From NCBI GenBank assembly GCA_951406725.2, contig OX597819.1:91760001-91824000 (forward strand): a DNA stretch of 64,000 nt. The letters are read 5' to 3'. The DNA comes from Octopus vulgaris. Its lineage: Eukaryota. Positions 1 through 64,000 of this stretch are shown in pieces; position 1 is the first letter of the stretch; each line of letters starts with the position of its first letter. Under the pieces are notes generated by a model that saw nothing but the letters and a program-made list of their open reading frames with translations, was not told the origin of the DNA and ran no database searches. The position numbers and the translations under genes were made by a program.

Positions 1-151
1 AAGTATGTATGTATGTATGTATGTATATATATATATATATACACACATACTCACACACACGCAGACATATATAAACTGATGATAATATATATTAGACCTT
101 GATCTTAGCCATAAGACTGTTGTGTGTGTGTGTATATATATACACATATAT

Positions 152-241
<90 letters not shown>

Positions 242-271
242 TATATACACACACACACATATATATATATA

Positions 272-493
272 CCCTGGGGTGGGGATGGAAATTTCCTGGC
301 TTTAAGAGTGTCGCGAAATGCCTGGTTGGTGACCCAACCTTATGAACTTTATCATAGGGCTTAGAAAACCCGAAGGACTGCTGCAATAAGTGTGTATGAA
401 TCTGAGAAGGGAATATGTTGAATAAAATCATAAGTTACCGATCCTCCCGTTTTTTCTTTATCCCGAAACCAGGAACTTTTCAGCATTCCCTCG
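272..493 (+). mobile_element. Mariner-derived non-autonomous element (MITE) retaining the transposase C-terminal tail
   Basis: Terminal inverted repeats (ggaaatttcctggcttt ... aaaccaggaacttttcagcattccctcg). The interior translates, with frameshifts, to [30 protein letters not shown], resembling the mariner C-terminal 'W.KC....G.YVE' motif. Second copy at 62509-62726. Confidence 0.75.
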
Positions 494-496
494 TGT

Positions 497-734
<238 letters not shown>

Positions 735-989
735 TTGTTTTAAGGACCAATTTACGTGTGCGGTGTGGCAATATTACCGGCGAATCGTGTCTGCAAACTA
801 ATTCGACTACCTCCATGGCTTGTTCGTTTTCTGCTAGAATTGCTCAGGGTGAAATATGCGAACACCAAAATCTCAATAGCCAACCACCTGTCTCTTTTGT
901 TCCTGTCGCATCAATTCTTCCCCTCCGCCCTCTCTGTTGCTAGCTCTTACGTCTTTCAGTCTCTTTCTTTTCTCTCTCGCTCTCAATCG

Positions 990-1010
990 TTATTTGTTTG
1001 TTTGTTTGTT

Positions 1011-1052
<42 letters not shown>

Positions 1053-1063
1053 TTTCTTCCTTC

Positions 1064-1102
<39 letters not shown>

Positions 1103-1346
1103 TCCTTTCTTTTCCTTTCCTTTCCTCTTACTCTGTGTTTATCTGTTTGTCCGCCCGTCGGCTTGTCTGTCAGTCTGTCCTCTTGTCTGTCAGTCAATTT
1201 GTTTGTCTGTCCGTCTGTCTGTCTCTGTCTCTGTCTCCGTCTCTCTCTCTCTCTCTCTCTCTCATCACATGCAAGCCCACACAACGCAATTCGATTCGTG
1301 CATACATACATACATACATACATACATACATACATACATACATACA

Positions 1347-1380
<34 letters not shown>

Positions 1381-1425
1381 CATACATACTCACACATATA
1401 CATATATACACATATATACACACAC
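990..1425. repeat. Compound (TTTC)n, (CTGT)n, (CT)n, (CATA)n microsatellites
   Basis: Directly visible. Confidence 0.9.
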
Positions 1426-1496
1426 AGCGAGGTCACCTCCAAAACTAAGAAGAAACGATAAATTTACTATCAAAATTATTTAATTTCCCTATCACA

Positions 1497-1542
<46 letters not shown>

Positions 1543-2284
1543 GTGTCTAGCGGTGGTCTAACCTTCGGCATGTCCTGTGCATGTGAACATTCTCCAGCAC
1601 TCTCTGTAAACCTGGGAGGGCCCGTATCTTTTTCTGCTGTCGTTAAGTAGGTTACTGGATTGGACTGGACTGGGGAAGATTACCGGAGTGGTTACCTGTT
1701 GTCTTCACCAGGCAGGTGGTATTTGAACTTAGAATGTAGAATGCCAAGAAGGTATTCCGTAAAAGCATTTTTGCCAACGTGCCAACGATTCCGCCACTCA
1801 TCTACTCGCACAGGCAGCGTGAAATGGAGTGCTTTGCTTAAGAATGCAACGCGTCATTCGGTCTGAGAATCGAACCCACGATCTGGCGATTCTAATAGTA
1901 GCACCCTAACCATTAGTCACGCTTCTACCCCCGCCATCCACATGTATATCTGACTGTACATACAAGATGTACTATGTAGACAAATATAGTTATGGCAAAT
2001 ACATACAACATATCTTCTTAATTTATTAAAATTATCTACGCTTCTATGAGTGAGTCACAATTATTAAACAACAATGGATACCGGATAAGAGGAGATTATC
2101 TCAAGAACTAAGAATTCTCCAAAGTTGACTTGCCCTTAAAGGAAAGGACTGGCTTATTGTCTGGAGATAAAAGGACAGCCATGGACTCATGTTTTTGCCT
2201 CAACAGATGCCATTGGCACAAGTGTCCTACCTTATCTTCTGTAGCCAAAGGCCTTCGTCATATACAAAAAAGATTGGACGCATT

Positions 2285-2332
<48 letters not shown>

Positions 2333-2344
2333 GTATGTATGTCA

Positions 2345-2819
2345 TTATTCAGTTTTATTTCAAAATTTCTTGCCAATAGAGACAGAGCCAGTTTCTAACC
2401 TAGATCCAAGGCTCGTTCACTGGAATTTCAGCTACAACAACAGGGTATTTTTGTATGTATGTATGTATGTATGTATGTATGTATGTATGTATGTATGTAT
2501 GTATGTATGTATGTATGTATGTATGTATGCATGTATGAATGTATCTATGTATGTATATGCGCAGATTTGTATATTTTGCTTTATGTATGTATTCTCATGC
2601 ATATAGTTGCATATCTAGACATGCTCATATATAATTAAATGATAAACTTCAGGAAAGCTTTACAGATTCTTACAGTAATGGCTTGGATCTGTAGTCTTGG
2701 AATCAGCTTTCTCCTTTCTGGTTTTGAGAAGCCTAATTTCTCAAGATAGGTATTTAGGCAATGTGTTACATATCCCAGTGCCTCAATAATTACAGGTATA
2801 TACCTGAACCTGTAATCTG
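2345..2819 (-). mobile_element. 5'-truncated RLE-type non-LTR retrotransposon 3' end (R4/Dong-like)
   Basis: Minus strand 2817->2635 reads DYRFRYIPVIIEALGYVTHCLNTYLEKLGFSKPERRKLIPRLQIQAITVRICKAFLKFII*, matching the 'IPVIIGALG...L..LG...Q..A' tail of restriction-like-endonuclease ORFs. A 3'UTR follows, ending ...aataaaactgaataatgacatacatac. The same 3' end recurs at 46151-46212. Confidence 0.7.
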
Positions 2820-2929
2820 TATGTATGTAATTATATATATATATTCACACACCCACACACCCACACCCACACAAGCACATACATACACACTCACACACAC
2901 ACATACACACAAACACACAAATACATAAC

Positions 2930-3148
2930 GATAGATATGGTTGGTCTATGGGGTTACCCTGGGTTTCATGTCCAGAAAGCGCCTAGCTTTACCGCGTTTC
3001 TTCCGACCACAAAACCTGTTGGCCTATAACCTCTCTAGCAGGTGGCCTCTCTAGAGGCCAACATGTTTAAGGTCTGAAGAACGCTATAAAGCTAATCGCC
3101 TTATGGATATGAAACCCAGGATAATGCCATCGATCGGCCATATCTATC
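2930..3148. mobile_element. Foldback (long imperfect palindrome) carrying hammerhead-like cores on both arms
   Basis: gatagatatggttggtctatgg... is the near reverse complement of ...ccatcgatcggccatatctatc. + arm: CTGAAGA (3074-3080) ... GAAA-CCCAGGATA. - arm: ggt-CGGAAGA ... GAA-ACCC-A-GGGT-A-acc. Confidence 0.65.
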
Positions 3149-3372
3149 TTTATCTAGTACGATTTACTGACGATATACATATATATACATATATATATAT
3201 TCCACCTCCATCTTTTTTATATAAAAAAATTTAATTTGTAAAAGTTGCTAACCTTTTTCCAACTTTATATACATATATATGCATGTATGTATGTATGTGT
3301 ATATATATGTTTATGTATGTTTGCATGTATATGTTTATGTATGTTGCATGTATGTTTGCATGTATGTATGTA

Positions 3373-3411
<39 letters not shown>

Positions 3412-3829
3412 AAAAGAAGCTGGTGATCCACTCCTCAGTAGCTGCTCAGTTTCCCACTTTATGCATATGTCGACAGAAACTGTAAGTAGCTATGTGTGCA
3501 TGTGCGCGCGCGCGCCTGAGTGCTGTGTACTATAGTGTATTACTGATTGATGACATGTGGAGGTAGCTAAGAGATAACACCTGTATATAATTATTTTCAA
3601 TTTGTCTAATGTATTTCTCTAACGCTGCACAGTTTTACAGTACAGCACGTCGTTGACTTATTTCTTATACATCATACAACTTTATACCCATTCACTATAC
3701 TGTTATATATACCCAATCATTATATATATCTGCACTCAATTACTATGCATCATATACAACTACTATATATATCACACTGCTCTATAATTAACCAGAAAAA
3801 AACAGATTGCAAACCAAACAAAAGTGTCT

Positions 3830-4045
3830 TTACGTGGTCGCTCGATTTGCTTGAGACAGCAGCCAAATATCGCACAAATCATATTCCATAGTCTTGGAGT
3901 AGAACCACATTAATTATGTAATCTTGGGTTCTTTGCACTTAGGAAGAAAATTTTAAAAAAATAAAGCGGACGGTCATGTCTGAAATACTTGTGATCTTAG
4001 ATCTGTCTGATCAGGTTTGGCCCAGGGCTAAACATCAACGACAAG
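3830..4045 (+). repeat. Old dispersed repeat family (unclassified)
   Basis: The motif gtggtcgctcgatttgct.gagacagcagccaaatatc.cacaaatcat recurs in diverged form at about 22820, 58510, 58785, 49610 and 42750, and reverse-complemented at about 10795, 14000, 19530 and 28800. Confidence 0.55.
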
Positions 4046-4196
4046 TTTAAACAACTGTGTAAAATCGTAGAAAGTGTATGGATCGTTCTAAGCATAGAGG
4101 GCCCACAAACACAGGGGTACACCCCTTTCTCCAGACTGATAGGCACGGTTGGTTGATTAGAGAATCGGAAGAGTCACTCAACACATTTTGTAGGAG

Positions 4197-4199
4197 TTA

Positions 4200-4263
<64 letters not shown>

Positions 4264-4264
4264 T
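4197..4264. repeat. (ATT)n microsatellite
   Basis: Directly visible. Confidence 0.95.
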
Positions 4265-4344
4265 AAAACAGTTTAATTCGGCTCCATGCGATTTAAAGTT
4301 TCGAAGGCATATTGCAAAAAAATTAAGTTGTATGGAACCGAATG

Positions 4345-4863
4345 GCAGTACCAGACAGTAGCTTTCATGACTTCTGATCTTAACTGATTGGAAGTGCTAT
4401 CACGTTCATTCTTGGTGTAAAAGATGGGCTACAGCAAATATTCTGCTCAATACCACACATTTGCTTATCAGTTGCTTGACCGTAACCAGTTGAGCATGTA
4501 CCTTAGTGGCTGATCATGAGCTGAAGTAGTGGGGGAGCATCATAGTCATGTGTTTAGAGGAATTCTTTGGAGTTTGAATAATTCGCCTCTGGAAACATGG
4601 GTATTTCGTTCAAAACCCTTAAACAACTCTTATTCAGGCACCTTTTGAGCGTGATGGGCTACACGACCTGAAAAAAAAAAAAAAATCTAACTGGGTCCCA
4701 TCTGCAAGGCTATGAGATCATCATGTCGCGCACATATGGTTGTGGTGCATGTGCCTGATGTACCCTTATCAGACGGGTAGTCATGATGGGTATACTGGGC
4801 TTCGTATATTTTACCCCAGTGTCACTATGTTGGCATGCACTGCTCTCTCACTCAATAATAATA
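4345..4863 (+). mobile_element. Probable retroposon 3' region ending in an (AAT)n tail
   Basis: Non-coding segment ending ...gcactgctctctcactcaataataatag. I recall it as an abundant octopus repeat, but it is single-copy here and unclassified. Confidence 0.4.
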
Positions 4864-4934
4864 GTACTTATTTTAAAGACCCCAATCAAAACAGGAAAGC
4901 GTTACTCATACAGTAAGTGAAAGTAGCATTGTTT

Positions 4935-5177
4935 GTTCCTTCTCGAGTCACGCCTGGCTCATAGGGCCGGTTTCCCGGTTTCCTTGGCGTATAGGTTCCC
5001 CACCTGGACGGGACGCCGGCGAAAGAGTCAGCAGAAGTTCTCCATTACCTTCTGCCGGAGCCGCGTGGAGCTTAGGTGTTTCGCTCATAAACACACACAT
5101 CGCCCGGTCTGAGATTCGAACCCGCACTACCTCGACCGCGAGTCCACTGCTCTAACCACTAGGCCATGGGCCTCCAC
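4935..5177 (-). mobile_element. tRNA-derived SINE, family A (OR-like head)
   Basis: Minus strand begins gtggaggcccatggcctagtggttagagcagtggactcgcggtcg...gggttcgaatctcagaccggg (Pol III A and B boxes); same head as the 24717, 52300, 56615 and 60660 copies. Confidence 0.8.
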
Positions 5178-5317
5178 TAAGTGAATGTAGCATGCTGTCA
5201 CAGAAAGAATACAAGAAAAGACATGACAATCTAGGGAGAGCAATCCACTAGGAGCTTTGTAGAAATCTAGGATTTAGACATACTGATAAATGGTCCCCTT
5301 GTGGATAGTAAAGAAAT

Positions 5318-5705
5318 AGGTATTTCGTCTGTCTTTACGTTTTGAGTTCAAATTCCGCCGTGGTCGACTTTGCCTTTCATCACTTCGGGGTCGATAAATT
5401 AAGTACCAGTTGCGTACTGGGGTCGATCTAATCGACTGGCCCCCTCCCCCAAAATTTCGGGCCTTGTGCCTAGAGTAGAAGAGAATATTTAAAGGCGGCG
5501 AGTTGGCAGAAATGTTAGCACGCCCGGCGAAATGCTTAGCGGTATTTCGTCTGTCTTTCCGTTTTGAGTTCAAATTCCGCCGATGTCGACTTTGCCTTTC
5601 ATCCTTTCGGGGTCGATAAATTAAGTACCAGTTGCGTACTGGGGTCGATCTAATTGACTGGCTCCCTCCTCCAAAATTTCGGGCCTTGTGCCTAGAGTAG
5701 AAAAG
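5318..5705 (+). mobile_element. Two tandem SINE family B copies (5318-5486 5'-truncated; 5494-5705 full)
   Basis: ggcggcgagttggcagaaa...gagttcaaattccgcc..gtcgactttgcctttcatcctttcggggtcgataaattaagtaccag; central part resembles the Meta/Sauria-type SINE domain; many copies in the window. Confidence 0.85.
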
Positions 5706-5957
5706 AGATTCTGTTTGTCTTGGTGGCTGTTTGGCAGAAACACCAAAATACCAGACATATTCGACAAGGTTGTTTGCTTTTTATCATCTTTCGTTTCCAT
5801 TTCAAATATTACCGGTATTTGAACACGACATTCTATCCTATCGAAGTCAAATATGTAAGTACCAAAGTAGCCACTAAATTCTGGTATCGATTCCATTGAC
5901 ATCAACGTTTCACTTGCAAACTATGGTCTTGTGCCAAAGTATGGAACCTCACTCTAC

Positions 5958-6031
5958 CTACCTACCACCACCACCAATATCACCACAACTACAAGCATCA
6001 ATCATCATCATCATCGTCGTCGTTGTCGTCG

Positions 6032-6066
<35 letters not shown>

Positions 6067-6232
6067 GTAGTCATAGTGATCCTCCTTCTCCTCCTCCTCG
6101 ACTTCTCTTCCTGCTCCTCTTCCCGCCATTTCGTCGTCGTCGTAGTCATCGTTGTTGACGTCATCATCATTATCATCGTCAACTCCGTTATCATCATCAT
6201 TATCATCATCATCATAATCAGCAGCAACATTA
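5958..6232. repeat. Compound (CAC)/(CAT)/(CGT)n trinucleotide repeats
   Basis: Directly visible. Confidence 0.9.
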
Positions 6233-6772
6233 TGTTTTCAAGTTTCACGTCAGTGACGACTGCATTACCAGATGCACATGTGGGCTCTCGAGATGCACGA
6301 GTGTTTGTATATATAAATATATGTGCGTGTGCATGTATATGTGTGTGTGTCTGCATGCATGTGTGTGTGTGTGCGTTTGTGTACGTCTGTGTGTTCACGT
6401 GCGCATGTATTTATAATTATGCTTTGGCAGGGTAAAAAGAAAGAATTTCTTCTTTTCTTTTGCGTTGTTGTAAAGTTTGTTTCATTGTTACATACGTTTC
6501 TTTTGAGTACTGCATCTGTTTATTTTATCGGGGCACGATATGTGTAACGCGAGTTCTCTTGTTCGCCGGTGTTTGTGGTTCGTATGTGCTGCCTAAGCTA
6601 TCTTTCGTATTTTAACGTCTGGTGGTGATTCTGTGAGATTGTGTGTGGGTTGTGTTATAATATATATATATATCACCCTCAACACTTCTAACATATATAT
6701 ATATATATATATCGCTATGCGCTCCGTGAGAGCAGTCATCTAAAAGTTTTTGTGAATCTTGATGTTGACATA

Positions 6773-6876
6773 AATTCCTTGTTTTTCCTGATGAGAAAGC
6801 GGCATAATGTACTCCTTATTCCTTCACAATTAGGAATATGCAGCCTTCGAAACATATGTCGAAAATAAAGGAAATT
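6773..6876 (+). ncRNA. Type I hammerhead ribozyme, canonical core
   Basis: Stem I aattccttgtttttc/gaaaataaaggaaatt; CTGATGA 6788-6794; stem II gaaagcggcata/tatgcagccttc (10 of 12 pairs) with inner attcct/aggaat hairpin; GAAA 6849-6852; stem III is the palindrome ACATATGT; GUC triplet, predicted cut after C6860. Confidence 0.85.
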
Positions 6877-7073
6877 TGTTAATTTGTCATTCTTTCATTT
6901 ATTCATAAATTTTATAAAAATACGCACAAATTTCCACACGAAAACACGTAGTCTCTGCCCTAGGCACGTAACTTCAACCGTATTATTTCTGATGTGAATT
7001 TGCTACCCAGGTATCGGTTAAACGAATTATCCATAAAAAGATATTTCATTTTTCTACTCAAATATATATATAT

Positions 7074-7392
7074 ATCACCATCATCATTGTTCGACCGTGG
7101 TCGAGACAATGGAATTTACTATGTTACGCCAGACTTCACGGTCCATCATAGCATTACGGAGGTCCTGTTGCTGGATGCCTGTATCCTTGAAGATTACATT
7201 AAGGTAGGAGAGTGTGCGCCCTCTGGTATCGCGAGCAGATGGCTTCCAGAGGGGAAGAGTAGAAATTACCTCGTTTTCAGCTCTACAACAATGCCCACCA
7301 AACTGAACTCTTCTACCTTTCACAAGAGATGATACAGGTGGTAGTTTCCCATATATTTGTACTTTGGTTGGATGCCGTTTCCACGAGAGATA
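7074..7392 (-). mobile_element. RTE-clade LINE 3' end (5'-truncated)
   Basis: SWKRHPTKVQIYGKLPPVSSLVKGRRVQFGGHCCRAENEVISTLPLWKP...RGRTLSY...DREVWRNIV...EQ* ('RR..GH..R ... DR..W' RTE C-terminus), followed by a short TGA-repeat tail. Confidence 0.85.
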
Positions 7393-7560
7393 TATGTTTG
7401 TGTGAGTGTGTACGTATGTAGAGGTTATGAACGCAGGAGGTTTATGTCTATGTATTGTGAGAATATGGTTGCGAGTATTTTTTAAATCTTTTTTCTTTTT
7501 TTTCTACCTATTAGAGTAACTTCTCTTTTATTCGACGTTAATTTTTATAGCGTCTGTCGC

Positions 7561-7624
7561 CATTAATAGCCTATGAGAATGTAAGGTCTTCGTTCCGACA
7601 TTCGAAACTCCGAGTACTATAATG
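7561..7624 (+). ncRNA. Hammerhead ribozyme-like motif, damaged core
   Basis: Stem I cattaatag/ctataatg; core CCTATGA (canonical CTGATGA); stem II gaatgt/acattc; GAA-ACTC-C-GAGT-A (GUA triplet). Confidence 0.65.
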
Positions 7625-7709
7625 ACAACCTTTTACTATTTGTCCTAAATCATAACCTATATAAATAACCCTCTATCTGCTATCAAGGTCTCATTCTTTT
7701 GTTGTTACT

Positions 7710-7793
<84 letters not shown>

Positions 7794-7883
7794 TAAGGAA
7801 AATTTTTTTTAAAAATGCAGAATGCTCAAATGAAAGAAAATTTTAATAAAATGAGAAATTGATAAAATATATAAATATATATT

Positions 7884-7924
7884 TATTCAACCGGTTTTCG
7901 TCATTGTATGACTTGTCAAGAATA
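7884..7924 (-). ncRNA. Minimal hammerhead-like motif, U3-A8 core variant
   Basis: Minus strand tattc-TTGACAA-gtcat-aca-atgac-GAAAA-CCGG-TT-gaata: stem I 5 bp, stem II 5 bp, palindromic stem III region, one extra A. Confidence 0.6.
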
Positions 7925-8154
7925 TTTATGTTTTAAGAAGTTTTTTTAAAAATTAGAAAGGGGAAAAAAAGAAAATTGCATTGTTTTTTGTAAAAGAATA
8001 ATGATAAAAATGTACAAAAATTAAAAAATAAGTTCTCCGATACATTGTGAGTTCGTTGTGTATCTTGAGTTTTATGGTTGTTTACGAAAAAATTACCTTG
8101 AGGTGTTAAGATCCAAAGGGATTAAGAGCATGTGTTGTGTTGTGTTGTTAAATT

Positions 8155-8189
<35 letters not shown>

Positions 8190-8193
<4 letters not shown>

Positions 8194-9528
8194 TGACAGA
8201 AATAAATAGATACCCTTATAATCATTAAGATTTATTTAAATCTGAAATTATACATTCAAATTATTTATTAATTATTATAATGTGAATATCTAATATTTAG
8301 TAGACATGCCCTTTGCATTTTTCAATGTAAGGATCCTATAAGGTATGCTACTGATCAGATGACGAATATTCTCTTGGGAATTTCTTGCCAGGTTTCATGA
8401 TCATCCTCATCACCATTTTCTTTCGCCGCCATCATCATCATTATCAACAAAGATCTGGCTTTTACGAAGTGTCCTGTCCATTATGCTCCAGAGGTGACTG
8501 GCTTGGCCATGGAAGTTAAGGCCATTCTTTTCCAACCAATCTTGGGTCCTTTTAGCGTGTGACAAGGAGCCTCATCTTCCATAAATAAAGTCTTCTGGAG
8601 AAGACTGGAAAGAGCCCTTTCTGCAATACGGGCACATATTTATCTGAGTTTATGTTTTCATCACACTTCACAAGCTCTGATTGATCATTGCTCCAAATTG
8701 CTCCCCAGACCATCACAGAATAGCTGCAGAGTTTCATTGTTGGTTGCAATCTTTTCATGTCAAATTCTTGATCACAGAGTCTTCAGACCCACACTCGACC
8801 ACTGTAAAAAAGTACAGCAAATCAGGACTTATCAGAGAATATGATAGCAGCTATTGGAAGGAATCTTTTCTGAATATGATAGTGTCCCGAAATGCTAGCA
8901 GCCATTGGAAGGAATCTTTTCTGCAATATGGACACATATTTATCTGAGTTTATGTTTCCATCACAATCCACTAGCTTTGACCATTGCTCCAAATTGCTCC
9001 CCAGACCATCAATATTTCTCCACTTGATATTGGCTGGTTGAAGAAGTGGCTTCCTTCTTGCTGCTCTGCCAGAGAAGCCAAGTTTGTGGAGATACCTGTC
9101 AGCTGTTCTGGGATTGACATCAACTTGTTCTGCTATGTCAGAGACCTTGCAATGAGGATAATCCTCCACACTTCTCTTAACAAAGTAAAGGGTTTTGTCA
9201 GAGGGCGCTGGTCGACCTGAGTAAGATGCCGTGGACTCCTTCCTCTCTCTGGTGAATTGCACAATCACTCTATTAACTGTAGAAAGCGGGATCCTAAGGT
9301 TTTCTACGATTTTACGCTGACTATGATCACTTTTATAATGACCCAGAATACGGCCTCCTTAAAATTCAGACAGTTCCAGGGCTTCTTTTGTATATAGCAT
9401 GATTGAACAATCACATATAGAACCTGAAACATAAAAATGTCCATTAATAAAAAATGTAAACCTTTTCAGGTTAAAATAAATATAAACAATGTTTTATCGG
9501 GCGTCTATTTACTTCTGTCATGTCTATG
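8190..9528 (-). mobile_element. Degenerate Tc1-family transposon with TIRs and disrupted transposase
   Basis: TIRs (atgacagaaataaatagataccc / gggcgtctatttacttctgtcat). Minus-strand remnants run from ATG 9400 (ELSEF*GGRILGHY...IPLSTVNRVI...SGRP...AARRKPLL) through SVMVWGAIW..NINSDKYV..EDEAPCH to AKGMSTKY* at 8290; stops, frameshifts and an internal duplication are present. Confidence 0.9.
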
Positions 9529-9895
9529 TATACACACATACGGAGGCTCTATTTAACCAATGTTTATTTGCTTCCATTACTGGCTGCATATTTTGGTGAA
9601 CTATATCGACCAACATTATGATGGGTCTCCGAGCCTCCAGAAACAGCATTTGGACTTATAACACCTTTCTTCCTCACTTTTAATTTTCTCTGTCGTTTGT
9701 ATTCTGTGTAAGTCTGATCTATTGATGCCCATTTATCTCTATATTTATACATAGATATTCATCTTCAATCTTCAATCTTTGCTTTCTTTCTGTTTGCGTG
9801 TACACACACACACACACACACACACGTTTATATATAAATTTTGTATATCAAGCTCAAACTGTTATATTTCAATTCTAATTTGTTTATCCGCATAA

Positions 9896-10100
9896 TCAAT
9901 CAATCAATCAATCAATGTATGTATGTATGTATGTATGTATGTATGTATGTATGTATGTATGTATGTATGTATGTATGTATGTTTGTATGTATGTATGTAT
10001 GTATGTATGTATGTATGTATGTATGTGTGTATGTATGTATGTATGTATGTTTGTATGTATGTATGTATGTATGTATGTATGTATGTATGTATGTATGTAT
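9896..10100. repeat. (AATC)n + (TATG)n microsatellite
   Basis: Directly visible. Confidence 0.95.
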
Positions 10101-10104
10101 CTAC

Positions 10105-10383
10105 AATTGCAGCGTGGAAGCTATTTAAAAAACACAAAAATAAAACCATTAGATCCACTTCAACATTTAAATTCAATTTGTGTCAAAATATTTCCGTCGC
10201 TTTGAAACCGCGACCTGTTCACTGACAAAATTTCGTGCTGCATTAACTTTTGTCAGTGAATGTGTCGCAGTTTCAAAGCGACGAAAATATTTTGACACAA
10301 ATAAAATTTAGATGTTGAAGTGAATCTAATGTTTTTATTTTTGTGTTTTTAAATGGCTTATAAACATCTTCCACGCTGCAATT
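10105..10383. mobile_element. Foldback/MITE-like long palindrome
   Basis: Arms of about 125 bp (aattgcagcgtggaag...ttcactgacaaaa / ttttgtcagtgaa...cttccacgctgcaatt) around a spacer of about 16 nt. Confidence 0.8.
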
Positions 10384-10637
10384 TTTTTTTGTTTCAGCAC
10401 ACGATCTCAGATCAAGCCACTTACTATGTAAGTACATCTCCGTAATTCATGCATACATACATACATACATACATACATACATACATACATACATGCATAC
10501 ATACATACCAAATTACCGGAGTCATTCTTGTTGCTTATTTTGATTATAATCACTCACGGATTTTTATGGATAACACCTTACAGAATTCTGGTGCATCTAA
10601 ATTAAGTACCATATTCATTTGAATCTAAATTTTTGCT

Positions 10638-10718
<81 letters not shown>

Positions 10719-11254
10719 CACACACATGCAAGCAAGCATATATCAAAATATGTATAGGACTATATTACTTGATATAACCTTCCGATTTGTTTTTAAAATG
10801 GCTAAAGTGTGATCTGACAAAAGCGTTTGCTGCTGTTTCTAGTAGGTCGAACGGCCACAAAGAAGAACACATCTTTTATATAAGTACGAATGACTCAATG
10901 TCTGTGTGTTTCTCTGCGAATGCATGTATGTATGTATGTATGTATGTATGTATGTATGTATGTATGTATGTATGTATGTATGTATGTATGTATGTATGTA
11001 TGTATGTATGTATGTGTGTATGTGTGTGTATGTGCGTGTATGTGTGTGTGTGTGTGTGTATGTGTGTGTGAGTGTGTTGAGGTATTTACTTGCGTGTGAG
11101 CACCACTGCAAATGTATGTTATCATGTGTGATACACTAAGCTGGCATCTGCTTGTGTAGGCTTGAATATGTATGATGAGGTGTGAGTGTTTATGTATTTG
11201 TTGCTTTTGGACTTGCACCATTTTACATTAAAAATTTAACGTACAAAATGTGCA

Positions 11255-11342
11255 ATGATGACGATGATGATTATGATGGTGGTGGTGGTAGTGCTGATGA
11301 TAGTGGTGATGGCGATAATAACGATGATGGGGATGTTGGAGA

Positions 11343-11376
<34 letters not shown>

Positions 11377-11455
11377 GATGACGATGATAATTATGATGAG
11401 GATGATGATGGTGATGATGATAGTGGTGATGATGGTGGTGGTAGTGGTAGTGGTA

Positions 11456-11505
<50 letters not shown>

Positions 11506-11661
11506 CAACATCATCACCGCTATCGCCATCACAACCACCTCAAAATCACCACAAACACAATTCACACCGCCATCACTAACACTACCGCGACTGTCACCAC
11601 CACCTTCACCATCACCTCCATCACCACCACCACCATGAACATCATCGTCACCATCTTCCTC

Positions 11662-11702
<41 letters not shown>

Positions 11703-11707
11703 CCACC

Positions 11708-11741
<34 letters not shown>

Positions 11742-11760
11742 TCATCATCACCATCATCAC

Positions 11761-11798
<38 letters not shown>

Positions 11799-11853
11799 CC
11801 ATCACCATCATCATCACCATCACCATCATCATCATCATCATCATCATCATCAT
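11255..11853. repeat. (GAT/GGT)n tract followed by complementary (CAT/CAC)n tract
   Basis: Directly visible; polarity switches at about 11505. Confidence 0.9.
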
Positions 11854-12168
11854 TGTCTTTACTAGCATTATAAGTGAAGATTGGTACAGGCGTGGATTGT
11901 GAGAGTAAGAGCAGAGCGACGGATAAAAACGTCTGGCAGTATTTAGTTACGTCCGTTTAAGCTACGAGTTCGAATCCAATCGTCACATTCGACTTTGTTT
12001 TAATCGTTCCACATGTTTCGATGAGGCGGGCGCCACTCAAAAACATGCAGCTGTCGGTCACATTGGATGTGACGACTTGCCCTTGATCGTCAGGCTAAAC
12101 TGGGATCTGTAAGGGCCTCCTGACTGTTCTTATTGTAACCATTTCGTTTGATTGTATGTTATTCTATA

Positions 12169-12397
12169 GGCGGCGAGCTGGCCGACACGTTAGCGCGCCG
12201 GGCGAAATGCATAGCGGTATTTCGTCTGTCGTTACGTTCTGAGTTCAAATTCTCCGAGGTCGACTTTGCCTTTCATCCTTTCGGGGTCGATAGATAAAGT
12301 ACTAGTTTCGCACTGGGGTCGATGTAATCGACTTAATCCCTTTGTCTGTCCTTGTTTGTCCCCTCTGTATTTAGCCCCCTGTGGGCAATAAAGAAAT
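12169..12397 (+). mobile_element. SINE family B (alternative tail ...ttagccccctgtgggcaataaagaaata)
   Basis: Same head and core as the 5494 copy, different 3' tail. Confidence 0.85.
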
Positions 12398-13714
12398 ATG
12401 TATGTTATTCTATCGTTTTACAAAACTGTGTAAAAACTCACATTACTTATAATTTGCTCTTGTAACATCACTTTTACGGCGCTCATATGATATTGATACG
12501 AGTGTGTGTGTGTGTGTGTGCCTATGCGTGAATGTGAATGTGTGTATTCATATATATATGTATTTGTGTGTATACGTTGGTTTGTATAAATGTCCTTCAG
12601 CTGCATGAAAAACGTGTCAAGTGTTCTTGTGTAACTGAAATCTACAATGCAAACATATTACAAGCATGCGTAGCTCGAAGGTATCTGACATCTGTGGTGA
12701 TGGTGGTGGTGATGATGGTGATGGTTGTGGCGATGGTGATGCTGATGCTGATGGCAGCCGATCTCCCGATCGTACCGAGTTTTTCTATTTTTGATACTAT
12801 ATGTTCAGTCATAACTCTTAACAGTAGTATCATCGTTTTTTTTTTCTGCTTTCCGATAACAGGGGGCAGGACTTGAATCTAGAACGTACAAAATACAGGA
12901 CAAGTACCACAAGGCATCCTGTCGATCTCTCTGACAATTTCACCAATCTACTGCCTCAGATTAGTATCTAATTTATCGACCCCCAAAGGATGAAAGACAA
13001 AGTTGAGAACAGTGGAATTTGATCTCAGAGCGCAGAGTGTTAGAAAAATACTGCAAAGCATTCAGCCTGACGCTTTAAAAACTCTATCAATTAACCACCT
13101 TACCCCTCCAATTAGCTGCCAATTAAAGATAGCAAATCTGCAGAGCTGGAATGTTACGAAAGATATAGTTTTTTTAAAGCTGAAAAGCAAATAGTGAAAA
13201 CTATTATATACCGTACTGGTGTCTATAGCAACCTTATACACAAACAAGATATGTAATGCTAATAGATTACGCCTTCAGATATCACCTGCACCAGCACAAA
13301 AGCTCTTCATTAATCGCTGTAGCACTATTATAATATATTTGGAAATTGAGAGACAAAAATGAGGCCACTAGTATTTTCCTCAGCAGCATTTAGAACGGTT
13401 CAAAGTGCTACGATATATGACGCGCAGAGAAACTACACATCATTTGCACCTTAAGTATATCGTGTGAGCATATTTCTTGCCGCAGAATTGAACTAAAACT
13501 CCATGATGCATAATAGATATCAGGCGACGGTCACTTCGACTTGCAATCGCATAAAGTGATCCTAATTTTCCCATTATTGCAATTATAAGCTGTTGTGCTG
13601 AGGGGGATGCTGGAGCAGAAACTGTTGGATACTTTATGGTGTTAATATGTCTTCATATAAGTTCTGAATTCAAACCCCATGGCAGATTGATTTTTGCTTT
13701 CCATTTCTCTAAGG

Positions 13715-13785
13715 CAGTGGTTCTCAACCAGGGTCCATATGGCCACTGGGGCTCCATATAAATTTTTTGGGGGTCCATGCAACAT
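13715..13785 (+). mobile_element. hAT-type (Charlie-like) MITE left end
   Basis: Starts cagtggttctcaacc-agggtccat, a typical hAT terminal motif; interrupted by a SINE; right end not found. Confidence 0.5.
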
Positions 13786-13789
13786 ATCC

Positions 13790-13907
13790 TCGAAAGGATA
13801 AAGGCAAAGTCGACCTCGGCAGAATTTGAACCTAGAACGTAAAGACAGGCGGAATACCGCTACGCATTTCGCCCGGCGTGCTAACGTTTCTTCCAGTTCG
13901 CCGCCTT
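13790..13907 (-). mobile_element. SINE family B, partial
   Basis: Reverse complement of the 5494 head and core. Confidence 0.8.
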
Positions 13908-14169
13908 ATGAACAATAAGATATACAAGCCATGATCACCCTGACTATATAATTTCCGACATGGTGTATCTAATATGATTTTCATTTGTTAAAGACATTCA
14001 CGTGTGCAATTTGAGTGAGATTTGGTTTGAATTATTCTTAGCAGATCAAACAACTACGTAGTGTTTCGTCAGCAGAGAGTAGTGAGTAGCTATGTAAAGT
14101 GGTAGTCTCCCATTCTGTTAGTTCCACGACTGAGTATCAAATTTCTGATTGAAGCAGTTTCACTTTCAT

Positions 14170-14545
14170 TAACCTTACTTGCAAACTACATGGTTTCAGG
14201 TTCAATCCCACAGCGTGGCACTCTGGGGGAAATGTCTTCTTAGTATAATAAACCCAGGGCCGGCTGATGTCTTGTGAGTGAATTTGGTTGAGGGAAACTG
14301 TGTGGAAACGTGTGGGTGTGTGTGTGTATGATTGTCACACTTCTAACAGATTGACAACTGGTGTTGGTTTGTTTACGTCCCTCGTAGCAAAGCCTTCTGC
14401 AAAAGACACCGATAGAGTAAGTACCAGCCTTTTAAAAATAGCATAAGTACTGGGGACGATATATTCGACAGAAAAAAAAAAGACTCCTTCAAGGCGGTGT
14501 CCCAGAAAGGCTGCAATCCCATGGCTGAAACAGATAAAAGATAGA
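14170..14545 (+). mobile_element. SINE family C, diverged
   Basis: catggtttcaggttcaatcccacagcgtggcac...gacaactggtgttggtttgtttacgtccc...ctgaaacagataaaag; aligns with the 27288 and 63149 copies. Confidence 0.7.
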
Positions 14546-15214
14546 ATATAAAAAGTACTCCGAGGAAAGGCACACAGTCCACCCTGCACAGCAACCCACT
14601 CTAGACTCCAAGTTAGCATGCACTATCAGGGAACACATTTTTCTCAAACATCGCACCTCATAACTGAGCTCCGCAGGTATTATATTTGCATCCCAATTTA
14701 AATTCCTACTTGTTTACGCTCTGTCATGTCGCTTATATTTCTGTTTTTATTTTATACCATACATTTTATGAACAACAGCAGAGTTGGTTACAAGTTTCGA
14801 ACGAGTGAAACTTAGGCGAAGTGAATATCACACAGTATATTTTGTTCGACGCACCAATTTATGGGCGATTTCTCGCCATCGAGTATAGCTTTCTCCCTTA
14901 CCCCCACACGTCAGTCTTCCATACAGCTTCTGTAGATGAAATTTTCTTCACAAGGCATTGTTCAACCTGTAGCTAACAGAAAACACTTGCCTAAGCACTG
15001 TGCAGTGGAATTAAACTGGAAATCTCGTTGCTGGGAAGCGAATTTCTTGCACCACAGCTATACCTAAAGTGGGTTATTGTATCATGCATGCCTTCATGTG
15101 ATGTGAGTGATTCAAACGCCAGTTGTGAATCACAACAGAATCTCTGCTTTGGTTCGCCTGGAGCTTACTACCGGTCTGTAAAACCTGTAAAAGTACCAAT
15201 AATAGTTTCAATTT

Positions 15215-15800
15215 GTGGCACAGGACCGACAGATTTTGGTGGGAGGGTGAATTCGATTACATCAAACCCAGTACTTGATAGGTGTTTATTCTGTCGACCC
15301 CGAAAGGATGAAAGGCAAAATCGACCTCGGCGGAATTTGAGTTCAGGACGTAAAGACGGACGAAATGCCTATTTCTTAACTACCCACAAAGGGCTAAACA
15401 CAGAGCGGACAAACAAGGACAGACAAACGGATTAAGTCGATTATATCGACCCCAGTGCGTAACTGCTACTTATTTAATCGACTCCGAAAGGCAAAAATCG
15501 ACCTCGGCGGAATTTGAGTTCAGGACGTAAAGACGGACGAAATGCCGTTAAGCATTTTGTCCGTCGAGTTACCGTTTCTGCCTGCTCGTTATCGTTCCAA
15601 CAATAATAATAATATTGGCTTAAAATTTTGGCGCAAGGGGGTGGGGTAAGACGATTACATCGATCGCCAGTACTTAACTGGTACTTATTTTAACGATCTT
15701 GAAAGGATGAAAGGCTAATTCGGCGGAATTTGAGCTCAGACGGACGACATGCTGCTAAGCATTTTGTCCGGCGAGATAACGGTTCTGCAAGTTTGCCATA
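15215..15800 (-). mobile_element. Cluster of nested/tandem SINE family B copies
   Basis: Repeated cgaaaggatgaaaggcaaa.tcgacctcggcggaatttga segments. Confidence 0.75.
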
Positions 15801-16350
15801 TTTCCAACAGTACTAATAACGTTGTTGCTGTAGTTGTTGTATAGTTTCAAATAAAGTGTTTGTCTAGACGGTATACGTAATATTGATTTCTTACACTGTA
15901 AAGCTTTGCCTTATCTTAGATCTAAAAAGAAAATGTTCTGTGATGATATAAAATTATGCAGTTTTTTCCCCCTAAAGACATAAGCAAAATTGTATGCAAT
16001 CTCAACTGGAAATTGAAATGAAGTCGTAATTCGCCCAAAATTTATCGCTGCACCATGGCACCAAAGAGCAGAAGAATTGGCAAGTGAAGTGAATGCATTT
16101 AATATTAGATTATGCTATAAGAGTTACACTAACAACTCCTATAATTTCAATTTTGATGAAATTTCCAGGTTTGCTAATCTTAAGTAAATAAACACTCGAG
16201 AAAATTTCGACTCTGCTTCTGCTCTGTTCAATTCTAAAGTCTTATCCTAGTTTTTGCTTTTAGCAAGTTACAGACCAAAACTTCGATACTAATAAATTTC
16301 CATTCCTTGTCTGTGTGTATTTTCACGTTTTCTTCCTATTTCTTTTACAG

Positions 16351-17708
16351 AGCCGGTTGGTGTTTTCCGTCTGTGGAACTACCATTTTATAACAGTTACT
16401 CTCGCTGCTGCTGCTGCCGCTGTTGTGGCTGTTGTTGCTGTCGTTGCTGCTAGTATTGCTGCTGTTGTTGCTGCTGTCTCTGCCGTCTCCACGTCTCTCC
16501 CTGTAGGACTCCACCTTACTTCGAACTTAGTGTCTTCAACCTTATCATCATAAAAAAAAAACAACTTTTATTTCTTTATCACCGTTCTTTACTAACACTG
16601 CTTCACACATTCACCCACCCCTACCCTATCTTCCAAAAGGGAGTAAAAAGTTCTATTAGCAGTTGGCTGACGATTTCTTCTGCTTAAGCATTCTCTGCTA
16701 CCACCACCGCCGCCAGCACCCTCAATCGACAGCAATACCAGCACTTGCACTACACCCTGCCTTCAGCCACCACCGCCACTACCGCCACCATCGCTTGCAG
16801 TACACTCTACCCTCGCCACCGCCATCCTTATCGGCACTACCAAACACCCACAACTACCAACACCGCAGTCAGCACTAACACGCCGTTACCCTCCAACACC
16901 ACCCCACTCTAGAGTGCTGAACCGAGGTTTCTGTTACCTGTAGAGAAGCAAAAAGCCCAGAGTAGGTAGCATAGCAGATAGTGAGAAAGCACAGCAGCCA
17001 CAGAAAATCCATTCCTGCTACCCAACATCAAGATGGAATGACGTTACTTTGCGTGGAAGGTAGTCAACACTGCCACCCCCTAGAATATTTCTTCTTCTTC
17101 TTGAACAAGATCTCTTTCAAGCCGCCGACGCCATACTCTTACCACCATTAGCCGGCCTCAGCTGATAAATTTTTTTTTTAATATCAATTTTTTCGCGATC
17201 CCCACCCCAAAAATCTAGTAACAAAAGTAAAGAAAAACAACCCAAAAACAGAAATAACAAATACCAAAAACGGAAAAAAAGGCGACTGTGAACAACAAAA
17301 TAGCCCCCTAAATATATATATAGCACACTTTGTTATTCGATTACCTAAGTTTCTCCAATTTGTTCCATTTGGGGGGGTGCATTGAAAAAAAAATAACAAG
17401 ACAGAAGAAACTTCCTAGAAAATTTTAATATGTAATTAATTAGCAAATAATTAATCAATAAATTTCTTGCAATTTAACATGACTAATTAGTTGCATTTAC
17501 AATAATACTAACAATAAATATTTGCAAAGGAAACAGGCGAATTGAGTTTAGATTAAAACCATATTTTGTTCCCAAGGAAGCAATTATAGTTTTGATAACT
17601 TGACAGCGCCGAGAGGAAAAGAGGGATTTATCAGAACAGTTCAATCTATTCGAAGATAGAGAATCCAAGTACTCTTTGGCTACTAGATTTTTGGAACTTG
17701 ACAGGATC
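16351..17708 (+). other. Probable long 5'UTR portion of the PDZ-gene exon
   Basis: Strong acceptor tttcacgttttcttcctatttcttttacag| ending at 16350; no recognisable TE up to the ATG; only 4 ATGs in 1358 nt (17033, 17038, 17430, 17479), all closed by early stops. Alternative acceptor ttgacag| at 17606. Confidence 0.45.
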
Positions 17709-17807
17709 ATGATCAGTACTGGGATTTTAACCGTCACCCTTGACGGCGGAGCACCATGGGGCTTCAGGCTACAAGGAGGTGGTCCCAACCCATTGCAAGT
17801 TCTCAAG
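17709..17807 (+). CDS. First coding exon of a PDZ-domain protein (synaptopodin-2/SYNPO2L/PDLIM-Zasp-like N-terminal PDZ)
   Basis: MISTGILTVTLDGGAPWGFRLQGGGPNPLQVLK then AAG|gtacgt donor (phase 0). GGAPWGFRLQGG is the carboxylate-binding loop of this PDZ group; the 'PLQV.K|' exon end matches my recollection of SYNPO2/SYNPO2L exon 1. Too short for the ORF track. Confidence 0.9.
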
Positions 17808-17834
17808 GTACGTTGATATTTCGCTATTGTTTCG

Positions 17835-17869
<35 letters not shown>

Positions 17870-17969
17870 AATAATGAGTATACAATGCAATACACTTGCA
17901 TTTAACAAATAAATATACGTATGCATCCACACACATAAACACAAATGCACAAACAGACGTATCGTACAG

Positions 17970-18011
<42 letters not shown>

Positions 18012-18102
18012 ACCTGTGTGTGTGTGTGATAATGCGCATACATCATTATCATTATATATATATATATATGGAAAAGTATATATCCATATATATATATATA
18101 CA

Positions 18103-18152
<50 letters not shown>

Positions 18153-18929
18153 ATATGCATATATATATATACATGCATACATATATATATATAAACATCT
18201 GCGTATATATATATGCGTATATTATATAGACATATGTATGCATGCATATGTATGTATAAGCACAAATGCACATACACACACATGCGTATCTATGTATGTT
18301 CATGTCTATATCTAGTGTTACACGTGTATACATATTAAATCAATGAAATCTGTCTACATCTGTGTGTCTCTCTTTCTTCTCTCTCTATCTATTTGCGTAT
18401 TTTCCTACAAATGTTTCTGAAACATGGCGGTTTTCCAGGACAGAAATTGTTCCACAAGGGTTGGAACCAACTAAGGAAAAGAAAACCAAAAGGAAAAAAA
18501 AGTAATGACCTACCAACCTAGCTACGTAGCTAGCTACCTACATACCTACCTACCTATCTTTCTTACCTACAAGCATATCTTGGTACTAATATAACTATCG
18601 TTTCTGCTAGCCATACATGCCAAAATCAGGGATGTTTTTAAAAAGAGTTGAGTGAGAGAGTTTTTATTCCATACGTAGCTTTGTTTACTAACAACATTAC
18701 AGACCAGCTGTGTGTTGTTGGCTGGCATTGTTCAACTTAAATAGTTTTATCTGATCGTCTGTAAGTGTGGCAAACAGACCAGGCCCGCCGACCGGATGCC
18801 ATATTGATGTCAAGTCAAATACTATCTTTAGAATATCATCCCACACACATACAAACACAGAGTCTGTGTCTAGTGTTAGTGTGTGCGTACAAACATGTAT
18901 ATGTGTGTGTGTGTGTGTAATTTTATATA

Positions 18930-18998
<69 letters not shown>

Positions 18999-19001
18999 GT
19001 A

Positions 19002-19036
<35 letters not shown>

Positions 19037-19138
19037 GTATGCATATACGATTATATGAGTTTATATCTATCTATCGGTAAATATGTTATATACGCATAAA
19101 TTTATAGTTGTGTGTGTATGTGTATATGTATACACACA

Positions 19139-19330
19139 CAGGCTGTCAATAACTTACTTTTACAATCCGGAAAAAAAAAATTAGGAAAAAAGGTTAACTC
19201 AGCAGGTTGCATGCAATCAATGGAGCACACATTCTCCTGTTTCTTATAAAAAAACGCTATTTGTTTGCTTATGTTTTCCAATAAATTATAACAATTTTTC
19301 AAATTGCAAAAGTAAGTTATGGACATGTTA
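19139..19330 (+). mobile_element. Tc1/mariner-type MITE
   Basis: TIRs gtcaataacttacttttacaat / attgcaaaagtaagttatggac; interior SRLHAINGAHI resembles the 'R..ACI..NG.HFE' transposase tail. Confidence 0.65.
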
Positions 19331-20034
19331 TAATGTTACATATTATATATATAAGCATGTTTCATGCGATATTGAAAAACTAGTCAGCTGTTGTTTTGAT
19401 CAACCCATATCAATTTTGATCCTCAAAACTTATAGTCAAATGCCCCCAGCTTCCAACTGTGTCCATCCCATCTTTCATCACATCTAATATATCCAATGAC
19501 CATATTATCCATGTTTGATTTTTGTTTAAGATGGCAGGACGTAATTTGACAGAGTTTTGGCTGCTATTTTAAGCACACTGAGTGTCCATGTAAACGGTCC
19601 CTTGTTTAATTAACTGATCACTTTTACTTAGTGTTGTATTACGTGATACACTATCCAGAACAGTATATAATTTTCTTTGTAGTTTAAAGAGAAAGGGCAG
19701 TGTACGTGATACTTTTTTCTAGATCTCCGAGACTGATAAGTGAGAAGAAAGGAGGGGATGGTATATCCCGACTGGAGATGTGACCTGCATGATTGCAACA
19801 TTGAATAAAGTATACTTCGCTGAAGCTACTCAATGATAAGGTGTTGGTGGTAGCCGGGTGAACATGGCTAATAGTAGCAACTTATTATCTAAAGTAGTCC
19901 TTTATTATCTAATCCTTTTACTTGTTTTATTAGCAATGTCCTAAACTACTTAACGAAGAACATTATAAAAGACCCTAACAAACAATGCTCTCCTGCATTG
20001 CATAGCATGTCGGTATATTTTGAAGTCTTTTATT

Positions 20035-20240
20035 TTTTTTTTTACTTATTTTAGTCATTAGACCGCAGCCATGCTGGGGCAACGTCTTGAAGGGTTTTAA
20101 TCGAACAAGTCGGCCCCAGTACTTCTGTTTATTTTTTAAGGCCAGCACTTATTCTTATCGGTCTCTTTTACTGAACCGCTAAGTTACAGGGACATAAACG
20201 AACCAGTACCGATTGTCAAACATCTGGGAGGGTAACAAAA
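20035..20240 (-). mobile_element. SINE family C, 3' half
   Basis: ttttacttattttagtcattagaccgcagccatgctgggg...ctgaaccgctaagttacagggac; reverse complement of the family C tail. Confidence 0.7.
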
Positions 20241-20415
20241 ACAATCAGAAAGATAGGCTCACGCATACACACAAACACACACATATACACACGAGTATGC
20301 ACATAAATGCAAAAGAAGGTGGGGAAAATAGTACTCGAATACCGAGGGTAGAGTAATATGCTTTTTGTTTTTATTAAAGTTACAAAAACATCGCAGAAAT
20401 TGTTACCCAGTCTTA

Positions 20416-20470
20416 ATCACAACTGTCGGACGAACGGAGACGTGAAATTCTGAGTAACAGTTTTTGTGAT
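20416..20470 (+). ncRNA. Hammerhead ribozyme-like motif (U4G)
   Basis: atcacaactgt-CGGACGA-acg-gaga-cgt-GAA-ATTC-T-GAGT-A-acagtt...tgtgat: perfect stem I core, GNRA-capped stem II, GUA triplet. Confidence 0.7.
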
Positions 20471-20486
20471 GGTTTTGTATAAAAAA

Positions 20487-20536
<50 letters not shown>

Positions 20537-21572
20537 CATATATTTGCATATTTTAAGGTACATCTCGCGAATGCTCTGGGATACATCGTCAGTGATGTTT
20601 CTGGGGTCCCAGGGCGTTTCGGGTCTTTTAACACCAGGCACCTTATACGATGGGCTTGCACATAATTTCCGTCCGCCAAATTCACTCACAGGGCATTCGG
20701 TCGGTCAGGAATAAGAACAGAAGATACGGAGAAGATACTTGCTCAACATGATGTGTAGTAGAATTGAACTCGAAACGACGTCGTTGGTTTCGGCGGTTCA
20801 GTCTTATTATACAAGCACTACTTACATAATTAATTATTTTATTAATCACTGTGTCACATTTTACCACGCAACACAAAACAATGCCATACATTACATGCCA
20901 TACATTACAAAATAGCAGAGCACAACAGTACAACATGTATTCATTTGTACTATGTCAAAACGTCTCAGTAACCGTAGACTTTAAATGACACACAGCATCT
21001 ACGTGTAAATCTCATCTAAATATATATTTAGCAATGCAAAATAACATAACAACACAGTAGAGTAGATCATATGATGCCAAACTATATGCTGTTACCTTAT
21101 ATTAAAATGTTAAGGAGTAGCATCACAACTCTACTTATGAGAATATCATATTAACTCACACAAAGCATCGCGTTATCGTAATATATTTTCACATTATACT
21201 TTGCTCTACAAAACTGCACAAGACCAAATGATTTGTTTTACATACCAAAAGAAATGCTATCCTGCGGGGATATGTACCTACCTACCTACCTACCTATCCA
21301 CCTATGTATATTTAACTGCTTTCAAAATAAATGTATATTTCATTTTAATGGCTCCGTTGAAGGTATATGATGTTGCACAAGTATTCAGCTTTGAGGACAT
21401 TGATTCTTGTACCAGAAACAGCTGTAAAACTAATGAAAGCGATTACGTAACTCCTGTTCTTCTGTTATTTATTAATTGATATTATACTCTGTACTCTCAT
21501 AGTGCTTTTCTCTAAAGTATAAGTATATTGAACTCTAACAGCTAATTTTTAATATTGCTATGGCTAAGCAAA

Positions 21573-21609
<37 letters not shown>

Positions 21610-23349
21610 TTTACGTGTATATCCATTCATATATATGTGCATATACATGCATATACATGCACACACACACACATATACGATCAGACTCCAAGGAAATTGG
21701 TGTTGTTCTATGCATGTTTCTTCCTATGTTTCCTTCTCCAAGATTTTTACCGAACTGTTTGCTGTTATGTGTTGTAAGTTAAATGCCTGTGCAGTGATCT
21801 TCTCTCTCTGGCTCAAAGTAAACTTTGTCAATGTTGTGCATTGTCAGATTACTCGTACTTCAACATAACTATGGTAAAAAGATATTTCAGTCATGGCAAC
21901 TCAGTTGCTTGTGTATCAGGAACTTTGTCGTTCAATATAGCTTTAGTTACTATTCTCATCCGGAGTGAGAGAGAATGTGTCAGGTCTTTATTGAACAAAA
22001 TTGCTGATGTATAATCCCCACCCCTCTCTCTAAGACAAACACACACGTATAATTACATATCTTCAAAGTAGGTCGCTGAACTAACAGGCTAATTTGTTTC
22101 ATTACTTACGCAAAGTAGCTGCCATTTAGAAACAGTGTGAGTTTGAACTTAGCTAGGGAGAGTAATAGGAAGGGATGCTTTTTTTTCGGTTATACATATG
22201 TATATATATGTATTAACGAAATGTATACATATCGGTGTATAATCGCTATTATCATTATATTTATTTATTAGAAAGTGCTGTGATTAGGTTATTTTTACAG
22301 GTACTGTCCCACTGGAAATCTTCTAAACAAAAAAGAGTTCTAACAGAGCAATGATCCTTAACGTTCAGAGCTCAAGTTCTGTTGAAGTCAGCTTTGCCTT
22401 TCACCCATCCGAAATCAATAAAATAAAGTTATAGTCATATATTAGGTCGATGTTCACATATTTTTGTTTCTAATTTTGTCTCAAAGCCAATAATTTGAAG
22501 GTATCAGAGCAGTCGGTTACATCAATTCTACTGCTCTACTGGTACTCATTTTATCGACTCCGAAATAAAGAAAGGCAAGTTGACCTCGGCAGTATTTGAA
22601 CTCTGAACGTAAGGAGTAGGAAGAAATGCTGTTATGCATTTTGTCTGCTGCACCGACGATTCTGCCAGCTTGCTGTCTTAATCATGATGATAATAATTAT
22701 TTCCTTATTGCTCTCCGAAATATCTTTGATGAAGTCACTGGTTTGAAGGAGAGAGATACGGTCAAGTTAATCTACTTCATAGAATAATAAATGATTATTT
22801 TCTGAGCTAACGAGTCAATCTGTACGTGGCTGCTCAAAACAGCAGCTATATTTCTCAAATCATACTATACTCTTTTAAAATGGCTAGGCTACATTAGCTT
22901 GTTTAGTACTAGATATATAAAAACGATGTTATGGCCTTGGTTGAAATGCCTTTGATCATAGGTACACTCAACCAAAGACTGACATGTTAAAGCTATATAT
23001 AATAAGTAGTTATTTCCTTGACTTCCTTAAGGAAAGCTCAGTGGAATTGAAACAAATATATAGAAGAGATTAAAAATTAAATATATGGCAAGGCATTTCT
23101 GCCATCACTTCACCTCACTACTACACTAATTAAAAATATTTTTTTGAGGTTGACTAGACTTTTGAAGGGAAGAGGAGCAATCGCACAATCCTGCCTTTCG
23201 GTAGAATGTAAAGCCGATTCATACGGGATTTGAACTCAGAAATCAGGGAAACAAATATTGTAAAGAATTTTAATATGGCGGTGTTCTATGGATATTTGCC
23301 TTTTTACTCACTTCACTGTACATAATCATTTTTCAAAAATTGGATGCAA

Positions 23350-23720
23350 ATGCGGTTGTGTGATTAAGAAGCTCGTTTTGCAGCTACCTGCTCTCAGGTT
23401 CAGTTCCATTGCGCGGTACATTGAGAAAGTGTCCTCTCTGGGCCGAAGAATGCCCTGTGAGTAAATTTGGCAGGTGGAAACGGTGTGGAGGCACGTTGTA
23501 TACACACACGTGTGTGTGTGTGTGTGTGCGCGCGCGTTTGTCTCCTCCTCATCGTTTGACAACCGGTGTTGGTTTGCTTACGTTTACCTAGCGTAACTGT
23601 TCGGCAAAAGAGTCTGATACAATAAATACCAAACTTAAAAGCAAAAAAACTAAATACTTAAGTCAGTTTGTTCGACTAACCTCTCCAAGGCTGCTGTCCA
23701 ACGACTGAAAGAAAAGATGG
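23350..23720 (+). mobile_element. SINE family C, diverged
   Basis: Aligns with the 27288 and 63149 copies. Confidence 0.65.
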
Positions 23721-24716
23721 TGAATAGGTAAAAAAAAAGTAAAAAAAAAAAGTTAAAAGGTCACCAATTTTGATAATTTACTGCATTAGTAGATTTATAA
23801 CTGGTACTTGTTTAAACGACTTCTGAAATGGGAAAAGCGAAGACAACTCTGACGAGATTTGAACAATCTTAGAAGGACTTAAGTAATTGTTGTAAGGCAT
23901 TTAGTCCCGGCCCATATCATGCCTAACCCCATTCACTATCTTCAGCATGATTAGTATCAATAATGATAACAATAATACTTATAATACACTACAGTACAAC
24001 TAGATTAGATAAAAGTACACCAGATATATCTATTCTAGACAAGAGTAATATCACACCATAGATATTATATGATGTCATACGGCATTATGTTATAATCGGC
24101 CATATTATCTTGATTAAAATTGCAATGACAGCGAATATATATCTACTTGGATTTATTTTTGGTACCAATAAAATGCACATTTAGCATTCTCTAGAACACG
24201 CATACCATATTTCCTCGCACCATCCACGCACTAGTGATCATATAAAATAATAACTGGATAGTAGCTAGGTGAGCGGAATTTTCAAGTACGAAACACAATA
24301 TTATTGGCGTGGTGAAGTATATGAAGTATCTTAACTACATGGTTTCATCTTCTCCCGAAGTGAGTGAACATATATGCATATAACGGTGATGGTAATGGGT
24401 TCTATAAAATGTTAGTTTGAAGCAGAACTGCCGAAAACTTCATCTTCATCTAATGATCTAGAATGAGTCAGCTTGACGGAACCCATTCCATTACAAGCTA
24501 TATTCGCGGAACGAATTTAAACACAGGGTTGTCTGTTATACATAACAAAACAATCGCCAATTTTTACACTGTTCTGGATGATGAAAAGGAGGATTATTTT
24601 GACGATGTACGACGGAATGTTACTTGCAACAGTGAAATGTGGTATCTATTTACAGTTAAGTAGACTGCGCCTGGACCAGGTAGTTTTATTTAAAAGAAAT
24701 TACATATCGGATAGTT

Positions 24717-25028
24717 GAGGCGCAATGGCCCAGTGATTAGGGCAGCGGACTCGCGATCATAGGATCGCGGTTTCGATTCCCAGATCGTCGTTGTGAGTAT
24801 TTATTGAGCGAAAACACCTAAAGCTCCACGATGCTCCGGCAGGGGATGGTGGCGTTCCCTGCTGTTCTCTTTCGCCACAACTTTCTCTCACTCTTTCTTC
24901 TATTGGCCTGCTCACTTAGCCAGTGGGGTGGCATCATTTGAAGGTTAAAACGATGCGAAGCGCATTGTGACCAGTGATGTGTAGCAACATCTGATAGCCT
25001 GGTCGGTCACGGTGATCACGGTGATCAC
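24717..25028 (+). mobile_element. tRNA-derived SINE, family A
   Basis: gaggcgcaatggcccagtgattagggcagcggactcgcg...ggtttcgattcccaga (A and B boxes); body gagcgaaaacacctaaagctccacg; tail ending in (cacggtgat)n. Confidence 0.85.
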
Positions 25029-25254
25029 ATATCGGATAAGGGCTGTGGATTGTCAGAATTATCAGAGTGTCGTGTGGTTCTTTACGTTCTGATTTTAACT
25101 CTCACTGGGATTAACTTCATTTTTCATTCCTCCGGGGTCAATAATATAAGATAGCAGTCAAATACTAGAGTCAATTTAATCGACCGACCCTCTTCCCTCT
25201 AATTTCAGTCCTTCTGCTTATATTACAAAACAATTAGCTGATATATGGTATGCA

Positions 25255-25692
25255 GAAAGTTGATAGAAAACAGTTAATCGAAATACAATTTATCAAAAAC
25301 AGCTGATCGAAAAACATTTAATCAAAATCACTGTTTATCGAATCTGCAACTAATCGAAAGATGTAGCAAATATTAAAATAAGACTATATCCTCATTGTGT
25401 ATTAGTATAATTTGTTTTATTGAGTTTAAAGAACATAGCAGTTGTCTGTCAGACACGTATGCTGTCTAAAAACCAGTATTAGTAGTCTAAACATAAATAT
25501 ACTTATTCAGTTTCCCATTATGTATTTAAAAAATATTAAGTAAATATTAAAAAAAATAATAAATTGGTACAAAATAACAGTTTCCCGTATTTTGAAAGTT
25601 TGATTACAGTTTGATGAATTCTTGATTCGAGTGACAGTTAGTTCCATCAATAGCATTTTTTAGAATAACTATTTTCGATCAATTGTTTTTTT
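25255..25692. mobile_element. Degenerate foldback-type DNA element with subterminal short repeats
   Basis: Left end has repeated (a/t)atcgaaa units; right end has inverted ttcga/tttgat units. Confidence 0.4.
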
Positions 25693-25943
25693 ATACTAAA
25701 CCTGTATATACATGCTTACATACACCGTTTATTCAGCAGACAATCGAGAATATGATAACTAGAGGGAGAGAGGGCTGCGTCAGCAATCAGCTGGGATATA
25801 CATTCAACTATTTTAACTAGAACAATGTGAAATAAAATGTCTTTCGTAAGGACATATCGTGCTACCCGATACGAGAATTGAAATTTACAATCTTATAATA
25901 GCGAAACCAACACTCGAAACACTAGGCTACCGTGAATTCACCA

Positions 25944-25977
<34 letters not shown>

Positions 25978-26112
25978 TGCTTGCTTGTGTGTGCCTGTTG
26001 TTCTAACTTAGCGGTCCGGCTTAAGAGTACGACAAAAATTATACCATACTTAAAACAATATGTACTGTGGTCAATTTGATCAGCTAAACACTTCAAGTCA
26101 GTGTCTCAGAAT

Positions 26113-26615
26113 CTTTTCTACTCTAGGCACAAAGCCCGAAATTTTTTTTTTGGGAGGTGGTCCAGTTGATCAGTACGCAGCTGATACTTAATTTATCGAC
26201 CCCCGAAAAGATGAAAGGCAAAGTCGATCTTGACGGAATTTGAACTCGCAACATAAAGACAGACGAAATACCTATTTCTTTATTGCCCACAAGGGGCTAA
26301 ACATAGAGGGGACAAACAAGTACAGACAAATGGATTAAGTCGATTACATCGACCCCAGTGCGTCACTGGTACTTAATTTATCGACCCCGAAAGGATGAAA
26401 GGCAAAGTTGACCTCGGCGGAATTTGAACTCAGAACGCAGCGGCGGACGAAATACCACAGAGCATTTCGCCCGGCGTGCTAACGTCTCTACCAGCTCGCC
26501 GCCTTTATAAGTACGGCGCGCTTACCGATTGTGCCACCAGGGCAGTTAAAAGACAGACGAAATACCGCTAAGCATTTCGCCCGGCGTGCTAACGTTTCTG
26601 CCAGCTCGCCACCTT
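26113..26615 (-). mobile_element. Tandem SINE family B copies
   Basis: Reverse complement of family B with both tail types. Confidence 0.85.
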
Positions 26616-27287
26616 ACAGTATCCCAGAATAGCCGCAGTCCAATGACTGAAATAAGTAAAAGAGTAGGACAAGAAGAAACAAGAGCGCTAATCATCTGTA
26701 TTGGCTTGGGAAGGTCGAATTTAGAAAGATTGTTAATTAGATTGGGAAATAATGTCACTATATTGTCATTGCTGATACACCTGATAAATTCATTCGTTTA
26801 AACTGTGTAGAACACTGTTCTATCTAGTTTAAACGCTTATCTCCTGATAATCTTTTTGATTACTCAAAGTTTCGTCACCGGTACAGAATATTTCAAGGGA
26901 TCAGGTTTCATACTTACCTAACTGATAGGAGTAGTGATAAGTGATAGGTAGTGTGGGAGTCGGCAATAACAAATTATGTAGGCATCATATATATTTAGTA
27001 GGAATGTCACGATATAGTAGAATGGTGGTGGTGGCAAGGATTTAGTAGCTTTTATAAACAACAGCAGAGATAAAGTAGAAGTGCAGAGAAAGATTCTGGG
27101 CCGTGTCTTCTACTCAGAGCCGAGGTTCAGGAATATTCTGTTTGGTTTTGTAATAGAGGTATGACATAACAATAAATTAATAAGGCATTTAATAAGCTTT
27201 GTGTGTGATAGTACATGAAAAGTATTGATGTTTTAAAGTTAACTTTGATGATGTACCATGTTTGAAAGAGAAGACCCATGACAAAAT

Positions 27288-27688
27288 GTCGTGGCTATGT
27301 GGTAAGGCGCTTGCTTCCCAACCACATGGTTCCGGGTTCAGTCCCTCTGCGTGGCACCTTGTGCAAGCGTATTCTACTATAGCCTCAGGTCGACCAAAGT
27401 CTTCTGAGTGGATTTGAAGACGGACACTAAAAGAAGCCCGCCGTATGTAAGCATATATATATCAATGTGTGCGTGTCTTTGTGTCCGTATTTGTCCTCCC
27501 ACCATCGGTCGACAACTGGTTGGTGTGTTAATGTCCCCGTAACTTAGCGGTTCGGCAAAAAATATCGATAGAATAAATACCAGGCTTAAAAAAAAGTACT
27601 CGAGTCGATTCATTCAACTAATATTCTTCAGGGTGGTGTCCCAGCATGGCCACATTCTAATGACTGAAACAATTAAAAAATAAAAGAG
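27288..27688 (+). mobile_element. tRNA-derived CORE-like SINE, family C
   Basis: gtggctatgtggtaag...ggttccgggttcagtccc (A and B boxes); ggcaccttgtgcaagcgt (CORE-like); tail ...gactgaaacaattaaaa. Confidence 0.8.
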
Positions 27689-28340
27689 CACTAGGTACCA
27701 GAAGGCTGTGTGAACGGTAAGGTGTCAGTACTGGATTCTTTGGTTTACAGAGTGGAACGTCAAAGTAGATTTCTTCTTGTGCCCTTTGAGGCAGATCTTT
27801 ACATAACTTCATGAGTAGAAATGAACTCGATAAAGTCAATTTCTCGGTGACTGTTATGAGTCAGGTCAACTGGTCTAATCACCTCATATCCTATGATATG
27901 ATTCGCTCAAGGTCTTACTGTGGAGGTGTCCAGTTTTTTTTTCCGATAATATTCCCACTAGACCGAGATTCTGTTTAAATTGTTTATGCTCTACCTTAAA
28001 TCAAACTTCCAGATCGGCTGTAAGGGATAGACCAAAGATGGACAATTGATACTCAATGTGTTGTCAGGTGCTCATAGCTTTTTGTTATCAAATGCATTCC
28101 GCTTGTAACCATTCCGGTTTTATTTCAGATTGTGCGTCTGGGATTATGTTATCCAATGCGATCCTTCCGTCGGGTATAATTTTGAGGAATCTTTAACTGC
28201 TCTTTCTAATAGGTCAATCGACTACATAAAAGCTTTGTCAGTAACTAAAGCAAAAGAATTAAGGTTAACATTTCAAGTGCTACGGTCGAGCTTTCTTTGT
28301 AATGAAACTTCCATTTCATTCTTTAAGCATTGCTTGAAGA

Positions 28341-28393
<53 letters not shown>

Positions 28394-29732
28394 AAGAGAG
28401 AGAGAGATGCATGTCTTTCGGAAAGATTTGGATAATGGATGGTAAAATTGATAAACGTGATATTTGAAAACGAATTCACTTTCCAAATCCGTTTTGTAGG
28501 TTTCTAGGCTGGAACAGTGAAAGTGCATTTATCAGTCATATCTCAAATTTCCTTAGCTTTTCTTTTCAACTATTTATTTCCATGCGCATATTTATTATGA
28601 CCAAAAAATACGCTGCGAATAACAAAATGTTTTGCTATTCAATGACGTTACGTTCTGAGTTCAAATTGCTCGGAGGTCAAATTTAGCTTTCAAACTTCTG
28701 AGATTGGTATTGTTATTATGGTTTAGCCCCAAGTCTAGCTGGCCTATAGCTTAAGACATTCCAGCTGTAGATAATAGGAATATCTGATGCATCCTGGCCT
28801 TATATAGACCGGTAGGATGTGATCTGAAGGAATTATTTGTAGAAGGTCGTTGGACTACGCAGCTATCCACTCCTTCTCATTGCCTTGCCCTCTCTTATGT
28901 GGTTGATGAAATAAATGCCAATGCAATGTTGAGATTGAATTAATCGACTATGTTTTGACCTTGTAACTACTTTAAAAATAATTTGTGTATCTCTCGATAT
29001 GCGACGGTGGCATATGATAAAAACAATAAGGTGTCGTGTTATCGTTCCCTCTGGATGTCAACTGTTCGTACACGCGTTCCTGACGATGTCCAATGGTAAT
29101 AGCCAAAACACAATTATTGCAAGCTTAGTCAACGACCTATACTTTATAGAAAGTTGTTTAACCTGATCCCTTATCAACTTTCTGTACTATTTTTCAGTTT
29201 CTAACATAGGTACGAGGCCTGAATTTTTGTTTTTGGTGGAGGTTATGGGTTGATCGATTAAATCGATTTCAGTATTCGATTGGTATTTTATTTTATCGAT
29301 TCCAGTCGGATGAAAGGTTAAGTTAACCTCGGCTAGATTTGAACTATAAAAATGAGTAGCTACAACACAGCAAGATATTTTGTTCGATGCTCTAACAATT
29401 CTGTCATTTCATTAACGATATTTGTGCTACATAATGGCTTCTGATTTAAGCACAAGGCCAGCAATTTTGAGACGATTTCATCGACTTCAGTACTTGACTG
29501 GTACCTTATTTTATCAATCTCAGCGAGATGAACGGCAAAGTTGACCTCGACGAGACTTGAACCTAGAACGTAAACAGTCAGAAAAATATTGCAAAGTATT
29601 TGTACTACATTGTAAGGTCAACTTTGATTCAGGAGACTTCATCAAAGTTATTCCAGCTATTTCAGCCTCACAGAACTAGAACAATGTTATTCAACGTCTC
29701 TTATTTACTTACTTATGTTTCAAGACAACGGC

Positions 29733-30071
29733 TGTGAAGGCATTTGGTTCAGTGGTTAGAGCACCGGGCTAACAACATATAGTAGTGAGTTCGATTCCCA
29801 GACCGGGCTGTGTGTTGTACTCTTGAGCAAGACACTTTATTTCACGCTGCTCCAGTTCACTCAGCTGTAGAAATGAGTTTGCGATGCCACTAGTTCCAAG
29901 CTCTATCGGCCTTTGCCTTTCCCTTGGAAAACATCGGTGGCGTGGAGAGCGGATGCTGATATGCATGGGAAACTGCTGGTCTCCCATAAGCAATCTTGCC
30001 CGGACTTCTCGGAGGTAACTTTCTAGGTGCAATCTCATGCTCATTCATGACCAAAGGGCGTCTTTACTTTT
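29733..30071 (+). mobile_element. tRNA-derived SINE with CORE-like body
   Basis: tggttcagtggttagagc...gagttcgattcccagaccggg...cttgagcaagacactttatttcacg; matches 46414-46724. Confidence 0.8.
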
Positions 30072-30665
30072 AAGACAGCAGGATATAACTTTTAAAAAAA
30101 GTTTTAACCCTAAAAAAAAGTTTTCCCCCCCACAAAAAAGTTTTAACCCTAAAAAAATTTGGTTGCTGTTTCTATTGGGTGCAATAGAAGTGTAGTGTGT
30201 CTCTCAATGGATTGAGGTACAATTCGTAAAGTTCACTATTATAAGCAGCCAAGTCTTTATCTGATACATAAATGTTTTGTTAGTTTGCAGAGTTGAAGCC
30301 AGAACTAGACAAGCTGTGGCTACGGTGAACTGCATCACAAAACAAACTAGCAACGATTAGAGAATGTCAACCGTGGCATTTACCAGTTGTGGTAGGGGAC
30401 TTCAGTATGAAAAATAAAATGCAAAAGCGAAAACAAAACAACGACTAAAATCTTATCTTACATTTAAGAAGGGGACGGCGTCCCAACACCGAAATATTGA
30501 AGAAATACGAAGTAAAACTTCAGCTGTTGCTCTGTTTTCCCTTTTGTACAAGATTTCGCGTTGTTTTGACCATAACAAAGTTTATATTATTTAACAGTAC
30601 ATAATGCTCCCCTCCAAACTACTCTATACTAATTACACTCACATACACTTAAATGCGTGCGAGCG

Positions 30666-31519
<854 letters not shown>

Positions 31520-31520
<1 letters not shown>

Positions 31521-32375
31521 GCGTAGAACGTACAAGGGCAAGGAAGAAGAACTGGGATTCAAACTGCATAGGCAAAGAAGTAGACGGCATCATGCAGTAA
31601 CAGTAACTGACCTAGACTCTACTGATGACTTGACATTACTAACAGGAGGTGCTGAGCAGATTAGAGCAGGAATCCGGGATGGTAGGATTGTACTGTAACG
31701 CAAAGAAAACACAGCTGCAAGTATTCAACCATGAAATGCCTGTGTCAGTGAACGTGAGAGACGGTAAGTCGCTCAAGGTAGCTGAAAATTTCAAATACCT
31801 TGGTGCAGTGGACACAGAGTACTGACAAAGACATCGTAGCAAGGAAAGCTCTTAACCTGGAGCGCAAGCCATAAATTGAGAAAGGTGAGGAGTTCAAAGG
31901 TAGCAAGGAAATTGAAAGTGAGGTTGTTTCTGGCAACAGTGGAGTCTGTTTTTCTTTATGGGCTGAGACGTGGACGCTCACTAAAGCATCGAAGAAGCAG
32001 TTGGACGGTTGTTATACGAAGATGCTTAGAATGACAATGTCTCCTTGAAGTGTCATACAACAAACGCCGACTTATACCAGGGACTACCAAAAGTAACATT
32101 GAAGATAAAGTATAGAAGGATGAGACTAGCTGGACACTGCATCAGACATACCAATGAAATTGCTAACAAGCTAGTGCTCTGGCAACCAACGGAAGGAAGA
32201 AGCAGGAGAGGAAGGAGGAAGACGACCTATATCGACAACTTACTGAAGGATACTGGAATGGAAGGGGTGCAGGAGTTGAAGACCATTATGGAAGATCGAG
32301 ACGAGTATAGAAAACGTGTGGAAACAGTCTTGGGGTGTCCTGAAGGACGACTTAGATAGATTGATGGATAGATAT
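31520..32375 (+). mobile_element. RTE-clade LINE, 5'-truncated RT/C-terminal remnant
   Basis: [10 protein letters not shown] (decayed DLDFADD), NFKYLGA, ETWTLTKASKKQLDGCYTKMLRM, RRMRLAGHCIRH...RGRRKTTYID...EDRDEYR, then stop and a (TAGA)n-like tail; frameshifted. Confidence 0.9.
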
Positions 32376-33119
32376 ATCACGGTATCGCCCGGATGTTTTT
32401 ATACACTGCTGGTCACAGTATGATTCGCATTGTGTTAGCTTTCGAATGCTGAATGGGACGACAGTCCGTTGCAGGGTTACCCATTCACAACCGAGTGCAC
32501 GGCTGCAACATGAAACGAAGTGTTATGCTCAAGAACAGAATGCACAGCCAGTCTCGAAGTGAAACCTCTATCTCGCGGTAGTGAGTACAACACATTAACC
32601 ACTAGGTCACGCGCTTCACACTCATACATACGCACACATGTATGCGCGCGTGTATGTATGTATGTATGTATGTATGTATAAAATTTTGTGTAAATTATGA
32701 ATGGCAAGTACAGTCGCGTATGTGTGTGTGTGGCTCTAAGTTGTCTGATGGGCATATCGCTGAAAACAACTTTCCTCACTTACTGTTTGTTTTGCAATAG
32801 TTGAGATTAGCGCAATATTTGTGCGTATATTATCGGGTGTTGGTTGCGGCTTGCCGATCCACACCAGTATATCATACATGATACTCGAAATGTTCCGGTC
32901 ACCCAATGCGCATATGCTGTGGCTCTGGTTCGACTAAAACACTCAGATCTAATAGTTTTATTCAATGGTTTATTCATGGTTTGTCAACCTCCTCTCTCGG
33001 CTGACAACAAGTCTGCTATGAAATTTAAGTGCATGATTTCAAACCAAGTCATTTAATGCTTTCGAGAAAGGCAAAATGGTCACGAAATTCTGTTTATATT
33101 AGTTTCTGTCAGTTTTCAT

Positions 33120-33495
33120 TTGGGGTTAAGAAGCTGGTTTTGCAGTTACATGGTTTTGGGTTCAGTTCCACCGCGTGGCATCTTGGGCAAGAATCTTGGT
33201 TATGATCGGCTACTGTTGTCGTGGGTAAAAAACGTAAAAATTTAAGTGATAAAATATGTGTGAGTGGGGGTGTGCGCGCATGTCTCCAACTGATTGACAA
33301 CCGGTGTTAGTTTGTTTACGTCCTCGTAAATTAGCGGTTTGGCCTAAGAGTCCGATAAACTAAATACCTAAATTAAAAACAAATTAAGTACTGTGGGGGG
33401 GGGAGGCGATCTGTTCGACTAAAATGTTTCAAGGCGATGCTCCAACATGGCCGCAGTCACATGATTGAAACAAGTAAAAAAAGTAAAAAGATAAA
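33120..33495 (+). mobile_element. SINE family C, diverged
   Basis: Aligns with the 63149 copy. Confidence 0.7.
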
Positions 33496-34199
33496 GAATA
33501 AAAGAAAGAAACATTATTTATTTTGATAGCAAAATTTAAAAAAAATTCCTTTTACATAGTCGCCTACAAACCTACCACTTCTCTGTCTGTTAGTCTGTAT
33601 GTCTGTCTCTCTCCATCTTTACCGAGTCGGCTTCTATTATTTCTGCCTGTCAATATTTGTTTAGGCTGGCACCGTATATAAATCACACAGTGCGAATTTT
33701 ATTCGATAAAAATACACATGGAAAAATCAAAATTTAAATCTAAACGCACAAACAAATCAAATAAAAAAAACCAAAAAAACCCAAAAAACAAAACAAACAA
33801 AAACAAATAGTGCAAAACCGAACGGAAACTTCTAGTAAAAATTTTCGATCAGAACCAAAAAAAAAAAACGCAAAAAAAAAAAAACGCAAAAGAAAAAATG
33901 GTAAAAGATTATCGAGCGAAGAACAACGAATGGAAAGGACGCTTCGTGCTCGTAATGCTGGTTATCATTTTTGCTAATAAATATACTATTTCCATATAGA
34001 GAACAGAGTTATTAAATTACATACAACATCCGTCGCCACCGCAACAAGTTAGTTGCTAGTAGCTGCTGCTACTACTACTACTACTACGACTACTGCTGCT
34101 GGATACTGTTACTGTACTGTTGATGCTGATGTTCATTCGTTGCGTTGGAATTCGCTGTGTACATACATATATATATATGGTCGCGATTTTCCGTCGAGA

Positions 34200-35010
34200 T
34201 TTAGTTTCTCTCTCTCTTTTATTCCTCTCACTCCTCTATCGCACTCCCTAAAGTTTCTCCTTCTTTATTTCTCATACTCCCCCCCTCTCTCTCTCTCTGT
34301 TTTTATCTTTCTCATTGTTTTCTCCGTTTCTTTCTCCTCTCTTCCTACCCTGTTGCTCTTTCACGCTTTTTCTTTTTCTCTTTTCCTTCGCTGCAACTTT
34401 GCTTTGCTTTTACCTTTCTTTTCCTCCCTCTCCCAAGCTTTTACTTTCCTCCTTTCGCGCCTTCTCTTTCTCTCTTCGGCTTTTACTTTCCAAGTTTCTC
34501 GTCCATTCCTTCTCTTCCTCTTTCCTCACTTATCTCATTTTATCTTTCTTATCGCTTTCTTTCCCTTTCTTTCTTGTTGTCTATCTAGCTTTCCTTCCCT
34601 TTCTTTCTTGTTGTCTATCTAGCTTTCCTTCTCTCACTCTCTCTACTTCTCCCTCATTTTTTTTCTTTTTTCTTTCTCTCTTTTTTCTTTTTCTCATCAT
34701 TGTTACCTCACACATCTTTCCCACTCCATTTCATCACTTTTTAGCATTACTTATCAGTTGTACTTATCTCCTCAATCTGTCTTACACATACGATTGCTCT
34801 CTTTCTCTTAATCTCTTTCTTATTCTGTCTGTCTGTCTGTCTCTCTCTCTCTCACTCTCTCTCTCATTATCTTCAATACCCTCACATTCTCTTACTTATC
34901 TCTCACTATTACTTTTTCTCTCTTCTGACGTTTTCACTATCAACTTTTTCTCTCTCTTCATTACTTTTTGCATCGTGACTCCTATACTCTTTTTTTCTCT
35001 CCTAAACAGA
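34200..35010. repeat. Long CT-rich polypyrimidine low-complexity tract
   Basis: Directly visible; source of the L/F/S-rich ORFs. Confidence 0.85.
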
Positions 35011-35066
35011 CAGACACACACACATACATGCACATGTGTGTGTGTATGTGTGTGTGTGTGTGCGTG

Positions 35067-35120
<54 letters not shown>

Positions 35121-35296
35121 TACACACCTCTGTAAAAATATCTATGTACGCATATATGCATACATAAAATATAAATAGATGCATTAAATACATTGTTTAA
35201 TAAGAATTTATTATTTAGCCACAAAGTCAGTAAAGATTAGTACGTGTGATTGATACTTTATTTCATCAATTCTAGAAGGATGGAAAACAAAGTGTT

Positions 35297-35345
<49 letters not shown>

Positions 35346-35372
35346 AATGTAATATGTGACAATTATTCGGTA

Positions 35373-35437
35373 GCCATGATAAAACTCCGAGTTTCGGATA
35401 AAACTCCTCGCCGCTATCTCTTCAGTTATCCGGCCAT
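35373..35437 (-). ncRNA. Type I hammerhead-like motif (minus arm)
   Basis: gataa-CTGAAGA-gata...tatc-c-GAA-ACTC-G-GAGT-T-ttatc. Confidence 0.7.
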
Positions 35438-35464
35438 CAAAAAAAAAAAAATGCTATTTTCGAT

Positions 35465-35535
35465 GGCCGGATAACTGAAGAGATGGCAACGTGTGTTTCC
35501 GCCCTGACATCCGAAACTCGGAGTTTTATCATGGC
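35465..35535 (+). ncRNA. Type I hammerhead-like motif (plus arm)
   Basis: gataa-CTGAAGA(35475-35481)-gatg...catc-c-GAA(35513)-ACTC-G-GAGT-T-ttatc; GUU triplet, predicted cut after 35525. Confidence 0.7.
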
Positions 35536-35632
35536 TACTGAATAATTGTCACATATTATATTTACACATAAATTCATCTATTTACATAATATCGAGGTCT
35601 CTTTCATTCTTTTGTTGTCTTAGCATTTCTAT

Positions 35633-35693
<61 letters not shown>

Positions 35694-36081
35694 TGTATAC
35701 ATATATATATATATATCAGATTAAGGAGTTATTAACGAGGGATTATCAATCCGGCCAAAATACTTTATAACCACCCCCCATTAATACAAATACACCAGAC
35801 TAACAATTTCTTTTTGATTAGTAAAGAACTCCGAGTATTCTTGTGGCAGGTTCCGAGGTTATAGTTCATCACCATTCTATATTGTAAATCCATGGTTGTG
35901 TTTCCAGTTAGACTGGTCTTTTACCCAGAGTGATGCATAAAACAAGGCTTAAATAATGGTTTTACATATTCTTTTATAGTTGAAAACAATAAAGGAATAT
36001 ATAAAGACCATTATCTATACATTGGCCTGTGTGTGCGTGTGTGTGCGTGTGTGCATGTGTGCATCGGACCTTTCCTTTCTG

Positions 36082-36120
36082 CCCTTTCTGATGAAGAGCC
36101 GTGCTCGAAACAGCATATAG
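36082..36120 (+). ncRNA. Minimal hammerhead-like motif, 3' side decayed
   Basis: cttt-CTGATGA-a-gagc-cgt-gctc-GAAA-cagcat; downstream sequence resembles the 47518/56886/63560 family. Confidence 0.55.
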
Positions 36121-36256
36121 CCAATCTTTTTTCCACCTTTACCGAGCGTCAAGCTAATACATTCCATGAGTACATCCTTTTGACTTTTGTTGCTTTGTTA
36201 TTCGTTATATATATATAATTCTTTTAATTTTTCTAAATTTAATTATTTAATTGTTA

Positions 36257-36292
36257 CAGTTGAAAAAGTCTCAATGAATGAAACCGGTACTG
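36257..36292 (+). ncRNA. Minimal hammerhead-like motif, U3-A8 variant
   Basis: cag-TTGAAAA-agtc-tcaat-gaat-GAAA-CCGG-TA-ctg. Confidence 0.55.
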
Positions 36293-36339
36293 AAATGTTC
36301 TTTATAAAATTATTTTAGCGTTTTCTATCTTGACATTTT

Positions 36340-36396
<57 letters not shown>

Positions 36397-36488
36397 ATAC
36401 TCACACTGATATATATGTAAATAAAACCAAAGAGAGGAAAGTGCTTTGAGAATTACATCATAAACAAAAAAGAAAAAAATTTAAATAT

Positions 36489-36528
36489 GCTACTGGTTTC
36501 AGTCGTTTACAAAACGATTTAGTCATGC
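36489..36528 (-). ncRNA. Minimal hammerhead-like motif, A3-U8 variant
   Basis: Minus strand gc-ATGACTA-aatcgttt-tgt-aaacgact-GAAA-CCAG-TA-gc; stem II 7 of 8 pairs, stem I weak. Confidence 0.5.
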
Positions 36529-38650
36529 TGTACGAATTAAGAAAAATAAATTGAAATTAATTTAAATTAATCTTTCATGATACCAGTCCTGGAATTTCAC
36601 ATTTTTCTCACAAAATTCACATGGTGCTGATATCTGGTTTCCCTCTCATGTATGTATGTCTGTCTGTTTGTATGTATGTAGCTAAGTAGTTTGATAGATA
36701 TGCATGTATGTATATTTGTATGTATGTATGTTTGTTTATACAGGTTCGTAGATTTTTTCCCCTTAGTATCTTGTATCAGAAGTAAACTAATTTCGTTAAC
36801 TCTTTCAGTGTATTGGTTTAACGTCGTCATAACCAGCCCCGAATAATTAACTATATGAACAGTTATTGAGCACTTTTGCTGAAAATTATGTCGTTAAGAC
36901 GAATTACGAACCATCTCTATGGAGTATATACTTATTTTATTACTGAGTATAGATATGTGTTTGCTTGTGTGTGTGCTCAACTCCGCCTATGTAATTTTAA
37001 TCTCAGTTTCGCAATCATTTTCACTTCACAGCTCTCTCTCTCTCTCACACACACTTCCCCGCCCTCTTATATTATGACCCTTAGTTTCTGTGATATTTAT
37101 TTCTTCCATGGCACTCAGTCTCAGTCTTTCTCTCTCTTTTTCTCTCTCACTCCTTTTCTCCCACTTCTTGTTCTGCTCCATCCTCTTTCTCTCTCCCTCT
37201 CTATTTCCAATACCATGCGTAGTTTCTCTTTTTAACCTGTTCATATCTTTCTACCTCACCCTCTCTTTATTATACTACTTTCTCTCCTCCCTCCCGCTCA
37301 CTTTATTGTGATCTCCCCCTCTCTCTCACACACACATACACATTCACAAACGCACACAATTTCACAGTATACTTCACACAGAGGTACACATACACACGCT
37401 TCGAAGCTACACTGCATAATAACACACACAAACATACAGCGTAATAATACACATGAAGACACATATAGGCGCTCGATCATACGCACATACAGCATACTAA
37501 CACATACACACACATAAATGTAAACGCAAACATAAATAAAAAATATAAACACATTCACACACACAATTTAGTTTTCTTACTTTCCTACTTTCTCATCCTT
37601 TCTGTCATTCCTATTAATATGATTTCTCTTTGCTTCTCTCTTCTTTCTCCGTCAGTTCCTTCTGCTTCTCGATGTATCTTATCTCACCCTCTCTCAGTCT
37701 CTTATACAAGCTATCCACTTCGTTTGTCTATCTCGACTTTGTTCTCTTATAAGCAAGTTACGTACGCGTAATTGCTAAGAGGCCGAATGCAATCACGTTC
37801 CTAGAGTCATCTGTACGTTTCAATGAAAACCTACTTGATTAGTTTGATGTTAAAGCATATACTATGTAGATAGTTCAAACAGGTATCAATTTACTCATGC
37901 AGATGGCAGAGGCAAAATATAATTTTCCTTTTGGCTCCTTGGTTCTCTTCTTTCCTAGCTTCTTCGTGTCTTTCTTTCCTTACATCAATTTAGTTATATC
38001 ATGTGCATGCAAGCCATAGGGCAGGTTTGTAGATGCATATGTTGATAGCTTAACAGAAGGTTCTTTTTTAAAACTATATCAACATAAAAGCAAATTACAT
38101 ACATCCGATCTAGAAGACTCCTCAACTTCCTCCATACTGATATGCAGATATCTATAAGGATATTTTATGTCAAGGAGTATTTCTCTTCATTTTGTTTAAG
38201 TCATACGCAATTCACTTATAAAACATTGTGTTCTACTCTTTTCGTATATGTCTCTGTCCCTTGGCTGCTGGACATATGATTGAACAATCATTGGGCTGAT
38301 GATACCTATTCAGCGAAGGTCCTCTTATTTTCAGACAATAAGCTTGTCTTTCTACTTAATGGTGTGTCAGTTTTGGAGAAAATCCCCACTTGATTTTCGA
38401 GATAATTGTCTCTTCTCACCCATATGGAGCTGGTCTAAATTTCTATTCAGTAATTGTGAGATATTAGAGACAGATGATTTTGATAAATCAGGAATTTATG
38501 GTGTATGATATTTAACATACTTATAATTGTTTATGTTTTTCAAATACAGGCTACTGGCCACTCTGAATTATTACTCCTTGCTCATTTTATGTGTGTATGT
38601 TTGTGTGTGTGTGTGTGTGTGTGTGTGCGTATCGATTTATTTCTACGGAT

Positions 38651-38910
38651 GTGGAGGTGCGAAGCTTAGTGGTTAGCGTGTTGGACTCATGATCGTAAGA
38701 ATGTGGTTTTGAATCTTGGACGTAGTGACGAAATGTGTTCTTGAGCAAAAAACTTCATTTCACGTTGCTCCAGTCCACTCACCTGGCATAAAAGAGTAAC
38801 CCCGTGACGGACCGACATCCCATTCAAGTGGGGATTTGTATACACCATGAAGCCGGAAAACCGGCCCTTACGAGTCGGCATGAGTCGAAGTGGAAGCTAC
38901 TTTTTGACCT
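38651..38910 (+). mobile_element. tRNA-derived SINE with CORE-like body
   Basis: gtggaggtgcg..gcttagtggttagcgtgttggactcatgatcg...cttgagcaaaaaacttcatttcacgttgctccagtccactca; matches 60237-60495. Confidence 0.8.
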
Positions 38911-39119
38911 TTTTCAACGGATACATTTTTTTGGTTATCCCAGAGTTTATTCAACGCGAAGGCAGACCTTACTGCCCACTTCTAGAGAAAAAAATTATGG
39001 ACCCATGCTTCTCTTGCCTCAGAAATCAGGTACACTTGGAGACTCCCGAGAAAAAGGATACTTGACCAACCCAAATAAATTATCATACACTTACCACACA
39101 GCCACTCTTGCGCCTATTA

Positions 39120-39182
<63 letters not shown>

Positions 39183-39409
39183 TATATATAAATATATATA
39201 CAGTGTTCATTTAAACACTTAAAAGGAATCTACTCATGAGATTCCTCACGCTAGAGAGAACAGCTAGGTTCCAAAACATCCTTATGATATTTGAAACTTA
39301 GGGTGTGTAAAGAGGGAAATAACCCTCATCTACAATTTTGATGAAATTCGAAACATAGGTATTCCAGTTCATTACAGAAAATATACCAGAAAAGTCTCAT
39401 TCTTCAATT

Positions 39410-39445
39410 GCAAGTAACACGGGCAATGCCGGGTATCGCTGCTAA
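39410..39445 (+). mobile_element. Probable Helitron 3' terminus
   Basis: Short GC hairpin cacgggcaatgccgggt followed by atcgctgCTAA(T), resembling the hairpin + CTRR end. Confidence 0.5.
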
Positions 39446-39550
39446 TATATATATATATATATATATAATATTACACACACAGACACACACACATATATAT
39501 ATAACATATATATATATATATATATAACACACAAACACACACACACACAC

Positions 39551-39591
<41 letters not shown>

Positions 39592-39597
39592 ACACAC

Positions 39598-39681
<84 letters not shown>

Positions 39682-39686
39682 CACAC

Positions 39687-39726
<40 letters not shown>

Positions 39727-39737
39727 CACACACACAC

Positions 39738-39813
<76 letters not shown>

Positions 39814-39842
39814 ACACACACATATATATATATATATCAATA

Positions 39843-40290
39843 TCTATAATTCTGAAATGCGAAAAGTTTGTTTGTCTGGTTTTGGCATTGGAACGGGTTA
39901 AAGGGCAATAGATCCTGTCGGATTCGCTACAAAATTTACAGGGACATATAAAATGAGTCGAGGATGTGAGTGGGCTGCTTAATCTTTACCTAGTACGGTA
40001 ATATAATTAATTGTGTATAAAATGAAATGACTCCTGTAACTGTATGCTTCCCAGAAACATTGAAGAGCTTCACGAAAAAATAAGTTGTTCCCCTTGACAT
40101 ATTGCTTCATCTCTGTTCACTTTTTTTCAAAGATGGCGTCCTATTGACAGCAAAAAAGTTTTCTCTATATAAGTTGACAATCGTTTGATCGTGGAACCGG
40201 TACTTAATTTGTAATGATGTAATGATGTAATAGGATCCTAATATCACCATAAATCTTATTATACAAACTACTGTGACTCTTACATTTCTT
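39843..40290 (+). mobile_element. Probable non-autonomous Helitron 5' part
   Basis: Begins a|TCtataattctgaaatgcgaaaagtttgtttgtctg, the TC start plus short (GTTT/GTCT) run typical of Helitron-N 5' ends; right boundary uncertain. Confidence 0.4.
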
Positions 40291-40296
40291 TCATTT

Positions 40297-40351
<55 letters not shown>

Positions 40352-40461
40352 TTATATTTATAAATATCAGTATATATTATAATATATATCATGTCTATAA
40401 ATATTAGTATATATCATATTATAATATATATCATATTTATAAATATCAGTATATATATCCT

Positions 40462-40823
40462 TCACTCTTTTACTTGTTTCAGTCATTTGACTGCAGTCAT
40501 GCTGGAGCACCGCCCTTTGTCGAGCAAATCGACCCCTGAGCTTATTCTTTGTAAGCCTACTACTTATTCTACCGGTCTCTTTTGCCGAGCCGCTATGTTA
40601 CGGGGACGTAAACACAGACACACAAACATATACACACATACATATATAAACATATATACGACGGGCTTCTTTCAGTTTCCGTCTACCAAATCCACTCACA
40701 AGGCTTTGGTCGGTCCGAGGCTATAGTAGAAGACACTTGCCCAAGGTGCCACGCAGTGGGACTGAACCCAGAACCATGTGGTTGGTAAGCAATCTACCTA
40801 CCACACAGCCACTCCTGCGCCTA
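40462..40823 (-). mobile_element. SINE family C, near full length
   Basis: Reverse complement of 63149-63490. Confidence 0.88.
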
Positions 40824-41164
40824 CATATATATATATATTTATATATACTCCCATACAAATACACACATGTATATATTTATATAGAGAGAATGAGAATGGA
40901 GAGGGAAAGATGTATACGTGTGCGCCTTTGTGCATTTGTGTGTGTTTATTCAACGTAAGAAAGATTTTCTTAAAACCTAGACTTCATTGTAGTAACAAAA
41001 ATAGAAATGCCTAATATTCTTTTCTAAAGACTTAGTCTGGTCTTATTTCAAAGTTGATGCCTTTTGTTGGAAAGTTGGCTTTCTATAAAAGAAATGTTCT
41101 ATTTACGAGATATGATGTTATACCTATAAACCTAGATTCCATGTAAGTGAAAAATTGAGTTCAA

Positions 41165-41599
41165 GTGCACTAGGAAAAGCGAGAGAAAGGAATATGGAAG
41201 CGAAAGGGATAGGGAGAAGAAATGGATAATGGGGATATATTAAAAAGTAAGGGAATATTAATATAAAGAAATGTATATGAGAGAGATGGTGAGAAGTGTA
41301 GAAAGGAAGGAAAATGAATGAAAGATAAGAAAAAGAGTCGGTGAGAATGCGACGTTTTTATTTACCGTGATATAAGTAGTAATCCCAAAGGGAAATATTT
41401 TTTATAGGGAGGAAAAAGGAGAAAGAGTACAACAGTAAAACTAGCTTAAAATAGAGAGGGAAAGAGAGAACTATTAGGGAAGAAATAGGAGAAGATTGGA
41501 GGCAAAACGAAAGAGTGTCCGTAATGATGAGTGCAAGGCTGTCTTATCTTGCGAAAGGAGTGGTATTCAATAGAGCTTGCATAAAATCTTAGGTTACAT

Positions 41600-41660
<61 letters not shown>

Positions 41661-41880
41661 AAGAAAGAGAGAGAGATTAGTAGGAAGGGTAAAAACGGGA
41701 GACTAAAGCGCATGAAAAGTTAAGGGTTTAGGTAAGAACAGATATTTGTTATGAAGAGGAGGGGAGAAAAGTTTCGCTAAAACTAAGTATATCCAATAAA
41801 TGCATTAGAAAAATAAATGAAATATATTAGGAAAATAAGTTGGAAATTAAATTAAGGTGAAGGGGAAATGTTTTCATCGT
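41165..41880. repeat. GA-rich low-complexity tract including (GA)n
   Basis: Directly visible. Confidence 0.75.
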
Positions 41881-42185
41881 TTAGTGATTCAGGGGGACAT
41901 GAAAAAGTCATTTTGTTGATACAAAGTCAAAAGACTTTAGAACAGTCTTTATCATCAAATTGTGATGGGGCGTCCTAAAGGTACGGAGGAATTCCAGAAG
42001 TACTAAAAATATTCTACATATGCGAAAGCCGTGTGTATTGAACCTGTACATAGGATAAAGTCTTATAAAATAAACTTGTTTTGGTGACGACATTCCGAGA
42101 CCAGTTCATTCATTGATTTCAACAAGTTTACTGGATAACTTCATTTTAGTGTGTGTGTGATATATATATATATATATATATACAT

Positions 42186-42461
42186 AGTGGCTAGGGTGTT
42201 GCACTTACGATCGCGAGATCGATCGGTGTTTCAATTCCTAGACCGAGTGGTGCCTTGTATTCTTGGGGGAGAAACACTTCCTCTCACATTGCTCTGCGAT
42301 CACTTCGACACCTGACGCGTGGTACACTGTGTACCTGTTCAGGCAATGTCGATTTGATGGAGAGAGTGAGCTAATGTACGACACATACATTTAATCACTA
42401 TCAACAAATCATTTGTGCAAAGGCTGACCGCTTATACGTCGTCTTCAACGGGAAAGTCCAC

Positions 42462-42462
<1 letters not shown>
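42186..42462 (+). mobile_element. tRNA-derived SINE variant
   Basis: agtggctagggtgttgcacttacgatcgcgag...gtttcaattcctagaccg head, CORE-like body, distinct tail. Confidence 0.6.
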
Positions 42463-42502
<40 letters not shown>

Positions 42503-44636
42503 CTCAAGATAGAGACAGAAAGATATGGAGGGAAAGTGAATACAAGAGTTCAAAAGAAAGAGGTGGGTAGAAGCACGAATAAATGCAAGTAATTATTTAT
42601 AATTAATTTCACTGTGTGTAAAAGCACTTTTATTTGTTGGAGTCATCGCTGAAATCTTTAAACGATCGCTCCACCAATTAGAAATGGCCGAAAAACCTCT
42701 CTCATATCACGCACTGTCGTGTTTAAGAAAGGAAAGACATTTGACTCCGATGACGTCGGGTCAAAGAGGCTCGTTTTCTCGAGAAATAACAACCAAATGT
42801 CCATAAAATAATATTGGTTTAATAGAAAAAAAACAAAAAACAAAAAACACCCCAGAAAAGGACAAATTATGTAACGTACATTTAAACATCATTAAAAGAC
42901 AGGTTGGTCACAGAGGGAATGCTTTCGATACAGTTCTGTTTGAACAATAGTAACCACATTGGAAAGATGGAGGAGCAAAGTTGAACTCACAACGTAATGA
43001 AACGAAACAAAACAGCCAAAATGTCAATCGCTTACTCTCTCTCTATTTCTCTCTCTTACTCTCTATCCCTCTTTGGCCTATACACGCTTTCTCTCTTTCC
43101 CTCACCTATACTAGCTCTTCAATAAATAAACAAATATATATAAAAAATAAAACAATGAGATATTAGAAATAATTTTATTTTCCTCCCACTCACTGAGACA
43201 TGCAGTCTTCTTTATTTGATATCCTCCGTGTACTGTTATCTTTAGAGATCTCCAAACGAGAACGTAACCTAACTTTAGATAAAAGTGCATCTGAGAATAG
43301 AAGAAAAATAATCATTACTGTGAAACCTTATTTTCTTTATTAGTACTCTGACACATTGTAATCTCTACCGCTTTTGTAAAAGAAAAAATGTTACGTATTT
43401 TACTAGAGGGTATTTTTGTATATATATATTTTGGTGTTAAAGTATACAAGATATTTAAAACTTTGTCAATTTTATTTTCAATACGTAGAATATATTTTTT
43501 TCTACTTTCTAAGTCATAAGTTGTGTTTCTTCAACTTGCCTGAAGATGGCGGCCTTAAGCCTCTAACAAAGCTGTATACCTTATTTCTTTCGAATTGTTT
43601 TAACCGTCATCTCTCCATCCTTTATTGCTTCTCACACTATTTCAGTACTTCTTGCTAATTTTGTTTCACTTTCCTTGTGTTTCTCTGTGTTCCTGCCACT
43701 TTCCATGTCTCTGTCCCTATCTCTTACTTTCTCTACGATCTGAAGAATAGAAAATAAAAACACAATGCAAGATCCATGATCCAGAATTTCGAACCTGCTC
43801 AATTTATATGCAGTTGTTCACGAATTTGGATATTGCAGTTAACTCCAGTTAATTAATTTTATTCTATGATTAAGCATAATATTCAAGACGCTCTGAGAAA
43901 GGGAAATTCATTAATTCATTTATTGTGATTTGTTCCGTATTAAATAAGGGAGAGAAGGGATATGTTTGGTGGTTTTGAGGAGGGGAGTATTCATCACAAA
44001 ATCGAGAAGCAACCAGAACAATGGAAATTTAGAAGTAGATCTTATAACTTTCTAGATTAGGTATGGGCAACCATTTTTAAGACGAGGACTCATGAGACAT
44101 GATTCATCATTAGGCGAATCACTCTACTACAAAAATTTCAGGGTAATATTTCGTTAGGCGAGCTATGACTGCTCTAGATATTAAACGATTAAGAATTACT
44201 ATCGGCCCCTCGGTCAAAGAACCGACATCGCAAGAACTTTTTCGTATGTAGATTTCGAAATTGAAGTGCAGGGTTGTGATATTCATACCTTTTCTCCAGG
44301 TCACTAAAGATGTAAGATAAGTCGTTCCAAATGGAAATAGAAATAGGTCTGCGGGGTTTTTGCCAAGGGATCATCGCTTACGGTTTGTTAACAAGATAAA
44401 TTCTACTACATCAGCGTTTCCTGCGTGAAGGCAAATCACGCAAATTATGGCCTAAGCTAATAAAGGAATGCAAATAACAAAACAGATTTTAATACGAATC
44501 TTTCATTTTTACGAAAGACAGCTGGATAAGTACATTAGCTTACAGCTGTTTCTGCTGTCAGCTATTGAGGCTTTTTCCGAAGCATATGCATATTGAATTC
44601 TAACACCGGGTTATTAGTATTGCTATGCCCAAGCGA

Positions 44637-44689
<53 letters not shown>

Positions 44690-45620
44690 ATATATATATA
44701 TGTGTTTGTGTGTGTGAGAGCGAGAGAAGTTGACTACTGGAAAATACCTAATAGTATATTTAACTCTAAATATTTGAAGTATGTTCAATCAACAGTCAAA
44801 TTCCTACTTCATTCCGTCAATATTTCTAAATGCCACCTTAGCTACATATTGAGTACAAAAGATCTTTATTTTCTTAATAATATTTTCGTAATAAGGAATT
44901 ACAAAGATTCTGTTGCAACTTAATGTTTCTAAACACGACAAAAAGTCGACAGACTTTCAGAACAATTTGTATTTACCTATATGATGGATATTTTAAAAGA
45001 CATATACTGAATTACTAAAAATCACATTGGATGCACCTTCATCTCTTATAAGGATTGATGCTGAAAGTACAAAATTCTGCGAGAGATTTAGAAATATCAA
45101 AGCTCTTGTGTCCTTTGTAAAGTTCTGTAACAAATTGAAAGCTCTTTTGTATTTCAACTAACTTCACAAGGTTTCCTTTTTACAAGCTTTTTCAGTGATA
45201 AAACTTCACAAGCTGTTTCAGTGATAAAAATTGGGCAATATATAGATAAATACATATTTATAGGCATAGAAACAAAAATAGATGCAAAGTTTTGAAATAG
45301 CATCTTGTTGACACTCAAATAGATATTGTAGACAGATAGATGTATTACTGAATACATAGTTAGATAGCCGGATAGATAGACAGCAATATGAATGGGCAGA
45401 TAGTTAGATAAATAGGTAGATAAGTAGATAGATAGATAGATAAATAATTGCTAGGTAGATAGATAAATAAATTAAAAGCTAGCTAGTTAGATAGATAAAT
45501 AAATAAATAGGTAATTTGATAATTACATAAATAACTGGATAAATAGATAGGTAGATAGAAAGGTATCAGGTTTAGTATGTTAAGTATCATAATTCAATAA
45601 TTCCACTTGCTAACAATGTT

Positions 45621-45658
<38 letters not shown>

Positions 45659-46049
45659 CACACACACATATATATCTCGAGCATGAATAGCAGAAATAAC
45701 AAAATCTGTTCGACCAATGGTAAGAAGCCAGCAGATGTAGGATTATTAATATGGAGGATATAACATTCGTCACGTGAGCTGAATAACCTGTTAATGAAAG
45801 CAGATATGTTCTTGCAGCCTTACATATTGAAACCGCCCGATCAACTAAGCGTGTGACGTATGCAGGAGTGTGTGTGTGTGTGTGAGCATGCGTGTGGAGG
45901 TGGGTGTAGGGTGATCTTATATATTTTTGTGATGTCTCCATTTTGTATAATTCGGGTGATAGAATTTCCTGCCACCGAAGATTCAAACGTTGTTTTGTGT
46001 ATGCGCATGTATGCTTATGTATGTATATATGTATGTGTGTATGTATGTA

Positions 46050-46084
<35 letters not shown>

Positions 46085-46105
46085 ATGTATGTATGTATGT
46101 ATGTA

Positions 46106-46150
<45 letters not shown>

Positions 46151-46152
<2 letters not shown>

Positions 46153-46212
46153 AATTATTCAGTTTTATTTCGAAATTTCTTGCTAACAGAGAAAGAACCA
46201 GTTTTTAACCTT
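46151..46212 (-). mobile_element. R4/Dong-like 3' terminus fragment
   Basis: attattcagttttatttcgaaatttcttgc matches 2344-2400; abuts (TATG)/(TG)n. Confidence 0.65.
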
Positions 46213-46373
46213 GATCGATCCCATTACGCAACTGGAACTTAATTTATCGACCCCCCCAAAAGGATAAAAGACAAAGCCGATCTCAGCGGAATTTGAACTC
46301 AGAACATAGCAACGGGCGAAATACCGCTAAGCGCTTCGTCCGACGTGCTAAAGTTTCTGCTAGCTCACCGCCA
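46213..46373 (-). mobile_element. SINE family B
   Basis: Reverse complement of the family B head and core. Confidence 0.8.
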
Positions 46374-46413
46374 TAATTACGCACATATATCAATGTAATA
46401 CATATGTAATGCT

Positions 46414-46724
46414 TGAAAGCACATGGCTTCATGGTTAGAGGATCGAGCTCACGATCATGAGGTGGTGAGTTCGATTCCCGGACCGGGCTATGTGTTGTGT
46501 TCTTGAGTAAGACACTTTATTTCACATTGCTCCAGCCGTAGAAATGAGTTGCGACATCACAGGTGCCAAGCTGTATCGGCCTTTGCCTTTCTCTCGGATA
46601 ACATCGGTGGCGTGGATAGGGAAGGCTGGTATGCATGGGCGACTGCTAGTCTTCGGCAAACAACCATGCCCAGACTTGTGCCTCGGAGGGGAACTTTCTA
46701 GCTGCAGTCCCATGGTCATTCATG
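46414..46724 (+). mobile_element. tRNA-derived SINE with CORE-like body
   Basis: Aligns with 29733-30071. Confidence 0.8.
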
Positions 46725-47461
46725 TTTAGTTGAAATACAAAAGAGCTTTCAATATGTTACAGAACTTTACAAAAGATACAAGAGATTTGATATTTCTGAA
46801 TCTCTCGTAGAATTTTGTACTTTCAGCCTCAATCTTTATAAGAGATGAAGGTGCTTCCAATGTGATTTTAGTAATTCAGGACATGTCTTTTAAAATATCC
46901 ATCAATTTTTACTTACATATATTTTACTTACATATATTTACTTACATACGTAAACATATATTTTACTTGCATATATTTTCTTTACATATGCAATGGTGAA
47001 TAAATAATACGAAAATATTTTTCCAACTTCTGTTTTGATACATAGTTACTCTAAAAACAATATTTCCAGAATTTTCAACTCTACATGCAGAATAGGAATA
47101 CTAGAATAAGCAGATGTGCTTTAAGAAGACGTAACTTGGATTTCAACCCTAGCTACATCGTTTATATCCTACAAATAATCCTCATCCAACAAAGTTCCAC
47201 TTATCCTAGAAATATTAAACGTACCAGAGACTGTCTAAATCCAAGATGAATTCATCAGTCCGATGAAAGCTAAGTAGACCGAAACATCGAAGTCCCGATG
47301 GAAGCTAAGCAGACTATTCTTGTTAAAGAAGAATAAATATAGACTCTAAAAAATGTAACCCTTTAGTTTATTATTAAATTATTTTTATTATAACTAGCTA
47401 TAAAATCAAATAGTACACACACACATACACACACAAACGCACACACACACACACACACACA

Positions 47462-47517
<56 letters not shown>

Positions 47518-47519
<2 letters not shown>

Positions 47520-47708
47520 GGGAGAATTCACAAAAGAAAAAACAAAAGACGAAGACAGGAGGTGTAGACAACAAACAGATGTATTAGTATACCGCTCGGG
47601 AAGTGAAAAGGTCTTTAACGTTTCGAGCCAACGCTCTTCTACAGAAAGAAAAACAAGGAGAGAAAATAAAAGAATGTGTAGTGGCCAGCGATTTATCATG
47701 GCGAATGA
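47518..47708 (-). mobile_element. ~200-nt hammerhead-bearing repeat family, copy 1
   Basis: Aligns with 56886-57067 and the reverse complement of 63560-63785. Minus strand 47613-47648: cttt-CTGTAGA-a-gagc-gttg-gctc-GAA-ACGT-T-aaag. Confidence 0.75.
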
Positions 47709-50700
47709 TATATATATATATATATATATGGCCAGCTCCTGGTACTTCAACCAGATCATGCAATTTTGAAACCTAAAAAATGAGTTACATGTAATATGTA
47801 TGTAACCTTTTCCCAGCTGTCTCCCATAAAAATGAAAGACGACTGATATTAAAATCTGCTTTATTTGCATTTGTTTTATATAGCTTAAGCATACTTTGCG
47901 TGGTTTGCATTCACGCTGTAAACGCCGCCAATACACACATACACACATAGTTTGTGTGTATATGCATATGTAAGAGCATATACAGATATACACATATACA
48001 GAAATAGTATTTTTTTTTTATTATGCAGCAATGGCAAAAAATCGTATTAAAAGTAATGTAAAACTGTATTGTGGGAAATGTTCATAAAATATCAACATTA
48101 ATCCTCAACTGACCAAACTTCAGACGTTGTCAGTTTCCATAAGCCGAAATTCAATAATTTTTTTGTTCTCATTGACTACTTATAACAAAGATTGTTTATC
48201 TTTTACATCATATATTCCCACTGTCGCTATTTGTAAAACGACGTGCTAATTATAAGGATAAACGGAATATTACAATATTATAAAAAAAACCTGTAGTTAG
48301 CGTCTGAAATCAGTTATTGCTATTCACTGTGTGTGTGTGTGTGTGTGCGTGTATGTGTGAGTTTTATTTTATTTAAAGACATTAGTCTGTCGCGCCATCT
48401 GCAGGATTAGCACTTTTGTCAGTGATAATCATAGACAAACAGATATTGTTGGACAGAGATATTGCTAGGAAGTATAAACATTTTAAAGTATGCCGAATGC
48501 CATTAGCATTGATCCAATGTTAACAATGTTTCATTCTTTTCATAATGTCTTTTGTATCTACACAATTCTGTACTAAGTATATTCAATAAGAGAGACGTCC
48601 ATTTTCTAACCAAGGAAAGGCTTTATCGAACGTCACCAGAACCGAATAGTAATGAGATTAGCTGCAGAAAATGTGAATTGCTTTCCTTTAATGTATGCTA
48701 TGCTATATAAACACATGCATGCATACATACATACTTAGGTAAATACATTCATATTTACATATATATATATATATATACACAAACTTACATGCAGGTACAC
48801 GCATATATATAGTCTGTTGTCTTTTGATTTTGTGATGTTGCATAAGAACACCTTTACTGTAACGTATAGTTATTTCTGACATACGTATGCTAATTTATTG
48901 TATATGATTATTAGGTAAAAAAAAAAGATATACAATTTTAATGATTACACTATTTGAGTACATGGAAGCAATTTAGTCAAAATTCATAACTCCACACAGT
49001 ATATATTTCTTTTCTATATTTTCCAAGTTAACTGTGAATTCATACAAGTTATAATACTCAATGCTTGAAGTTAGATTCAAGTTTTAAGCTCAACATAGTT
49101 TCGGAAGATTGTTTTCTAAAATAATTTTAAGGAATAATTTAGTGCGATGGTTATCGTCTAACTTTTTTTTTACTTGTTTCAGTCATAGGATTACGGCCAT
49201 GCTGGGGCACTCTCTTGAAGGGTTTAGTCGAACAAATCGACTACTTATTCTATCGTTCTTTTTTACCGAACTGCTACGTTGTTAATCGGATGGTAAAGAG
49301 AAAACACAAAGACACACATACGTTTCCGTCGATCAGATTCACTGACAGGGCGTTGGTTGGCGCCTGGGCTATAGTAAAAGGAACTTGTCCAAGATACTAC
49401 GTAGTGGGATTGAACCTGAAGCCACATGGTTGTAAAGCAGATTCTTAACATTGTCCAGATATTCTAAAGAATACTATTTGACTGACCTCAACTATGATCG
49501 GGAAAACGTAGATCTTGTTAAAATAGACTTGCAAATAGATATAGCTTTAACATTTCATGTTTAGGATAGTATAATAAATCACTGAAAGGGCATGAGACCA
49601 AGAGAAAGCCTCTATGCGACCATTCGACTGGATCGAAATACAGGTATTCCCCGTGTTACGGAAATTTTGTGTTCAATCGGAAAATAGCGCTATAAATATA
49701 CAGGAAAATAATGGGAACAATGGGAAAATAGTGCTACGAAATTCCAATTTATTACAAGATTTTCAGAAACGTAACACTGTCGTAACGCGAAGACACTGGA
49801 GCGTTATTTACGCAAATCTTTCTCAAATCACACTCTGTCGTTTTATGAAAAGAAAGGAACATTGAAAAATGTATTCCTAGCCACAACGAACCTGCAAGAA
49901 AAAGTCCCCCAAAAGTTAAAAAAAAATTTTAAATTAAAATAAACAACAAAAAACAAAAAAAACAAACAAACAAAAAATGGTAGATGCTAAAGTTACAGTT
50001 TAAAACATTGAATTCCATTCAACGTCTAAGACTTTACAGATTTTCGTAACACAAGGTTGCTTGGATTCTGTGCTCGTCAAATTTTTCTTAAATAACATCT
50101 CGTCGCCTTGTAAGAAGAAAGTCAAATTGAATTATATTTTTCTAGATACATTATGTCTACAAAATGAAATAAATAAATAATAAATGAATAAATAAATAAA
50201 TAAAGGAAGACGGGTTAGTCTCAGAATACGGTCCTTTGTCTGCCTGCGCAGTGAAGGCTGACCTGAAGCTGGGTAAGATATTTTCCACTTCCATCACTAC
50301 CACTAACAATAATTCATTATGGGAGGCTTCATCACACATTTGCTAATATGCACACTAGTTCTAATAAACACTTTAGTTCAAATAAAATCATATCGAGTAT
50401 AAATTTTATATCTTTAAATGGCGGAAAATTGGCTGCATTCTAGCAAAGCAAGATTCAGTCTTTTGTTTTCATTCAATCACATTCTTTCTTATCTATGGTA
50501 AAACTCTTTCAAGAAATCAATCTTATCAAAAGGAAAATTATTGGAGCGTTGTATTTCTGGATGAGAATAAAAACACACAAAAAGAAATACCAGGGGCAAA
50601 AAAGTGTGCCTATAACGGTGTAACTAATTAATTCATTCACTCATTTACTTCTTTTTTTCATTCCTTCTTACCATTTTTTAGCTTCAATATTGTCTGCATT

Positions 50701-50839
50701 TCTCTGCATGCATGCGTTCCTAGAGAGGAAGTAAACACACCTTTATACACACTCACACACATTCGCACACCGTGATATAACATTACATTGCAATAAACGA
50801 GTCAAATGTGTTAATCATTGGTTGTCACGTGACAACACA

Positions 50840-50891
<52 letters not shown>

Positions 50892-51138
50892 GTATGTATA
50901 TATATATGTATGTATATATGTATATATATATGTATATATATATGTATGTATATATGTATATATGTATGTATATATGTATGTATATATGTATGTATGTATG
51001 TATATATGTATGTATATATGTATGTATATATGTATATATGTATGTATATATGTATATATGTATGTATGTATATATATATATATGTATGTATATATGTATA
51101 TATGTATGTATGTATATATATGTATATATGTATGTATG

Positions 51139-51169
<31 letters not shown>

Positions 51170-51210
51170 ATATATATGTATGTATGTATGTATATATATA
51201 TGTATGTATG

Positions 51211-51243
<33 letters not shown>

Positions 51244-51288
51244 GTATGTATATATATATATATATGTATGTATATATATATATGTATG

Positions 51289-51323
<35 letters not shown>

Positions 51324-51365
51324 GTATGTATATATATATATATATATATGTATGTATATATATAT

Positions 51366-51396
<31 letters not shown>

Positions 51397-51422
51397 GTAT
51401 ATATATATATTATATATATATA
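50840..51422. repeat. ~580-bp compound (TA)n/(TATG)n microsatellite
   Basis: Directly visible. Confidence 0.95.
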
Positions 51423-51627
51423 CAGGTAGCAGGGGATAATCCCAGCTGTTTCCTCTTGAAGCACATCTGCTTATATCTATTAATACAATTCAATATGCGG
51501 CCACTGTTGCTGCTATAAGTTAGTCAAAATACCTATTAAAATTGAAAATTATGGAAAATATTATTTACGGAAATAGTGTACAACAAAACAGGAAATTAGA
51601 AATTTTTTGGGGGGTATTATTTATTAA

Positions 51628-51721
51628 CCATTACACGTGTTTCATTTGCTGATAGGAATTACAAAGATTTACATGTTAGGTAGACATTTAAGGAATTTCC
51701 TATCAGAAACTCTTCAAACAG
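51628..51721 (-). ncRNA. Type I hammerhead-like motif with long stem II (C3U)
   Basis: Minus strand ctgt-TTGAAGA-gttt-ctgataggaa...ttcctatcag-c-aaat-GAA-ACACGTGT-A-atgg: 10-bp perfect stem II segment, palindromic stem III, GUA triplet. Confidence 0.7.
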
Positions 51722-52299
51722 AGAAATAAAAAATAATTCTCCGTCTAAAGAATTTGTAATAAAAAATTCCATACATCTCTCTCTCTCCCCATCTCTCTCT
51801 TTCTCTCTCTATATATATATACACGGGATTAACTAGCATATGTGAAATTTATATATAACATATGCTAGCTAACCCCTAACTGTTGTCACAGCATCCCTGT
51901 AGAAGAGGGACACTCGAATGTAAAACTTGTGGTCTCGTATGATTATTGGTCATCTCTCTTCGGCCTGTTGCTGGGTACTATTCACGGAAACTAAGAGAGT
52001 GGTGCTCGTGTTGTGCATGCATTTATCATCGTAGACTAATGATATACAAATGTTTCTTTATAGTAACCTCATTTGTCATCCTGACTACTGAAAGTACTAT
52101 GGCAATAGAAGAGTAGCGACGTGTGCATATCTAACCAGTTGGAGGTGCACAGCAAATTATAACATTCATCTGTCACTCATGTTTCAAACTATGCAGATCT
52201 GCAACGGGGCTGAATAGTTATCCGAGAGGTGATGGAGGAAAAGAGGCACAAGGAGACGGCAATCTCCAGCAAACATATTTAAAATAATTATTTCTACTG

Positions 52300-52683
52300 G
52301 GAAGCACTCCGTCGGTTACGACGACGAGGGTTCCGGTTGATCCGAATCAACGGAACAGCCTGCTCGTGAAATTAACGTGTAAGTGGCTGAGCACTCCACA
52401 GACACGTGTACCCTTAACGTAGTTCTCGGGAATATTCAGCGTGACACAGAGAGTGACAAGGCCGGCCCTTTGAAATACAGGTACAACTGAAACAGGAAGT
52501 AAGAGTGAGAGAAAGTTGTGGTGAAAGAGTACAGCAGGGATCACCACCATCCCTGCCGGAGCCTCGTGGAGCTTTAGGTGTTTTCGCTCAATAAACACTC
52601 ACAACGCCCGGTCTGGGAATCGAAACCGCGATCCTACGACCGCGAGTCCGCTGCCCTAACCACTGGGCCATTGTGCCTCCACA
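52300..52683 (-). mobile_element. tRNA-derived SINE family A, well preserved
   Basis: Reverse complement of the 24717 head and body; 3' tail shared with the 53621 copy. Confidence 0.9.
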
Positions 52684-53041
52684 ATTATTTCTACTATAGG
52701 TACAAGTTCTGAAATTTTCAGGGAATGGGGCATGTCGATTATATAAATCCAGTGCTCAACTGGTATTGATAGGACTACACAGCCACAGTAGGAAATGTAT
52801 CAGGACATGAAATATAAAAGCCGGACTAGACTACTTTATGCGCAACTCCATTGTCTCCCGAGACAGAAAGGATGCCAACAACTGGTATTAATTCCATCGA
52901 TCCCGAAAGGATGAAAGACAAAATCAACCCCAGCGGAATTTGAACTCAGAACGTAAAGGCGGACAAAATGCTGCTAAGTATTTTCTCCGGCGTGCTTATG
53001 ATTCTGTCAGTTCGCCATGTTCAAACATGATCAAAATAATT

Positions 53042-53238
53042 CTTTCTACTGTAGGCACAAGGTCTGAAAATTCGGGAGAGAGGCTACTCGATTACTGCGA
53101 CTTCCGTGCGCAACTGATACTTATCTTATCGTTCGTTAAAGGATGAAAGGCAAAGTCGACCTCGGCGGAATTTGAACTCAAAACCTAGAGACGGACTAAG
53201 TGTCGCTAAGTATTTTGCCCTGCCAGTTCACCGCCTTA
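53042..53238 (-). mobile_element. SINE family B
   Basis: ggatgaaaggcaaagtcgacctcggcggaatttgaactc...ccagttcaccgcctt. Confidence 0.8.
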
Positions 53239-53620
53239 AACATGAAAATAATGAAAATATGAAAAAGGAAATAACGAATTAGTCTTTATTAAATTGTTTT
53301 TTTATTATAATAATTACAATGAGATTTTCCTTTAGAACAACGCATTTATAGTGGAAATAACTGAATGGGAAGCTTTTAAAAATCAATCTGGCGATATATA
53401 AAGCAACGCTTTGGTTGAATTTGAACTCAAAATGTTAAGAATAGCAAGCAAATTTCAAAAGCCTTGAAGCTCTGGAAATATTATTTTTTTTCATTAGTAG
53501 AATTGCTAACATTAGACTATTAAACCATTAAAACAACTGTTTATGTCGGTTTTCATTAAAATTAAATAAAGGCTTAACACGGCTGTCTTCTTTGTAGTAG
53601 TCAATTTGAAGTTCTTAAAA

Positions 53621-53942
53621 GACTCCGCCGGTTACGACGACGAGGGTCCCAGCTGATACGATCAACGGAACAGCTTGCTCGTGAAATTAACGTGCAAATG
53701 GCTGAGCATTCCACAGACACGTGTACCCTTAACGTAGTTCTCGGGGATAATCAGCGTGACACAGAGAGTGACAAGGCTGACCCTTTGAAATACAAGTACA
53801 ACTCATTTTTGCCAGCTGAGTGGACTGGAGCAACGTGAAATAAAGTGTCTTGCTCAAGGACACAACGCGTCGCCGGGAATCGAACTCACAACCTTACGAT
53901 CATGAGCCGAATGCCCTAACCACTAAGCCACGCGCCCTCACC
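53621..53942 (-). mobile_element. tRNA-derived SINE, CORE-like body with the 52300-type tail
   Basis: Head gagggcgcgtggcttagtggttagggcattcggctcatgatcg; body gtgtccttgagcaagacactttatttcacg; tail nearly identical to 52305-52480. Confidence 0.88.
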
Positions 53943-54345
53943 AATTTGAAGTTAATTGCCCACTGAATGTTGCAAGAGCGTTAGACCTCGTACTCGGATA
54001 CAGGTGCAGTCGAAATGAATGAACAATAGAGTGTTGTTTTAAATGCCTAAGGAAGATAAAGGTTTTGTTTTTATGGTTAAAGAAATATCAAAGGTTAATA
54101 ATATATTTAGAGGTCATGAATGTAGGAAGGAGGGGAAATTGAATAGAATAACAAGGTATAAAGGGAAACGGGATTTATATAGTGTAGTAGATTCAAATAA
54201 GTTTACATGTACCGAGCAAACTGATTTGTAAGAGGTATAATTTACGTATGACTATGTTAGCATTCTCGGTTCTTGTGCCAAAATATTTCGAAGACTTTCA
54301 GCTGTTAAATATTAGAATTTTATCTCAAAGCTAAATGATATTGAA

Positions 54346-54483
<138 letters not shown>

Positions 54484-55137
54484 TGCCCAGGACAACTTTG
54501 GTTTTTATCATTTCGGGGCCGATATAATAATTTTCCGTTGATCACAGGAGTCAATGTAATCGATCTATGCACTCGTTCAAAATTTTAAGCCTTGTACCTT
54601 TATTAAAAAGACCCCCCACCCAAAAAAAAACCAATCAATATTATTCTTAACAGTTGTTTTCCGGTTCTCTACGTTCTAATTTCAAATCTCACCAAGGACG
54701 ACTTTACTTGTCATTCATTCCCAGGCAGATAAAATAAAGTAGCAGTCAAGTATTTCTGGCCTTGTGCCTAAATTAGAAACCATTATTAACAAGTGCCATA
54801 CGAACATAAAGAGAAAAGAAGGCAAAAGAAGGCAAAAGAAAAGAACTGCAGCACATTTAAGTTGTTTAAAATTATTTGGATTCTTTTCTCAACATGTTAA
54901 TAATTGATTGCTTTGTCACGAAGAATTTTAAAAGAACTCATTTCACAATGCGCAATGGGTTCGTTATAGCACATACTTTTTGTGTCCTATTTTAACCAAA
55001 TATCTTCATTTATCAAATGTACTTTTAACGTTAATACATCAAATATGTAATGATATAAGTGCTTAATTTTCAGTATTTCTCGCTCTCAGAAGGATAATAG
55101 GCAACGTCGAAGCGTACCTATATGCAAACATACATAT

Positions 55138-55168
<31 letters not shown>

Positions 55169-55240
55169 CATACATACATACATACATACATACATACATA
55201 CATACATACATACATAGATATACACACACATACGTATACA

Positions 55241-55271
<31 letters not shown>

Positions 55272-56410
55272 GACACTAGAAACATTACTACTATTACCAC
55301 TACACACAAACGAATGAATCTTTACAATTATTCGTTACAAAGTAAGCAATCGTTAATAAAACTTCAACAAAGCAATGCAAACAGAAGAATATTAAGTGAG
55401 ATAACTAAGTGACAATCTCTCTAAAGACGACCAAGTGTTCAGATTTCCGGTGATTTAAGACAAGCCTTAAATACTTCAAACAAATTTGGAGAATGTCTAC
55501 GAAATCACAGAGAACTCGAGAAATTCTGAAATATTTGATTTTCTTCTTCAAATAACAGAATATGACATTTAACCTATACAAAGATCGATGGTGTATTGGT
55601 CCAGGATTCGATACAATGCAATGGGAACTTATATTTCATTAGGCTGCATTCACTCTGCTATCATCGACTTTCTTATTGTTGTTTGGCAAAAAGAGACACC
55701 GAGCCGTTTAGGTGTACAGTCACACACATAAAAATAAATAACCTCATAAACATTTATAGCCATGTATGCGTGTATACATACATGCACTTAAATATTCAGG
55801 TATCACAGTATACAAATGCATGCGTATGTAACAGTTTCATAAATCGTAAACTCATAACATAGGTAGACTATTTGAAGATTTCGTCTTCATATAATGTATC
55901 TAGGTCACACTGAAATATACATATGTATGTATACATAAATGATCATATAATAGTTAAAATTGACTACTTTTCCATTACTTCAAGTTTCTTGTCGAAGAAG
56001 CAATCAATAGATGATATATCAACGAAGAAATATTTAAAATGTAAGCAGAAATATTGCTAACATTTGCTGCTGCAAGAAGGCTTGTTGGACACTTCTCGTT
56101 GATACAGATCAATCAGGTTTTATTTCGCTGATTTAGGTTGCCAAATAGAATTTCTCTGACAGCAGTTTCACCCTCTCGGCTCCTCTGTTACAAGAATCTG
56201 TTCCTTTTCCCATTATATATTATTTTTCTGCCATGCATAATTGGTAAAATCAGGTTCAATTTATGTCGGCTGTACTTTCTTCAATAATTGAGGAATTGAT
56301 ATCAAAACCGTGTATACGTCGATATTTTTACAAATGGGACCCTCATGATACTTAGAACGATTGTAAAATTAACAACTACATGATAATATTCTAATGTGAT
56401 TTGAAAGAAT

Positions 56411-56474
<64 letters not shown>

Positions 56475-56614
56475 GCATGTGTGTATATAGATATGTGTGT
56501 GTGTATATATGTATGTAGTATATGTATATATGCATATGCATGTATATATGTATATATTTATACATATACAAACATATGTACGTATACTACAGAGTATATG
56601 TACGTATACTATTA

Positions 56615-56835
56615 GAGGCGCAATGGCCTAGTGGTTAGGGCAGCGGACTCGCGGTCGCAGGTTCGCGGTTTCGATTCTCAGACCGGGCGTTGTGTGTGTT
56701 TATTGAGCGAAAACACCTAAAAGCTCTACGAGGCTCCGGCAGGGGGTGGTGATCCCTGCTGTACTCTTTCACCACAATGGCGGTGCCCCAGCATGGCCAC
56801 AGCTCAAGAGCTGAAACTGGAAAAAACAAAAACAA
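56615..56835 (+). mobile_element. Chimeric SINE: family A head/body joined to family C tail
   Basis: gaggcgcaatggcctagtgg...ctctttcaccacaa then tggcggtgccccagcatggccacagc...ctgaaactggaaaa. Confidence 0.75.
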
Positions 56836-56885
56836 AACAAAATATATACATATAGATGTGTATACACACACACATATATATATAT

Positions 56886-57065
56886 AGGGTGAATTCACAA
56901 AAAATAAAAGACGAAGGCAGGTGGTGTAGAAAACAAACAGATGTTTTAGTATAAGGCTCGGGAATTGAAAAAGTCTTTAACGTTTCGAGCCTACGCTCTT
57001 CACACACACACACACACACACACAAACAAGGAGAGAAAAAAATGTGTGTAGTGGCTAGCGATCTA

Positions 57066-57067
<2 letters not shown>
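56886..57067 (-). mobile_element. ~200-nt hammerhead-bearing repeat family, copy 2 (core interrupted by (CA)n)
   Basis: gtctttaacgtttcgagcctacgctcttc followed by (ac)n. Confidence 0.7.
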
Positions 57068-57121
<54 letters not shown>

Positions 57122-57656
57122 CACATATATATATATTCACATGAAGTGCATAAGAAAATAGGATGTAAGGAGAAAATGCACGAGTTATAATTAAGGCTGA
57201 ATCTCATGGTAACTCCGAGGGAATTATACATCAGGAATTATACATTTTTTGTTTAAATTGCAAACTTACAAACCTTAACCATATGGTCAAATTAATCGTC
57301 CTAGTGATATTATCCAATCAAGATGGAATATTTTGCTATGTTACACATTAGAATTAGGTTAGATTACAGTAGAAATTCTGTATGAGCAACCGAGTATGTA
57401 TATGCTAGAATAACATCCAGTGTGTACTAGAGAAGGTTTATCCTCATGTTGATTTTAAAAGTATCGATGTCTTCTTTAGTGCTAACATTAAACATACGTA
57501 TCTACTCGGCAAGTAATCTGGGATTGGGTTACAACGCAAGTGCTTTTTTTTATAGTTTTGTATATTCTTCTATATTCCTGTACCGACCAATACCATGTGA
57601 ATGGATTTGGTGGACGTAGACTCTCTAGAAATGCGTTGTTTGTGGTATCTATCTGT

Positions 57657-57718
<62 letters not shown>

Positions 57719-57723
57719 GTCTA

Positions 57724-57762
<39 letters not shown>

Positions 57763-57793
57763 GCGTGTGCGTAAGTGTCCTTTCTCTCCCTCT

Positions 57794-57841
<48 letters not shown>

Positions 57842-57994
57842 TGTCTTTCTCTTTCTCTGTCCTCGCCACTGCCCTCACCGTCTCTATGCCTACTATTACT
57901 CTCACCCCACCACGAAGAGTAGTAGAAGTGTTATTGAATAGTGACAGAGCGGGGTCAAATTGTGACACACAGAAATTAGCTTTCGCATTTGTTA

Positions 57995-58078
<84 letters not shown>

Positions 58079-59516
58079 CGTGTGCGTGTTTGTGTCCCAC
58101 CATCGCTTGACAACCAGTATTAGTTTGTTCACGTCCCTTTAAATTAATGGTTCAGCAAAAGAAACGGACGGAATAAATACCAGAAAGCATTGACGTGGCA
58201 AAGCCGCAGGTCAAAGCCCTCTAGAGCTAATAAAAGATTAGAAAATGAAAAACTGATTTTTATTATCGAAATCGGATAATTCGGCAATTTTCTTCCCCGA
58301 AAGTTCTTAGTTCAAAACGAGACATCAATTTGAACCCATAACGTTTTATATATCACTTATACCTCGGTAGTTGCCGATAAAATTCACGAGGGAAGGTTTC
58401 AACTGACTATGTTCTTTCTTTACATTGGTCCACGAGGCTTATATTTAGGCAAAAGGATGTCAATATTGGCAAATGCCCGAAAAATTGTTCGAGTGGCGGG
58501 ACAATTAGAGAGCCTGTACGTAGTCATTCGCCTTGTTAGAAATAGCGGTCAAGTCTCCTTCAAATCACAACGAAACCATTTTAAATAAGAAAAGGATACA
58601 TTAAGTAAAGTAGTTGGCCTAAACTCCTCTTAAAAGACGAGAGAGTCACAGCTGGGATTTCTCTCGTATGCTTGCTTGATCATATCTGACCTAGGTAAAA
58701 GACACACACACACACACACACACATACACACACACACGAAAAAGACCCAAGGTGTATCAAAGTAAACAAAAGTGAGAAAACTCTTACGCAGTCGCTTAAC
58801 CTGCTAGACAGAGCTGTTAAATCGCCCCCCCCACCACCACGTGATCATGTGTTGTCTGAGAAAGAGGAAGGTCACATTGGACAATGAAGTCGTAGATATA
58901 CTAAAAGTGAGGAATGGTTTATGGTAATAAATCTATTCGATCATGGCAAACCTTTAAACAGCAGCAACTGGCCGAAACTTCACGGAAGCAATAAAAAGTA
59001 AAATAAAAATATAAAAATGCTACCATAGGTCAGAATTGAACCACTTGACATTTCTCATCCAAATATGGAGAATAACATATAAGATTTCGACATTTTCATA
59101 TAAACGGCAGCTGTGCAGGTTGCAAACATTAGCTTAACAAAGCAGATGGCAAAAGTACATACATTGTGGGAACAGTTAACAGATGTGGCGATGGCTCCCG
59201 AGTTATTACAAGATTTATAAGTCTTGAGTTAGTATCTGTTTACTCTGTATGTTTGTACATGCATACAATCATACATAAACGCGTACATATATACATTTGT
59301 GCACTCGGTAACGGTGCACATTATGTGTATGTATATATGTATATATACGTGTGTATGTATACACACACATAGTCATATATGTACTGTCCGCCAGCTTTGT
59401 ATATGACAAATACTTATATTCAGACAAAGGTTTAACACTCTCTCTCAGGCACATATCAATATAAACAACAATTATAATAATTTTTTGGTTATAATAAAAG
59501 TCATACAATTCAATAC

Positions 59517-59638
<122 letters not shown>

Positions 59639-60236
59639 TTCTTTCTTTCTTTCTTTGACATGCTGGCATTTAATAGAAATCTCCGGGGTTGCCACAAATT
59701 GAAAGTGGAGTGTCTGAAATATTTCTCGGTACAAATATGACCCAACGGGAGAACGTTTACATGGTTGCTATTTCTGTTAGAACTAGAAACCGCTTCTTTT
59801 ATCCATAAAAAATAAATATCGCCACAGATAAATTGTATATTGGAAATGGGATCCGCCGAGGTAGACTTTAGCATTTATTCTTTCGGGATCCATAAAGTAA
59901 GTACCTATTGATCACTGGGTTCGATATAATCGATTTATACCGTCACTCAAAATCGCTGGCCTTGTGCTAAAATATGAATTTATAGAAATGATCTGGAGAT
60001 AATAACAACTATACAAACCAGCACAAAACGCTGGTATAAGAGGTAAAGAGTATATATCACTGACTGTTTCAACCAGATTATCGGATGTTGCTATACACCG
60101 CTGGTCACAATGCGCTTCTTCACATTGTTGTAGTTTTCGAAGGATGCCGCTCCGCTGGTTAGGCAGGCATGAAGGCATGCAGGTCATCCCCACTGAGTTG
60201 AACAGCATTCTCTCACAGGGTTGCCCATTTACAAAT

Positions 60237-60495
60237 GTAGAGGCGCGTGGCTTAGTGATTAAGGTGTTGGACTCATAATCGTAAGATTGTGATTTCGATT
60301 CGTAGACCAGGTGACTCGTTGTGCTCTTCAGCAAAACACTTCATTTCACGTTGCTGGAGTCCATTCAGCTGGCAAAAATGAGTAATCTTGCGACGGACCG
60401 GCATTCCGTAAAGGTAGAGATTTTATACGCCATGGAAACCGAGAAACCGGCCCTTATGAGTCGACATAACTCGAGAAGGTAATTTTTCTCACTTT
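60237..60495 (+). mobile_element. tRNA-derived SINE with CORE-like body
   Basis: Aligns with 38651-38910. Confidence 0.8.
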
Positions 60496-60659
60496 ACATT
60501 TACAGCTGAGTAAACTGGAGCAACATGAAATGAAGCGTCCTGCTTAAGAATGCACCGCCAAATCCTGGATTCGAAACCATGAACTTGCGAGCGTGAATGC
60601 AACACTCTAACATCTAATCTACGCCCTTCACAAGTAGTATAAATTAAAAAAACGATAAA

Positions 60660-60918
60660 AGCCAGGTTCATGGGCTCGGTTTCCCGGTTTCTGTGGCGTA
60701 TGTGTTCCTCCCAGCTGGACGGGACGCCAGTCCATCGCAGCGTTACTCAAGAAACAGGAAGAGAGAGTGAGAGAAAGTTGTGGTGAAAGAGTGCCGGAGC
60801 CTCGTGGAGCTTTTAGGTGTTTTCGCTCAAACACACACAATGCCCAGTCTGGGAATCGAAACCGCGATCCTCCGACCGCGAGTCCGCTACCCTAACCACT
60901 GGGCCATTGCGCCTCCAC
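60660..60918 (-). mobile_element. tRNA-derived SINE family A
   Basis: Reverse complement of the family A head; tail shared with the 4935 copy. Confidence 0.85.
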
Positions 60919-61435
60919 GTAGTATAAATACTGCTACGTAATTAATCATAATCTACCATAATTACAGATGAAAGAAAATTAAAAACGACACTGCACGGAA
61001 TTAAACTCGCAGTACACAAAATAGCGGACAAGATATTTTTTTTTATCTGGTGCGCTTTTAAATGTTCTTGATTTGTTATCAAATAATGTAAATATTTTTA
61101 TAATCTCCTTTCGTAACTCATTTCTGTTAAAATTGAAATAATTATATCTCAAATATTCTCAGATAACCTATAGCGAATGGGTGAATGATGTAGAAAATGA
61201 CAGAGTAGAGAGAGAAAGGGAGTGAGAAAGAAAGAAAGAGAGTAAGGGAGAGAGAGAGAGAGAAAGAGTGTAAGAAAGAGAGGGACAGAGTTAGAAAGAG
61301 AGAGATAGTAACAATGAAATATATATTTCTTTACTACCCACAAGGGGCTAAACACAGAGGGAGAAATATATACTATTATACGTGTATTGTACAGACAAAC
61401 GCTTGTGTCTGCAGGCGCCAGGTTTATATAATATA

Positions 61436-62050
61436 TGAGGTCTGACCAATAAGTATCCGGACTGTTGCCATAGTTACGAAGCTACAGCACACAGAGTGAA
61501 GCTGCTTGGCAAAGATTGACCTTGAACTTTGCTGTGCATGCGCACTAAGTTTTAACGTTTTAGCTCACTTCTGCTGTTTGCAGTAATGCTTGGAATGAAG
61601 GTGTGTAGCATGCGTGTTGCAGCCAGCAGAACTGAGAAAAACAGCGAAGATGTATGTGCAGTTGTGAGGAGAAATCGTCGAATCACTATCCGTGGGTTAT
61701 CAGAGGATGTGCAGATTATTTACGGTTCAATTCAGTCTATTATCATTTAAAATTTGTGTATGAGACACGTGTCTACCAGGTTTTTGCCAAAACTGCTTTC
61801 AACTGATCAAAAAGACAATCGGGTTTCAGTTGCACAAGATCTCAATGATTGTGTCGAGAACGATGAGCGCCTTCTGAAAACTTTGTGTAGGCCTCTGAGC
61901 CAAGGTTTTGGCAAAATTTGATGCAGATACTCTACTCAACTTTCTCTGTCATGGTCAATGCGACGATCATACGCTACACACCTTCCTTCGAGGCACTGCT
62001 GTAACTTCGTTACTATGGCAATAATCCGGATACTTATTGATCAGACCACG
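61436..62050 (+). mobile_element. Internally deleted mariner element
   Basis: TA-flanked ~45-bp TIRs (tgaggtctgaccaataagtatccggactgttgccatagttacgaag / cttcgttactatggcaataatccggatacttattgatcagaccacg). 61628-61882 translates RTEKNSEDVCAVVRRNRRITIRGLSEDVQIIYGSIQSIII*NLCMRHVSTRFLPKLLSTDQKDNRVSVAQD (HTH2 + WVPxxL-type linker). Confidence 0.9.
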
Positions 62051-62455
62051 TACATTGCTTTGGTTTAATATTAGAACTCTTTTACATTTATAGATGTGGG
62101 TTTGAATCCCGCGAATAGCTTTCAACTTTTTCTTAATAAAAGGTTTCCGAGCACAATGTCTACAGTCTATTATTCACAACTTTATCTGTTTTGAGTCCCA
62201 CCCTTAAAAACGAATTATTTTACGTTCGCTCGAAGTTTCTAAATTGTTATGACGTATGCAACATGTAATTTTCGCTGGTAAAAACAGACCATGTAGAATG
62301 GATAGAGAAATTTGAAGGATTGCTTTGGTTCAGTGGTAGAAATTCTGTCATGCTTAAGAAAGATGTACGTTCAATTCCCATAAGCACTCAAGGACTTTTA
62401 TCCCATGGAGTTTATCACAATATTATTTATTGCATTATCTACCTCGAGTTCTATC

Positions 62456-62500
<45 letters not shown>

Positions 62501-62508
62501 CATACACA

Positions 62509-62726
62509 CGAGGGGTTGCTGAAAAGTCCCTGGCTTTAAGGGTATCACAAAAGGCCTGGCTGGAGACCCAACCTTCAGAGTTCTTTTACAGGGCTTAGAA
62601 AAAACTGAAGGACCGTGGCAATAAGTGTGTGAATCTGAGATGGAAATAAGTTGAATTAAATCGTAATTAACCGATCCTTCTATATTTCCTTTTACCCAAA
62701 GCCAAAAACTTTTCACCACCTCTTCG
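62509..62726 (+). mobile_element. Mariner-derived MITE, second copy
   Basis: TIRs cgaggggttgctgaaaagtccctggcttt / aaagccaaaaacttttcaccacctcttcg; aligns with 272-493. Confidence 0.8.
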
Positions 62727-63148
62727 TATATATATGAAAACATTGTTCACGTAAAAATTGATGGAGTTTGTAATTCGTAATACTTCTGCTTCAAGCCTTG
62801 CTTAAATTTTCCCTTTTGTTGTTTAGGTAATTCTGACACTTTTTGAGCTTTACTTCTGTTTCATTCTGATCATTATTGTCACTACTTAGTAGTTCTCTTT
62901 TTAACTCATATCGAACATTGAAATCTTAGAATTTTTACGTTTTCAACACAAACACAACACACACACACACACACGTGTTTAATCGTTCATACCTAGATAC
63001 AATGCGTTTAATCTTTTGATTTATGCCCTATTAATAATTAATACATATTTGCGTTTTGGCTAAAATTTCATGAAACGAAGAAAGAAAATATCGTATTTCT
63101 GTTGAACAAAGATGTTAGCATATAAGTCCTCCCACCCAAAATTCCATA

Positions 63149-63487
63149 GGCGCAGGCGTGGCCGTGTGGTAAGAAGCTTGGTTCCTAACCACATACCTCC
63201 GGCTTCAGTCCCACTGTGTAGCACCTTGCGCAAATGTCTTCTACTATAGTCTCGGGCCGACCAAAGCCTTGTGATTGGATTTGGTAGACGGAAACTGAAA
63301 GAAGCCACCATCGCATGACAACCGATATTGGTGTGTTTACATCCCCGTAACTTAGCTGTTCGGAAAAAAGACCGATAAAATAAGCACTAGGCTTACAAAG
63401 AATAAGTCCTGGGGTGGATTCATTCAAGTAAAGGCAGTGCTGCAGCATGGTCGCAGTCAAATGACTGAAACAAGTAACAGAATAAAA

Positions 63488-63490
<3 letters not shown>
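63149..63490 (+). mobile_element. SINE family C, near full length
   Basis: ggcgcaggcgtggccgtgtggtaagaagcttg...cttcagtccc; CORE-like gcaccttgcgcaaatgtcttc; tail gactgaaacaagtaacagaataaaag. Confidence 0.88.
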
Positions 63491-63536
<46 letters not shown>

Positions 63537-63559
63537 TGTGTGTGTGTGTGTGTGTGTGA

Positions 63560-63781
63560 AACCCTTCTGTCCGGCATTCGCCTTGATAGATCGGTAGCCA
63601 CTACACACATTTTTTTCTTTCCTTGTTTCTCTCCTTGTCTCTTTCTGTGTTCCTTTCTGTGGAAGAGCGTAGGCTCGAAATATTAACGACTTTTTTTTAA
63701 ATTCCTGGGCGTTATACTAATACATCTGTTTGTTTTCTACACCACCTGTCTTCGTCTTTTGTTTTTTTTTGTGAATTCTCC

Positions 63782-63785
<4 letters not shown>
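63560..63785 (+). mobile_element. ~200-nt hammerhead-bearing repeat family, copy 3
   Basis: 63653-63690: cttt-CTGTGGA-a-gagc-gtag-gctc-GAAA-tatt-aacg; the rest is the reverse complement of the 47518 copy. Confidence 0.75.
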
Positions 63786-63856
<71 letters not shown>

Positions 63857-64000
63857 TTATAAGTTTTCGGTTTAAAATAAACTGACATGCCCATCCTCTT
63901 TTTGTTATCTGTTGTTATTATAAACATTTCATAAGTTGCTGAGCTGCAAATGTGGCGAGCTACGAAAAACTGGCTGCACCGGAATCAGCGGAGCAGGCTG

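What the first reader, a model, noticed from the sequence alone, without database searches (positions are those of the whole stretch)
6712..7061. Fully canonical hammerhead (CUGAUGA/GAAA/GUC) with extended stems in a 350-nt TA-flanked segment
Seen: all conserved core nucleotides are intact, stem I can extend to about 13 bp, stem II pairs at 10 of 12 positions and carries an inner hairpin, and stem III is the palindrome ACAUAUGU. It is the best candidate in the window for an active ribozyme. It is on the + strand, the same as the downstream PDZ gene, so if that gene has an upstream exon (suggested by the acceptor at 16350) it could cut the pre-mRNA (inference).
Basis: partly seen in the sequence, partly recalled or inferred. 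Interest (0 to 1): 0.75.

Follow-up and report, generated by a model that had tools for sequence, protein, structure and literature searches.

The report
Hammerhead in Penelope-like retrotransposon stub
The self-cutting RNA motif is really there, but it is one of more than 2,500 similar copies left in this genome by a Penelope-like jumping gene; it is predicted to cut only when paired with a second copy, and it likely serves the jumping gene rather than the nearby host gene.

Summary
The hammerhead is real: intact core (6788-6860), stem II 10/12, palindromic stem III; 2 of 3000 shuffles match. It is not special to this locus. The 350 nt are a dispersed repeat with 2,526 exact-core copies, control 0. 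Longer copies run upstream into a reverse transcriptase plus C-terminal GIY-YIG ORF: a Hydra-like Penelope-like element (PLE) inserting in (TA)n. Changes shared between lineages avoid the core (1/20 vs 72/139 sites); single-copy changes do not (p=0.6). Selection thus acted on the element, not on inserted copies. The monomer fold is 0.3% of the ensemble, and no partner lies within 264 kb. Additions: 29 of 70 young arms start 142-153 nt upstream of the cut, ending at an initiator-like CTCA|TT, and none ends at the cut. This copy starts at -148/-150, so it is likely a near-complete copy of an uncut leader RNA. The family lacks Hydra's zinc-finger linker yet targets TA (67/70). The scan reported PLE hammerheads in this genome before, on other DNA. 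Host pre-mRNA cutting is unsupported.

The parts
6712..7061 (+). Solo pseudo-LTR (3' end) of a Hydra-like Penelope-like retrotransposon; the 5' end may reach 6710 because the flanking TA also fits the element
   Evidence: 40 of 40 scored genomic matches 93-100% identical, self included; shared sharp 3' end and variable 5' ends; longer copies continue into an RT + GIY-YIG ORF
6710..6712 (+). 5' end of the copy, 3-5 nt inside the inferred transcription start (A of CTCA|TT at -153 from C17); the upstream TATA-like and CRE-like motifs of longer copies are missing here
   Evidence: 29 of 70 arms start at -142..-153, none at -154..-159; motifs; the start site itself is inferred
6772..6787 (+). Stem I, 5' arm (with 2x2 internal loop)
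   Evidence: double-sided changes 6783-6865 UA>CG in 18 arms and 6778-6870 CG>UA in 9 of 104
6788..6794 (+). Catalytic core C3-A9, CUGAUGA
6795..6848 (+). Extended stem II (10/12 pairs) with distal loop and inner hairpin 6817-6838
   Evidence: 6799-6844 GC>AU in 26 arms; pair 4 is A-C here and G-C in 34 arms
6849..6860 (+). GAA, palindromic stem III ACAUAUGU (predicted dimer helix) and C17; predicted cut 6860/6861
   Evidence: palindrome duplex -7.0 kcal/mol; monomer pairs P 0.01-0.03; no shared variant in the 6 inner palindrome sites
6861..6877 (+). Stem I, 3' arm
6887..6888 (+). Site of a 10-nt deletion private to this copy
   Evidence: the 10 nt are present in all 29 other top copies shown in that block
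6922..6922 (+). Short 3' end used by other copies (first inferred RT start site)
   Evidence: many arms end at query position 211 followed by TA
6923..7061 (+). Optional 'tail' of about 140 nt, ending at the long 3' end (second inferred RT start); in full copies it leads into the ORF
6693..6711 (.). (TA)n target, left flank
7062..7075 (.). (TA)n target, right flank
   Evidence: 67 of 70 family arms have (TA)4 at a 3' end zone vs 12.6% background

Best explanation
This segment is a recently inserted, ORF-less end piece (solo pseudo-LTR) of a Hydra-like Penelope-like retrotransposon, and its type I hammerhead is predicted to cut only as a dimer, likely for the element's own replication and not for the host gene. 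Shown: repeat status, link to an RT + GIY-YIG ORF, TA targeting, two alternative 3' ends, and lineage-level selection on the core. Inferred mechanism: (1) Transcription starts about 153 nt upstream of C17, at an initiator-like CTCA|TT below TATA-like and CRE-like motifs. (2) The element protein nicks a (TA)n run and starts reverse transcription internally at one of two sites, about +60/72 or +200/210. (3) When it does so on the uncut leader of such an RNA, it runs off the 5' end and leaves a 215-360-nt stub like this one. (4) The ribozyme is kept because two copies in one transcript (5' and 3' pseudo-LTR) can pair through ACAUAUGU, probably helped by the element protein, and release a unit that can be circularised. 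Copying past one unit length would regenerate the upstream promoter that linear leader copies lose. Steps 1-3 are inferred from copy ends (about 65%). Step 4 is the published hypothesis and is untested here (about 35%). At this locus the lone copy is most likely inert.
For: Repeat: 3,584 first-look candidates, 40 scored, 93-100% identical; 1248+1278 exact-core matches, reversed control 0. ORF link: 29 of the 30 loci picked by the endonuclease peptide carry the segment downstream (L031-L060, all but L048). There is an 833-aa open frame with DKT, YRDD, YIG, CxxC-E and CxH. Pfam GIY-YIG E=0.0013 and RVT_1 E=0.0072, both below curated cut-offs; Atlas nearest clusters at 0.93-0.96 are eukaryotic, four of six rows carrying RVT_1 or HTH_animal. 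PLE anatomy: head-to-head inverted truncated arms and two 3' ends, as in PMC8557442. Selection: variants shared by 4 or more loci at 1/20 core and palindrome sites vs 72/139 flank and loop sites, p=5e-5; private changes 31/2054 vs 193/14021, p=0.61; three double-sided stem changes. Template ends: 29/70 arms (25 of 60 regions) start at -142..-153, binomial p about 1e-18 against a flat distribution; 0 of 70 end at the cut. Among 30 loci picked downstream of the cut, none starts at +1 (nearest +4 and -9), and 9 start at -142..-153, several next to plain TA or non-element DNA. GACGTC and CTCATTA motifs persist across subfamilies while the spacer varies. A Poseidon PLE in vitro uses two internal RT starts that define the tail and an unprocessed template, and its hammerhead is protein-assisted (PMC11167929, parts 1-2 read). 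Metazoan PLE hammerheads are inactive as monomers and weak as dimers (PMC4209133, parts 1-2 read).
Against: No cleavage or start site was measured. The 5'-end pile-up is weak in the divergent subfamily (3 of 25 arms at -147..-153), and under a steep exponential background (scale 40 nt) a best 12-nt window of 29 arose in 0.6% of simulations. Many pile-up arms sit at inverted junctions, where microhomology or fold-back could set the end (PMC3846280 passage). An A6G core variant has 10 copies vs 464 wild type and 1 A9G, which suggests the core is not strictly needed in cis and weakens step 4. Nearest-neighbour folding ignores tertiary contacts, and I could not score the dimer topology. Domain matches are sub-threshold.
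Confidence: 0.88

Rival explanations
1. The copy lies in an intron or 5' leader of the downstream PDZ-domain gene and cuts its pre-mRNA, tuning expression.
For: Same strand as the coding start at 17709. A pyrimidine-rich AG ends at 16350. The core is intact and stems I and II each pair with probability 0.3-0.5.
Against: The monomer three-way fold is 0.3% of the ensemble. There is no compatible partner in 264 kb. The intact core is expected for a subfamily with about 1% private divergence, and inserted copies lose core bases at the neutral rate. The tested Poseidon hammerhead needed element protein (PMC11167929).
Confidence: 0.05
2. The segment is a non-autonomous unit in its own right (retrozyme or SINE-like): stubs are transcribed from an internal promoter and amplify as about 360-nt RNAs using the PLE protein.
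For: Many copies have the same unit length and 5' end. D. virilis Penelope has an internal promoter (PMC2377424 passages). The tail of older copies holds TGACGTGA, close to the RGACGTGY element named there.
Against: Copies are dispersed, and no head-to-tail arrays of the stub were seen in the loci examined. The same sequence runs without a break into the ORF, and subfamily markers are shared by stubs and ORF-bearing copies. Stubs lack the upstream conserved motifs, and TGACGTGA is TGATGTGA in this subfamily.
Confidence: 0.1
3. The 5'-end pile-up at -142..-153 comes from an RT pause or fold-back self-priming at the local GCUC/GAGC hairpin, not from the RNA's 5' end; all templates could then be long or circular.
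For: Many pile-up arms are at palindromic junctions. Self-priming has been proposed for such junctions (PMC3846280 passage).
Against: The limit is sharp at the initiator-like A, with no ends at -154..-159. Both arms of several insertions stop at the same place (L146, L148, L189, L194). Arms without an inverted partner also stop there (and this copy).
Confidence: 0.25

Closest known systems
Hydra clade of C-terminal-endonuclease Penelope-like elements (Craig et al. 2021, PMC8557442; abstract, passages, section 11, supplement part 2 and search hits in files S1, S2 and the figures read)
   Same: Single ORF with RT and C-terminal GIY-YIG; DKT motif; no CCHH; CxxC and CxH around the conserved E and N; sense-strand hammerhead near the 3' end; (TA)n insertion; inverted 5'-truncated copy. 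By eye the protein follows the Hydra rows of the supplementary alignment.
   Different: No CxCX5C linker (replaced by about 148 aa that are half Asn/Ser); RWL in place of RWK; unit 3.56 kb rather than under 3 kb; tail about 140 nt rather than 30-40; stem II insert 54 nt, longer than in the listed Hydra hammerheads. The published Hydra-1_Obim has a different hammerhead and a different protein sequence (compared by eye).
Palindromic-helix-III type I hammerheads of metazoan PLEs (Cervera and de la Pena 2014, PMC4209133, parts 1-2 of 4; review PMC6765202, passages; Lunse et al. 2017 not held, known only from that review)
   Same: Type I, long helix II, G10.1-C11.1, short palindromic helix III, mostly single motifs from truncated PLEs, predicted dimer.
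   Different: Longer stem I (14 bp with loops), an extra hairpin in stem II, and no extra nucleotide between A9 and G10.1.
PAc (Poseidon PLE of Anolis; Frangieh et al. 2024, PMC11167929, parts 1-2 of 4)
   Same: Two alternative 3' ends bounding a tail, AT-rich target, hammerhead upstream of the RT starts, copies spanning the cut site intact.
   Different: In PAc the ORF starts inside the hammerhead and the two sites are adjacent. Here the ORF starts about 270 nt after the cut and the sites are about 140 nt apart.
Metazoan non-LTR retrozymes (PMC7229834; search listing and start of abstract only; tandem layout recalled)
   Same: Short repeat with a type I hammerhead.
   Different: This sequence is dispersed and continuous with a protein-coding PLE.

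Membership tests
Type I hammerhead ribozyme | Conserved core C3 U4 G5 A6 N7 G8 A9, G12 A13 A14, A15.1-U16.1, H17 | tested here: met
Type I hammerhead ribozyme | Helices I and II flank the core and covary | tested here: met
   three double-sided changes between subfamilies; also subfamily-wide breaks at 6779-6869 (26 arms), 6775-6873 (25) and 6799-6844 (7)
Type I hammerhead ribozyme | Stable helix III in the monomer | tested here: inconclusive
   2 bp, P 0.01-0.03 as a monomer; 8-bp duplex possible in a dimer, as in PLE-type hammerheads
Type I hammerhead ribozyme | Self-cleavage at C17 | not testable with these tools
   needs an in vitro assay
Rfam hammerhead models | Score at the gathering threshold | tested here: not met
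   no hit; not filed under an Rfam family
Penelope-like elements, C-terminal EN+ | Single ORF with RT followed by GIY-YIG | tested here: met
   833-aa frame with YRDD and YIG; Pfam hits weak, below cut-offs; Atlas
Penelope-like elements, C-terminal EN+ | Pseudo-LTR tandem, inverted 5'-truncated copy, optional tail | tested here: met
   L062 has the segment on both sides of the ORF, 3,560 nt apart; inverted arms and two ends
Penelope-like elements, C-terminal EN+ | Hammerhead within the pseudo-LTR | tested here: met
Hydra clade | DKT in place of DKG | tested here: met
   QSDKT in L061 and L062
Hydra clade | N-terminal RWK motif | tested here: inconclusive
   IRWLAF at the matching place
Hydra clade | No CCHH; CxxC and CxH around E and N in the endonuclease | tested here: met
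   CGVCNSE...N...CMH; absence of CCHH judged by eye
Hydra clade | CxCX5C linker before the endonuclease | tested here: not met
   0 of 20 aligned rows (14 distinct copies); so filed as Hydra-like, not as a member
Hydra clade | (TA)n insertion | tested here: met
   67 of 70 vs 12.6% background
Hydra clade | Placement in the RT phylogeny | not tested
   no tree built; reference proteins were seen only in the supplement text

The most novel reading that the evidence does not exclude
The genome records two template pools for one Penelope-like family. Uncut, start-site-initiated leader RNA gives the abundant promoter-less stubs with a hard 5' limit at -153. Only dimer-cut, circularised or tandem RNA could regenerate the upstream promoter, which would explain why the ribozyme is conserved although copies never begin or end at its cut. 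The same family targets (TA)n without the zinc-finger linker proposed to direct that targeting.
Probability: 0.3. Interest if true: 0.55.

Novelty: new member of a known kind. Interest (0 to 1): 0.25.

Why it matters
As a host regulatory ribozyme it is not supported: it is one of thousands of transposon stubs. The family is still useful. The role of hammerheads in endonuclease-bearing PLEs is stated to be unclear (PMC8557442), and this young, high-copy family gives sharp genomic landmarks (inferred start at -153, cut at 0, ends at about +70 and +210) and a natural A6G core variant with which circular versus linear templates can be tested. It is also a counter-example to the proposal that the zinc-finger linker directs TA targeting. 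I found no description of this family or of a start-site pile-up in the paper searches, but Repbase, Dfam, subscription papers and most of the 59-part supplement of PMC8557442 were not seen.

Tried and rejected
Rfam: no hammerhead hit. Run search with the putative PDZ exon: no RNA holder listed. Laying four guessed-RNA contig sets on 15600-17830 gave no cover of the exon, so the upstream exon and intron status stay open. Laying four contig sets on 6420-7420 showed family-like contigs in organisms coded A-D but no joint across the insertion, so polymorphism is untested. A-to-I editing imprint on copies was rejected: A>G 18/5050 vs T>C 33/5506, no excess. 'Copies begin or end at the cut' (lead from e1-8663719) was rejected for this family. 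The active dimer could not be scored, because ViennaRNA cannot evaluate that topology; its cofold minimum is a different dimer. Full-length Pfam and PDB searches gave nothing meaningful. Naiad identity was rejected: the endonuclease is C-terminal and a canonical hammerhead is present. A twin-hairpin check (lead e1-8804728) on the 2 copies that run into the ORF predicted a hairpin just before the long end, enclosed by an 11-12-bp helix whose 3' arm lies beyond that end. The two copies folded differently near the short end, and the tail fold of the window copy is not better than shuffles (z -0.48), so this is inconclusive. The intron-cleavage literature search gave listings only, not read. Rows dropped before counts: arms not spanning the ribozyme and duplicate loci (150 nhmmer hits, 105 arms, 104 after de-duplication; a few same-place duplicates may remain). 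The shared-variant threshold in the code is 4 loci although its header says 3. That sample is not random: it was picked by similarity, by the endonuclease peptide and by a stem II pattern, which fixes part of the distal region in one subfamily. One search used 60 regions chosen from the first 100 listed of 464 matches, skipping places already held.

Full report
Observation. The hammerhead is at the stated place: CUGAUGA 6788-6794, stem II 6795-6848 (10 of 12 pairs), GAAA 6849-6852, palindrome ACAUAUGU 6852-6859 and C17 at 6860. Stem I totals about 14 bp but is interrupted by a 2x2 loop and a bulge. Only 2 of 3000 shuffles pass a core-plus-stems descriptor. Rfam does not score it. As a monomer the three-way fold lies 2.8 kcal/mol above the minimum and is 0.3% of the ensemble, with stem III at P 0.01-0.03. 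The palindrome can form an 8-bp intermolecular duplex of -7.0 kcal/mol. These figures omit tertiary contacts.

What it is. The window lies in a 2.8-Gb, microsatellite-rich animal genome (octopus-like by inference). The 350 nt are a dispersed repeat: all 40 scored candidates of 3,584 were 93-100% identical, and a core pattern has 2,526 exact matches with control 0. Copies share a sharp 3' end followed by (TA)n, have variable 5' ends, and often carry a head-to-head inverted arm. Longer copies run upstream into a GIY-YIG C-terminus. A search with that peptide returned 150 scored matches; 29 of the 30 fetched loci carry the segment downstream. Of 8 longer regions fetched, L061 has an 833-aa open frame and L062 has the segment on both sides of its ORF, 3,560 nt apart. 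The protein has DKT, YRDD, YIG, CxxC-E and CxH, with weak Pfam RVT_1 and GIY-YIG hits and RT-like Atlas neighbours. This matches the Hydra clade described in PMC8557442 (section 11 and supplement passages) except for the CxCX5C linker, which is absent in 14 of 14 distinct copies and replaced by an Asn/Ser-rich stretch. Asn-rich inserts are known in rotifer PLEs (PMC3846280 passages). I therefore call it Hydra-like. The published Hydra-1_Obim is a different family.

Selection is on the element. In 104 arms from several subfamilies, variants shared by four or more loci occur at 1 of 20 core and palindrome sites against 72 of 139 flank and loop sites (p=5e-5). Private changes occur at the same rate in both classes (31/2054 vs 193/14021, p=0.61). 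Three stem pairs change on both sides between subfamilies, and three show subfamily-wide breaks. Replicating lineages thus kept the ribozyme, while inserted copies decay neutrally. The window copy is young: a 10-nt deletion and 2 substitutions separate it from its subfamily majority, none in the ribozyme. Its stem II is weaker than in other subfamilies (A-C where 34 arms have G-C). The one shared core variant, A6G, has 10 copies against 464 wild type and 1 A9G. All 10 carry the markers of the middle subfamily, which hints that a core mutant was copied.

Copy ends. 3' ends fall at about +52..+87 or +191..+213 from C17 in all 70 arms, never at the cut; 67 of 70 are next to (TA)4 against 12.6% background. 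Among 30 loci picked downstream of the cut, none starts at +1. Instead, 29 of 70 arms (25 of 60 regions) start at -142..-153 and none at -154..-159. Position -153 is the A of CTCA|TT, 26-28 nt below TATAAAG and about 40 nt below TGACGTCA. The first and last motifs persist across subfamilies; TATAAA is present in 16 of 18 young and middle arms and 0 of 5 divergent arms. The labels initiator, TATA and CRE are recalled consensus names. The pile-up is 9 of 30 in the second sample and only 3 of 25 in the divergent subfamily. The window copy starts at -148/-150 and has the long end.

Mechanism. Shown: the anatomy above. From the literature: a Poseidon PLE starts reverse transcription internally at two sites that define the tail, uses unprocessed RNA, and has a protein-assisted hammerhead (PMC11167929). 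PLE hammerheads in animals are inactive as monomers and weak as dimers (PMC4209133; PMC6765202). Penelope's start site lies in the upstream pseudo-LTR (PMC2377424). Inferred: priming on the uncut leader of a start-site-initiated RNA runs off at -153 and leaves stubs such as this one, which lack the upstream promoter motifs. The ribozyme is likely retained because paired cutting of the 5' and 3' copies could yield a circle, and more-than-unit copying would restore the promoter. That last step is the published hypothesis and is untested here.

Host gene. A PDZ-like coding start lies at 17709 on the same strand and an acceptor-like AG at 16350. Whether the transcript spans 6860 could not be determined. 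Even if it does, the monomer is predicted to be poorly folded, and no same-family or palindrome-compatible partner exists in 264 kb around it. I put host regulation at about 5%.

Verdict. A real hammerhead, a new member of a known kind (PLE pseudo-LTR ribozyme), ordinary at this locus. Earlier scan notes reported PLE hammerheads elsewhere in this genome; the sequence look-up found none for this family. The start-site pile-up, the linker-less TA targeting and the A6G copies are modest additions. Interest 0.25.

Noticed in passing
window 35343-35625: A second, unrelated insertion between TA runs carries two head-to-head type I hammerheads (core 35475-35525 on +, 35425-35383 on -) with stem III ACUC-G-GAGU, like listed Hydra hammerheads; inverted arms are 80 nt, 89% complementary.
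   Followed up: partly
window 6660-6677 and 7062-7079: ATATATATATATATCACC occurs on both sides of the insertion, with a 15-nt spacer plus TA before the element; possibly a target duplication with filler.
   Followed up: no
window 7076-7400, minus strand: 3' end of another very abundant repeat with a (TGA)n tail and a LINE-like peptide end (RTE-like by recall); the PLE stub sits in the TA run at its tail.
   Followed up: no
window 36088-36117: CUGAUGAAGAGC...GCUCGAAAC motif, a hammerhead-like core with stem II, apparently in another repeat; stem I was not checked.
   Followed up: no
L099-L108: A6G core variant in 10 copies vs 464 wild type and 1 A9G; all 10 carry middle-subfamily markers.
   Followed up: partly
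L061:2741-5239 (-), L062:3403-5814 (+): ORF with a 132-167-aa Asn/Ser-rich linker lacking CxCX5C, yet the family targets (TA)n.
   Followed up: partly
L062:3300-3420; L061 minus strand near 5480-5380: GTATCGGTTAA in the tail is complementary to TTAACCGATA(C) just before the start codon, enclosing the long 3' end; this helix exists only where the tail runs into the ORF leader.
   Followed up: partly
window 16351-17807: Putative long first coding exon: about 1,360 nt of leader, then MISTGILTVTLDGGAPWGFRLQGGG and a GT donor; PDZ-LIM-like by recall.
   Followed up: partly
window 8822-9358, minus strand: Frame resembling a Tc1/mariner transposase fragment (by recall).
   Followed up: no
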